From Hormiphora californensis (taxonomy: Eukaryota > Animalia > Ctenophora): a stretch of 64,000 nt of DNA. Below are positions 1 through 64,000 of this stretch, piece after piece. Numbering within the stretch: the first letter of the stretch is position 1; the number at the start of each line of letters is the position of its first letter. Made by a program: the position numbers and the translations under genes. The stretch is taken from positions 2,976,001 to 3,040,000 of the forward strand of contig CM035358.1 in the NCBI GenBank assembly GCA_020137815.1. The letters run 5' to 3'. Below the pieces are notes generated by a model. The model did no database searches. It saw nothing but the letters and a program-made list of their open reading frames with translations, and was not told where the DNA came from.

Positions 1-1555
1 TGATAAGAGTAGGAATGGGTTCCATTATGAGGAAGGTTATCGTAAAACATGTCATGGCCACACTCAGGACAATCAGGGCAAACAGCATGTTCAGCAAACC
101 TTTAGGACACGATCTCTCACTTTTGGGATCTGAAACGTTACACAGTTTTAGAAAATATTATAGGTTCGAAAGCCAGCCCTGTTTGAGTATGACACCCATG
201 AAAGGGGCTGAATAAACATGGTTTGTACCTGCCAGGATTATAATCTGAGGTAGTATCATTGCCAGGGCCCCAGCGATAAGGAGGTACCTAATTGCACGTC
301 GGTTGTGAAACGGAAAATACCTGACCAGGACATAGCAGAAGTGGGGGTACATGTATAACCACATTCTTCCTAGTATATCCGGGGAGATGAGGGGTTAGTG
401 GGGGTTGTTAGTGGGGGAACATGTTCACACATTGTTCCTATAGGGAGAGGGAAAGAGGTTTTTCAGCAGGTATCGTTGAAAGAGAGAAGGAAGGAAAGGT
501 AAGGGAAAAGAAAACCGATTGGTAAGTTGTATAAATGATCTTTAGCATGCAGTATATAAATCTTGATGTCATTACAAAATGCTCTCTACAAAATCAGTGT
601 ATAAAAGTTTCCTGAAAATAAAGAATGTCCATTACCCTGCCGTCTCGTCTAGAGGTAGCTCTGACAGCGCCTGACTAGTTGTACAGCTGTCTAAACCCGC
701 TGTGTTCGTTACAGCGCTCACAGTATTGTCTTCTACTGCCATTTTAACTTCGTGAAGCTGACATATAGCATGCTCCAATAATTCCATGACCTTCTTAGTT
801 TCTGGAGTTTCGGCTGTTTTAGGACGGTCGCCACTTGGTAGTGGGGTTGAGCCAGAGTTTCTCAGGGAAGTGGCAGCAGTTGGTTTCTTTCTCTTCTTCT
901 TTCCTTGTTGTCCCAATAAACTATAGCCCTCAGGAAGAGAGACTGAACTATCGAGGTGCTTTGGGCGGTAGCAACACTTGGGGCTATTTTCTCGTCGCTC
1001 CTTTTCAATACACGATTCACACAAATCTACCGAAGAATCCTCTGCAGCTAAAACTTGATCGACCCACTGAGGAGTTTTCGCAGGATTGCAGTGACACTCA
1101 TTTCCCTCACTCTGTTGAAACTGTTCGGTTATGTTGGGATGTGAATCATACGAAGCACAGTCGAACAATGTTTCCCCAGTTTGTGGATCAGCCATCAACA
1201 ACTTGATTGTATCATTACTCCCCTCTGAGTCTGAGTTTCGAGGTTTGTCGACGTTTGGAAAGCGTCGCATTATCTTTTCATCGATCTCGTTCAGCCATCG
1301 TTGAACTGACGTCTCGCTGTGATCCTCGGGGACAGATGTGCGGCTTTTGCGGGGCGGAGGCGTACGAAACTTTACTGGGGTTAAATTGGGTGGCATTGTT
1401 AGCACATCATGTAACCAGGTCTTCGGATACGGTGAACGGAAAAGATGGTCATAGCTGTTCGTTCGGCACGGTGATGAATATGGCGAATTTTCAAGAGTCC
1501 TCTTAACTCGATGCTCTAAGATGTAAGCGTTCAGTTTTGCTGTAGGACTTTCCAT
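1..1555 (-). CDS. Partial spliced gene: long low-complexity N-terminus followed by transmembrane segments; continues beyond window start
   Basis: Exons 1555-636 (MESPTAK...ETAG, donor GG|gtaat), 320-229 (YFPFHNRRAIRYLLIAGALAMILPQIIILA) and 129-<1 (DPKSERSCPKGLLNMLFALIVLSVAMTCFTITFLIMEPIPTLI). Splice phases 2 and 1 match across introns. Two hydrophobic helices. Family not recognised. Confidence 0.65.
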
Positions 1556-1724
1556 GCCTGAGAAGAGTTTCAATGTAGATTAAGGCTAAAGCAGGACAAA
1601 ATCATTAATCAGAGGAAATCAAAAAATTTAAAAAGTCAAAAAGAAAATTTGCAAAACTTCTTTTTCAGTTCAAAAACTTGCTCATAATTTTGTTTAAGCC
1701 GCGCATAAATGCATCGTTTTCTTA

Positions 1725-1770
1725 TAATTTTTCGCGCGTGCGTGCTTGGTGTAGCGGACGCGCGCGCGTT
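1725..1770. promoter_or_regulatory. CpG-rich (CGCGCG, TTTTCGCGCG E2F-like) patch between divergently oriented genes
   Basis: TTTTCGCGCGTG and GGACGCGCGCGCG lie in AT-rich DNA between the minus-strand ATG at 1555 and the ZIP ATG at 2338. Promoter role is inferred. Confidence 0.3.
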
Positions 1771-2337
1771 ATTTATCAAATTCTTATATTCTCATTTTTT
1801 TCTTATCTTAAAAATTGTTTTTTTAAAATTGAAATCGTGGTTCGTGACAAAAAAACACAAATCTGAGGTTCATCTGTGGTGCACAGACCACAGCTGACAG
1901 CTCTACTATCAAGGCATCTATTTTTTTAGTTGATGCACAAAAATACAGAACCAGTTTTTTGTCAAATACACTCCTGTCGTTTTCCAGTTTCCTGGCTGAA
2001 GCTCTGTCCCCAGTTGCGGTCCCACTCTTTTATCTGGGACTGGAGACAACCGAGAAGGAATACTTCACTCTCTTCAGTAGACAGCAGTTTCTCCTCAGTT
2101 GCTGCAAAATGATGTCAATAGGGTAGTTTCAAGTTTCAACAAAGAATCAAAACCAACTTACGATAATCTAAGATCTTCTATCTTTCTGCGTTGGTGTTTG
2201 ATTTGACTAGTCTCAATTATTTTCATATGCTTAGTAAACACTAAACATACATGTCCCCTGCTGCTGTAGTCTACTTCTTAAATTATCAATTATCCCAAGT
2301 ACTAATCCATATATAACGTGAAACTTTTCTACCAGCC

Positions 2338-5300
2338 ATGAACCGTTTAAAATTTTTAACAACTTTTATCCTGCTTATCACAGCCACCGTTTTTGCAGAG
2401 GGAGACGATCATGGTAAGGTTTTCATATTTTGTGTCACATGAGATGATTGATTGATTGACATTAGGTTTTTGGATAATAATAACCCCGATATTGGATTCT
2501 CATCCCCCTCCTTCTTCAGAGCATGAGCACGAGGAGGGAGAATCACCAGCCCATGAATGTGAGGAAGCTGGAGGATTGTACTGTTTTAACCCCGCCACCA
2601 ACTTGAATTGCTACAAAGATGGCATGTCTGACCTGACTAACAGTATTGAGTGGTTCGAAGCTTACTGTCTATGCACAGGTAAAAGTTGTCATGTTATCTT
2701 TTCTTCGGCCGAATTCAGGTCGGAGGTGCATGCCTGCACCTGCCACCTAAATGAACAAGCGTGAAAGAGATATAAAAGTCGGTTTAAGTTTTGCCATGGG
2801 CCAGTGATCCCATCCCTGCTCACCCACCCCATCTACTCCACTGCTGTTAGCATATATTAATGACAACACAGTTTTTGTGAAAGTTTGTCACCCATGAATG
2901 TTGGTAACTACCTAGTAAGGAAATCTGACTCTTACATTTCACAACCACATCCTCAATAAATAGTTTTACGTTGTAGTTGTAGTTGATGAAAGTTTGAAAC
3001 TCCCTGGACTTTATTCCTCCACAGTACTATATCATGATGGGTAGTGTTTCACAGAGAGCGGGTTGTCGTGCGTCGTCGGCATCCTCATTACTATGGCTAC
3101 CTCACAGAGTTACTACGGCCCAGAGTTCATCTCTTTATTCTCCATCTCTCATTTCTCTCAACGTCTCTTTTACCAATCGATCTAGAGAGAGGGAGATGGA
3201 ATTGAAAGTCGGCCAACCACATCCAAGATCTAATTACCTAGTGAATATTTTTATGAGGGGGCATGGTCACGAGACAACTTCCAACGGCCAAAACAATGTT
3301 TCTTAGAACCCAATACCATGAAAGCTTGAAATAACGAACTGATTGAAACGGTTATATTCCTTATTTTCAGAAACTTCAGATGCAAACCCCACTGCGTTGG
3401 ATGATGAAAGTGTCAATGCAACCCTTGGTTCTGACGGCAAACCCAACTGTACCAGTACCGCTAGGAATGATTGTTTCGTATACAAGGAGTCCATGTACAA
3501 CTTTTATCAGTACGTATTGGTTCCTGCCATTCTATGTATTGGATTTTTGCTCAGATCTCATTCAGAATAGTATTGATCATGTTCCTGACAGTTTTATATA
3601 ACATCTAGAACCAAACTGAACCGTTGAGGAGTCCCCATGTTTTTTTTATTATCAAAAAGGTGATCCACTACCTGTTTGTTACAGAGGTAAGTGTTGGACC
3701 ATGGAGATGTGCAATAACGATGCTACCAAATCCTGGAAGGCTGGGGATGTAGCAACGTGTGCCAACAAAGAGGATGTGAGTTGGTTTAGCTCTAGTTACG
3801 TAACACAAGTTTAGAGAAATATAATTGTTTCGCTAGCATGAGCTAGGTCGTCAGTTTCAAATTCTAAAGTTGTCTAGTGTTTTGTTCAGAATATTTTGCA
3901 CAGTCTACCCCAGTCCCCCAGTCCCCACATGAGGCCACATGACATATATGCCACATGCCACATGTGACATGGTAGGATATTTAAACCGACCATTTTCATT
4001 TTGACTAAAATATTTGATAACAGAATCTCAAATGTTTTAAGCCTAAGTATAACAGATAACGCTTAGTGGTAAGTGAATTTAGAAAAGAGGATAACGGTTC
4101 AAGGTGCAGAGCTGTGTAAAAGAAACATTATCTCCGTGATGTGAAAAATACAAATTCGAGCCAACCATTCTACCCCTTAACCCCCACCCCCCCCCCCCAG
4201 CCACAAAACACAACACCTTCTAAATTCACGCCTCCCAAATCCAGCTGATATAGCCCCACACGGTGTGAAAACTCGACAAGAAATACTTTTTTATTGTTCG
4301 CAAGCATCTCTCCAATTGTAACACCCTGTGCTCACCTCGTGCTCACCTGTCATGAGTGGTAGTACTGCTTCTGGAAACAGCTTTTCTAACCGACTCAGAG
4401 TGAACAGTGATGAAAGAGTGACAAAGGTGGTATACCGTGAGGTTCAGAGTGAAGTTGTGGACCTAGTGCGAGAACTGTTTGTTCATGTGAAGGAGGCAGA
4501 TTCATTCCCCAAGAAATGGTCTGCTAGTTCAGCTTCCTGTTTCTGGGACAATCTGAAGTGTCCTAGTAAGAGTAAGATCAAGGCAGTGGGAAAACCTGAA
4601 CTTGCTGAGTTTGCAGAGAAGGCATGTCGCTTGCTGGTTGAGCGGTGTTACCCGGCGATTGATAAGCTTTCTATTGAAACTGAGGAGTGTGAGAGGAGAA
4701 TCATTAACTGTCAAGAGGAGCTTATCACCGCACAGCGATTGTTGGTCGGGGGGGGCTCAACACCTAACTGTATGACACTCATGACTCTTAGAGGGGTGGT
4801 ACCCCGGAGGGGTCCGACAGTTAGGCGCTTGCGCCTAACTGTCGATAATCTTATTAACTGGGTACCCTTTTAGATGATCTACAGTAAAAAATTAGTAAAT
4901 TTACATCAATTTTAACATCGTATCAGCCAAAAAATTTGCTTTTAGTGCAAAATTCACCCGGAAATCCAGTTTTGAAGCTTAGTCATCAATTTTACACCCA
5001 TTTGTGGCAGGGAAACACCGCATTATGAATACATAATCAATAATTATTGTTTAGGTTACTAGTATATTATGACTGGTCACGTGATTCAGAACCAAGTGAG
5101 GCACCCGTTCTGGCCTCTGATGGGCTGTTGACTGCAGTCATGTGATGATCATTAACCCATGTTATGACCATATATGGTTAATATGTGGTTCACGTGATAC
5201 GTTTGTTCTGCCGTTATTGGTTCTGGACCTAGTGAGGCACCCGTTCTGGCCTCTGATCGGCTATTGATTGCAGAGTGCAGGCACGGGATAACTCTGATTG

Positions 5301-8300
5301 GTTGTTCAGTGTTCACTGCAATCACGTGATGATCATGTGACCCATTCTTTGACCATATATGGTCAAAATATTGTTCACATGACCTAATATACTGTACACA
5401 ATATTGTATTTACTCACTAACATTTGGAATTTGGATCATAATTTGATTGAATTTGGGGTACCTACAGCATCTTAACAGTTAGATGTAACGCCTAAGTGTT
5501 AATTGAATTAGACAAGGGTGGTACCTAGAGAAATTTGGGAATTTTATACAGTTAGAGTCATGAGTGTCATACAGTTAGGTGTTGAGCCCCCCCCCCCCCC
5601 CCCCCCGTGTTGGTTGAGGCCCAGGACCGCTTAGTCAAGCTACAGTGTGAGCTGTTGGAGAAGAGAGACGGTGAGATCATTGCCGTGCAGTCTACCGCTG
5701 AGAAGGAGATTAAATCTTTTGCTGGTGTTCTCCAGAAAAACTGTGAGACTGCCCTAGCACCGCAGCGGGTACGTCATGCTATTGCTGTAGCGACAGAGGA
5801 CAGGGCGAACAATGTTATTGTGCATGGTCTGTTTGATGACCGGGCTGAGAACGATGAGGATCTGGAGAACGAAATTAAGCGAGTGTTTAACAGTATGGGT
5901 GCGTGTATTACTGGTATTTCCAGTATGAAGCGACTTGGGAAATACAAGGATGGTTCTGACCGGCCTGTAAAGCTACGTTTATGTGGTAAAGACTTCCGAG
6001 ATCAAGTACTGTCCAGTAAGAAATCTCTGAAGAACTCTGAAAGGCACAAAAATGTCTACATTTCCCCTGACCGTTCTCCAGAGGAGAGGGAGGAGAGGAG
6101 GAAGCTGGTGGTAACGTTGAAGGAGAGGAAGGATGCGGAGCCGGGGAAGACATTTGGGATTCGAGGTGGCAAGGTGGAGGAAGTGTGAGAAACAGTATGT
6201 GACTGCTGTGTTCGAGTTTGTGTGTTGTAAGGTTTTTTGTGACTGGACTTTTGAGCATCAGAGCACCGGACTTTTAATTTGGATTAAGAACATTATTTTT
6301 ACTTTATATACTCTAGATATATTTGCAATGGTGAACCGCTCTGATTGCCGTGTAGTTTACTAGTTGTTTTTTTCTAGTTACCTATATGGTATGAGCGTGT
6401 ATACAAGTACGGATATTATTATTATTATTATTATGTATAACTACTCCACACCCCTCTTCAGAGATGTAACAGGATGGACGATGCGGAGTGGCACGAGGAT
6501 GATCAGGAATGTGAGTGTAAGGAAGAGGGAGCCAAGTTTCACATTGACCACTGCCACGGGGAGGAAGAGGAGAAAAAGGTCGGAGCTGAAAAGTGGTTGT
6601 TTGGAATTCTCGCAGTGGCTTTTGTGAGCGCATTTGCGGTGATTGGGGTGTTTATTGTTCTTCTACGACATCAATGGTGGTATGATCTGTTGTTGAGTTT
6701 TATGGTGGCCCTTGCTATGGGATGTCTCCTGTCTGATGCCACCCTTCATCTTATACCACTTGTAAGTGTATCAATCTTATGAGGCGGTAAATACTGCAAA
6801 ACCTTTGGAGTTTGGGTTTGCAGCATATATATAAGATGTGCTCTCGCAGTCTCGCCTCTCAACTGATTAACAATTGTTATTCGGTATATGTTTTTAAACA
6901 GTACTACAATTACTAAGCTTTGATCCCCTGCTGCAGGCACTAACGGTATTTCACCCCGATATAACCCCCTGCAGGCCCTGGGACTCCACTCTCATGACGA
7001 TGGAGATGACGGTCACGACCACGGTCATGAAGAAGAAGAGGAGGAGATGACAGCGACACAGAGAAGGAACATTACCATCGGAATCACAGCTGGGGTGTAC
7101 TTGTTCCTCTTGTTTGAGAAACTCATCCATGTGATCCTACCAAACCATAGCCATAGTCACGTGAGTAATAAGAAGCCGGTGTCTCACTGGCTCTAACTGT
7201 TTTGCTGTATCTATATCACATGGGATCATTATTGTAGTTTCTGGGTCTAATGTCTTTATTTTTAGTTTCTACATACCTGACTTCCTAGTACCTGTCTAGT
7301 GTCTACCTAGACCTGTATCTTTCTGTATCTACATTGTTCTCCTTGTTTTGTTGTTCACATTTCAAGACCACATACCGACTAGAACATAACTAGATCCAAA
7401 AACCAAACAAGTTTGGTGGATAGCCGGGGCCGGAGAAATTAAAAATCGTTCGAAAGTTTTGATACATGAACTTTCGGGGCCTGGGGTGCTGTTAAATTCG
7501 CGTTTCCATGATTATAACCAATAAAATTTTCAAACTATACGCCAGGAAAACTAGTGCAATGATCAAACATTAGTTCATTCCACATTATCATAAATACAGA
7601 TCCACACATGTCACATATATTTACTGTGCACCTAGTGGGTCGTTTCAGAGTCTGATAATAGTTTGATAATAATAGTGTGTTTTGAAAGACTGGCTGACTA
7701 TCATGGAAACGCGAATTTAACAGCACCCCAGGCCCCGAAAGTTCATGTATCAAAACTTTCGAACGATTTTTAATTTCTCCGGCCCCGGCTATCCACCAAA
7801 CTTGTTTGGTTTTTGGATCTAGTATCAGGCATTTTGTTATACTATGACATGCATTTTGTAATACTAGCTTAATCTAATAAACACGGATTGAGGATTCACG
7901 GAATTTTTAAATCGTAGGTACTAGGTAGCCTCATAATAATCGCAGATATCCAATCTCGGATATCAATCGCGAATAACTAATATGATATTAATCGCAGACA
8001 ACCAATCGCAGATAACTTATCAGTTATCACGAATCCGTTATAAGTTATCGCGATTTATTTCGCGACAAGTTATCGTGGTTAGTTATCCGCAATTGGTTCT
8101 CCGCGATTGGTTCTCTGCGATTATTCTATGATTTTGATTATTAGTCACGGATAATGATCACGGATAAGCATTAATAATCAGATATATCTGATAAAATCAG
8201 GTTCTAGATGCTAATTCGCTCGTTTCTGGGTGTTTTTTTAAATCGTCTTAAATTTAAGATAGTAATAACTCTAGATATGACTACGAATAGCCCCTAAAAT

Positions 8301-10604
8301 TGCAACAGGCCACCTAATTCTACAAAATATGCCTGATACAACAAAACTCGCCCCTTTCTAGATGTTTTTGAAAATCGTCTTATATCTATGACAGTCATAA
8401 TTCTAGATATGACTACCAATTATCACTGAAAATGCGGCAGTAACCCTAATTTTATAAAACAAATCTGATTCAATGTTAATTTAGACTCTGAATCGCTTCT
8501 TTGTAGGTGTTTTTAAAATCGTCTTAAATTTAAGACAGTCATACATATAGATATGACTACCAATTGTATCTGAAAATACAGCAGTTAACCCACGTTGGAA
8601 AAAAATGTATGATAAAATCATGATTTATAGTTTAATTTGCTCTTTTCTAGGCTTTTTTGAAAATCGTCTTAAATCTTAATACAGTCAGATGCCCGTAACT
8701 GAAGAACCGTAACTCGGATTTGCTTGAAATTTTGAACGTGTGTTCAAGATGACAAGGCAACACAACGTACCAAGCGGCGTGTTCATAGAACGACGGGAAG
8801 GTTGTCTAAGACGCCAAACAAAACTTAAGACAGTCATAACTTTTGTTATGACTGTCAGTTTTCTCTGTCCAAGCTTTAATACAAGGTACACCACTAGACC
8901 TACCATCTCCCAAAGTTTCATGGTGATAGCTTTAAAACTGTGGCCTCCATCGTGTACGTAAAAAGGTCGTACAATCAAGGTCGTTAGTCACGCCAAAAAC
9001 GGACATTTTGTCTAAAATACGACCATCTGTAGCGCAAAAACCGTAACTCCGATTTGCATGAAATTTTGAACGTGTGCTCTAGGTGTCAAGGCAACACGAA
9101 CTACCAAGCGGCATGTTCGTAGTACAACGGGAAGGTTGTCTAAAACAAAGTTGAAATTGCCGATTTCAGACAATAAGTATAGTAGCGCTGTCAGAATTTT
9201 CAAAAATTTTCAAAAATTCTCAAAAAATTTTTTTCCGCAATTTCGATTTTCCTTTTACTGGGAGGAAAGATGCTTGTTAGAGGGAAATTTTTGGGAAAAT
9301 TATGGTTGGGGGAAGGGAGGATTGGGCCCCGGGCGCTTGCCAGCGCTATGATGGTGATATGACGTATTGTAACTAAAGTGCACTATTGTTAGTAGGACGT
9401 GAAACAATAGAGGTTTACACGCCTGACTACTGCACTACACTGTTATTGTTATTATAGTGGACAGGTAGTGGAGTACTATAGGGTCAGAGATGAGAGAAGG
9501 ATAGCTAGAGATGGGTAGGAGCATACATGTGTTATGTAATTTCATTTAAAAACTCACTCTTCTGGAACTGCGGAAATGCCATCTATTTTGTAGTCACGCT
9601 CAGATTCACTCCCGCTTCTTCTAGTTAACTAATATATGCGACCTATTGTTACCATGGTTTCCAGAACCACACACTCCAATCATGCTTTTAGAAGAGGTTG
9701 TGGGGGAGGGAATGTGGCCATGCGGGGGAGAGAATGTCCAATTTAGTGGTCAATCTAATCTGTAACATCAGAAGGCTACTCTAGGCTACTGTTGCGTACT
9801 GTGGGGGAAAGGAGGATGGGTATTATTTTAATAAAGCCTAGAAAAAAAATCATTTACAACAAGGATTGTGTTGGGAGGTCTAATTAGGTTTCAACCTGAT
9901 GACTCATCAGGTGGGAGAACTGATTAGGAATAACATTTGTTGAAAACCCCAGCTTACTCAACAAAGTAACATAGGATCTAGAATAGTCATTGTTGTGCCC
10001 AGTTTCATCAACTGATAAGAAAAACACACAGTGTCTTGTTAAGATAAAGTCCGTTTACTCATTTTACCGGAAAAGAACACAGAATTCCTCGCTGATTTTA
10101 CGGCTAATAAAGAATCAGCATAATAATCTCGAACACACCCAAACAGATGTGTAATCAAGAAATATAATAAGAGAATGAGGGGCATCGAATTTTGAAGAAG
10201 TTCATTTTCTCACCCTCTCAAGTCGCATATAATCATCTTTTGCTAACACTCTTCCTCATCATCTATTCATTTCTCTCGTAACTCTAACACCCCTCCTCTT
10301 TTGTCTCCCAGGGACCAGCAGAAGTGATTGCCAATCCCAATGCACCCGGGGATGTGGAGATGAAACCTAATAACCAGGTAAAACAATGAATGTGAAATAT
10401 GATTCGTCATAATCCATGATTCATTGCAGCATGATTCGATTATCATTATCGACACTTCATTTATAATTATTATCATCTTCACGGATTGAAATCAGTGCTA
10501 TCGTTGTGCTGTTGCACCTCCCCCGCAATACAATGCTATCCAGAACCTTGTTCGTTTAGTCCAATCACTCCTACATATAATTCAGATAGTCGTATTTCTT
10601 TCTT

Positions 10605-10664
<60 letters not shown>

Positions 10665-11113
10665 TATCCCGTGCTATATAAAGGATAGTTGCAGGTACAT
10701 CCACGTTGCTCCCTCACTGATGTAGAGTCATATGACCAGCAGCAAATCTACAAAAAGGTAGCTTGGTAAAGTGTGACGTGAACTTGAATTGATCGTACTA
10801 CTGCAGCACTAGATTCGAGTCTGAGCAAATGTGCCCTTCTTCTGTCATGATCTACGTGGATTCAATGATCTCTTTTTTTATTCCTTTGTGTATGAAAACG
10901 ATTTATTATAAAGTTTCATAGCCCTATATGTTGAACCCCCGCTCTCTAAAAGGGTTGTTTGCTAACAGGTTATGTCTACTCTCACATACTCTCACACTGT
11001 ACTTTGCATGCAAGATCGTCACTGGAGTGGGTTGTCTGTATGGTTATGCACACTATGTAGCTTTTCTCATTTGTCAAATACTCTTTCTATCTCACTCTCT
11101 CTCACTCTCACTC

Positions 11114-11208
<95 letters not shown>

Positions 11209-14200
11209 TCCCTCTTGATGTCTATTGTCTGTTGACCCGACCAACAGACATCAGAGTCGTCGGGGAAAACTCTCAACCTCCATCGAAAATCGTTATATTT
11301 CGACCCTTCTCGAACATTCCCTGATCGAAATCTAATTAAGTTGATAATGAAGTTCCTTCCATTACATTAAAAGTACCTGGAAAACGGAGATGGGGGAGTG
11401 TCCCCCTCATAACATCTATTATAATTCAGGGAAAGTACTTCCTCGCACGTTAACAATGTTGTGCAGCCGCATGCAGTGTATTATTGGTAACAAAACATTC
11501 ACATGTTCATGCTTTATATGTTCATGTTTAATGTTCACCTAGCATGCAAGTGTTAGGCACCCTTTTTAGGTACTCGTCAGGATGTCTATCATGGACTATG
11601 CCAGTTTATTATATGGCCTCTACTACAACAAAATAGGAGTTTCTATAGAATATTGAAATTTGAAACTTTCTGAAAAAATATATGGCATTGTATTTTCAGC
11701 AACTCATTTAACAGTTCCTTTATCACATTCTTTGTTTCAAACAAAAATAACCATAATTTTATCACAACCCGCACCCCTCCCCGCCTCGGCCTTTCTTACC
11801 ATAGTACCATATACCTATCTGGATGTGTTACTCGACCCTTACTAACCACACTCAGGATGCTCGGATCACCCTAACAACAACAACCATATCTCTCTCTTTT
11901 ATCAGGAGAAGGATGTTGAAGAAAGTACCACGAAGGGAATCTGCAATGTTGACAGTGTCGCATGGATGATCATTTTCGGTAGGAAATAAAAACTCCCCCG
12001 TTAAATTTAGGGTATTTAACACTTGAACACTGATATTCCTAGCACGAACGTTATTATAGTGTCAAGCTAGTGCAGGCTTTTATCTTGCTACTAGAATTAT
12101 AGACTAGTAGTTGGATCTGTTGGAAGATAAAAAGCCACTTTCCCAATGACCAGTGGTTCTCTAGAAATTAAAAGATAAAATCTATCTCTCTCTCTCTCTC
12201 TCTCCCAATTTCATACGGTCACCCACGTTCCTATCAGTCTCTCAGATCAGGTTTCCCTGCTCCCCCTCCCTGTGTGCGGTAATGTGTTTAACAGATAAGC
12301 CAGGCGCAGGTTATATGAGATAATTCCTCAAACATCTTCCGGCACCTCCTTAGCCTTAGTATCCTTGTCTCTATCTCTCTCCCTCTATTCTCTCCCTCTA
12401 TTATCTATCTCTCTAAGGACCCCGCTGTCTAGTCTCTACCTTTTACAAACAGGTTTATGACCTTAGAGCCGCCTGTCTCATACTAACCTTATTATGCAGG
12501 TCGGTGTGCTAAATACCTTGAGAATATTACTTAGCAGTTTAGAATTCCCCTTCTAATCTCAAGAACCAACAAGTTATAGTCTCAACCTGTCTAAATACCT
12601 TTCTCTAGATGACGCACTACATAACTTTGAGGACGGTCTGGTGATGGTTTTGGGGGTTAAAGGGGATACATAATAAGTAGTATGTTGGGATAAAATGGCT
12701 TTAAGAGTATTCGTTTCAAGGATGGGTTTACAAAGGAAAATTTAAATGTCCTTATTGCAGGGTTTTTTTTTGCTACTAGACTAGTATTTTAAAAAGATAA
12801 AAACCCCTTTTTCCCAAAAGACCGCAGTGGGTTCTAGAAAAAAAAAAGAAAAAAGTTTTTTTCTCTTCCTTTGCCCCCCCCCCCCCACCCCCCTCTCTCC
12901 CCCTCTAGGGAAAAAGAAGCGCCCCCCCAAAGGAGAGGGAAGGGGACCGGAGGGAGGGGGAAGGAGGGGAAGGAAAGAGGGGAAAAGGAATTAAGAGAAA
13001 GTCGGGCGAGGGGAAGAGGGGGTATAAAGCGAGGCCCAACCCCCACGGGGTTTTCTCTAATTCCCCCTTAATTAGATCCCCCCAAGGGGGGGCCTTTTTC
13101 TCTTTTCTCCCCTCTTTTCTCTAAATATCTCCCTCTCTCTATCCCCCCCCTTCCCCTTTCCCTCCCCCATTCCCCCAAATTTATACGGTCACCCAGTTTC
13201 CCATAGGGCCCCCCAGATCAGGTTTTCCCTGCTCCCCCCCCCCCTGTGGGGCGGTTTTCGGTAATGTGGGTTTTAAATGAAAAGGGGGCCGGGCGCCCAA
13301 GGGTTTTTAGGAAACTAATTTTTTCAAACATCTTTTGGCACCTAGCCCCCTTCCCCAGCTTTTTCTTTCCCCCCTCATCTCTCCCTCTATTTTTCTTCCC
13401 TCATCTCTTCCCCCTATTAAACAAAAACCTCTAAGGGGGCCCCCGGGCGGGGCTAGTGCTCCCCGTCACAAACCCGGTTTATGACCTTAGAACCGGGCCC
13501 GTCCCCATACTAAAATTTTTTTGCCGGGCGGGTGCGAAATACCTTTAGAATAAAAACTTAAACCGTTTAGAATTCCCCTTCTAAATTTAAGCCCCAAAAA
13601 GTTTTGTTCAACCTTTCTAAAATGCTTTAAAAAAAAAAATAAACCCCTTAAAAAACTTAAAAATTTCCCCCCGGGGCCAAAACCCGGCCAAATGGCAACC
13701 TTTAAACTCCATACCGTCAAAGGGCTATCACCAAAATTAGGGCCCCTAAAAACCTTTCCCCAAATTCCCCGGGAGCAAATTTCATTAACTTTTTGGGGGG
13801 CGGTTTTGGTGAGGGGTGCGGGTTTGCGAGTCAAACGCTAAATTTGGGGGCTAGGAAAAAACAACCCGTCTTTTGCCACGAAGTACCGCAGGGGTTTGGA
13901 GGTAAGGTACCCCCGGGGTATTATTGAGCCATGGGTGATAAAAAGGTTTAAATTTCATGGTGTTGGGGAGTTGTCATGGTTTTCTTGGGGGTAAAGTTCC
14001 TGGGGTTTCAATGGTTTTCCCTTTGGGTGTTTGGAAAATTCCTGTTTTTAAAAATGGGGAGCAAGGGTTTTATTAAACTGGACGGGTAAGGTTTTCAAAC
14101 CAATCTATATCTTCCCTACAGGTGACTTTGCAGTGCTCCTGAATGCCGGAATGAAGATAAAGTATGCTATCCTTTTCAACTTCCTCTCAGCCTGTACCTG

Positions 14201-15409
14201 CTTCCTTGGTCTCTTTGTCGGGAAATTTCAGCAGGGGACAATAAAAACCCCCTTTAAACCCCCCCTTTTTCAGCACCTAATTTTTAAATTTTTTAGCGTC
14301 TAAAATTGAAAACTTTCAGAGGTTTTAAATTTAAGTTTAGGGGTTTTAAGTTTTCCCAAAGGGGAAATGGTGGATTTTTTTTTTACCAGCCGGGGGCCCC
14401 CCCCTTTTTCCCCTTTAATTGCAAATTTTCGACCCCTTCCGCTCAAAAACCCCCCCCCCTTCTCCCTAAGCCACCCGGGACCCCACGCCCTCCCCCCCGA
14501 CCGGGGCCCCCCCCCCCCCCGACACCAAGGAAGGGGAAAGTCTGCCCGAAAAAAGACAAAAAAAAAAGGTGGGGGGAATCAGGGGGGGAGTTAAAAAGGG
14601 GGGTTTAGGGGGTGAAAAAGGTGGGAACGGGGGAGGGGAAAAAAAGGGGGGGGAAAAGAGAAACCGAAAAAGGAAAAAAGAAGAAAAAAGGGGGGGAAAA
14701 AAGGGGAAAAGGAAAGGGGCCAGGGAGAGGGAAAGAGGGGAAAAAAAAAAAGAAACCCCGGCCCTCAAGGAGGGGGGGAGAGAGGGGGAAGAGGGGGAGG
14801 GGAAAGAGAGAGAAAAGAAGGAGAGAGAGAGAGGAGAGAGAGAGAGAAGGCGGAGGAGAGAGGGGAAAAAGGAGAGGGGGAGAGAGGGAAAGAGAGAGAG
14901 AAGGGGGAAGAGAGAAGAGAGGAGAGAGAGAGGGCAGAGGAGGAGAGAAGAGAGAGAGGGGCGAGAGAGAGAGAGAGAGAGAAGAGGAAAAAAGGGAAAC
15001 CCCAAAGGGGGCGGGGGGGGAAAAAAACCCCCGGGGGGGGAAAAAAAAAAAAGGGGTGAAAGGGGGAAAAAAACCCGGGGGGAAAAAACCGGGCCCAAAA
15101 AAACCCCCCCAAAAACCCCCAAACCCCCCTTCCCCCCAACCTCCGCCACAATCAATTTTCCCCTTTTCCCTTTTTCCCCCCAAAAACGGGTTATTTGTTT
15201 TTTTCAGGGGCCCCTTCTTTAAAACTTTTCCCCCTTCTAAAAAACAGATTTCCCCCCAAGTTTTTTATAAAATTAGACAATTTTTTATTTGAACAATGAA
15301 GTAAGTTGAATTTTTTGGGTCACGGAGCAAAAATGATTACGGCTGAGAGAGAGAGAGAGAGAGAGGAGCAGGAGCAAAAGCGAGAGAGGAGCGAGAGCGA
15401 GGAGAAGAG

Positions 15410-15446
<37 letters not shown>

Positions 15447-15603
15447 GAGTAAAATGAGAGAGCGCAGAGACGCAGCAGAGAGTAGAGAGAAAAGACGAGC
15501 AGCAGCGCAGAGAGATAGAGAGAGAGAGAGTACCCATGAGCGCGAGACCCGATCGATCTAGCGCAGACTCCATCGATCTCTCAGACTCGATCCTATCTAT
15601 ATA

Positions 15604-15685
<82 letters not shown>

Positions 15686-18600
15686 TATCTCTCTTCCTGT
15701 CTCTCTCAACAGATGCGGGGTGCAGCAGCATGTTTCTCTTATCAAAATTAGACAATTGTGTTATCGAAATATGAACACATGAAGCTAGAGTCCTGAATAT
15801 ATTTTGTGATGTCAGCACTGCACCAGACACACCTTATACTGTGAACTGTCTGTCGACCTGTCTAATAACTACGATTTCTCCCTACTCTCACATAGTAGTA
15901 GTTATTATAACGGCTCAGACTGACTCACTTTTATCATTTCCAGGTGAGAACGATGATGTTCAAAAGTGGATATTCGCCTTTACCGCTGGAATGTTCATCT
16001 ATATCGCCTGTGCAGATTTGGTATGTGTTATCCTCTCTACTTTAGATAATATACCATTGATTCACCCCGGTATTTTGCCAGACATGATTTTGAAAAATAA
16101 ATCCCGATCCTAAACCTGTGAGAGTTGTCTGCTCTCTGCTCCAAGTTTGTATGTAGCGCGCGAGCAGTTTTAAAAGTGAAAAGTTTTCCCGAACCATTCT
16201 CCCGGGAATAAAACGCGCGCGCGCTCAGAGGGCAGGTTCTCACAGCGCTGACAAGGGATTTCAATCAAATGTGGCCTTTTATTTACGTTATCGGAATGCT
16301 AATTAATTATTGAATCAATGAAGTTATACATCCCCTTTGTTAACAAGTTAATTCTATTGAACAATCAACCCACTACATACTTGATTCTGAATTGCGATAC
16401 TTACTCAATCACCGATTTCTATTTGCTGTTCCTGATTATTCTACTACACCAAATCATTGTGCCTTATAATTTGCCATGGATAATAAAATATCGTGGATGT
16501 GCAACTGATATTCCCGAATCAACCGCTGAACGGTAGTCGAGTGAAACCAGGATGAGACATGTGAGCCAATCTCCAACTGAATCTGCTAGAGTGCTGTGTT
16601 CGCCATGACAACCAGCTCCCTAGCAACCATCTCCCGTAGCAACAAGACTCCCCTTCCCACCAGATACCCGAAATGAACAAGATGGGGGAGGCAGCCAAAC
16701 ATCCTAAGTTGAATTATGGTCCTCCAGCAAGTCGGAGTGTTACTGGTTTCCTTGTTATGTACCTCATAGCAGTGTATGAGGGGGAGCTAGCTAGTATTGG
16801 AGGGGGTGGCCATCATCATCACTAATAGTCGTGTGGGGGAGCAGCAAGTGAGAATTGTTGGATGTTTGCAATTCATTTGGAACTGCACAGTGGCAAAACC
16901 CTGGGGTCAGACGAGATAAGGAGTGAGGACGTGGAGAAATGAGTTGGTGTTTACTGGACCTTGATATTGTGTAGATCCAAGCAGATACCCTCCAGCCGGT
17001 TCATTGTCCACCGCGTTTTTGAGCAATTTTACCATGGCTGGATTATATGATTTAGTATGGAAGTATTTATTGAGTAGAATTTTTGCTGAATGTATTTAGG
17101 TGCCGGCAGGCACCTCCGACCCGAAGAAAACAGCAAAAAACGAAAAAAAGAAAAAAAAATTTTTGCCCCTGCACAAAAACCCAAAAATGCCGGCCCTATT
17201 AAGAACAAAGAAAGGTCTTTTTTTGGGGGGGGGGGGGGCAAAAAACATGTCAACGATTGTGGCCACACCGTTTGAGATATCGACTTGAAATTTTGTAGGC
17301 ATGTTCTTGTAGTATTCCTTTGTGTCATGACGTTGGCGGATTTTTGAATTTTTAATTAATTAATTAATTATAGGTAATTAAAAACGGTGCAAGGGCACCG
17401 TGCCCCTGCACATTGCGTGTTATGTCCCTTGCACCGCGCCCTTGCACCAAATTCTATTTTCCGTTCTGCTTAAAATATCGACTTGAAACTTTGTAGGAAT
17501 GTTCTTCAATCATAAAAGATGATGTTCGAAAAGTGGGAATAGTCAAAATTAATTAATTAGTTAGTTAGAGCCGTGCAAAAAATGGAATTTGGTGCAAGGG
17601 CAGGCAATGTGCAAGGGCAAATGGTGCAAGGGCAGCCCTTGCACCAATTTTATGATCGAACTGTGTCCACACCGTTTAATATTTTGACACTAAACTTTCT
17701 ATGCATGTTCTAGTAGCATAACTACGAGTACTAGAAGAGCCGTATGATTAATATATCAATTAGGTAATTAATTATAGGCAAATTAATTAAAATTTGCCCC
17801 TGCACAATTTGTGCAAATTTCCCCTGAACATGTGCCCTTGCACCATTTTGTTTGCCCATGCACTAAATTATATTTTCCGTTCTGCTTAAAATATCGACTT
17901 GAAACTTTCTAGGAATGTTCTTCATGCATAAAACATATAATATAATCTACAGAAAGTGGGAATAGTCAAAATTAATTAATTAATTACTTAGAGATTAATT
18001 TTGGGGTGGCCCCTGCACAATTTTGGCAAATTTGATATTCAAACTTTGAGCCTTTGTGAAAGTAATGAAAATTACAATAAGCTATAAAAACGCCCCTTTT
18101 TGTTACACAAGCCTGTGCTTGGTATCGAAGACACCTCACACTCTGTCGCCGGGCGACCTTCGCGTGCACACGCTGGCAAGGGGTAACTTCGTAACCAAAG
18201 CCTGTGCATTGTGCATAATGAAATGGATAAATTTTCATCCAGTTGCTGGCGATAGAACTCGATAGAGTTCGATTGATTTACCATGACAACGGAGTTGGTT
18301 ACCATACTAACCAGAGAATTCGTTGTAAAATAGTCCTTTCTTGCTATAAACTCGGCCTTTAGATAGAAAATTGATTTTATTCTACTCGCACTAATGCAAG
18401 GGCATTTCACAGTTTGGTGCCGTTATTTTTGTCTCTATTTTTAATAGGATTTTGGGATTAGACTGAAAGTATGGGATCATTTGAGAAGTAGTGAAGATTT
18501 GAAAATGTTAGCAACTTGCCGGTTCGACAAACTAAACCCATATGATTCCAACTTCGGGTCGGACGAGGGGAAGCTTGCCTTTTGCGAACATATGTTACAC

Positions 18601-19509
18601 GAAGACTGAAGTAAATACTGAACTACACCAACAGTGTCATCAACCAAAATGGCATTTTGATGCCAAACAAAATACCATTTTGGTCAAATTAATTTGGTTT
18701 AATTTGAACATTTTAGTTTGCTTGGTAGTATTGAATAAGTTTATGAGTTTTGACTAAAAATAAGACTGTTTCTTGTCAGAACTACCCGAATAACAATGCA
18801 CCACACAGCCATCTGGCATCTGGTAAACTCTGTCTAGGCCCTAATCTATGCTATCATGCTTTCCTAACTCCCAGGCGACTCGCCAATGGTATATGAGCTA
18901 CTGCACACTATGATCCTAGTTCAATAGCTGAGTGGTCACCTGAGAAGACTCGCCCTTCACTACTTGTTGTCTCAATTTACTGCTCTCACTGACTCAAGGG
19001 TGGGGTCAAAATCTAAAGTTGTCCATGTTAATAAAGTTTGAAACAGGGTCGAGCAAGGCAAAGTCAATAGGAAAACTTGAATAATTAAAAGAGAAAAAAC
19101 ATAAAACTTAGTAAAACTGCATTTCCAACTCCTGTCACTTCACCAATCACCTGGTTTATCCGTGTAGCCGTCCCTGATGAGGTTCAATTAATGAAATGCT
19201 ACCTCTACAATCGATCATACTAAGGTCTCATGACTCGAACTACACAATTTACAAGAGACTCAATTGCTTACGATAATACGATATAACCTCATTATAAAAA
19301 CTTTATCCCTCAACCACAGGAACTAACCCGAACTCTCCTCTCCGCAGATACCAATAATGGTGCGTCAAGCAGAGAACTCAAAACGGAAGAAACTCCTGTT
19401 CGCCCTTCAGCAGATTGGAATTCTTCTAGGGTTCCTGTTACTGTTCCTTCTTGCCCTGTACGAAGAGGAGCTGGAGACAGCCTTTACGGATGGGCATGAT
19501 GATCACTAA
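2338..19509 (+). CDS. ZIP/SLC39 zinc/metal transporter, LIV-1 subfamily-like, with signal peptide and Cys-rich ectodomain
   Basis: Exons 2338-2413, 2520-2678, 3371-3509, 3685-3775, 6462-6761, 6975-7160, 10312-10377, 11906-11978, 12609-~12647, degraded ~13790-13900, 14122-~14234, 15944-16020, then last exon 16664-16825 or 19348-19509. Motifs: [17 protein letters not shown], His-rich loops, AWMIIF-DALHNFxDG, [40 protein letters not shown]. Confidence 0.92.
4352..6433 (+). mobile_element. ORF1-only non-LTR retroelement (CR1/L2-type ORF1: coiled coil + RRM-like region) with (ATT)n tail, in ZIP intron 4
   Basis: Joining 4352-4746 to 5615-6188 gives a 322-aa ORF with [10 protein letters not shown]...RLG...RPVKL...VYISPDRS motifs typical of LINE ORF1. 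It is followed by a short 3' region and an (ATT)n tail at ~6414-6433. No ORF2 is present. The 5' boundary is uncertain. Confidence 0.75.
4747..5607. mobile_element. Non-autonomous TIR DNA transposon inserted in the ORF1
   Basis: TIRs C(G)nCTCAACACCTAACTGTATGACACTCATGACTCT at both ends. 7-bp TSD TGTTGGT (4740-4746, 5608-5614). Internal direct repeat GTGAGGCACCCGTTCTGGCCTCTGAT twice. Confidence 0.9.
7390..7823. mobile_element. MITE / foldback element with ~123-bp perfect inverted repeats
   Basis: 7390-7512 (ACTAGATCCAAAAACC...TTCCATGAT) is the reverse complement of 7700-7823. No clear TSD. Confidence 0.85.
7935..8175. repeat. Degenerate ~10-11-bp repeats (AATCGCAGAT / TTATCGCGA) in both orientations
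   Basis: Recurrent AATCGC, TTATCGCG and CCGCGATTGG units. Confidence 0.5.
8200..9350. repeat. Repeat element with four ~140-bp tandem units and two ~105-bp units (non-autonomous transposon-like, possibly Helentron-type)
   Basis: AAATCGTCTTAAAT...AGATATGACTAC units at ~8240, 8372, 8517 and 8661. CCGTAACTC.GATTTGC.TGAAATTTTGAACGTGTG...GGGAAGGTTGTCTAA at ~8708 and ~9041. GC-rich hairpin-like end near 9325-9347. Confidence 0.6.
12650..15600. other. Low-quality, homopolymer-inflated assembly segment including a noisy second copy of ~12080-12600
   Basis: 12770-13620 recapitulates 12086-12600 (e.g. ATACGGTCACCCA, CAGATCAGGTTT.CCCTGCTCCCC, GGTTTATGACCTTAGA, GTTTAGAATTCCCCTTCTAA) with extreme homopolymer runs. 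The ZIP CHExPHE exon is corrupted here. Confidence 0.85.
16664..16825 (+). CDS. ZIP terminal exon A (TM8 + GGGGHHHH tail)
   Basis: Acceptor ccaccag, phase 0, 162 nt: [15 protein letters not shown]...[26 protein letters not shown]. An internal compensating indel pair appears to mask VLQQVGVLL. Confidence 0.75.
   Translation: MPEMNKMGEAAKHPKLNYGPPASRSVTGFLVMYLIAVYEGELASIGGGGHHHH
17095..18175. mobile_element. Non-autonomous Helentron/HINE-like element between the two ZIP terminal exons
   Basis: 5' hairpin TTTAGGTGCCGGCAGGCACCT. Internal TGCCCTTGCACC repeats and three ATATCGACTTGAAA units. The 3' end TTGGTATCGAAGACACCTCACACTC plus a hairpin recurs inverted at 39585-39628. Confidence 0.6.
19348..19509 (+). 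CDS. ZIP terminal exon B (TM8 + GHDDH tail)
   Basis: Acceptor tccgcag, phase 0, 162 nt: [53 protein letters not shown]. Confidence 0.8.
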   Translation: MPIMVRQAENSKRKKLLFALQQIGILLGFLLLFLLALYEEELETAFTDGHDDH

Positions 19510-20792
19510 ATAATCATGGGCATGAAGATCACACCAAATATGGGCATGATGATCAGATAATCTAATACCAAGGGCAAGTGCATCAGACCAGGTATTGTTG
19601 TTTTAAACTAAAGTTAGCTTTTCCTTTTCCTTTTTGAAGAGATAAGATTCACTATTGATCTATTTAATTATCAAGTCAATATCTTAGTAATAGTACCCAA
19701 AAGTATATTATTACTAAATTACTTATACAGTCAGTCGTGTTTAATAATTGGCAAGTTGACTTACTTAAGAAACTCAAACTAATAAGAGAAATATATTACT
19801 ATTATGTTGATTTTGGCAACGCCAATACCGGCACTGCCGTTGACAAGATAAAATATGGTTCGGGTTGAGTTTTTTATGTTTTAGGGTTATGCCCTCATTA
19901 TAATTTTAACTGTGCAGAGTTTATTTTTTTGTAGATTGTACTTAGTTTTATCCTATTTGGTGGTGCTTATATACATGATACCTAATAATGATATGTTAGC
20001 GCACTGAATTGGTGCACGTCAGGTTCACCGTTTATCATCAGATTTATTATCAAGTTTTAGTTTCTATAGAGCTGTTGTTGTGGGATTAAATCCTTTATAT
20101 GACCGTGTATTATACGTTGTAAGTAAAATAACTTTCTTAAATTAACTTCTTTTATTCGGTCAGAAGAGTGTCTGGGCCTGGGACCATGTTCATCAGTTAT
20201 TAAAAGCTGTCGGGCATCACGTCCCCCTGGCCGGACTATTTCTCTAAGTACCGTGCCCAAAAGCAGTTATTCCCCAAAAGTACAGCTCTGAAAATCACCA
20301 GATAGACTTTGCAACACATCCTTTTATTTCTCTTTCCCACATCCCAGACACTCTTGAAGTTTACAATTACTAGTATAAGTACTTGTCTGTCCCCCACTAT
20401 AACGGCAGTGATCTTTGTCCAATGGTACTGGACGAGCAGACATGATCTCGTTTCAATTGAATGATGGGACAATAACCTAGTACTAGACAAGATCTCATCT
20501 ATATGATCTAGCACTATCCAGCTGTATGACAAGCTATACGAGATCTTGTCTGCTCGTCAAGTGGTTGAAGATCAAATCTCCCCCCCTAACCAGACACTAA
20601 TCAATACAGGACTGGAGCTTGTCTCGTGGGTGGGGATCACATAGCAACGCCCCCTAGCCAAGCTGTGTGTTTCCACTTGTGTTGTTGTGGGAAAAGGGGG
20701 CCACCCAATCACGTGATTGAGGACGAGTTTCCAATCACGTGTCCTGTCACGTGTCATCGTTACCGGCAACCTGATCAGGGCGGAGAGAGTGC

Positions 20793-23543
20793 ATGGAGCA
20801 GCAGCACTACCGGCCAGGCACTCCCCCAGACCTAGTTAGTTGGAGAGGGACTGACTGTATAAAACACGCACCCTGAAAGATTAGTTCTGATAAAATTACA
20901 ATCATCATGAGTTACTCTGCTTCTCTCTCCGCTACTGTTAGTGATAGTTTTAACACTGCTTTCCAGCCATCTTACCCTTCCACTTCTACTGCAACAACGG
21001 TTAGTAGAGTGCCTTTGTTCCTTGTTGATTTGTTTATCACTATTTCGCATCCAGTTGATACAATCTAGTAGAGCTACCTAGCTTCTACTGGTTATGCAAT
21101 GTTGTATTGTTCTGGATTGTTCTAACACTCCTTCCCCTCTCTCCAGGACGGTCCAGTGGAGTACAGTACCTACGAGCCCTCTCCCTCGCCTCCATATCAC
21201 TCCTTCAACAATGGATACCGTCCCTACCCTGACCAACATTACCCTGACCACATCTGGCACAATATCCATCCAGTTCCTATAGCCAGCTACCCCAGGACCC
21301 ATCTTACTACAACAGCTACCCTGCAGCTAGGGTACCATGGCAACCAGAAAAATGTTTTATGAAGGAGCAGCAGGAGTGTTATGATACAAGCCACCACATC
21401 TCCTAATCCCACACCGGTTGGGTCTCCCAATATTGGACAGCAACATGGATCACCTATAGCACTGGGTGATCAGGAACAACACCATGTGACACCCCCTCCA
21501 GCTCGGACCCCCTCCTGTTACTCATCTCCACCACCTGGTTGTGCCACTACCTCCCCACACTCCAGCTCCTTCTCCCCTGATTTCCATCAGCCATCGCCCC
21601 CTGATCAGCCTCTCAACATTCCTGGATCATATAACATTCAACCGTTCTACAACGGTTTCACCACATCGTATCCTGGCCAACTACCTACCGTTACTCCTGT
21701 ACCTACCGTTACACCTGTACCTACCGTTACCCCTGTACCTACCACAACGGCTGATGTTGCAAGGACAGCTCTCCAACAACTTACACCACCCAGTGAGGTC
21801 AGTTCTTGATAATCTCCCCTCAGTTTTTGTCAGTCCGATAATTCTGAATTTATCTCTAATCACCTCCCCTAACCACCTCCCCTCTAACCACTCCTACCCT
21901 CTAACCCCCACCACCCATTAAACCACATCTAACCACATCTAACCACCTCCTCAGACTGGCCACCCCTACATCCTCCCTCCTCCACCACCCGTTCCAGCCA
22001 ACATGGCGGCCCATCAGGAACAGCTCCTTGTCCAAAACTGCATGGTCGCCCAGTTTCTTGTAACCACTGGACAATTCGCCCAGTTCTTTGAGTTCGTCAC
22101 GACTAACCAGTTTAGGAATCAGGACCACACCGGTGTGCAGCAGCTCTGGCTGCACTGCCTCTACACACAACGTGAGTAGCCAAAATTGCTATTTAGTTTT
22201 GTGAAATAAACATGATAATAAGATTTGGGTCATTTGGATCATCTTGATTTTATCCTACTGACAAAGTTAGACTTTTCTGTTATCATTTCATCTCCCCTCT
22301 AGATGCCGAAGCGAAGAAGGGTGCCATCACACCAGTTGACCGACACAGACTACGGAAACGATTCCCCTTCCCTGCCAGTATCTGGAACGGAGAAACAACC
22401 ACCTACAATCTGAAACAGTCTGCCAGGTAAAATATTTGTCAAAAATTTAGATCAAATACCGTCAGACCCCGATATACCGGGCACCCCGATTTACTGGGCA
22501 AAACCCTTTCCCCCGATCATCCCGGTAAATCGGGGTCCGACTTAATATAGATCAAATATTATTTGATCTGACCTTACACGGGGCTTGTACAAGCACATAT
22601 TATTCACCCCCTTCCGTATTCAATTAGTTGCACCCAATCACAGTGCCAGCGCCCAATCACAGATCACTAGTCCCCCCTGCAGCAGATCCTTGTTGTTTTC
22701 TCAGCTTGTGTTTAGGTTAGCTCTCCATCCCCCACTCAAGGTGCATGTTTGTTTGTCTGTCTGATCAGAGAACTAGCTAAGCCTATCATGTTAATTGATC
22801 ACCAGTCATTAGTACGTGGTGTGGTTCACAGGTCCACAGTGATCTACACAGGTAATACCTGAACATAGTACACACATACAGGTCCACCACACACAGGTAA
22901 TACCTGAACACACATGTCATTTCCTGGTTAGTGTCTACATCATGGCACCCTGCCACGTGCACCAAACTGCAGTACCCCTGATGACGCAATGCACTCCTAT
23001 CAATTGCCAGGGCACGTACAACACAAACCACATGATATAAATTACACGTGCCATTCGGCGCTGAATACTTCAAACTAACTACATGTTTTCATTCCCAACC
23101 CGTTTTGATCCCCAACCCCGTTTCCCCACTTCCCTTTACATTTCCCTGCCTCTAACCTCTTTCCCCTATCTTCAGACGATTATTGGCCATATCCTTCTCT
23201 AATGGACCAGTACCCATCCAACGAAGAGAAGAAACACCTGGCTGAGGTCTGCGAAATGGACTACCTCCAAATCTGTAACTGGTTCAAAAACCGACGAATG
23301 CGAGAAAAGTGAGTAGGAAATTAGTTTTTGATAGTCTCCTGTTACTTCATCTCTTGTCCCGTCTCACGTCACCATTTCTTCTCCTGTAACTGACAATAAC
23401 CATCCCTCTATAGAAGATTACAGAACGAGGCGAAGAAGAACAGAAGGCTTGCCAATGCCTGCCCAATGACTCGGCCCACTGGCTCAAGCTCCCCGAGTCC
23501 CTCTTCCTCCTGTGAACATGCCCGGAAAATTGTTGGACGGTGA
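20793..23543 (+). CDS. Divergent SIX (sine oculis) class homeobox transcription factor; as assembled it has an in-frame stop and a +1 frameshift
   Basis: Exons 20793-20834, 21147-21797, 21955-22171, 22303-22426, 23176-23308, 23414-23543. SIX domain C-half: FFEFVTTNQF...VQQLWLHCLY...VDRHRLRKRFPFPASIWNGE. Homeodomain: TTTYNLKQSARRLL...YPSNEEKKHLAE...QICNWFKNRRMREK (K50). Confidence 0.88.
22461..22523. repeat. Short copy of the CAGTCGGACCCCG MITE family
   Basis: CGTCAGACCCCGATATACCGGG...CCCGGTAAATCGGGGTCCGAC matches the element at 30827-30998. Confidence 0.7.
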
Positions 23544-24133
23544 AATATGTCCACTGTGGGATATACCTGATGTTGCAAAACCCTCTCAGGGTTTCAGATA
23601 TGAAGATGGACATTTAGCTACAGATTTGAGTTCGGGAGCACTTGTCAGTGCAGTATTATATGAGAGATAACCAAGTTATTATATTTGAATCTTTGAAGTT
23701 ATTTGATTTTTCACAAGCCCCAAAGTTAACGATTTTTCAGTCTTCCCTGCCCTATTCAACATATTCTGTCACACTGTAGACTCAATTCTATGGGCCAATA
23801 GAATTTAGTCTACTCTATAGACGTCACGCCGACCGAGCTCGAGGGTTTATTATCATTTTCATTTCAAAAATCAATTAAAACATTGTCTTCAGTTCCCACT
23901 TTCAAAGAAACTGCCCACCTGGTACCTTCTTCGATAACTGGATCAAAGTGCTAAGTCGAAGTTTCGCAAATAAGGTGTGAGTTTGATTGAGTGCCCTCAA
24001 TCTCTCTAACTCGATAAATCACCGTTTTTCATTGTGAGCTAGGACAATGGCCTGACCATCTGTTGTCAGGTGTTAAATGAGGTTGCTATAAAACCTGGTT
24101 CTCAAAGTCACATCACCATTATCATTTCTCAAA

Positions 24134-26465
24134 ATGGTAGGTTGATCGATATAAGAATTGCAATTCACTTGTTCTACAACATTTCAGATATTTCACCCAT
24201 TTAAATTAAGTTTGAAATTATTAACCCATTTCCCCCTCTCTGCAGTTGTTGTTTATCACTCTACTGTCTACTGCCTTGGCTGGTGAACTCCAGCAAGCCA
24301 CCAAGGACCCCCTGGCCCTCAAGAGCCTGTTTGCCAAGTTCGCTACTGACAATGCCAGGGTCTACTCCAGTCCTCTGGAGGCCAAGCTGAGGCTAAACAT
24401 GTTCCGACGATTTGTCAAGGATGCTGCCAAGTGAGTTTCTCCCTTTTTCCTACCAAACTCCAACCAAACTCCCAACACGTTCCCATTTCATTGGACATTG
24501 ACTTCGTTACACTCTTAGCCATAGTCGGGCCATAGTCCTACCCTACCCTACCTGCCTCTATGGCCTCTATAATGCCCTATCATGATACTCTCTCAACTCC
24601 TACCCAACCTAACCTCTTAATGCCATTCTCCCAGGATTAATACCACCCCAACCTCCCATTCTCCCAGGATTAATACCACCCCAACCTCCCTACCAGGATT
24701 AACGCTGAGCAGGAAGATGTCAAGGTTGGTATCACCTTCTTCGCTGACATGACTGAGGAGGAGAAGGCCATGTACCATGGTGCCAACATGACTAATGTCG
24801 AGGTAATATATGGGGGGTGGGGTACATTTGGGTTGTTGTTACATCCCCCACCTCCCATCAATATCAATTATCATCCCCCTGATCCTAACATCTTCCACCT
24901 CCTAACCTATATAACATCCCCGCCCTACTTGTAGGGAGAGGTTGATGGTGAGATTGTCGCTGACCCAGATGATGGCCTCAAATGGGGCTCCTCCACTATT
25001 TCCTGGAAGAGCAAGTACGGAGGCGTGAAAAGTCAGGGAAGCTGTGCCTCTTGCTGGGCTTTTGGTGCCGCTGGTGTCACCGAGGGATTCCAATCCATCA
25101 AAACTGGCAGGTATTATAGCTGAACCATTACCCCCCCCCCCCCCCCCGATTCCGTGTGACAACCACCAACTCATCCGGCTCCAGCTTTGTCTCTCTCAGT
25201 GACCCCTACCCTGCAGGTATTATCCTGCCCTGTCTGACCCCACCCCACCCTGCAGGTATACTGCCCTATCTGAGCAGCATGTCCTGGACTGTTCTGGTGC
25301 TGGTGATTGCTACAAGGGGGGATACCATCTGAGGGCCCTTAACTGGATCAAGAGTAGGAACCAACTTGCCAGTTCTTCCAACTATCGGTAACACACCACT
25401 TTTAAAATGAAGCATGTTTTTAGGGCTCATTATGTTATTACAGAGGGCCAGAGGTGGGAGCTCATAAGATGTTTCCTCTCGACTAGAGAAGTCGCGGAGA
25501 CGAGGCTACCCCTCAACCTCCCCCCTTTGACTTATACTATTCAACTAGGTATACTGGACGGAAGGGACGGTGCAGTAATGCCAGAAACTCTCTCTCCATC
25601 CGAGTAAACTCTATCTATCAGGTGAGGGGGTGCTTAGAGTCGCTTAGAATTATCTAAAGTCGGATGTTTTGAAGTTGTCACCCCCCTTTTCCTTAGAATT
25701 ATCTAAGCTACATGTTCCCTGTTGTTTGATCTGTAAGAATTAAAACTGCCATGCGGCCATGCCCAAGTTACTGTTATCAACAGTTTGCTAGATTTTCCTA
25801 TGTGTTGTTCTCACAGTTCATCTCTGTTCCTGCAGGCACGAGGGGACAGGAACCTGGCCAGCGCCATTGCCCGAGGCCCCGTTGCCGTCCTGCTCTACAA
25901 CTTCCACGGAGTGGGTGTCGAGGGATACCAGAGTGGATCTCTCTCACCGAAGTTAGTAGATCTCGAATTTATTAGCATATTTCCCATCGTTTAGTTTTGT
26001 TGAATTTCAAAAGGATTTGACCGTTGTTCTCCTCTGTAAATTTAAATTCAGGTTTTCCAGTCAAACCATTTACCTTACCCAAAAACCCCCTCCCAGGAAC
26101 CTTGATTCAAGCATGCCCGGAGCCATGAACCACATTGTCGTTGCTGTGGGGTACACTAGCAGGAACTGGGAGCTCAGAAACAGCTGGGGATCTGGTAAGT
26201 TACATGATTCCATGGTCGTTTCAAAGGATATAAATTATCTCTGGCCTCTGCTAAAGATTCTTACTAGTTTCGGACTCTTTCGGAATTCCCCTGTTTTGAT
26301 ATTCTTATCGTGCCGATTTAGGCTAAATGTCTCTTCACTGCAGGTTGGGGAGAACGTGGTTATTTCTGGTGGAAGAGAAGCACCAACAACAACAGGGGTA
26401 TCAGTGACTACGCCTACACCATGACCGTCTCTTCATCCGGGGAGGAGGTTGAGGTTGAGGAATAA
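24134..26465 (+). CDS. Papain-family (C1A) cysteine protease, cathepsin L-like prepro-enzyme
   Basis: Exons 24134-24136 (ATG only), 24246-24430, 24697-24802, 24935-25110, 25256-25387, 25549-25621, 25836-25951, 26097-26194, 26344-26465. Signal peptide, I29-like prodomain (VGITFFADMTEEE), KSQGSCASCWAF, LSEQHVLDC, NHIVVAVGY, RNSWGSGWGERGY. Catalytic Q/C/H/N are intact. Confidence 0.93.
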
Positions 26466-27284
26466 ATTCGAGATAAACCTCTGTGTTAATGTGATTGTGA
26501 TGGACTGAAATTAGATGACACTTTATTTAAAATCCATTAAAGCTGGGCTAGTTGTTTTAATTCTGCAATTGAAGTGTTTCATTAATTGGTTGGAAGGGGG
26601 GGGGGGGGCGACATGTTAATTGTTAATAAATCACCTCTTTTTTTCGATTTTGTTAATTAACGTTAATTAACAAAATTAACAAAGTTAACAAATCAGCAAA
26701 AACTGTTCTTATTGGTTGATAATTGGTTTAATTTTATAGTTTAATGACTTTTCTAATAATAATAATAATAATAATATCTAGACTTGTATCCTGCCCAGAT
26801 CCCCCAGGGACAGCATAGCATAGCTAATACTGCCACTGAGGGATAATCAGAGCAGTTTACTCACACACTCAACCAAAATTAGATTCAAAAACGGTGGTAA
26901 AAACCAAATTAACCTGCTCTCATGAGATGGAAGAAATACAATCGGATTCATAACAGACATAAATGGTAAGAAGACAAAAAATATAGCTTCAAAAAATATC
27001 CTCTACAACCTTTACACCTCTCCAAAAAACTTTATCAGATCAAAAAAGGTTCAGATAAATCTCTGAACCACCCTCAACACAGACATCGCCCAGGAAAAAG
27101 CGGAAACTGAACACTGAATAAAAATAGTATTACACACTCAGACACTCGTGCTTCAAACCCAAAAAGATGTGCTAGAAAAACTTGTCACGAGGGACACACA
27201 GTACAAACACACGTCTTACCTGATAGACAGTACAGCGAGTGATAGGATAGCGATAGGGGAAATCCGGAAAGAGGAAAGACACAA

Positions 27285-30245
27285 CTAGTCAGCCCCAAAG
27301 GATTCCACGAACAGTCTTGTCTTGAGACGGGTCTTAAACGATTCCACAGTGGTCAACGACCTCAGATCGAGGGGGAGGGCATTCCAAAGGTCCGGTAGGA
27401 GAACTGACGGTCTCCTCTTCCTCAGTTTAGAACTGGCATTCACACTCGACAGTTTGGGGTACCGGAGCTTAAAGAGATCGGGCACAGTAGTCGCTCTGGT
27501 CCGGCGGGGTACATCCAGTACATTGTCCGCAGGTATTTGCTCACAGAGGTAGTCTGGAGCACTTCCATGTATGATCTTGTAGGCCATAAGACAAGATTTG
27601 AAGACAACACGTTGCTCAATAGGGAGAATGTGAGTCTCTCTCAGGTAGGGCAGGTAATCATCTTGATGACCATGCAGTCCATAGATGAACCTAACACAGG
27701 AATTGAGCACCTTCTGAAGGCGGGCAATGAGCTTCTTTGGAAGTCCTCCATAAAGGATATTACAATAATCCAGACGGGAGATAACAAGCTGCTTCACCAA
27801 GAGAACTTTGGTGGAGAAGTCCAGACAACGATTGACCTGCCATAAATTCTTTAACAGCATTCCACAATGTTTTCTCACACTGTTCACCTGACGCTCCAAA
27901 GTCAAGTTTTCATCCATGTAAATACCCAGAGTCTTGCCCGAAGTACCCTTGAAGTCAATAGGACCGATATCCACATCTCCAAACCTAACCGACGGTTCAA
28001 AAGTAAGCTTATCGATAGCACTACTTTTACCCAGGATGAGAAGTTCCGTCTTCGACTCATTGCATTTCAACCAGTGCTTGACCATCCATGCCTTGAGGCG
28101 ATCAAGACATTCCTCAACATTCCTCTTCGTTCCTTTCCATTGGTCTTCATCACAGGGAACCAGACTCACATAAATCTGTGAGTCGTCTGCATATAGCTTA
28201 ATTTTAAGCCCATATGCACGCACCAGATCCTGAAGTTCCTCCACATAGAGAAGAAACAAGACTGGACCAAGGAGGGATCCTTGGGGTACCCCACATATCA
28301 AATAAATCATCCTTGATAGTTCTCCTCGCACGTTCACTCTGAAATTCCTCGATCCAAGATAACTGATAAACCACTGAAGGGCTGCTCCTCTTACTCCAAA
28401 CCTCCTACTCAGAACGTCCACAAGCTTAGAATGATCCACAGTGTCAAAGGCAGCCGACATATCCAAAAGAAGAAGGGCAACAACATTGCCCTTGTCCATT
28501 TCCTGTAAAAGGTCATCAAACATTCCCATAAGTAGAGTCTCGCAACTATGGCCTACCCTGTACCCCGACTGGTGAGGGTTCAGTAAGTCATTCTCCTGAA
28601 GGAACTCGTTGAGCTGGTCAAGTACCACCTTCTCAAGAACTTTTGAGATAAATGGTAGGTTCGATACCGGGCGATAGTTAGATAGGCTGTCCCTATCCCC
28701 ATTAGGGTTCTTAATGGTGGGAAAAACAAAGGCTTGCTGAAACGTCTCTGGAACAACAGCTTTGCGAAGAGAGGAGTTAATAACTCTTGTAAACAGAGGA
28801 GCAAAAACTTCGATACACTCTTTAATCATCCACGTTGGTATCAGGTCCAGATCACACGTCTTATCCGCCATATCCTTCACTATCCTCTTAATCTCCTCAC
28901 AAGAGACTTCCCTGAATTCCTCGAACGTACAATTCCTAACCGAGTCCTCAAGAGATTCCACATCCTCATAAGCATGCTCCTCTGCAGTAACAGAATTTCT
29001 GATTTTCTCAACTTTACCAGTAAAGAAGTCCGCAAAATCCTCAGCAAGTTTACGATCACATCCTGTTTCAGGTAGTACTACCTCACTTTTTCCCAGCAGT
29101 CGGTTGAGTTTCCTCTGTAGGCCATTGGAGTCCCCTTTAGATTCTTCGAGATCTGCTTTGACGTAGTTAATCCTCGCTTCCTTGTCAACTTTTCCAAACA
29201 TCTTCTTCATAGCATTGTACTGCTTCTTCGTGATGGGGGTTTTATTACCCTCCCACGCCCTCTCAGCACACCGACGGAGTCTAAGTGCCTGTCTGACCTC
29301 CTCATTGTCTCTCCACGGGCGAAGCTTCTTAACTTTCTTTCTCCTCCTCAATGGGACAGTAGTATCCACTAATTCCTCTAGTTCTCGCTCATAGATCTCA
29401 AAGTTCTCTTCAGGGGAGTCCTCCAGCATACGATCCTCAAGATTCAGTCCTCTAACGGCTTTAGTAAACAAAACTGGGTCCACTGATTTGAAGTCTCTGT
29501 AGGTATTGACACGATTTCGGTCCTGCATGTTGCCATGCCTGGTTTCCAGGGAAACCTCACTCAAGACTAGGAAATGATCGGATTCAGTCCCATCAGGGTA
29601 AATCTCCAAGGATTTGACTTTTTCCTCCACTTCCTTCGGGCAAACCACTAGATCAAGTGTACCTCCACGATTGTGGGTAGGCTGCCTAGGAACAAGCTGA
29701 GAAAATTCCAGAGAGTCCAGGAGTTCAGCTAGCTTTCTGGTGTAGAAATTTTTCCCATCCTGCCACTGGAAATTAAAATCACCCATGATCAGAGGAAGAC
29801 CTGTTTTTGACACCAGTTCAGAGAGATAATCCGCGAATTCATCCAGGAACTTCGCCTCAGTAAACCGAGCTTTACCCGTATAGGGGGGTCTGTAAATGTT
29901 ACATAACCGAGTGAGATCGGCACCGTCCCCAATTAAAACCTCCTGTATCTGAAAAGACACAAAATTCCGAACAGGTGACAGCCTGACCTTCACTCCATCC
30001 CGGTAGAGAATACCAATTCCTCCTCCCGCTCTCTCCGCTCTTGGTGATGAAAAGATATTCCAGCCATAATCTCGTATCTCCTGAAGTTTAGCTGTATCCG
30101 TATTCTTTAGGTATGTTTCCTGAATTAGACATATATCACATTTCTTATCCTCAAGATGTGTAATGACCCCAGACGTTTTGTTCTGAATGGAGTGTACATT
30201 TAATGTACCGATCCTCCACGTCTCTTTACTTTCAGATCTTCCCAC
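27285..30245 (-). CDS. LINE ORF2: APE endonuclease + reverse transcriptase
   Basis: EN motifs LNVHSI, IQET, IYRPP, GDFN, TLDLV, SDH. RT motifs NYRPVSNL, LDMSAAFDTV, GVPQGSLLGP, YADD. L2-type C-terminus SRLDYCN...APDYL. No stops over 986 codons. Confidence 0.96.
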   Translation of the reverse strand: MGRSESKETWRIGTLNVHSIQNKTSGVITHLEDKKCDICLIQETYLKNTDTAKLQEIRDYGWNIFSSPRAERAGGGIGILYRDGVKVRLSPVRNFVSFQIQEVLIGDGADLTRLCNIYRPPYTGKARFTEAKFLDEFADYLSELVSKTGLPLIMGDFNFQWQDGKNFYTRKLAELLDSLEFSQLVPRQPTHNRGGTLDLVVCPKEVEEKVKSLEIYPDGTESDHFLVLSEVSLETRHGNMQDRNRVNTYRDFKSVDPVLFTKAVRGLNLEDRMLEDSPEENFEIYERELEELVDTTVPLRRRKKVKKLRPWRDNEEVRQALRLRRCAERAWEGNKTPITKKQYNAMKKMFGKVDKEARINYVKADLEESKGDSNGLQRKLNRLLGKSEVVLPETGCDRKLAEDFADFFTGKVEKIRNSVTAEEHAYEDVESLEDSVRNCTFEEFREVSCEEIKRIVKDMADKTCDLDLIPTWMIKECIEVFAPLFTRVINSSLRKAVVPETFQQAFVFPTIKNPNGDRDSLSNYRPVSNLPFISKVLEKVVLDQLNEFLQENDLLNPHQSGYRVGHSCETLLMGMFDDLLQEMDKGNVVALLLLDMSAAFDTVDHSKLVDVLSRRFGVRGAALQWFISYLGSRNFRVNVRGELSRMIYLICGVPQGSLLGPVLFLLYVEELQDLVRAYGLKIKLYADDSQIYVSLVPCDEDQWKGTKRNVEECLDRLKAWMVKHWLKCNESKTELLILGKSSAIDKLTFEPSVRFGDVDIGPIDFKGTSGKTLGIYMDENLTLERQVNSVRKHCGMLLKNLWQVNRCLDFSTKVLLVKQLVISRLDYCNILYGGLPKKLIARLQKVLNSCVRFIYGLHGHQDDYLPYLRETHILPIEQRVVFKSCLMAYKIIHGSAPDYLCEQIPADNVLDVPRRTRATTVPDLFKLRYPKLSSVNASSKLRKRRPSVLLPDLWNALPLDLRSLTTVESFKTRLKTRLFVESFGAD

Positions 30246-30780
30246 GCCCTCGTCAGATAGGAGTTTTTTCGCTCCTTTGTGACTCCACTTGTGTTCTCCA
30301 TGAGTCGTCCTCTAGCATTCACATAATGCGGACACAAGTTGCTTGATGCTGGGTGAGATTTCGCATATCTCTTATCCTCTTTGCTACCTCCAACATCACA
30401 GTTGACACACTTCATTCTACCAAGATCATTGTCCTTCTTCGCATTACACTGTCTGGTGTCATGGTCCCCTGAACAGAATGCACAGGTGGGACTCTTATCT
30501 TTGTTAGGACAGTAAACGGATCCTGCAACATGTCCATATCGCTGACAATGGAAGCATTGTGTCACATAGAATCTGTCCTTCACAATATGCTGTCGTAGTT
30601 TCAGGAAAATCCTGTCTCGGTTGTTGGCAATCATTGTCCGAATTTCGGGTGCAACCTTGATCACTGCATACTTCCCTGGGATATTGACATGTACAACATT
30701 GATCGCCTGCCCTGCCTGATGTAGCCTCTTAACACATATAAACCCAAACAAGGCCTCTTCCGATAACCAAAGTCCGACAT
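30200..30780 (-). CDS. LINE ORF1 C-terminal part with gag-like CCHC zinc knuckles
   Basis: CFHCQRYGH...C, CAFCSGDH...C, CVNC...H...C. Stop at 30200. 5'-truncated. Confidence 0.85.
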
Positions 30781-30826
30781 ACATGTTTTTTGGCTCAAAA
30801 TCGATAAAATCCAAAAGTTACAAATA

Positions 30827-30998
30827 CAGTCGGACCCCGATTTACCGGGCCCCGATTTACCGGAACCCCGATTTACCGGGAGCATAATCTTCCCCCGAAA
30901 TAGGAATTTAACAGTATTTTACCGCGATATACCGGGCACCCCGATTTACCGGGCAAAACCCTTTCCCCCGAGCATCCCGGTAAATCGGGGTCCGACTG
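30827..30998. mobile_element. Tc1/mariner-type MITE (TIR CAGTCGGACCCCG, TA TSD)
   Basis: TA|CAGTCGGACCCCGATTTACCGGG ... CCCGGTAAATCGGGGTCCGACTG|TA, with internal CCCGATTTACCGG repeats. Confidence 0.9.
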
Positions 30999-32169
30999 TA
31001 TTTCAATTTAGCGTATAAAATCTCACTTTAACGTGATTTTTTCATCGATAATCGATTCTTTGAACGAAAGAAGATGGTGTACAACGTTTCTGTCGGAAAA
31101 AGAAACAAAATATTTCCAAAATCAATTTTTTGGTCAAAAATTGAAAATTTGCTTCGCTACAAATCCTTGTGTTTTTTTAGAAAAATTGATTTTTGGGATA
31201 TTTTTGTTTTATGGTAAATTCATGAGTCTCAATTAGTTTTTAGGGTTTAAAAAAGGTGGATTAGGGTCAATTGACTTCAATTGCGGTTTAGTTTGGCTAG
31301 TTTTTATTAAAATTTACACAATGGAACAAATCGCTGTAGAAAAGCCGTAGTAGAGGTTAGTAGGAGTGTGCAAATCGTGCAAAAGGAACAACTTTGCTCG
31401 CAGAACAAGTGTTAAATACCAAAAACACGCACTAAAGGTGATTTAGATGGCATAAATGGCATTTGTTAACGTTTGTTAACTTTTTGTTAATTTTGTTAAT
31501 AAATCACCTGTTTTCTCGATGTTAATATTAACAAAGTTAACAAAATTAACATGTCGTACCCCCCGTTGGAAGGATTGCTCATGGAAAAATGGACCGGCGT
31601 TCATGATCGAGTGCAAAGTGTGGCAGTCAATCGGCTGACGCTGTAATTTATAAACTACACTGCGTCTAGTGAAATTTTAACGCGCGCGCGCGTCTTCAAA
31701 ATCTTAAATCTTCAAAATAAAAAATGGTCTCAAAAACACGACGTTTTTAAAAACGAAACGGGGTTTTTTCCCTCGTTTTTAAACTCGAGAGCCCTCTCTC
31801 GCACGGGCAATAGTCCTAGAGGATCAGAGGAGTTAGTTGCAAATATGTTTCACATCATAGGGTAACTGCTCCAAAATCAAGACTTAAACATTGTAAAAAA
31901 AGAAGGCAGAGATCCAGGGACGTCGCTCAATTCAATCACACATTTGACTGAATTAAGCACTGCACAGCGGCGAAAAATGTTGCTGAAAATAGTAAATTAC
32001 CAATCAATCACCATCTCAGGGGGATGGGGATTGTAAATCCCAACCTGTCCCACAGGCCACAATCACTCAAAAGTCAAAATACAAATACAAATACAATTAA
32101 CGTTTATATTCCGCTTTGGGGCTAAATAAATGCTAACACTAATCAGCTGATCGGAACAGCTTCCTCCCA

Positions 32170-32450
32170 GTATTAACTAGCCTTCTAAAACGGCACCTAT
32201 AGGATTTAAGATCCTTGGAAGTCTAATAAGTAACGTCGATAGTCGATATTAGATAATGATATAAAAATAAATATAATGTATTAATAAATTATAGAAAAGT
32301 TTTAAATAAATTATAGAAAAGTATTAACTAGCCTTCTAAAACGGCACCTGTAGGATTTAAGATCCTTGAAAGTCTAATAAGTAACGTCGATAGTCGGTAT
32401 TAGATAATGATATGAAATTAAATATGTATTAATAAATTATAGAAAAGTAA
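32170..32450. repeat. Tandem duplication of ~150 bp
   Basis: AGTATTAACTAGCCTTCTAAAACGGCACCT...ATAAATTATAGAAAAGT at ~32170 and ~32320. Confidence 0.85.
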
Positions 32451-33505
32451 TTCTACTTGTGATATAATCAAATGATAATTAATTACTTGATTAACTGATA
32501 AGATGATTAATAAATAAAAACTGTGGTATTAGTTAAGTTAAGTAATACGGAGTAAGAATACTGTTGAATAAGTTAGAAAAGTATTACTTAATCAAGTTAA
32601 TACGGAGTAGGAATATGTACTATAACGATATAAATAAGATATATTTAAGTTGATAAGTTAATGTCTAAGTAGATGTAATAATAGAATAATAGCTAAGTAG
32701 ATATACAGTCGGACCCCGATTTAGGGACACCCTCGGGGGAAAGGCTCTTGTCAATCGTGACTCGTGAGTCGTGACGAAGCACCACAACTCATTCTCCAAT
32801 ATGGAACACTGCACACTACCTAGTGAAGTGAACTAAGCGGCCGACCTGTGAGGAACTGCTGCCTATAATAGTAATACACGAAGACGATGAATAACGTTCA
32901 AAAATTATAGGGGTCCCTAAATAAAGTTCAGTCTTTACACAGCCTTTACACCAACTTTAAACTAACTTACACACTTACAATGTATAGAGCGGTGCGTGTT
33001 GCACGTTTTGACTTTTTTCAAGAAAATTTCGAATTGCGTGCCACACACTTGTAACTGTAACATAAACTGCGGTTATAAAAGGAGTAGAGTCAAAGACGCT
33101 GCAAAAGGGATAGGAGCAGTACAGTCTTTACAAATAAAGCCGTTACACCAGCATGCACGGCTCTGTGTGTAATGACTGTGTGAAGACTGCAATTTTTAGG
33201 ACCATACGAATATATCTTCTTTTGACTTTAATTCGAGACTCGAGCTGACATTTAAACAGGAGATAACCACTGATATTCGATGTCACATTCTTTCTTTGGA
33301 TTATCAGAACATAACATACTTTTCTTAGCAAAAAGGATGGTGTAAAAAGTGATATTTTATTTTAAAGGTTTACTATTGGAATGCTCCGAAGGGTAGGTTG
33401 CTTTTTGTCAAAAAATCCCACTTTTATCTAATCATTCCTCTGCTTGCAACACCTGTTCTTCCTCTATTTCTACAATAAAAAACCTGATCTTCTTTTACTT
33501 TCCAG

Positions 33506-39868
<6,363 letters not shown>

Positions 39869-40019
39869 AAATAATGATCTAATTGAATCTAGGAGTTTTA
39901 TCTAAAAGCTGAACACAGGGGATCGTACTCTGGGGTTCTGTACAGCTGTTTGGACTTGTTGTTTGACAGGATTTAATATTTGTACACAGCATTTCGTTTA
40001 TATGATGAGAAAGAGAGAG

Positions 40020-40115
<96 letters not shown>

Positions 40116-41191
40116 CTGAGCAAGTTTGATTTTAAGTTATTCTACTTAGTGTTATGTTGTGTATGTAATGTTATGTTATATATTTGGAGTTTCAATCGTT
40201 ATTTTGAAATACCGTGTGTGTGTAACATCCTCCCTGATTTTAATTGTCACGTGACCCATAGAGCTGTGGAGGTACCATTACACCAACATCAAATAGAGAA
40301 AGTTCTGATATTTTTCATGCGGTTGAGGCTCTTTCGATATACCTAATGGTCACAGTTGCGTAGACGTTAAAAGATCTTGTCTAGCATGGATACGTTTTTT
40401 TAAGATCTTTTTTAGTCTAGGCATAGCCTCATTTCCTGACATGATATGACGTAAAAAGATAATGTCAATTCACAATTGTCAGGCATCACCCCAGAACAAA
40501 AACATGTTAACATCCCCCTCCCGGCTCACTCTGAATATTTTCTAGCTCAACTCGACATGTCTGGAAGGCGCAGGGACACAAGATCAGATGAGTGCGCGCA
40601 GCACAGAATGCGTCAGACCGCGCACTCATCGAAGGTCCATGGCTCCGGAAGACAACAATTTAATTGGGTGAAATTGGTTTGTTTTGGAGAGTGGACACGG
40701 ACCCGAATAAGAGTGGAATTATTATAGGTGAGTAGATATTACACAATTTTATTGTTAAAGATTTTATTTACAACTCACTAGTGATCACATTATAATGATC
40801 ACGGACATTTTGATTAATTCACTCATTAGCGGCCACAATTATTTATATCCAAAGTTATAGAGTCTCCAGTCCTATCTTGTTTGGAAAAGTTTGACTCGCT
40901 AGGCAAGGGTTGCTCTTGACTAACGAAGCCAGAAGGTTGACAAACGGTCTTTTTCATAGTCTAACAGTAACTCTAAACTGCTCAAAACACCGATGGAAGT
41001 TTAAGGGGAACACGGGAAAGTTAAGCTGTTTAGAGGACCCTGTCCTATTGTTCATGACAGCTATTTACCAGCGTTAGACTCTACAGCGTTGCGGGGTTTA
41101 GGACATTGTCTCAGTGTCTCACTAAACAAGACCCACCCTTGTTGTTCAAGTATTCAAGTAGTACTTCTCCTCCCTGGGTCCCTGTCTCATG

Positions 41192-42028
41192 TTATTCCCT
41201 GATATAGTGTCCCAGCATAAAGTAACAGTTGGGGCATGTATGAATCGCGTCCTTAGTCTCTTTCATAGCGAAGGGGAGCAGACAACAACCAAAGATACAT
41301 CTGAAATTAGTTGGAATTAGTTGGAAAGCGATAAGCTGGAGCGAGTAAGAAACAGAGACTTACTTTCCTAGACAGAGGGGTTAAACTAGAAAATATTAGT
41401 TTTGTGTTCGGGGTTGCATGGTTTTACATGTTCTCTGGGCCCCTGTTATCTGTATTTACAGAGCGGTCTAAAAAGCTCCAGAACAAACAATTTCTACTGC
41501 TAATCCACTAACCCGGTCATTGCGATTATAGTACATGTCAGCCAGGTGGTATAGCCACTCTCGTAGTGTACAGTGGTGTGTACGTTTCTATGACAACGTA
41601 CACAGTACACAGGCACACTCTCACTCCCAAAGGTACAGAGATAGGGCATCATGAACCGTTCACTTCCCTACAGGGAGTATGGGAGTTATTGGGATTCCTG
41701 GTATATTAATCCATCCGTCTGATCCGGTAAATCGGGGGACAGGATCAGTCATCAGTTGTTCTATATTCAGTATGCTTCTCAGTGGGTAGTGAGTAGCCAA
41801 CATTTTGTTTCTATCACTTATTTCACTTACATCGTATTCGGGTAACTCCACCTTGTTGGCCTCTGGGTTTGCATAGATATCCCCATACTTAGGGGGTGGA
41901 GTGGTTGCTCTTGGGTCAGCTGAAGAGGGTACTGGTGTTGATGATGATGATGGTGATGGTATTATTCTCTCCCGATCTGTGCCCGCCCTCCGCCGGAGGG
42001 TCACTGGTTCATCCGTCGGAAACCTCAT
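41192..42028 (-). CDS. LITAF: LITAF-domain (membrane-associated zinc ribbon) protein
   Basis: Exons 42028-41831, 41667-41513, 41300-41192. Pro-rich N-terminus with PPKY and LPEY motifs. CVRC...TTWLTCTIIAMTGCIFGCCLLPF...KDAIHTCPNC...LGHY. Confidence 0.9.
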
Positions 42029-42884
42029 GTTATTTCTGTTTCATGACAATATATGCTTCCCCTCTCTCTCGTGCTTCTTCTGGTAGTTTTGACGATTTCT
42101 TGTCTGGCGTCTGCTAGGTGGGTCAATTGTCAGTTGAGAAAGGACGTATGTAGTTCTAATTCTAGGTTCTGAAAGTTCAAAGCACCAATAACATATTATT
42201 ACACAATAGATCACAACATAACAACTATAATACTAACCATCCGACACACACGCACGAATATTGCTGCATAGACTACACACTCCGATCTAGACGACTGTGT
42301 ATCTATTTCTCTTTCATACTTCTCTCACTTTGCTTACAAAACATGTCCTGAAATAAGTACTTTAAATAATCTGATAGAAATGATAAAGTAGTCACCCATA
42401 CTGACACTCAAAGTGAAAACTGCATCATAACGTCATGTGAAAAATGAAGTTCTGCAATAAAGAATGTTATGGGATTTTGATCAAGAAAAATGATCACCTC
42501 ATCTTTCGGTAAAGAAAACTCCATCCCTACCTCTGTATATTGGCATGTTTAATAAACATTGTTTATTCATGATATTGACATGTTTATTCATGTTATTGAT
42601 CCCCAATCTTCCAATTCACCCTTTCAGATTTATGCCAAACTGTGTGCTAACAACATCTCGTGGCACATCTCTCAACTGGTGACACTGACATCTGTAGAGC
42701 TGTTGAGACCCCTGACTGTCAAAGTTGTCAAACCCAACGATTGACCACCGCGACGACGGTAATTCAGTTTTCACAGATTAACGTCGTCTCAATCCGTGTA
42801 CACGGCACCTTTTTTACAGAATTGTCTGCCCCATGCACTAGTTGGCACGTCCCTTGTACCTTCACCTCTAAACCAATCAGAATG

Positions 42885-43035
42885 CTCTATTTAGCCCACG
42901 TGACAGCGCTCAACCAATGAGCGGTCCGTATTGACACTTCCACTTTTGCAGGTGCTGCATCCGGAAGTCTCTCTCAGCTACAATGGCTAGGACACTCTTA
43001 ACACCGTGTAGCTCCCACGTGATATGAAGGTGAGT
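42885..43035. promoter_or_regulatory. Probable (bidirectional) promoter region upstream of LITAF and the Ig gene
   Basis: Two CCAAT boxes (AACCAATCAG, AACCAATGAG), CACGTG, ETS-like CCGGAAGT, and a downstream donor AAG|gtgagt at ~43029. Confidence 0.35.
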
Positions 43036-44096
43036 GATCTGTACACAAGTTGGCCGCCGTGAGAGAATATATTATATGATTCAGTATGTAAGTCTTGTGA
43101 TGAAACATTGTTTGATGTTCATTTGTTTGTGTGTCAGTTGAAGGAGTGTTGTAGAGCAAGTATTCAATTGTGGGTTTACAGATCGGGGTGATAATGGGTC
43201 ATCCAAACAGCGTCTAAGGGGGTATAGAGAGAGGGGGAGAGAGAGAGAGGGAGGGAGAGATAGAGGGAGAGATAGAGAGATATAGAGGGAGAGATAGAGA
43301 GAGCGGGGTTTTGCACGGTCCATTTCCGCAACACGTGGCCTCTAGAACCCTTTCTCGCGCGCCAATATTTACTTATCTCTGATTGGCCCGTTACTTTTCT
43401 TTCTGGCTCCCCATTGGCTCTAACTAAACTTACTATACGAAAAAGAAAGGGACCTATCTCTCTCGCTTTTACTTTTTTGCCACCCTCCCTTTGAGCCCCA
43501 TCTCTTTGAGTGTGTACATCGTGTATAGCTGTGTTCTGGTTCTGTGTGATTAGGGCGTGAGAGAATCAATCAAAGTTCAGTTTGACACTTTTCTGTTGTG
43601 ACAATTACCAAGTTTTAGAACTACCAAATTTGACAGTTGACACTTTTCCAACCTTTCTGTTGTTGATCGACACAAATCATCTGCGCTATTCAAGGCTCTG
43701 TTCTCATTATCTGTTTGTTCATTTGGAAGTTTCTCGATTAGAATAATAGCAGCATTTTGTTGATATGTTAAAAGTATTTTCCCGCCCGCTATCCACGTGG
43801 CAAATATTCTCAGCCAATCAGAATTTCAGAATCTCAAACAGCCGTTAATTTCAAGTACTCCCTTCTAGAACAGCCACCCTAGGCCGTGCAGGCATATCAT
43901 ATTAACAGGTTGACAGGGTGTTTAAAACATGGCGTGGTCTCTGCCGTCTGTTTCTTGTTAGGTTGTTCTGTTAGCGCTCCGTTACTTATGATATATATGC
44001 CCTTTCCCATGTTTCAAGCCCGATCAACCCACATTTTAAATGTTAAATTCTTCTCACGCATTTTCCAATATCATCGAAAGCAAAGAATGATCTCTT

Positions 44097-44137
<41 letters not shown>

Positions 44138-45636
44138 AATTTATCAGTCGATACATTCTTCCTGTTTTATTTGGATCATCTACGCCTAACCTGCACAACT
44201 CTACAGCTGCAGTTTGCCACATAACTTCTGCATCATTTCGCCAATTCAGCGATTGTGGTTGAGAATTCAGAATCATCCCCCAAATAGTGGTCCAATAGAT
44301 CTGGAGATGAAAATAGAGAGATGGTGAGAAAAGAGATAGGAGGGAGAGAGAGGGAAGAGAGAGAGAGAGTAACATAGAGAATGGGAGAGTGTGAGAGAGA
44401 GAGTGAGAGATAGACAGAGAGACAGTGAGACAGAGAGAAACAGAGAGAAAAACGTGCCTCAAGCATGAAGCAACTTCTACAGACATACTGACATAACCAC
44501 ACTTCCACTCTCATTTCATCTCTGTCTCTCGAATCTCTCTCCCTTCTCTTTTTCCATCCGTATTTTCCTCCATGGATTATCCTAGTTTCAGCTTAATTAG
44601 TTGCGTACTCTCTTTATCTCATTATCTAATTGGATAAGAATGCAGAGAGAGAGGGAGAATGGGATGGAGAACTATCTCATGATAATAATGGGTCATATTG
44701 TGCTTGGCATTCTTGTTTCTATACTGGTAGAACTGCTTTATTTCTGTTTGAGCTTTAATCTGGGCTTAATCCCTGTTTATTATGAGTTTATTAGCAGGCC
44801 TTAGTTTAATTTGAGAGTTTAGTTAATACTTTTGCTCGAGCATGTTGTTTCTCCCCGACCTTTATTTAAATGAAGCTCTTTCATTTCATTGTTTGTACTT
44901 TCGTCTATTCCATTTTATCTGCGTTTTATTGCATATTGCCTAACATTTCCTACTCTTGATTCTAAATAATATATTCCTTTCTCATTGTCTCTACCTGTAT
45001 CTAATTCTCCCTACTTTCTGCTGAATGTACAAACCCCATCCTCTACTCCATTATCCCCTACTTTTGTGGTTTTGTTAATGGGAGCCCCTTCCTCGCCCTT
45101 CCGTATGTCACCTTTCAACTGACTTAATGAACCATCCCCCTCTATTAGTTGCTGAAATACTCGATTATATATGAATCTCCAGCTTCTTTCTCCACCTCAA
45201 TCCCCAGCTTTTTTCTCGACCTCAATCTCCCTCTTTCTCCACCTCAATCTCCCTCTTTCTCCCTCAATCCCCAGCTTCTTTCTCCACCTCAATCTCCCTC
45301 TTTCTCAATCTGAGCATATTGTTTTTTTTTTCGGCGAATCTGTGCCCTCAAGCTGTGTTTCTAAATAAATCCGAATATTTCACCCCTTTTTATCACAGCT
45401 CTAACTAACTGTACACCGATTGATTCTTAGCCTAACGCACACACAAATAAGCTTTCTCTCTCTTTTTCTCTTCCTGATCACTTCTCTTTCTGTCATCGCT
45501 CACTCTCTCTCTCTCCTGTTTCTGTCTGGATTGGTTTTTACTCACTACTGTAGGAAGCATGTCCAATTAAAATCTCAATCAATCGTTGTGCCTTCAACAT
45601 AGACACGTGACACAGGAGCAACATGTGTTCGCCCCA

Positions 45637-45710
<74 letters not shown>

Positions 45711-46513
45711 CTAATTGAATGGTGATCTCTACCACCAGTTTGCAAAGAGCACAAACTAGTTTGCTATTTTCAGATCCACAGAAAATGACCTGATGAGTAT
45801 TTGTTATCATATAATTTGTTATCGCCAAAAATTGTTCAGTTTAGTATTATCTTGAATTGTTCATACAGCACGGAAATAGTGTCAGGCGACTCAATTATCC
45901 ACCGAATATAGTTTTATCATTATCGTAATCTGTTATCTTTTTAAATTCACTGTCACTGTCACTATTTGGCACTTGACTGTTGAGAATGATGCAATATTCA
46001 TTGATACAAGATTCCCGTTTCTTGTCGTATAAAATTATGTAACATTGCCTCTCTCTCCTCATATTCAGATCTATGATTAAATTGAGTGACACATACTGTT
46101 GGGAAAAGATCACGGAAAGATGAAAATGATAAACTTGTTATTTTTCCTCCCTCTTGTTGTCGACTCATCTTCAGTCAATCAGGTAATTGAACTCAGTTCC
46201 CCCTTTTGTTATGACTTGCGAGCTTATAGGAAATAGACAGAGTATATGAGTTTGACATACATATTCTACCTCGACAGACATGGGCTGTATCAAATACCAT
46301 ATTGTCTGATGTGTGGTATTTGTGATGGTGACACACAGATAATGATCATCCCTTCTATACTTGTTGAGTAAGGGGGAGAGTTTCCACCCCTTACTCAACA
46401 ATTATATACAGCATGTTGTCCCTAAATATCTAACAACAATGCAAGTTGCAACTATTTAACAGCTAATTAACAACTATTTAACAGCTAATTATACTAATTA
46501 TTACCTGTTCCAG

Positions 46514-49500
46514 GTGCCGTGTCTACAGTCATTTACAGATTTCTCCAGTACCTGGGACACTGATTGTTCCCAAGTTCCCTGTAAGATTAATCTGCCATGA
46601 CTGACTGCCAGAGATCTTTCGATGCTACCCTCATCACAGGTACGTGTTCTATCTAACTATCAACCCAGTCATCAGTTGGTTGACAAACCACAATTTGTTA
46701 CAACTTTTTGAATTTGGAAGTTGGAACGTGTTGATTTTAATGTAGGAATGACTAAGTAATGATTTGGTTCTCTAAATGTTCATAGACCCATACCGTGGTA
46801 CATATCTCTACTTACACTACCCATCTAGGTTGGATATTCTATACCTATTCCACCCCAATCTGCATGGCAGCCTTATTTGAGGGGACCATCTTCTCGGAGG
46901 AGAACCAGGGAGGTTCATTCACCATTCGATCAGGTACATGGCAGCTGTTTTTAATTGTGTATTAGGGAGGATGGACCACCCCCTTACTGAATACGGATCA
47001 AGAGGGACGGTCCTCTCAATATCTACCCTCTGAAGGTACAAGGTTCAGAGGGTAGATATATTTCTGGAAAGTATATGTTACCAGGCAACCATCTTGAGTT
47101 CTAGATAGATTACTGTCAATTATACCATGATCAAGGAAGTATATCACCTTTCTGACGGATCCCTGTGTATTTCAGGTGGTGAACTGGCCAGGTTCTACAG
47201 TGCGCCTAGCAAGTCAGTTCACGGTCGGTACAAGTACTCCAAGGCATCCAACACGAGTCAAGAGAGCTGGTTTATTGAGCCTTTTGAACGGTAGGATCTG
47301 GTACTATGTAGTTGATCTGGGATGATTATGATGCAAGATATTATCATATCAATAGTAATTCTCCATGGGAGTTTGATTTAAATGTTAAATCAACCCAAAC
47401 TCCCATTTTAAATGTTAAAACTATTAATGGCGTTCTAAACAGCTCACATGTGTTTCAGGGTAAGGTTTATAAAGGAGCCACAAGACACAATGGTGAAGTT
47501 GGGGGACCAGTTAACCCTGTTTTGTGAGGTTAACACGCGCTCTGAGGCAGATATCACATGGTATAACAATGATAAAGAGGTCTCATGGTCAACCACTGTT
47601 GATTGTAAAGGTATGTGCTACTTCTGAAGCTGACAAAAATGGTGTTACTTTTTATAACATGAACAAGTTGATGCAGCATGGCTTACACATTGGTGTACAA
47701 TCATGGCTTTCAGTAAGAGTTCATTGACACTCACTTTCGAATCCCTCTCATACGCAGCCCCAGCCTCTACCCCCTGATTTATAAGTTCAATTCCTACAGG
47801 TGCGGTGTGCATGGTTCGGTTTACAGACAAGAGTCATGCAGGCAGTTGGCAGTGTAAGGTGCAGACAGAACAGAGTGGCACCCTGATGAGTCGGTATGCT
47901 GATGTAGAGGTGGCCTACTTTAACCGGACATTTGTATACCAGCCCCGTGATGGCAGAAGGTATGATCCAACAACGGACATGATGGGAGGCAACATTAGAC
48001 ATGACATGAGGATTCAGGATATTCAAAAACTGTTTTATATTATACTAAGACCATTTGCCTCTCACAATTATAAGTTTATCAACCACTAGTTAGTCTAACA
48101 CACCCTCCACTGTTTCTAGAGCCTTCACTGAGGAGGGTGGCGAGCTGCGGATGATCAGCTCAGATCTGGAATGGCCCATGGTGCTCCCCTGCTCTGTTGA
48201 TAGTTACCCTCCCGCTCGAATAACTTGGTTCAAGAACAACCTACCGTTCAGTGATAGACACACCTTTCAAGCAAAGGATGGGAGTCTTTACTTTATGTGT
48301 GAGTTAACATAATTCTTATCTTATCTTATCTTATCTTATCTTATCTTATCTTATCTTATCTTATCTTATCTTATCTTATCTTATCTTATCTTATCTTATC
48401 TTATCTTATCTTATCTTATCTTATCTTATCTTATCTTATCTTATCTTATCTTATCTCATATTATCTTATCTTATCTTATCTTATCTTATCTTATCTTATC
48501 TTATCTTATCTTATCTTATCTTATCTTATCTTATCTTATCTTATCTTATATTATCTTATCTTATCTTATCTTATCTTATCTTATCTTATCTTATCTTATC
48601 TTAATTCTTATCTTGACCAAACAATATGCCAAACAAAAGGCCCTTCATTTGTTTGACATTTTCACATATATTCAGTCACTGTAGGTTGTTGTCTGTCCCG
48701 AACATTCAGTCGTGTCACAGTATGGTACAACATGATTTAAAAAAACATTTTTGTCTGTCTGTTGGTCCACATTTCATAGCTTTTACCCTGCTAAACTTAC
48801 TGAGGTGTTTGCATTGAAGTTCATCTGCACTGGTACTCCAAGTTCCATCTTCTTTGCACGAAACTTCAGCATCACCACCAATCAGGACATGCTTCCGGTT
48901 ACAATAGATTGTTATACTGGTTCCTGGGTCGGTGGTATTCCAGGATCCTTGAGTAGATTTAGTTACAGCAAAGGCAGGGCAGGTAGTTGGGGCTAAATAG
49001 GGAGAACGGGTGTGTTAGATGGAATTTCGGTGAAGTTACACATTTATTATGCATAGGACAATGTGTGAGAAAATATTGGACATGCGGACAAACTTTCAAT
49101 CATCCTTTGAATTCGCATAGCAATTAAGAAATAGAATACCTGCTTTGAAGAAGTCAGATGCTGTGTCATCATTGTCAAATCTGATCTGCTCAACAACATC
49201 ACCATCCAGCCTAACACAGCCATCATTTGAACTTTCTGCGAACAGGTAGTTCAGCAACGCCACATTATTACACGTGATGATGATGGCAGTCTTCGTTTTT
49301 GTGATCTTCCAGATTTTTTCCACCTCCACCGCGGGCTGTACTGGCAGGTCTATGGGGCCGTTGGTGCAGTGGTATATCCTATACTGCATTGGGGAGGAGA
49401 ACTTCACCGACACACCACTGATGTAGCTGCTGTCCTTGTCGTACATCTTTACTATGATCTTCTTCACGTTCTTACCACTGCCCAGTGTGCAATTCGTCTT

Positions 49501-52500
49501 TATCTGGAGAGGTGTACCCTCCAGGTCCCAGGGTATAACTACACCCTGCTCTACTGTTGCCCAACCTGAAGGGTAATAAATACCATCAAGAAAGAGGCTA
49601 TAGCCAAAATGTGAAGATTTCACGTATGGATTGCAAAGAATTATATATGCCATGATATTGTGTAACAAGCGATTACAAACCTGTTGATGTGGCTATGCAC
49701 CATAAGGCAGCTGCTGTCAGGACAAACACTGATGTCCAATGCATCGCTTTAATGGCTAACAGATCACATTCTACACAACTTTTAAAAAGATTGGGTTACC
49801 TCATATGATAATACATCTCTCTTTCTCTATCTCTATAGTCATATAGAAAAGCGGTTTTTTTATACAGGGGGCGCGGGGTCGGTGCAACAGCATAAAACTA
49901 TATTGTATGGCTCATAGACGAAATGTGGTCTAATGAAGTCTTTTGAGCCAAAGTTGTAGATAATCTTGTAGGAATTGAATGCCCGGATTACTCGGATAGA
50001 TCAAGCTATTGTAGAAAATTATACGATATAAACATATGAATTCACATCAAGCTTTGGCTATCATTGCCACGACAAACACAGCGTTCAATTGATGTTTAGA
50101 ATCTATCTATCTCTCCATAACCATAACGCATCGCTCAACTTGAGTTAAACCCCTATAATGGTTATCTCCCTTTTTTCTTTATAGTTGTCTCTATATCTCT
50201 CACTCCGTGACCATCCATGTCTGACGTGTCCGCGCTTGAGGAGTGCTCTAGCAATTCTTTGCCTCTGGTTATCTCTCCATTCTTTTCTATGTAACTCACT
50301 CAAGTATATGTGCCAAAGCTAATGGTATTGATATTTTTATATTTTTCTAAAATATGATAAAGCAGATCTCTCTCTCTCTCACTCTCTCTCTCTCACTCTC
50401 TCTCTCTCTCTCCCTCTCTCTATGTGTGTCTTTCTCTATTCTAACTTAATCTTTTTTAATTCTCATTTAAAAAAATTATTACTCTAATCTTAATCACATA
50501 TTATCTAAATTCTTATCTTAATTCTTATCTTAACTCTTATCTTAATTCTTATCTTAATTCTTATCTTAATTCTTATCTTAATTCTTATCTTAATTCTTAT
50601 CTTAATTCTTATCTTAATTCTTATCTTAATTCTTATCTTAATTCTTATCTTAATTCTTATCTTAATTCTTATCTTAATTCTTATCTTAATTCTTATCTTA
50701 ATTCTTATCTTAATTCTTATCTTAATTCTTATCTTAATTCTTATCTTAATTCTTATCTTAATTCTTATCTTAATTCTTATCTTAATTCTTATCTTAATTC
50801 TTATCTTAATTCTTATCTTAATTCTTATCTTAATTCTTATCAGCACTGACTGAGGATGACACTGGAAGTTATCGGTGTGAAGCCTTCAACTCTGTCACAA
50901 ATGAACCAAACAATATGCCAAACAAAAGGCCCTTCTTTTGTTTGACATTTTCACGTATGATATTTATTCACAGTAGACACAAGTTGTTGTCTGTCCCGAA
51001 CATTCAGTCGTGTCACAGTATGGTACAACATGATCTAAAAAAACATTTTCTGTCTGTCGGTCCACATGTCATAGCTTTTTACCCTGTTAAACTTACTGAT
51101 GTGTTTGCATTGAAGGTCATTTACACCGCTACTCCAAGTTCCATCTTCTTTGCACGAAACTTCAACATCACCACCTATCAGGACATGCTTCCGGTTACAA
51201 TAGATAGTTATACTGGTTCCTGGTTCGGTGGTGTTCCAGGATCCTTGAATAGATTCCGTTACAGCAAAGGCAGGGCAGGTAGTTGAGGCTAAATATGGAA
51301 AACGGGGTGTGATAATATTAGCCAGTAAGATGTGGAGTTTTAGTGAAGTTATACATATTTTGTATGCATTGTTATGGACAGGGTATGAGAAAAAGTTGCC
51401 TATGCAGGGAAACTTTCAATCGCCCTTTGAATTCGCATAGCAATTAAGAAATAGAATTGTACCTGCTTTGTAGAAGTCAGATGCTGTGTCACTATAGTCA
51501 AACCTGATATGCTGAACAACATCACCTCCTAGACGTGGAATACATTCACTTCTTAATAAACTATCTGTGAACAGGTAGTTCAGCACCTCAAGATCATTAC
51601 ACGTGATGATGAGGGAAGTCTCTGTTTTGTTGATCTTCCAGACCTTATCCACCTCCACCGGGGGCTGCACTGGCAGGTTTGTCCAGCTGGCGCACCAGCC
51701 TATGAAATACTTCATTGGGGAGGAGAACTTCACAAGCACATTACTGATAATGATATAGCTGCTGTCCATATCATACATCTTTACTATGATCTCCTCACCA
51801 CTGCCTAGTGTGGAATTCGTCTTTATCTGGAGAAGTGTACCCTCCGGATTCCAGGGTATTTCTACACCCCGCTCTACATGTGCCCAACCTAAAGGGTAAT
51901 AGATACCATCAAGAAAGAGGCTATAGCCAGAATGTGAAGATTTCACTTATGGATTGCGAAGAATTATGTATGTTCTGATATTGTGTAACAAGCGATTACA
52001 AACCTGTTGATGTGGCTATGCACCATAAGGCAGCTGCTGTCAGGACAAACACTGATGTCCAATGCATCGCTTCAATGGCTAACAGACATTCAACACAACT
52101 TAAAGAAAACATGATGGTTATGGTTTTTACTTTTTACCTCATGTACAGCGCTCATTCTCTATCTGAGATAAAGTCATATTGTATCAACAGAGTATAAAAC
52201 TATGTTAAATGGCTCATAGAAATGTGATCTAATGAGGTCTTTTGAGAAGCTATTAAATATATAATTATTATGCGATATGAAAATTTTAATTCACATCTAG
52301 CTTTGGCTATCTTGCCACGGCAAACACAGCGGTCACTTGATGCTAAGAATCTATCTCTCTCTCTCCACAACGCATCGCTTAACTTGAGTTAAATCCTTAT
52401 ATTATGTTATATTTTATAATTATTATCTCCCTTTTTTCTTTATAGTTGTCTCTATATCTCTCACTCCGTGACCATCCATGTCTGACGTGTCCGTGCTTGA

Positions 52501-52722
52501 GGAGTGCTCTAGCAATTCTTTGCTTCTAGTTATCTCTCCAATCTATTGTATGTAACTCACTCAAGTATGTGCCAAAGCTAATGGTATTAATATTAATATT
52601 TTTCTAAAATATGATAAAGCAGATCTCTCTCTATCTCTCTCTCTCTCATCTCCTCCGCCTCCGTATCGTCTCCTGCCCTCTCTCCTCTCATCTCTCTCCT
52701 CTCTCTCTCCTCCTCTCCTCTC

Positions 52723-52755
<33 letters not shown>

Positions 52756-55634
52756 ATGTGTGTCTTTCTCTATTCTAACTAAATCGTTTTTAATTATCAT
52801 TTAAAAATTATTAATCTAATCTTAATTACATATTATCTAAATTCTTATCTTAATTCTTATCTTAATTCTTATCTTAATTCTTATTTTAATTCTTATCTTA
52901 ATTCTTATCTTAATTCTTATCTTAATTCTTATCTAAATTCTTATCTTAATTCTTATCTTAATTCTTATCTTAATTCTTATTTTAATTCTTATCTTAATTC
53001 TTATCTTAATTCTTATCTTAATTCTTATCTTAATTCTTATTTTAATTCTTATCTTAATTCTTATCTTAATTCTTATCAGCACTGACTGAGGATGACACTG
53101 GAAGTTATCGGTGTGAAGCCTTCAACTCTGTCACAAATGAAACAATACGAAGCAGTCCAAGGTAAACAGCTCGAGCCTCGAATCCTCTAATTTTCTCCAT
53201 GGTAGAATCACTTGTAATTACTGTAGGCGCCGACCCGATCTGAGTGCACAGTCAAGGATTAAACCGGGGTCGGATGGGGTTTAGTCTCTAACACAGTTTC
53301 TTGTACCAGGTATATTGAAAGGAAAGCAGAGGCAACTAGTACAGGATCTATCCCCTCTGTTATTATATCTAATTCAGCACCAAGAATTACCGCCCAGCCT
53401 GGCGAGACTGTGAGTTTTTAACTATTACTTTCACTATTAACTTTCACTTTCACTAATTTAATTTTCGTCTTTCACTGACAACAACTTTCACTTTCACTAT
53501 GACACCTTTGTCCAAAGGTCACTATAACGTGCGTTGCCCGGGGAACGCCCATTCCTGCAATATCCTGGGCTCTACCAGATAATCTCCAAGGCGACACAGA
53601 AAGGGTGGAACAACCTAATTTTGGACGGAATCTCATAATTAAGAATGTCCAACAAGCCGATACAGGAGAGTACAAGTGAGTAATAACTAATACAGTACTC
53701 GGACCCCGATTTAGTGGCCCCCGATTTAGTGGCACCCCGTTTTAGTGGCAGGATTTTTTCCCCCGATATAGGAAATTCACATTATTTGACCCCGATTTAG
53801 TGGCACCCCGATTTAGTGGCAGGATTTTTTCCCCCCGAGGATGCCACTAAATCGGGGTCCGACTGTAATATATTATATGCTGAAGCTATCCAATATCTCT
53901 ACAACATTGTTCTGTCTGGTTGAGTGAGGTTCTGTTAATAAAACCCCTCATGGAACCGCCAAGGAATCGCACAGTCGTCTCGTTTTGGCCACTAGATACC
54001 ATACTACATGACTTTAATGTCGGTCCGGTTCGGAGAGGGCAGTCTTATGTGAGACAACTGGCTAGATTGGTTTGCTGATCACAAATCTCACTCTTTGTAG
54101 ATGCACAGCTGAAAACAAGTACGACTATGGGTATGGATCCACATTTGCCTGCAAGTTGTTGGTCATGAATGCTCCTGTTTTCTCCATCCTTCCCAATGAT
54201 GCCACCTATAACCAGGGTACGTAGCGGTGTTAGTTAGTTGAGTGGTTCGTGTCCTGGTTAGCAGTTACCATGGTACCAGCCATGATGTATTTGCTACAGA
54301 ATTTCTATTTCTCTATCAAGTTAGCATGTACTCGATTCACCTCATGTTTAGTAACACCACCCCACCTCAGGAGAGCGAGCAGTGTTGAGGTGTGGTTTGA
54401 GGGACAAGATTGGGACCATCAGCTGGCTGCTGAACGGGAAACAAGTGGAGTTGAGGGAGGGGAAACGGGAAATGGGCAACGATAACTTTCTTATCATCAG
54501 GTAGGAGAGCTTTCACTGAATTTGTAACGGTGCTAACATGACCGTTTTTTGTTGCTGAATTTAGTTTCCAGCTCTATAAAACCCCAGCTGTATTATCCCC
54601 CGCAATACACACTTACAACCCCCTCTCCCTCCCACAGAGACATGACAGTAGAAGATGTTGGCATGTATCAGTGTATTGGGAGTGCACTTGGAAGTGGTAA
54701 CCAGTTCGTGGTGCAGAGCAGTGCTTATCTGAGTGTCCGGTCCGGAGCCAAGATCATTGTTGATAAGAAAAATATGTTGAGGAACGCTGGTGAACGGATT
54801 AGAGTGAGGTATGTATACATTGTACAAGTGAAGCAGGTGTCGATATCGGGTCTCGGGATACAGGAGTATGTCAGTGCTGGATGTCAGCATTTGTAAAACT
54901 CACTCCGACCCCCCTCCGACCCAAGTTGACCGATCTGATTTGGTTTAGTTCCTGTATAAATCACGTTAAATTCGGTGATCATAGTATAATTCTGACATTC
55001 CCTCAACTTCCCGCCTTTTTTAGGTGTACCGCCACGGGCTACCCATATCCCTACGTGACCTGGTATAAAGACGACATTCCACTTGTATTCAACCAATCAG
55101 TTCGGATGGTAAGTATAGTAACCCCGTAACGCTACGGTACAAATCCTTTAGAGTTCAGCTTTTACAACTCCAATTTTCTCCAGGTGAGTGTCCAGGACTT
55201 TGTGATTGATGAAGCGGGAGGTATGGACATTGGAAAGTACAAGTGTGTAGCCCGGAACTCCCTTGGAACGGACACACTGACCCGGAACCTGGGCATTATT
55301 GTTAAAGCTAGTGTAAGTGTTGGGAGGACAAAGGCACCTCTCGCTCTCACCCAATAGGGGGGGGGGGCTGTTACCATGGTTACTTGGCACAGTTACGTCA
55401 TGTAAAGTGTAAAAAACTCTGAGTTGGAGAATTAGCCGCCCGCCCTTTATAATTTGCTCTCCATGCACACACCAACTAGCCAATGAGAGAAGAGAATGGG
55501 AAATGTATTAGCCAATAAGAGGAGAGAATGGGAGATTTAGCAACGAACTTCCGGGGCTACACTCACGCCTTTAGTTAAAGGACTACAAGCCCTTTATATC
55601 TAGCTAAAAGTTTATCTCTCTCTCCCTTTCTTTT

Positions 55635-55682
<48 letters not shown>

Positions 55683-58600
55683 CTTTTTCTTTCTCTCTCT
55701 CTCTTACTCATTTCCTCTTTTTTTCTCCCCTCTCTCTCCCCTGAGAAAACAGTATAAACGGAACACGAACCTAACCCAATATTCTCCAGGTTGACTCCCT
55801 GACAGCGTCTGATCCCCGGGGTTACTACCTGGTTGGGCAGAAGATAGTACTTACCTGCCGGGTCTCGGGGACACGAGATGTCAGCATTGCCTGGAGCAAG
55901 GACAACTCTGAATACCTCTCAGGTGGGTGATGTGATGTGTGATGTGATATTGTGATATTGTGATGTGCAGTTGTGGTGAAGTGTGCTATGTGATTTATTA
56001 TCTGTAGTGTTTTGTGTAATGACTGATGAGTAGTTGTGTGGTGTGATGATTCGAATTAGAGTTGAACAAAAGAGAAACAAGTCATATTGAACGCACAAAA
56101 ATATTTACACAATCGTGCACACCACGAAAAAGGGCTTTGTAGTTTATGCAAGGTGCTTATCACACGAAACCAACGATTACAGCTCAAGAGGAGTTGCTAA
56201 ATGATGCATAAACTAAGATGCTATAGTAGCTGACATTAGATGCGCCCAGTATCAAAAGTGCTAACTGCTGGAGTATTTGGATGTATTCAAGTGCTTTAGG
56301 TTTATCTAGTTACCTAGGTAACATAGGTACTTCATGAGTAATTTTGATGCATTTTGTATGAAGACATGCACAAAGTATCCTACTCAGTAGTCACTGTCTT
56401 CGTCGCTGTCGTATTTAGGTGGATTGTACCGCCGTGGCTCTGGCACCCCTGGAACGTTATACGTCACAAATTTGCTATAGAAACTTTCCTTTGAGGTTTT
56501 GAGAAACTTTGATGGAGCTTAGATAAGATATATTAGTCTAGATAAGATATATGACCTCGATTTTTATCCCAAACACTCATTCTTACCTTTTATTCCCTCT
56601 CCCTCAAAATTGATAATTCTATTCTCTCCCAGAGTCCCAGACCCTATCTTAGGGCCCTAGCCCACTCTAGATGACATCTCCCCAACAACTACTGGCCCCA
56701 ACAACTCTGGCTCATAGAATCAATGAGCCAGAGCCTTTGCTCTAACAGTTCCCCTCCCCAATGTCTAACCATATAGCTCGCAAGCATCCACAACATCCTT
56801 CACTGCTTTCTCCATTTTAGTAAACCGTTCTTCCTTGACTGTCACCTCCCTCTCTACATAGGACAACTCGTTTTGTTGAGAGCTCCTCTCTCGTTCCATC
56901 TTCTCGACTTCATACTGAAATGAAACAAAACATTGATATTGGTCAGAATCTGTCAGAGCATTGGCCTGACCCTATTCCCATTCAGCGGTCAGACCATTAG
57001 CCTGTCAGGTCAATAAAACATTAGGTTATAATCTGTCTGTTTTCTAGCATACCGTCTCCACCTGTTTTCGATTTTATAGATCTAACTACCTCTGCCCTTT
57101 GACAAAAAGTATGATACCTCTAGCTCGACATTCTCATTCTTCATTGTCAGGTTCTCCTCTTGAGCGGACTCCATCTCATTCTCAAGGAGCTTGATTTTGG
57201 ACGATAGCGTCTGTTTATCTTTCTGTGTCTGAAGAAAGAGGGAGAGTTTTTGTAGGAGCTCAAAATAGATAAAACCTAAAACTCGTCCAGCAGTACCACT
57301 GCTCTAATGGGCTAAAATTAGGAAATTTTCTAAGTCAGGGACTCTAGATCGAGCTACGATAACTATAATGATTGAGAATCATTCAGCCAGTATATAGTTT
57401 ATTGAATACATGTCTGAATGATTCCGGAAAACCATACTGCTTACAGTTGCTAGTTTCTCTGTTATGATTTTCAGCTCCAGATTTAGGTCGTCACATCTCT
57501 TCTTAGCTAAATCTCTCTGCTCCATCAACACAATAACCATGTTCTTCACTCGCTCCATGATTACTGCTGGTTCTACTGAGGGTGATTTGGAAATCAATAG
57601 TGGGGTAGAAATAACCCCTTATACTCAGTATCCGGCACTTGCAGAGCAGGAGCTCCTGCATGCTGGAGAGGAAGGGGAGCTGAGCTACCAATTTAATTAT
57701 AGTGTGGGATGCAGGTTCAAAGAAGCAACAATCCTCTCACTCAAGTGCTAAACTGAAACATGCAACATGTACAAGGAATATAGGGGTTTCTCCTGCTATA
57801 CAATACAATGCTAGGAGAGAACGGAAACAGTATAGGCGCCGTATAGTTGCGATGACACAAAAAACACACAGTGTACACAAGTTTTGTTTATTGGATTAGT
57901 TGATGTAAAACGCTAAACATTCCCCACATAAAACAGTACCTAGACATAACACTTTTATAGCACTTCTATAACACTATTACACTTACATCAATGTTGAATC
58001 ATTAATGAAGATAATATACGCCCAACGCAGCACAAACAAACAAACAACTCATTTTTTTACAATCTTCAGTCGTCACATATTTTTTACCCTCAACTAATAA
58101 TATGTTGTTCCACCTCTTCTCTAATCCTCCCCTTACCCTCCAGACAAATCGGTGATAAAGGAGGAGAGAACGGTTAGCAAGGGTGACTATGAGGAGGTAC
58201 AATCTGAGATCACCATAACAGCCGCGTATCTGGATGACCAGGGTTCTTACAGGTACCTAAATAGACAAATCAATCCTTTTGAATGATTGAGAAAGCAGCT
58301 TTTAGGAGAAGTAGAGCGAGATAATTTGGGGTGTCGATGTCACCATTAGACGGTGAACAGTCGACTAGTGATGTCGACAAAGTGAATGAAAAACACCTAT
58401 ACTTCCCGCCCAGGTGCTATGTGAGGAACCATCTTGGTGACTCAAAACGAGACATCAAGATCAGAGTGTATGCAGCTGCAGTAGCTCCGACCCTAGTTGT
58501 GGGTCCAATTAACACTGTCCTGACAGAAGAGAATAACATGCTGGTGAAGTGCTCCTTCACCGGGGCACCCCCACCATGGGTGATCTGGAAAATTAATAAT

Positions 58601-59044
58601 CAGGTGAGAAAACTGCTACAATTAGTACGGTGTTAGATATCGTCTGATCTCAGTTTTGATATTATCAAGTTAAATTAAAAGCAAAACAAACCCGCCCTGA
58701 AATCCAGGATTGATCTGGCATTTTTGGCCTTGCCCTCTCCCCCTAATCCTAAACTCCTCCTTATTCAGCCGGTCCAGCAAACTGAGAGAATCTTGGTAAC
58801 TGCTACAGAGGACGGTCTCACATCAAATCTAGTTATACGTGACGCCCGGCGTAGCGACTCTGGCAACTACAGCTGCGAGGGCCACAACAAGGCAGGGAAA
58901 ACGAATGTGGGCAGTTTACCAATTTCAATTTACTACACAGACACTGATGGATTGAGAAATGGGACTAACTCAACGAGATCGAGAGGTGTTGTAATGTCCC
59001 TCTTGCCGTGCCTTATATTGTTAGTTTTACTTCTTGCTTACTGA
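46514..59044 (+). CDS. Cell-surface Ig-superfamily protein: LCCL-like domain + seven Ig domains + GPI signal (contactin/L1-like)
   Basis: About 17 phase-compatible exons (46514, 46829, 47176, 47459, 47800, 48120, 53080, 53310, 53518, 54101, 54371, 54638, 55024, 55184, 55790, 58144, 58414, 58769). YTYSTPICMAALFEG...GGSF is LCCL-like. Repeated C...W...DxGxYxC Ig motifs. Hydrophobic C-terminus VVMSLLPCLILLVLLLAY*. The 5' exon is uncertain and there is a probable 1-bp error near 46588. Confidence 0.88.
48315..48615. repeat. (CTTAT)n microsatellite
   Basis: About 60 copies immediately after the Ig exon donor. Confidence 0.97.
48801..49744 (-). CDS. Nested antisense gene copy A: signal peptide + 142-aa beta-rich domain + Sushi/CCP domain
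   Basis: Exons 49744-49681 (MHWTSVFVLTAAALWCIATST), 49565-49140 (GWATVEQG...WDLEGTPLQIKT...DTASDFFKA) and 48992-48801 (TTCPAF...GTSITIYC...VLIGG...SCKEDGTWS....QC). All phase-1 GT-AG. 3' end unresolved. Confidence 0.82.
50505..50840. repeat. (TTAATTCTTATC)n 12-bp minisatellite
   Basis: About 28 near-perfect copies ending at a CAG acceptor. Confidence 0.97.
50844..50905 (+). pseudogene. Truncated exact duplicate of the 5' part of Ig exon 53080-53161
   Basis: Identical to 53080-53141 and joined directly to the start of the second duplicated unit. Confidence 0.8.
51097..52067 (-). CDS. Nested antisense gene copy B: signal peptide + 142-aa domain + Sushi/CCP domain
   Basis: Exons 52067-52004, 51888-51463 and 51288-51097. 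Same exon lengths (64/426/192) and phases as copy A; open frames. Confidence 0.82.
52838..53076. repeat. (TTAATTCTTATC)n 12-bp minisatellite
   Basis: About 20 copies ending at the CAG acceptor of Ig exon 53080. Confidence 0.97.
53693..53865. mobile_element. Tc1/mariner-type MITE (same family as 33876)
   Basis: TA|CAGT..CGGACCCCGATTTAGTGGC ... GCCACTAAATCGGGGTCCGACTG|TA. Confidence 0.85.
56384..57558 (-). CDS. Nested antisense short coiled-coil protein, tropomyosin-like (~167 aa)
   Basis: Exons 57558-57445, 57228-57118, 56914-56770 and 56517-56384 with matching phases. MERVKNMVIVLMEQRDLAKKRCDDL... heptad pattern; acidic tail YDSDEDSDY*. Confidence 0.78.
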
Positions 59045-60580
59045 GGAGAGTAGAGAGAGAGGATCTCTGTTTTTTATCATAGATTTTTATACTGCTTCAA
59101 ATTGTTACAAGGGTACGACGGCTCTTTCTAAATGATAAATTAAGACTGTTTTTGTGACTGTTTAGCTCTTATTTGTCGATGAAGAATTAGCGCATCAATT
59201 TGACTCTGAAAATGTGACATTGTGACATTGTGACTACTATTTTATGATGTAGGGCCCTTATTATTTTGTGTACATATATGCTAACGATTAGTAAGAGGGA
59301 CGTGAAAATGAAATCATGGAATATTTATCGTTAGATGGTCCACGCTATAATATCCTCAACATTTGATCATGCTATTTATTTTTGCCCCCCTGAAAGAAAA
59401 TTTCAGCCATAAAGTGTTATTTATTCTCATTTACATACACCATGAGTCCGAGGCCTTTATTTTTAACCAAGCCATCTGCTATCCCGCAAAGTGTAGCTAT
59501 AAAATATTCCCTAAGATGTTAATTTAACTTGAAGCACAGCTTGGGAATTGGAAATTGAGTGAGTAGAGGATCATGCCTATATTGAATATTGAACTGATGC
59601 GTGATGGATATTGTATTGACTATCTTGACAGTTTACACTGTCTTTCATATCGGCCGAATGGGTGACAGTGTATCCTGTCAACAACTATCATACACATTAT
59701 CTTGAATCGCCTGACACTGTGTTTGACCAATTCAAACATACACATGGTATATGAATATTTGTTTTTACCGTTTTAGTTATTGCCCAAATCCACGTTGTTT
59801 TCGATTCCAATGGAACGGGGAATCCCTCCTTTACATTTGTTTCCCGTGCAGGGTGCGGTGAAACAGGGTCGAGCAAGGCAATACAAACGTTATTATTCAA
59901 ACTAACATTGCCTTACAATTGGAAACAGTGCGGTCCGGTTCTGAATCTGTTGTCCAGATCAGCAACAGTTCAAGTCATATTTCCCACGGTATCACGTGAC
60001 CTGAACTGCGCGGTACCTTTTCGCGCGTTCTCCGCGCAGTGACTGTATGTGGCGTGTCACCGCGCCCTCCGTTATTAAAATACAAACAGCGGTATGTTGT
60101 TGGTGCCGTTTGGGGCAAATCCTGATGAAAAGGCGTTGACAATATTTTATACAATTTAGTTGTACACATCTCGTTTTCAGTTCTCTCGCTCTCTATACAT
60201 ATGCAAACACACACGTACATCTGTGTTTCTGTTTAATTCTTTTAAATAAAACGTCAAATCCCTGGACCTTGATGAAGCTTCAACACCTGTCTAGCGCTGC
60301 AGATCCAGTTAAAGCCTAAAGGAGACCGAGGCTTCACTTTTCAACCACACTCAACAATATTAAACCAGTGAGTGTACAAACACACCTACAGACTACCTAG
60401 ACACGTCTAAAACACGTATAACAGTTTAGCAGTTTAAAAAAGTGTTCACAAGAAAAAACCAAATACAAATAGCATGTCTACTGCTCTGTCTCTCAATTGC
60501 TCAATGAATATCTTCCGCTATCCAGCTCTCTCTCTTTTATCAAACTCACAAACTATGTGAGTGCTATTATATCAGGGGCT

Positions 60581-62440
60581 TCAAAAGTTAAAGCCCGATA
60601 AGTCTATCCGTATTTCCCTTAATTTCCCCTCGAGAATCTCCGTTGAATTACAAATAGGACAAAGTCCGGTTTCCATCAGTTTTAATGCACATTCGCTGTG
60701 TAAATGGTGACCACAGAACACTTCCACTAGCTGAAAAATAGGGGGAGAGTGTTAGGAACGAGTAAAGATAGATATACCGTACTGAACCCCATCTTTTATA
60801 CCTCAAACTAAGAGTGAGTGAGTGTAGCTTCCCTTTGAAAGTAGATCCCCCACATGATATAAGTTTATTAGACCTGGGTTTAGAGGCAGCCCGAGTACAT
60901 AGAGGGACAGTGGACACGAGACTAAAGATTTTCAGTGGGCAGTTTTGGGTGTTGTCATGGTGAAAAATTGAATCATGTATGTATCACTATGTGTGTTCAT
61001 TCCCTTACGATAATTTCGTTTTCCACATCTATCTATAGAAAATCAAGATCTCCCCAACTCATATCCCATCCCCATGATTAATATTATTTTCTGCTAAATT
61101 ATTAACTATACCTCTTCGTTGGGTTCGAATTTCTTTTCGCAGCAGCAAGCCTTTTGTCGGTCCGTCTCTTTGAACTGTACCACTGCAAAGAAAATGGGGG
61201 TGAGGAGAGAGAGAGAGAGAGAGAGAGAGATTGGATTCTATAAAATAGAAGAGAGCGAGAAAGAACACGTGGGGCCACGCACAACTAGAAGAAAAAAATA
61301 GAGAAAGACTAAGATCATGGTCAAGATTAAGACAGTTCCAAGAAGACTTGCCATTCTCTAAATGACCAGATTCATAATTATGCATCCTTAATTCTTTAAA
61401 TAGTAGGAGAGGCTAATAATAAATTAAGATCTATATTTCTGTATCGGCCACTATATACACGGCAATTTCCGGCAGCCATACTCAGCAACCACAATTAACA
61501 ATTATGCACATACAGTCAAACTCGGGGAATGGGGATAAATGGAAGGTAATATCGAGGTTTGAATGTGTACAAACTACCATATCGGTTTAATATCCCCCCT
61601 ATATATAATAGCCACCTCCCCTCTCACCTGGTAACCGTGCGAATTCAACAGCACTGAGAGGTTGTGGTTGTGGTTCAAGGTTGCTCATATTAGGAGGAGG
61701 ACTGGCGGATCTGGGTCGATTATACGTGACTGGGGAGTAATCGGGGCTGATAGGGTCGATCTGGTAGTCGTACGAGTTATCGCTATACTCACTGGAACCT
61801 CTCTGGAGAAAAAGGGGAGAGGGTGTTAAACAAGGTAGCTGATAAATACGTGTTGTACTAAACTTGGTTTGGAGTACCTTCTAGTTCTACCTTTTAATCT
61901 ACAACCCTGGCCCTAACTAATCATCTATACAACCTTCAACTAAAACTACAACGAGAACACAGATTCAATAACCTCTGATTTGAAGCGTATAGACGGTTGA
62001 ATCAATGTGAAATGAAGCATTATATTGTGTGTAGGGGTTGGTTGTTCACACGTGTACGACAGAAAGAAACACAAAGATAGAAGAATGAGAGATGTGATGT
62101 GAAGAAGAACAACGAATTATAATGTTAAATTAAACCAAATTGTCATACTCGTGATCTCTCTTCTTAATGATGTAGTGGAATTATCTAACCAGTAGCCAAT
62201 ATCATATGATGTTGTTTCATCAAGACCAATAGTAATAAGTAATCATGATTTAATGGTTTTGAATTTGTCTTGATTGCGTACTTTCGGACCACTAAACTAT
62301 AAATAGATTAAATCGGAACTCCATTTAACCTAGACCAATTCAGATATTTTGTGTCCTATAGTTCACATTTCCTTGTAGAATTGGGTGTACAAATAACTTA
62401 CACACTACACCCACGCTTTGAGTAAGCAAGGATAAAGGAG

Positions 62441-62531
<91 letters not shown>

Positions 62532-62613
62532 GCTCATGTAAGAGTGTGTGCAATACCTTTGCTGCGTCATGTTCAAATCCGGGATTAACAAAAACCATAC
62601 AACCCCTGCTCAT
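60581..62613 (-). CDS. RING-H2 finger protein (putative E3 ligase)
   Basis: Exons 62613-62557, 61802-61628, 61182-61112 and 60730-60581, phases consistent. ACCCEKKFEPNEELVEVFCGHHLHSECALKLMETGLCPIC. Confidence 0.8.
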
Positions 62614-64000
62614 CCACAGATTCAAAATGAGCTTCAGATTTTTGAGGATGCGGGGTTTGAAGCTTCCTGGAGGTCTTGATTTCAGCGTGCTGCGGGCCAA
62701 GTTTCACAAGCTGTACCAGACGTTGTGTACAATTATACGAGGAAACTACCCTACACCAAGTTGTTATGTTCTAACCCTCTTTTACAGGGCGCAGTGAGAC
62801 TCCGGCCGTGAGAGAGGGTCGAGACTCGAGCTAGGTAAGTATAGTGTGTACAACAAAATAATTATAATAGTGGCTCAACACCTCGTAGTAGCAGCGCACT
62901 GTGAACTCATATAGTAGCACTAGCTGCGGAGAGATGTGGCACTAGGTGGAGACAGCAAAAAGGTGTGAACTAACACGTGTACATGTCGAGGTTTCTAGAT
63001 TATTAGACAGAAACACAAGGAGACTGAGAGAGACATAGCAGCAACCTGCAACTTGGGGTAGATAATCCATACAAGATGAAGACATAAAGAACGCTAAGCA
63101 GAGACTGAGGAAAGGAGAGTATAAGGAGGACGGGACCGGAAGCTCGAATGCTATACACAACGTAGTACAAGCTAGGATAGATAGCAACTAAACTGCTCAT
63201 AAAGCTGTACTTATCTCTTTTATTCTCTTAATTTCTCTAGTATTCCCTCATTCTCTCTCTTCTTAAGAACGATAAGAGACTGAAAATATTAAAAAGCATT
63301 GGTAGTCTCCAGAAACTATATGTTCAAATTATCCTACTATCTAGGCAGTAACGGTAGCTAATAATGGACAATTGAGACCGGCACGCAGTATATTATACTA
63401 GGTTTAACCTACAATTGAATAAATTACATGCTGAGTCTCAATTGAACTACAATTGCCTTACTCGACCCTGTCTCACCGTGAAAAATAAAAAAGGGTTTGA
63501 ACAAAACAAATCATTGTATGCTCAATTCAGTATCATTGCGGGACTCATATCAAACTGACTAACACAACGACATCCAGTAACAATGTTTTCTATAGAACCA
63601 GTTCAAAGAGAAACGGAAAAGATGAATTGATAGAAATGGAGTAAAAAAGGAAACTATTTAAAAAAACTTTTACAGCATGTCATTGGTAGCAAGTAATAAA
63701 ATGATATATAACGTGCATTTTATATCGTATATAGAGAAAAGGAATTGTAAGAGAGTCCTGGTAACTGAGAGAGATAGGGAGATATAGAGAGAGAGAGGGA
63801 GAGAGAGGGAGAGAGAGAGGGAGAGAGAGAGAGAGAGAGAGGGAGGGAGAGAGAGAGATAGGTAGAAAGATAAGATAGCCACATGGCATTATACACATGT
63901 ACAACGGGCTGTTTTCCCACACAATTGTGTGCACAACATTGTTATTTTGCCCATGAACATGCACAAGCACACACACACTTATTATATACATGTGTGCTAT

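Follow-up and report, generated by a model that had tools for sequence, protein, structure and literature searches.

The closest described relatives of the two genes reported here are found in the ctenophore Pleurobrachia bachei, where ten proteins filed as "putative secretory peptide" carry the same domain at 53-69% identity: no. 52 (UniProt M4H1E2), which is the closest, and nos. 1, 15, 39, 41, 43, 44, 51, 54 and 55. No. 52 is also the most similar in its signal region and Sushi domain, but it has three repeats of the domain as compared to one in each of our genes. In the database the series carries a name only, with neither fold nor function, and we take the numbered series to be a candidate neuropeptide set. 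Galectins, which usually lack signal peptides, are the nearest proteins in predicted fold. Their conserved binding set is given as H-x-N-x-R, N, W and E-x-R, and the binding residues of galectin-4N as His63, Asn65, Arg67, Asn77, Trp84, Glu87 and Arg89 (PMC4734333). Expanded families of variable recognition proteins are known from other phyla. The FREPs of snails are one such family, lectin-like and of a different fold. The C1qDC proteins of bivalves, different in fold and phylum from ours, are likewise reported to comprise numerous variable recognition domains, secreted and tandemly duplicated, and there the function has been shown (PMC6835236). As to gene arrangement, the heterogeneous duplications behind insecticide resistance in mosquitoes also put two divergent versions on one chromosome; single-copy alleles and overdominance are described as demonstrated there, whereas for our locus we infer them (PMC6121789). 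Genes lying antisense within a single host intron, like ours, are an ordinary part of the genome reported for Hormiphora californensis, with 2,357 nested genes (PMC8527503).

The window, the whole stretch of DNA that was analysed, comprises 64,000 nucleotides of H. californensis. The features of the locus are as follows.

47460-59044, plus strand: Ig-coding part of the host multi-Ig (I-set) gene; start approximate, ending in a hydrophobic tail and then a stop
48120-48298, plus strand: host exon, first half of an Ig domain
48299-53079, plus strand: host intron of 4,781 nt, which splits one Ig domain and contains both nested genes
48313-48616, unstranded: (TCTTA)n microsatellite, left of unit A
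48617-50905, unstranded: unit A, with nested gene A, its upstream region, a 12-bp satellite and the host exon stub
48801-48992, minus strand: gene A exon 3, Sushi domain, terminating on a GTAAGT donor
49140-49565, minus strand: gene A exon 2, 426 nt, family domain, predicted galectin-type beta-sandwich
49681-49744, minus strand: gene A exon 1, signal-peptide-like by hydrophobicity
50505-50840, unstranded: 12-bp satellite preceding the exon stub; second copy at about 52840-53076
50844-50905, plus strand: truncated copy (stub) of the host Ig exon, identical to 53080-53141
50905-50906, unstranded: duplication junction, in unique sequence, with about 1 nt of microhomology
50906-53141, unstranded: unit B, whose end lies within the true host exon
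51097-51288, minus strand: gene B exon 3, Sushi domain, terminating on a GTAAGT donor
51463-51888, minus strand: gene B exon 2, 426 nt, family domain, 67% identical to A in amino acids
52004-52067, minus strand: gene B exon 1, identical to gene A exon 1
53080-53161, plus strand: true host exon, second half of the Ig domain (D-x-G-x-Y-x-C)

The tandem unit of about 2.3 kb proposed in the initial annotation is real, with copies at 48617-50905 and 50906-53141, and the signal exon and the host exon stub are, as claimed there, the same in both (0/64 and 0/63 nt differ, the latter counting the acceptor G along with 62 nt of exon). The stub has an intact acceptor and lacks the last 20 nt and the donor of the true exon. 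Both nested genes are real as well. Their introns are all GT-AG and in phase 1, frames and splice sites are intact, and none of the three invariant cysteines is missing. The three exons once taken to be the complete gene are however a minimum, since there is a canonical GTAAGT donor at the end of exon 3 and a 1-nt indel sets the read-through frames of A and B apart. Exon 1 of gene A shares 14 of 20 amino acids with the N-terminus of Pleurobrachia secretory peptide-52 (P0068), and the Sushi domain (PF00084), already recognised earlier, scores 27.2 and 28.7 bits in the two copies against a Pfam gathering score of 20.7.

Exon 2 differs between A and B at 74/414 aligned nucleotides and 45/137 amino acids, and has four indel regions (9, 6, 3 and 6 nt), each a multiple of three and together net zero, which bears out the dense replacement changes and compensating codon indels first noted in this exon. 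The exact length of 426 nt was rejected as a constraint: relatives differ in length and the four regions just cancel. Exon 2 is strongly diverged, but the divergence is not concentrated there to the extent that was thought, as intron 2 (23/147 nt) and the approximately 300 nt upstream of the ATG (31/210) have also diverged; intron 1 differs at 9/115 nt and exon 3 at 15/192.

Judged from its amino acid sequence, the 142-codon exon codes for a member of a large family in ctenophores, in which the initial annotation had not placed it. The family comprises 1,658 clusters at 50% identity (E<=0.001), sequence searches gave 65 and 20 homologs, and the members with a named species come from Pleurobrachia bachei and Bolinopsis microptera. 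From 44 to 63 distinct contigs per run cover positions 51592 and 51643 at a likeness of at least 85%. The two copies match the family profile at E 2.5e-67 and 7.6e-65 over profile positions 1-139, values which are partly circular with A and B in the seed, and independent family matches reach down to E 4e-55. E15, C66, K89, T90, C98 and C116 are invariant. A Sushi domain is present in 15 of the 31 long relatives scanned; in A and B the domain and the Sushi lie on phase-1 exons. Six distant relatives in metagenome loci (32-43%) are too remote for codon tests. A quick protein tree, star-like in shape, places A and B as sisters with a support of only 49. We found no paper on the family, which papers such as that on the Pleurobrachia genome of 2014, or supplements, may describe.

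The domain is predicted to adopt a galectin-type beta-sandwich (S1-S6/F1-F5), in a model with a pLDDT of 94.6, and the proposed check by profile and structure has thereby given a predicted fold but no Pfam match (0/57 members). Galectins and galectin-type lectins make up all 44 of the Foldseek matches listed (best E 9e-5, TM 0.50-0.61), and galectin-fold lectins take ranks 1-13 in VIA (best Z 10.6, rmsd 3.5 A, 127 aligned). The VIA alignment is colinear across the whole domain, a full-length likeness to galectins (PF00337) such as human galectin-4C (4ylz) and a sponge galectin (4agg); other ConA-type folds are close behind, within about 1.5 Z (invertase 9.2, GH16 laminarinase 9.0). At the sequence level no link to galectins appeared, neither in Pfam nor in PDB sequence-profile searches with the domain (0 matches at E<=10). 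In the atlas Methyltransf_FA (PF12248) ranks above Gal-bind_lectin, 0.91 as compared to 0.87, both being weak and leads only. Methyltransf_FA entries are the best named neighbours of copy B (0.89-0.91), with few shared features, and Pfam finds PF12248 in 0/57 family members. The unfiltered atlas neighbours (0.92-0.94), with low counts of shared features and likewise leads only, are unnamed clusters, a cluster of coronavirus spike fragments, the PelX N-terminal domain and a sialidase-like CBM.

The likeness to galectins has clear limits. Identity is 6-15%, and the A/B domain differs in its signal-like exon, its conserved cysteines and its Sushi partner. The H-x-N-x-R motif is absent from A, B and 55/55 relatives. 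Position 70, which probably lies near the expected site of the galectin Trp, is aromatic in 37/55 relatives, W in B and P in A. The binding face is conserved in galectins, whereas the matching face of the A/B family is hypervariable, and the variation in the family falls on strands matching the sugar-binding sheet. In a 57-sequence alignment, from which A and B were left out (55 relatives), the entropy is 2.63 bits at outward positions of the S strands, 1.24 at inward positions and 0.59 at outward positions of the F sheet (p=4e-5), the faces being named by strand order and not by coordinates. The means of a 196-domain realignment go in the same direction (S-out 3.15, F-out 1.60 bits); the statistics are quoted from the smaller alignment because the 200-domain realignment is gappy around positions 31-36. 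The variable face probably corresponds to the galectin S-face and would bind ligand.

The differences between A and B follow the same pattern, with amino acid changes at 15 of 23 hypervariable positions and 30 of 114 others (p=5e-4). At the first and second positions of the hypervariable codons 22/46 sites differ (48%), as compared to 4/38 four-fold sites (10.5%; p=3e-4) and to intron 2 (p=3e-5), and away from the indels, where 13/30 differ, the excess remains over both four-fold sites (p=4e-3) and intron 2 (p=2e-3). Codons 50, 52, 62, 64 and 65 have two to three changes each, and codons 51, 53, 61, 63 and 66 are identical. There is thus an excess of replacement changes at codons that are hypervariable in the family, often in alternate codons. 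Positive selection over the whole exon was not shown: the dN/dS that the initial annotation had asked for is 1.07 (dN 0.215, dS 0.202; bootstrap 95% of dN-dS -0.11 to +0.11), not above 1, and intron 2 is nearly as diverged. Of the variable, diversifying recognition locus proposed there, what stands is confined to some of the codons, on a single predicted face, and does not extend to the exon as a whole.

An exon-wide ratio near 1, together with the divergence of intron 2 and the upstream region, would also be expected if A and B were drifting birth-and-death copies under relaxed constraint, patched by gene conversion and with no adaptive differences at this locus. Purifying selection between the copies looks weak, because the first and second positions of framework codons differ at 12-13%, no lower than the four-fold sites (10.5%, of only 38 sites), that is, at a neutral rate. 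Near-invariant sites have been substituted (25, 78, 102 and 139 in A, 14 in B), both copies depart from the consensus at 6/59 conserved positions (family median 4, quartiles 2-6), and the identity between A and B (67%) does not exceed that to other family members (up to 69%). Yet no frame, splice site or invariant cysteine has been lost, none of the four indel regions shifts the frame, and conversion tracts cannot produce multi-base changes that fall in alternate codons and leave those in between identical. Changes imported from paralogs would still reflect selection in the family. We consider such drift rather improbable.

The reading we favour, and hold to be probable, is that the locus is a tandem duplicate of a small, likely secreted protein with a predicted galectin-fold domain and a Sushi domain, whose two versions differ mainly on the predicted binding face and are likely to recognise different ligands. 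The differences peak on one predicted face that is variable across the family, so A and B likely recognise different foreign surfaces. In the model the variable face would contact glycans or other surface ligands that differ between A and B, and diversifying selection would be driven by non-self targets that keep changing, microbes or parasites most likely and prey possibly. Rapid turnover in alternate codons is more typical of host-pathogen conflict, and its occurrence between near-neighbour copies fits such a conflict better than a role in prey capture or adhesion, in which a colloblast or tentacle secretion would follow the surface chemistry of the prey. The latter appears unlikely to us, even if some family members are multivalent tandem repeats with Sushi spacers and the colloblast candidates of Mnemiopsis are reported to be enriched in signal peptides, ctenophore-specific genes and sushi/lectin terms (PMC6278862).

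That two haplotypes of one locus were concatenated during assembly, as the initial annotation had considered, is hardly credible. It would agree with the high heterozygosity of ctenophores, 3.2% being the value reported for Hormiphora (PMC8527503), with exon ends that are identical and look functional, and with the satellites flanking the units. Against it, the junction itself sits in unique sequence, and samples S1 (runs X1 and X2) and S2 (run X5), from two studies, both yield contigs that contain its 31-mers, which argues that the tandem is not an artefact; that alternative is already largely refuted. The junction contig of X1 (50876-50935) has a depth of 55 as compared to 46 for the true-exon branch, that of X2 (50876-51010) 410 as compared to 409 (both true-exon depths obtained by subtraction in the depth table), approximately 1:1 in sample S1, and that of X5 (50876-50933) 143 as compared to 389; the left side of these contigs is 30 letters and not 31, one below the bridging rule, and contig depth is not equal to copy number. 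B-type contigs of the junction runs carry letters unlike the window at 50976 and 50980, those of X1 and X3 also at 52138-52193, and it is therefore unlikely that the junction runs come from the source of the window itself. In the X6 contigs the junction was not seen, and the depth at 51025-51030, about twice that of the exon, fits neither a plain single-copy nor a duplicated haplotype.

The contigs of X1, X2 and X5 (left side 30 letters) place the junction on one chromosome, as in a heterogeneous duplication. The stub shows 0/63 differences as compared to 6.8% in the least-diverged flanks (P=0.012). Since this 62-nt piece of host exon is undiverged, the duplication likely joined two already divergent versions, and A and B would have diverged before it; the identity of the stub could also come from conversion or use as an exon. 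The "two very different alleles" of the initial annotation may then be biologically true, as versions older than the duplication. They could have diverged as long-lived alleles or by exchange with paralogs, after which a break-and-join would have placed both on one chromosome and given the carriers a broader repertoire. The opposite order, in which an older duplication diverged in place and gene conversion or use as an extra exon kept the stub identical, touches the sequence of events only and is possible, if less probable. It would agree with a stub that is identical in three genomes, with a GTATGA donor at 50955 in B that makes 50844-50954 an in-frame phase-1/phase-1 exon, and with B alleles that differ by 0-2% between individuals. 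It agrees less well with the noncoding DNA just before the satellite, which differs at 5/83 nt, and with the junction being at lower depth in X5 and unseen in X6, a hint that it is not fixed.

The genes do lie within a cell-surface Ig gene, as initially described, but beyond the location we found no further link to the host, which appears to be a landing site and not a partner. From its hydrophobic tail and stop, the host protein is likely GPI-anchored. The same gene contains one more likely antisense gene. The proposed allorecognition-type locus found no specific support, and we regard a role in allorecognition or gamete recognition with a functional tie to the Ig host as very improbable. The variability of the locus is extreme and it sits in a cell-surface Ig gene, but the three exons found per copy hold no membrane anchor, the family is one of many dispersed copies instead of one polymorphic locus, and nesting is common in Hormiphora, this host included.

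Tentatively, it is conceivable that ctenophores independently built a large repertoire for variable recognition from a galectin-fold domain, and that this locus joins two old balanced alleles by a tandem duplication that is still segregating. The modules of this repertoire, secreted and exon-shuffled, would then number in the hundreds, each combining a fixed scaffold with a single hypervariable sheet for binding, and carriers of the duplication would be permanent heterozygotes. Immune surveys of ctenophores are described as counts of known Pfam domains (PMC11797021), and a family without a Pfam model would be invisible to such surveys. A galectin-fold scaffold with one hypervariable face is a testable candidate for non-self or prey recognition in an early-branching animal lineage, and with two natural variants in nearly the same context the locus lends itself to a direct comparison of specificity. 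It is possibly an example from nature of Haldane's heterogeneous duplication in a setting other than insecticide resistance, and at least ten Pleurobrachia "putative secretory peptides" may be re-read as folded binding modules and not as peptide precursors.

Aligned globally, 48617-50905 and 50906-53141 prove to be one unit, duplicated. The window is of animal origin and its introns are short; each copy holds a minus-strand gene of three phase-1 exons (64, 426 and 192 nt) with GT-AG introns. The tandem pair of units, each with a three-exon antisense gene, had been proposed in the initial annotation, and was borne out by both the alignment and the reading of exons and splice sites. The features are:

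48299-53079, plus strand: host intron, 4,781 nt
48617-50905: unit A, with gene A on the minus strand
50844-50905, plus strand: stub of a host exon, at the end of unit A
50906-53141: unit B, with gene B on the minus strand
53080-53161, plus strand: true host exon

In both genes the 64-nt exon is signal-like and the 192-nt exon is a Sushi domain, above the Pfam cut-off. In A as in B, exon 3 terminates at GTAAGT, and reading through it gives unlike frames, so an additional small exon beyond it is likely. The Sushi donor of B and the domain acceptor of A are both phase 1 (51096 to 49566, minus strand), and a chimeric domain-Sushi-domain-Sushi transcript is therefore possible, comparable to the family relative P0069. 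A noncoding block, 94% identical between 50154-50310 and 52415-52571, lies 5' of the nested genes; it is exon-like on the plus strand, has raised contig depth and is likely a dispersed repeat.

Genes A and B share a single intron, which interrupts an Ig domain of the host. The host exons on either side give a continuous Ig frame once joined, and 8 of the 10 host-strand ORFs tested match Ig families. Since the 3' end of the host has a hydrophobic tail and a stop at about 59044, the host is likely GPI-anchored. The stub that terminates unit A is 62 nt long and its acceptor is intact. Nesting as such is an ordinary feature, with 2,357 nested genes within 1,654 hosts reported in Hormiphora (PMC8527503), and we found no evidence linking A and B with the Ig host or with allorecognition. 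A further antisense gene is likely present, apparently in another intron of the same host (about 56765-57750, minus strand), with coiled-coil-like ORFs whose sole match is a weak one to MOZART1 (E 0.0018). Elsewhere the window holds short G+C-rich MITE-like repeats of one family (22466-22542, 30830-30997, 53699-53864), an inverted repeat with perfect arms of 124 nt around a spacer of 187 nt (7389-7823), diverged tandem repeats with a unit of about 132-145 nt (8184-9146), and a minus-strand ORF with a terminal homeodomain-like WFKNRR motif (23109-23309).

The copies could instead be two alleles put in tandem by the assembly, as the initial annotation had allowed. We compared contigs of four DNA read runs (X1, X2, X5 and X6) with 50843-51030. 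Contigs across the 50905/50906 junction were present in X1 (60 nt, 50876-50935, depth 55, with 46, by subtraction, for the true-exon branch), X2 (135 nt, 50876-51010, depth 410 versus 409 for the true exon) and X5, a different sample and study (58 nt, 50876-50933, depth 143 versus 389), where contig depth does not equal copy number. Their left side is 30 letters, one below the bridging rule; 30 is the length expected where a 31-mer graph branches. The continuation of the true host exon was seen as a loose end in all four runs. Since positions 50976 and 50980 are unlike the window throughout the depth of the B-type contigs of X1, X2 and X5, these runs are unlikely to be the source of the window sequence. 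The junction sits in unique sequence with a microhomology of about 1 nt. An assembly artefact is unlikely, and the junction contigs in three runs, together with the unique junction sequence, speak against alleles put in tandem by the assembly. In X6 no junction contig was found and a 545-nt contig passes through the exon unbranched, but depth at 51025-51030 is about twice that of the exon; the run gives at most a hint that the duplication has not gone to fixation.

Divergence between A and B is uneven: 0/64 nt differ in exon 1, 9/115 in intron 1, 74/414 in exon 2, 23/147 in intron 2, 15/192 in exon 3 and 31/210 in the 300 nt upstream, and the stub differs from the true exon at 0/63. The proposal that exon 2 has diverged beyond the intron rate holds against intron 1 but not against intron 2; exon 2 has a dN of 0.215 and a dS of 0.202 (ratio 1.07, bootstrap interval of dN-dS including zero). 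Were the stub as old as the flanks, whose five least-diverged segments differ by 6.8%, its identity would be improbable (P=0.012), and B alleles of other individuals differ from the window B by about 0-2% (long pieces shown: 0/170, 1/145, 4/202, 2/105). The simplest reading is that the A/B split predates their joining on one chromosome. Heterogeneous duplications, as described (PMC6121789), likewise join divergent versions later; here this is inferred from the stub identity. Alternatively, the stub may have been kept identical by conversion, or spared as an in-frame extra host exon, as the B-specific GTATGA donor at 50955 could make 50844-50954 such an exon of 111 nt. The domains of A and B are 67% identical, a level that other family members reach as well (up to 69%); a quick tree joined the two with a support of 49. 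A B-like contig of X1 (record 5, 51411-51673), with 20 gap letters over the intron 2/exon 2 boundary region, is possibly an additional, maybe broken, allele.

Exon 2 matches 65 proteins of like length and 20 longer ones, ten of which (7/65 and 3/20) are named 'putative secretory peptide' of Pleurobrachia bachei. A profile search gave 1,658 clusters at 50% identity, 1,071 of them at E<=1e-10; names were checked for 10 among the best 150 of the 1,658, and the five named were three Bolinopsis microptera and two P. bachei. Judged from such matches, the family is likely ctenophore-specific. The H. californensis reads gave 44-63 distinct contigs per run over the two most-covered exon 2 positions, at a likeness of at least 85%. 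Relatives have between one and five copies of the domain, alongside Sushi, TSP1 or ephrin-receptor-like modules, Sushi being present in 15 of the 31 scanned. Of the proteins compared, P0068 (secretory peptide-52) comes closest in its signal region and its Sushi domain. The Pleurobrachia gene model P0066 has a second signal-like segment inside, which suggests that tandem family genes were merged by annotation. Pfam gave a consistent match in none of the 57 domain sequences, and a PDB sequence search with the domain gave no match.

The AlphaFold2 model (57 sequences; pLDDT 94.6, pTM 0.87) has eleven strand elements, including two short ones. Among the Foldseek matches listed all were galectins or galectin-type lectins (best E 9e-5, TM 0.50-0.61). 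In a wide VIA structure search galectin-fold lectins took ranks 1-13, led by human galectin-4C (Z 10.6, rmsd 3.5 A, 127 residues, colinear across 1-141) and followed by invertase and GH16 domains at Z about 9. The galectin strand order is S1-F2-S3-S4-S5-S6-F3-F4-F5-S2-F1, and the S and F assignment of the model strands is an inference from this order, not from coordinates. The galectin motif H-x-N-x-R is absent from A, B and all 55 relatives, although the predicted fold is alike; the domain is thus outside the galectins by family definition, and at best a predicted galectin-fold binder.

In galectins the sugar site lies on the concave S1-S6 sheet (PMC4734333). Entropy over the 55 relatives, A and B left out, was 3.1-3.9 bits at positions 35, 37, 39, 50, 52, 62, 64, 128 and 130 and 0.1-1.4 bits at the intervening strand residues 36, 38, 51, 53, 61, 63, 127 and 129, an alternation along the S strands. 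With inward and outward parity assigned from hydrophobicity, mean entropy was 2.63 bits for outward S residues, 1.24 for inward S and 0.59 for outward F (p=4e-5). Of the 23 family-hypervariable positions, 15 differ between A and B, as do 30 of the 114 others (p=5e-4). At first and second codon positions of hypervariable sites the two copies differ at 22/46 (13/30 away from indels), as compared to 4/38 at four-fold sites of exon 2 (p=3e-4; 4e-3 away from indels) and 23/147 in intron 2 (p=3e-5; 2e-3). Codons 50, 52, 62, 64 and 65 are each altered at two or three bases, and 51, 53, 61, 63 and 66 are identical. The best reading is that change on the S face was selected for, at this locus or in donor paralogs, because unconstrained sites give the neutral rate and conversion tracts are unable to skip alternate codons. 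Two observations weigh against it: framework positions differ at 12-13%, about as much as four-fold sites, and at 6/59 conserved positions each copy has a residue other than the consensus (family median 4); constraint on A and B may therefore be partly relaxed.

Each gene would most likely encode a secreted protein with a length of some 205 residues or a little above, in which a fixed scaffold presents a variable concave face, putatively binding surface glycans or other ligands, with the Sushi domain as a putative stalk or docking module. The repertoire could expand via duplication and phase-1 exon shuffling. As putative roles we rank recognition of non-self (microbe or parasite) first and prey adhesion second; among colloblast candidates, secreted, ctenophore-specific, sushi and lectin genes are reported to be enriched (PMC6278862).

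The sequences are already in databases, under an uninformative name. We found no description of the domain, the fold or the variable face in the openly accessible literature searched. A ctenophore immune survey was, as described, restricted to Pfam-defined domains (PMC11797021), and passages on ctenophore secretory peptides in another study treat them as signalling candidates, without this galectin-type fold (PMC4685580). The locus itself is a real but modest duplication; its value is that it reveals an apparently undescribed variable family with a predicted galectin fold.
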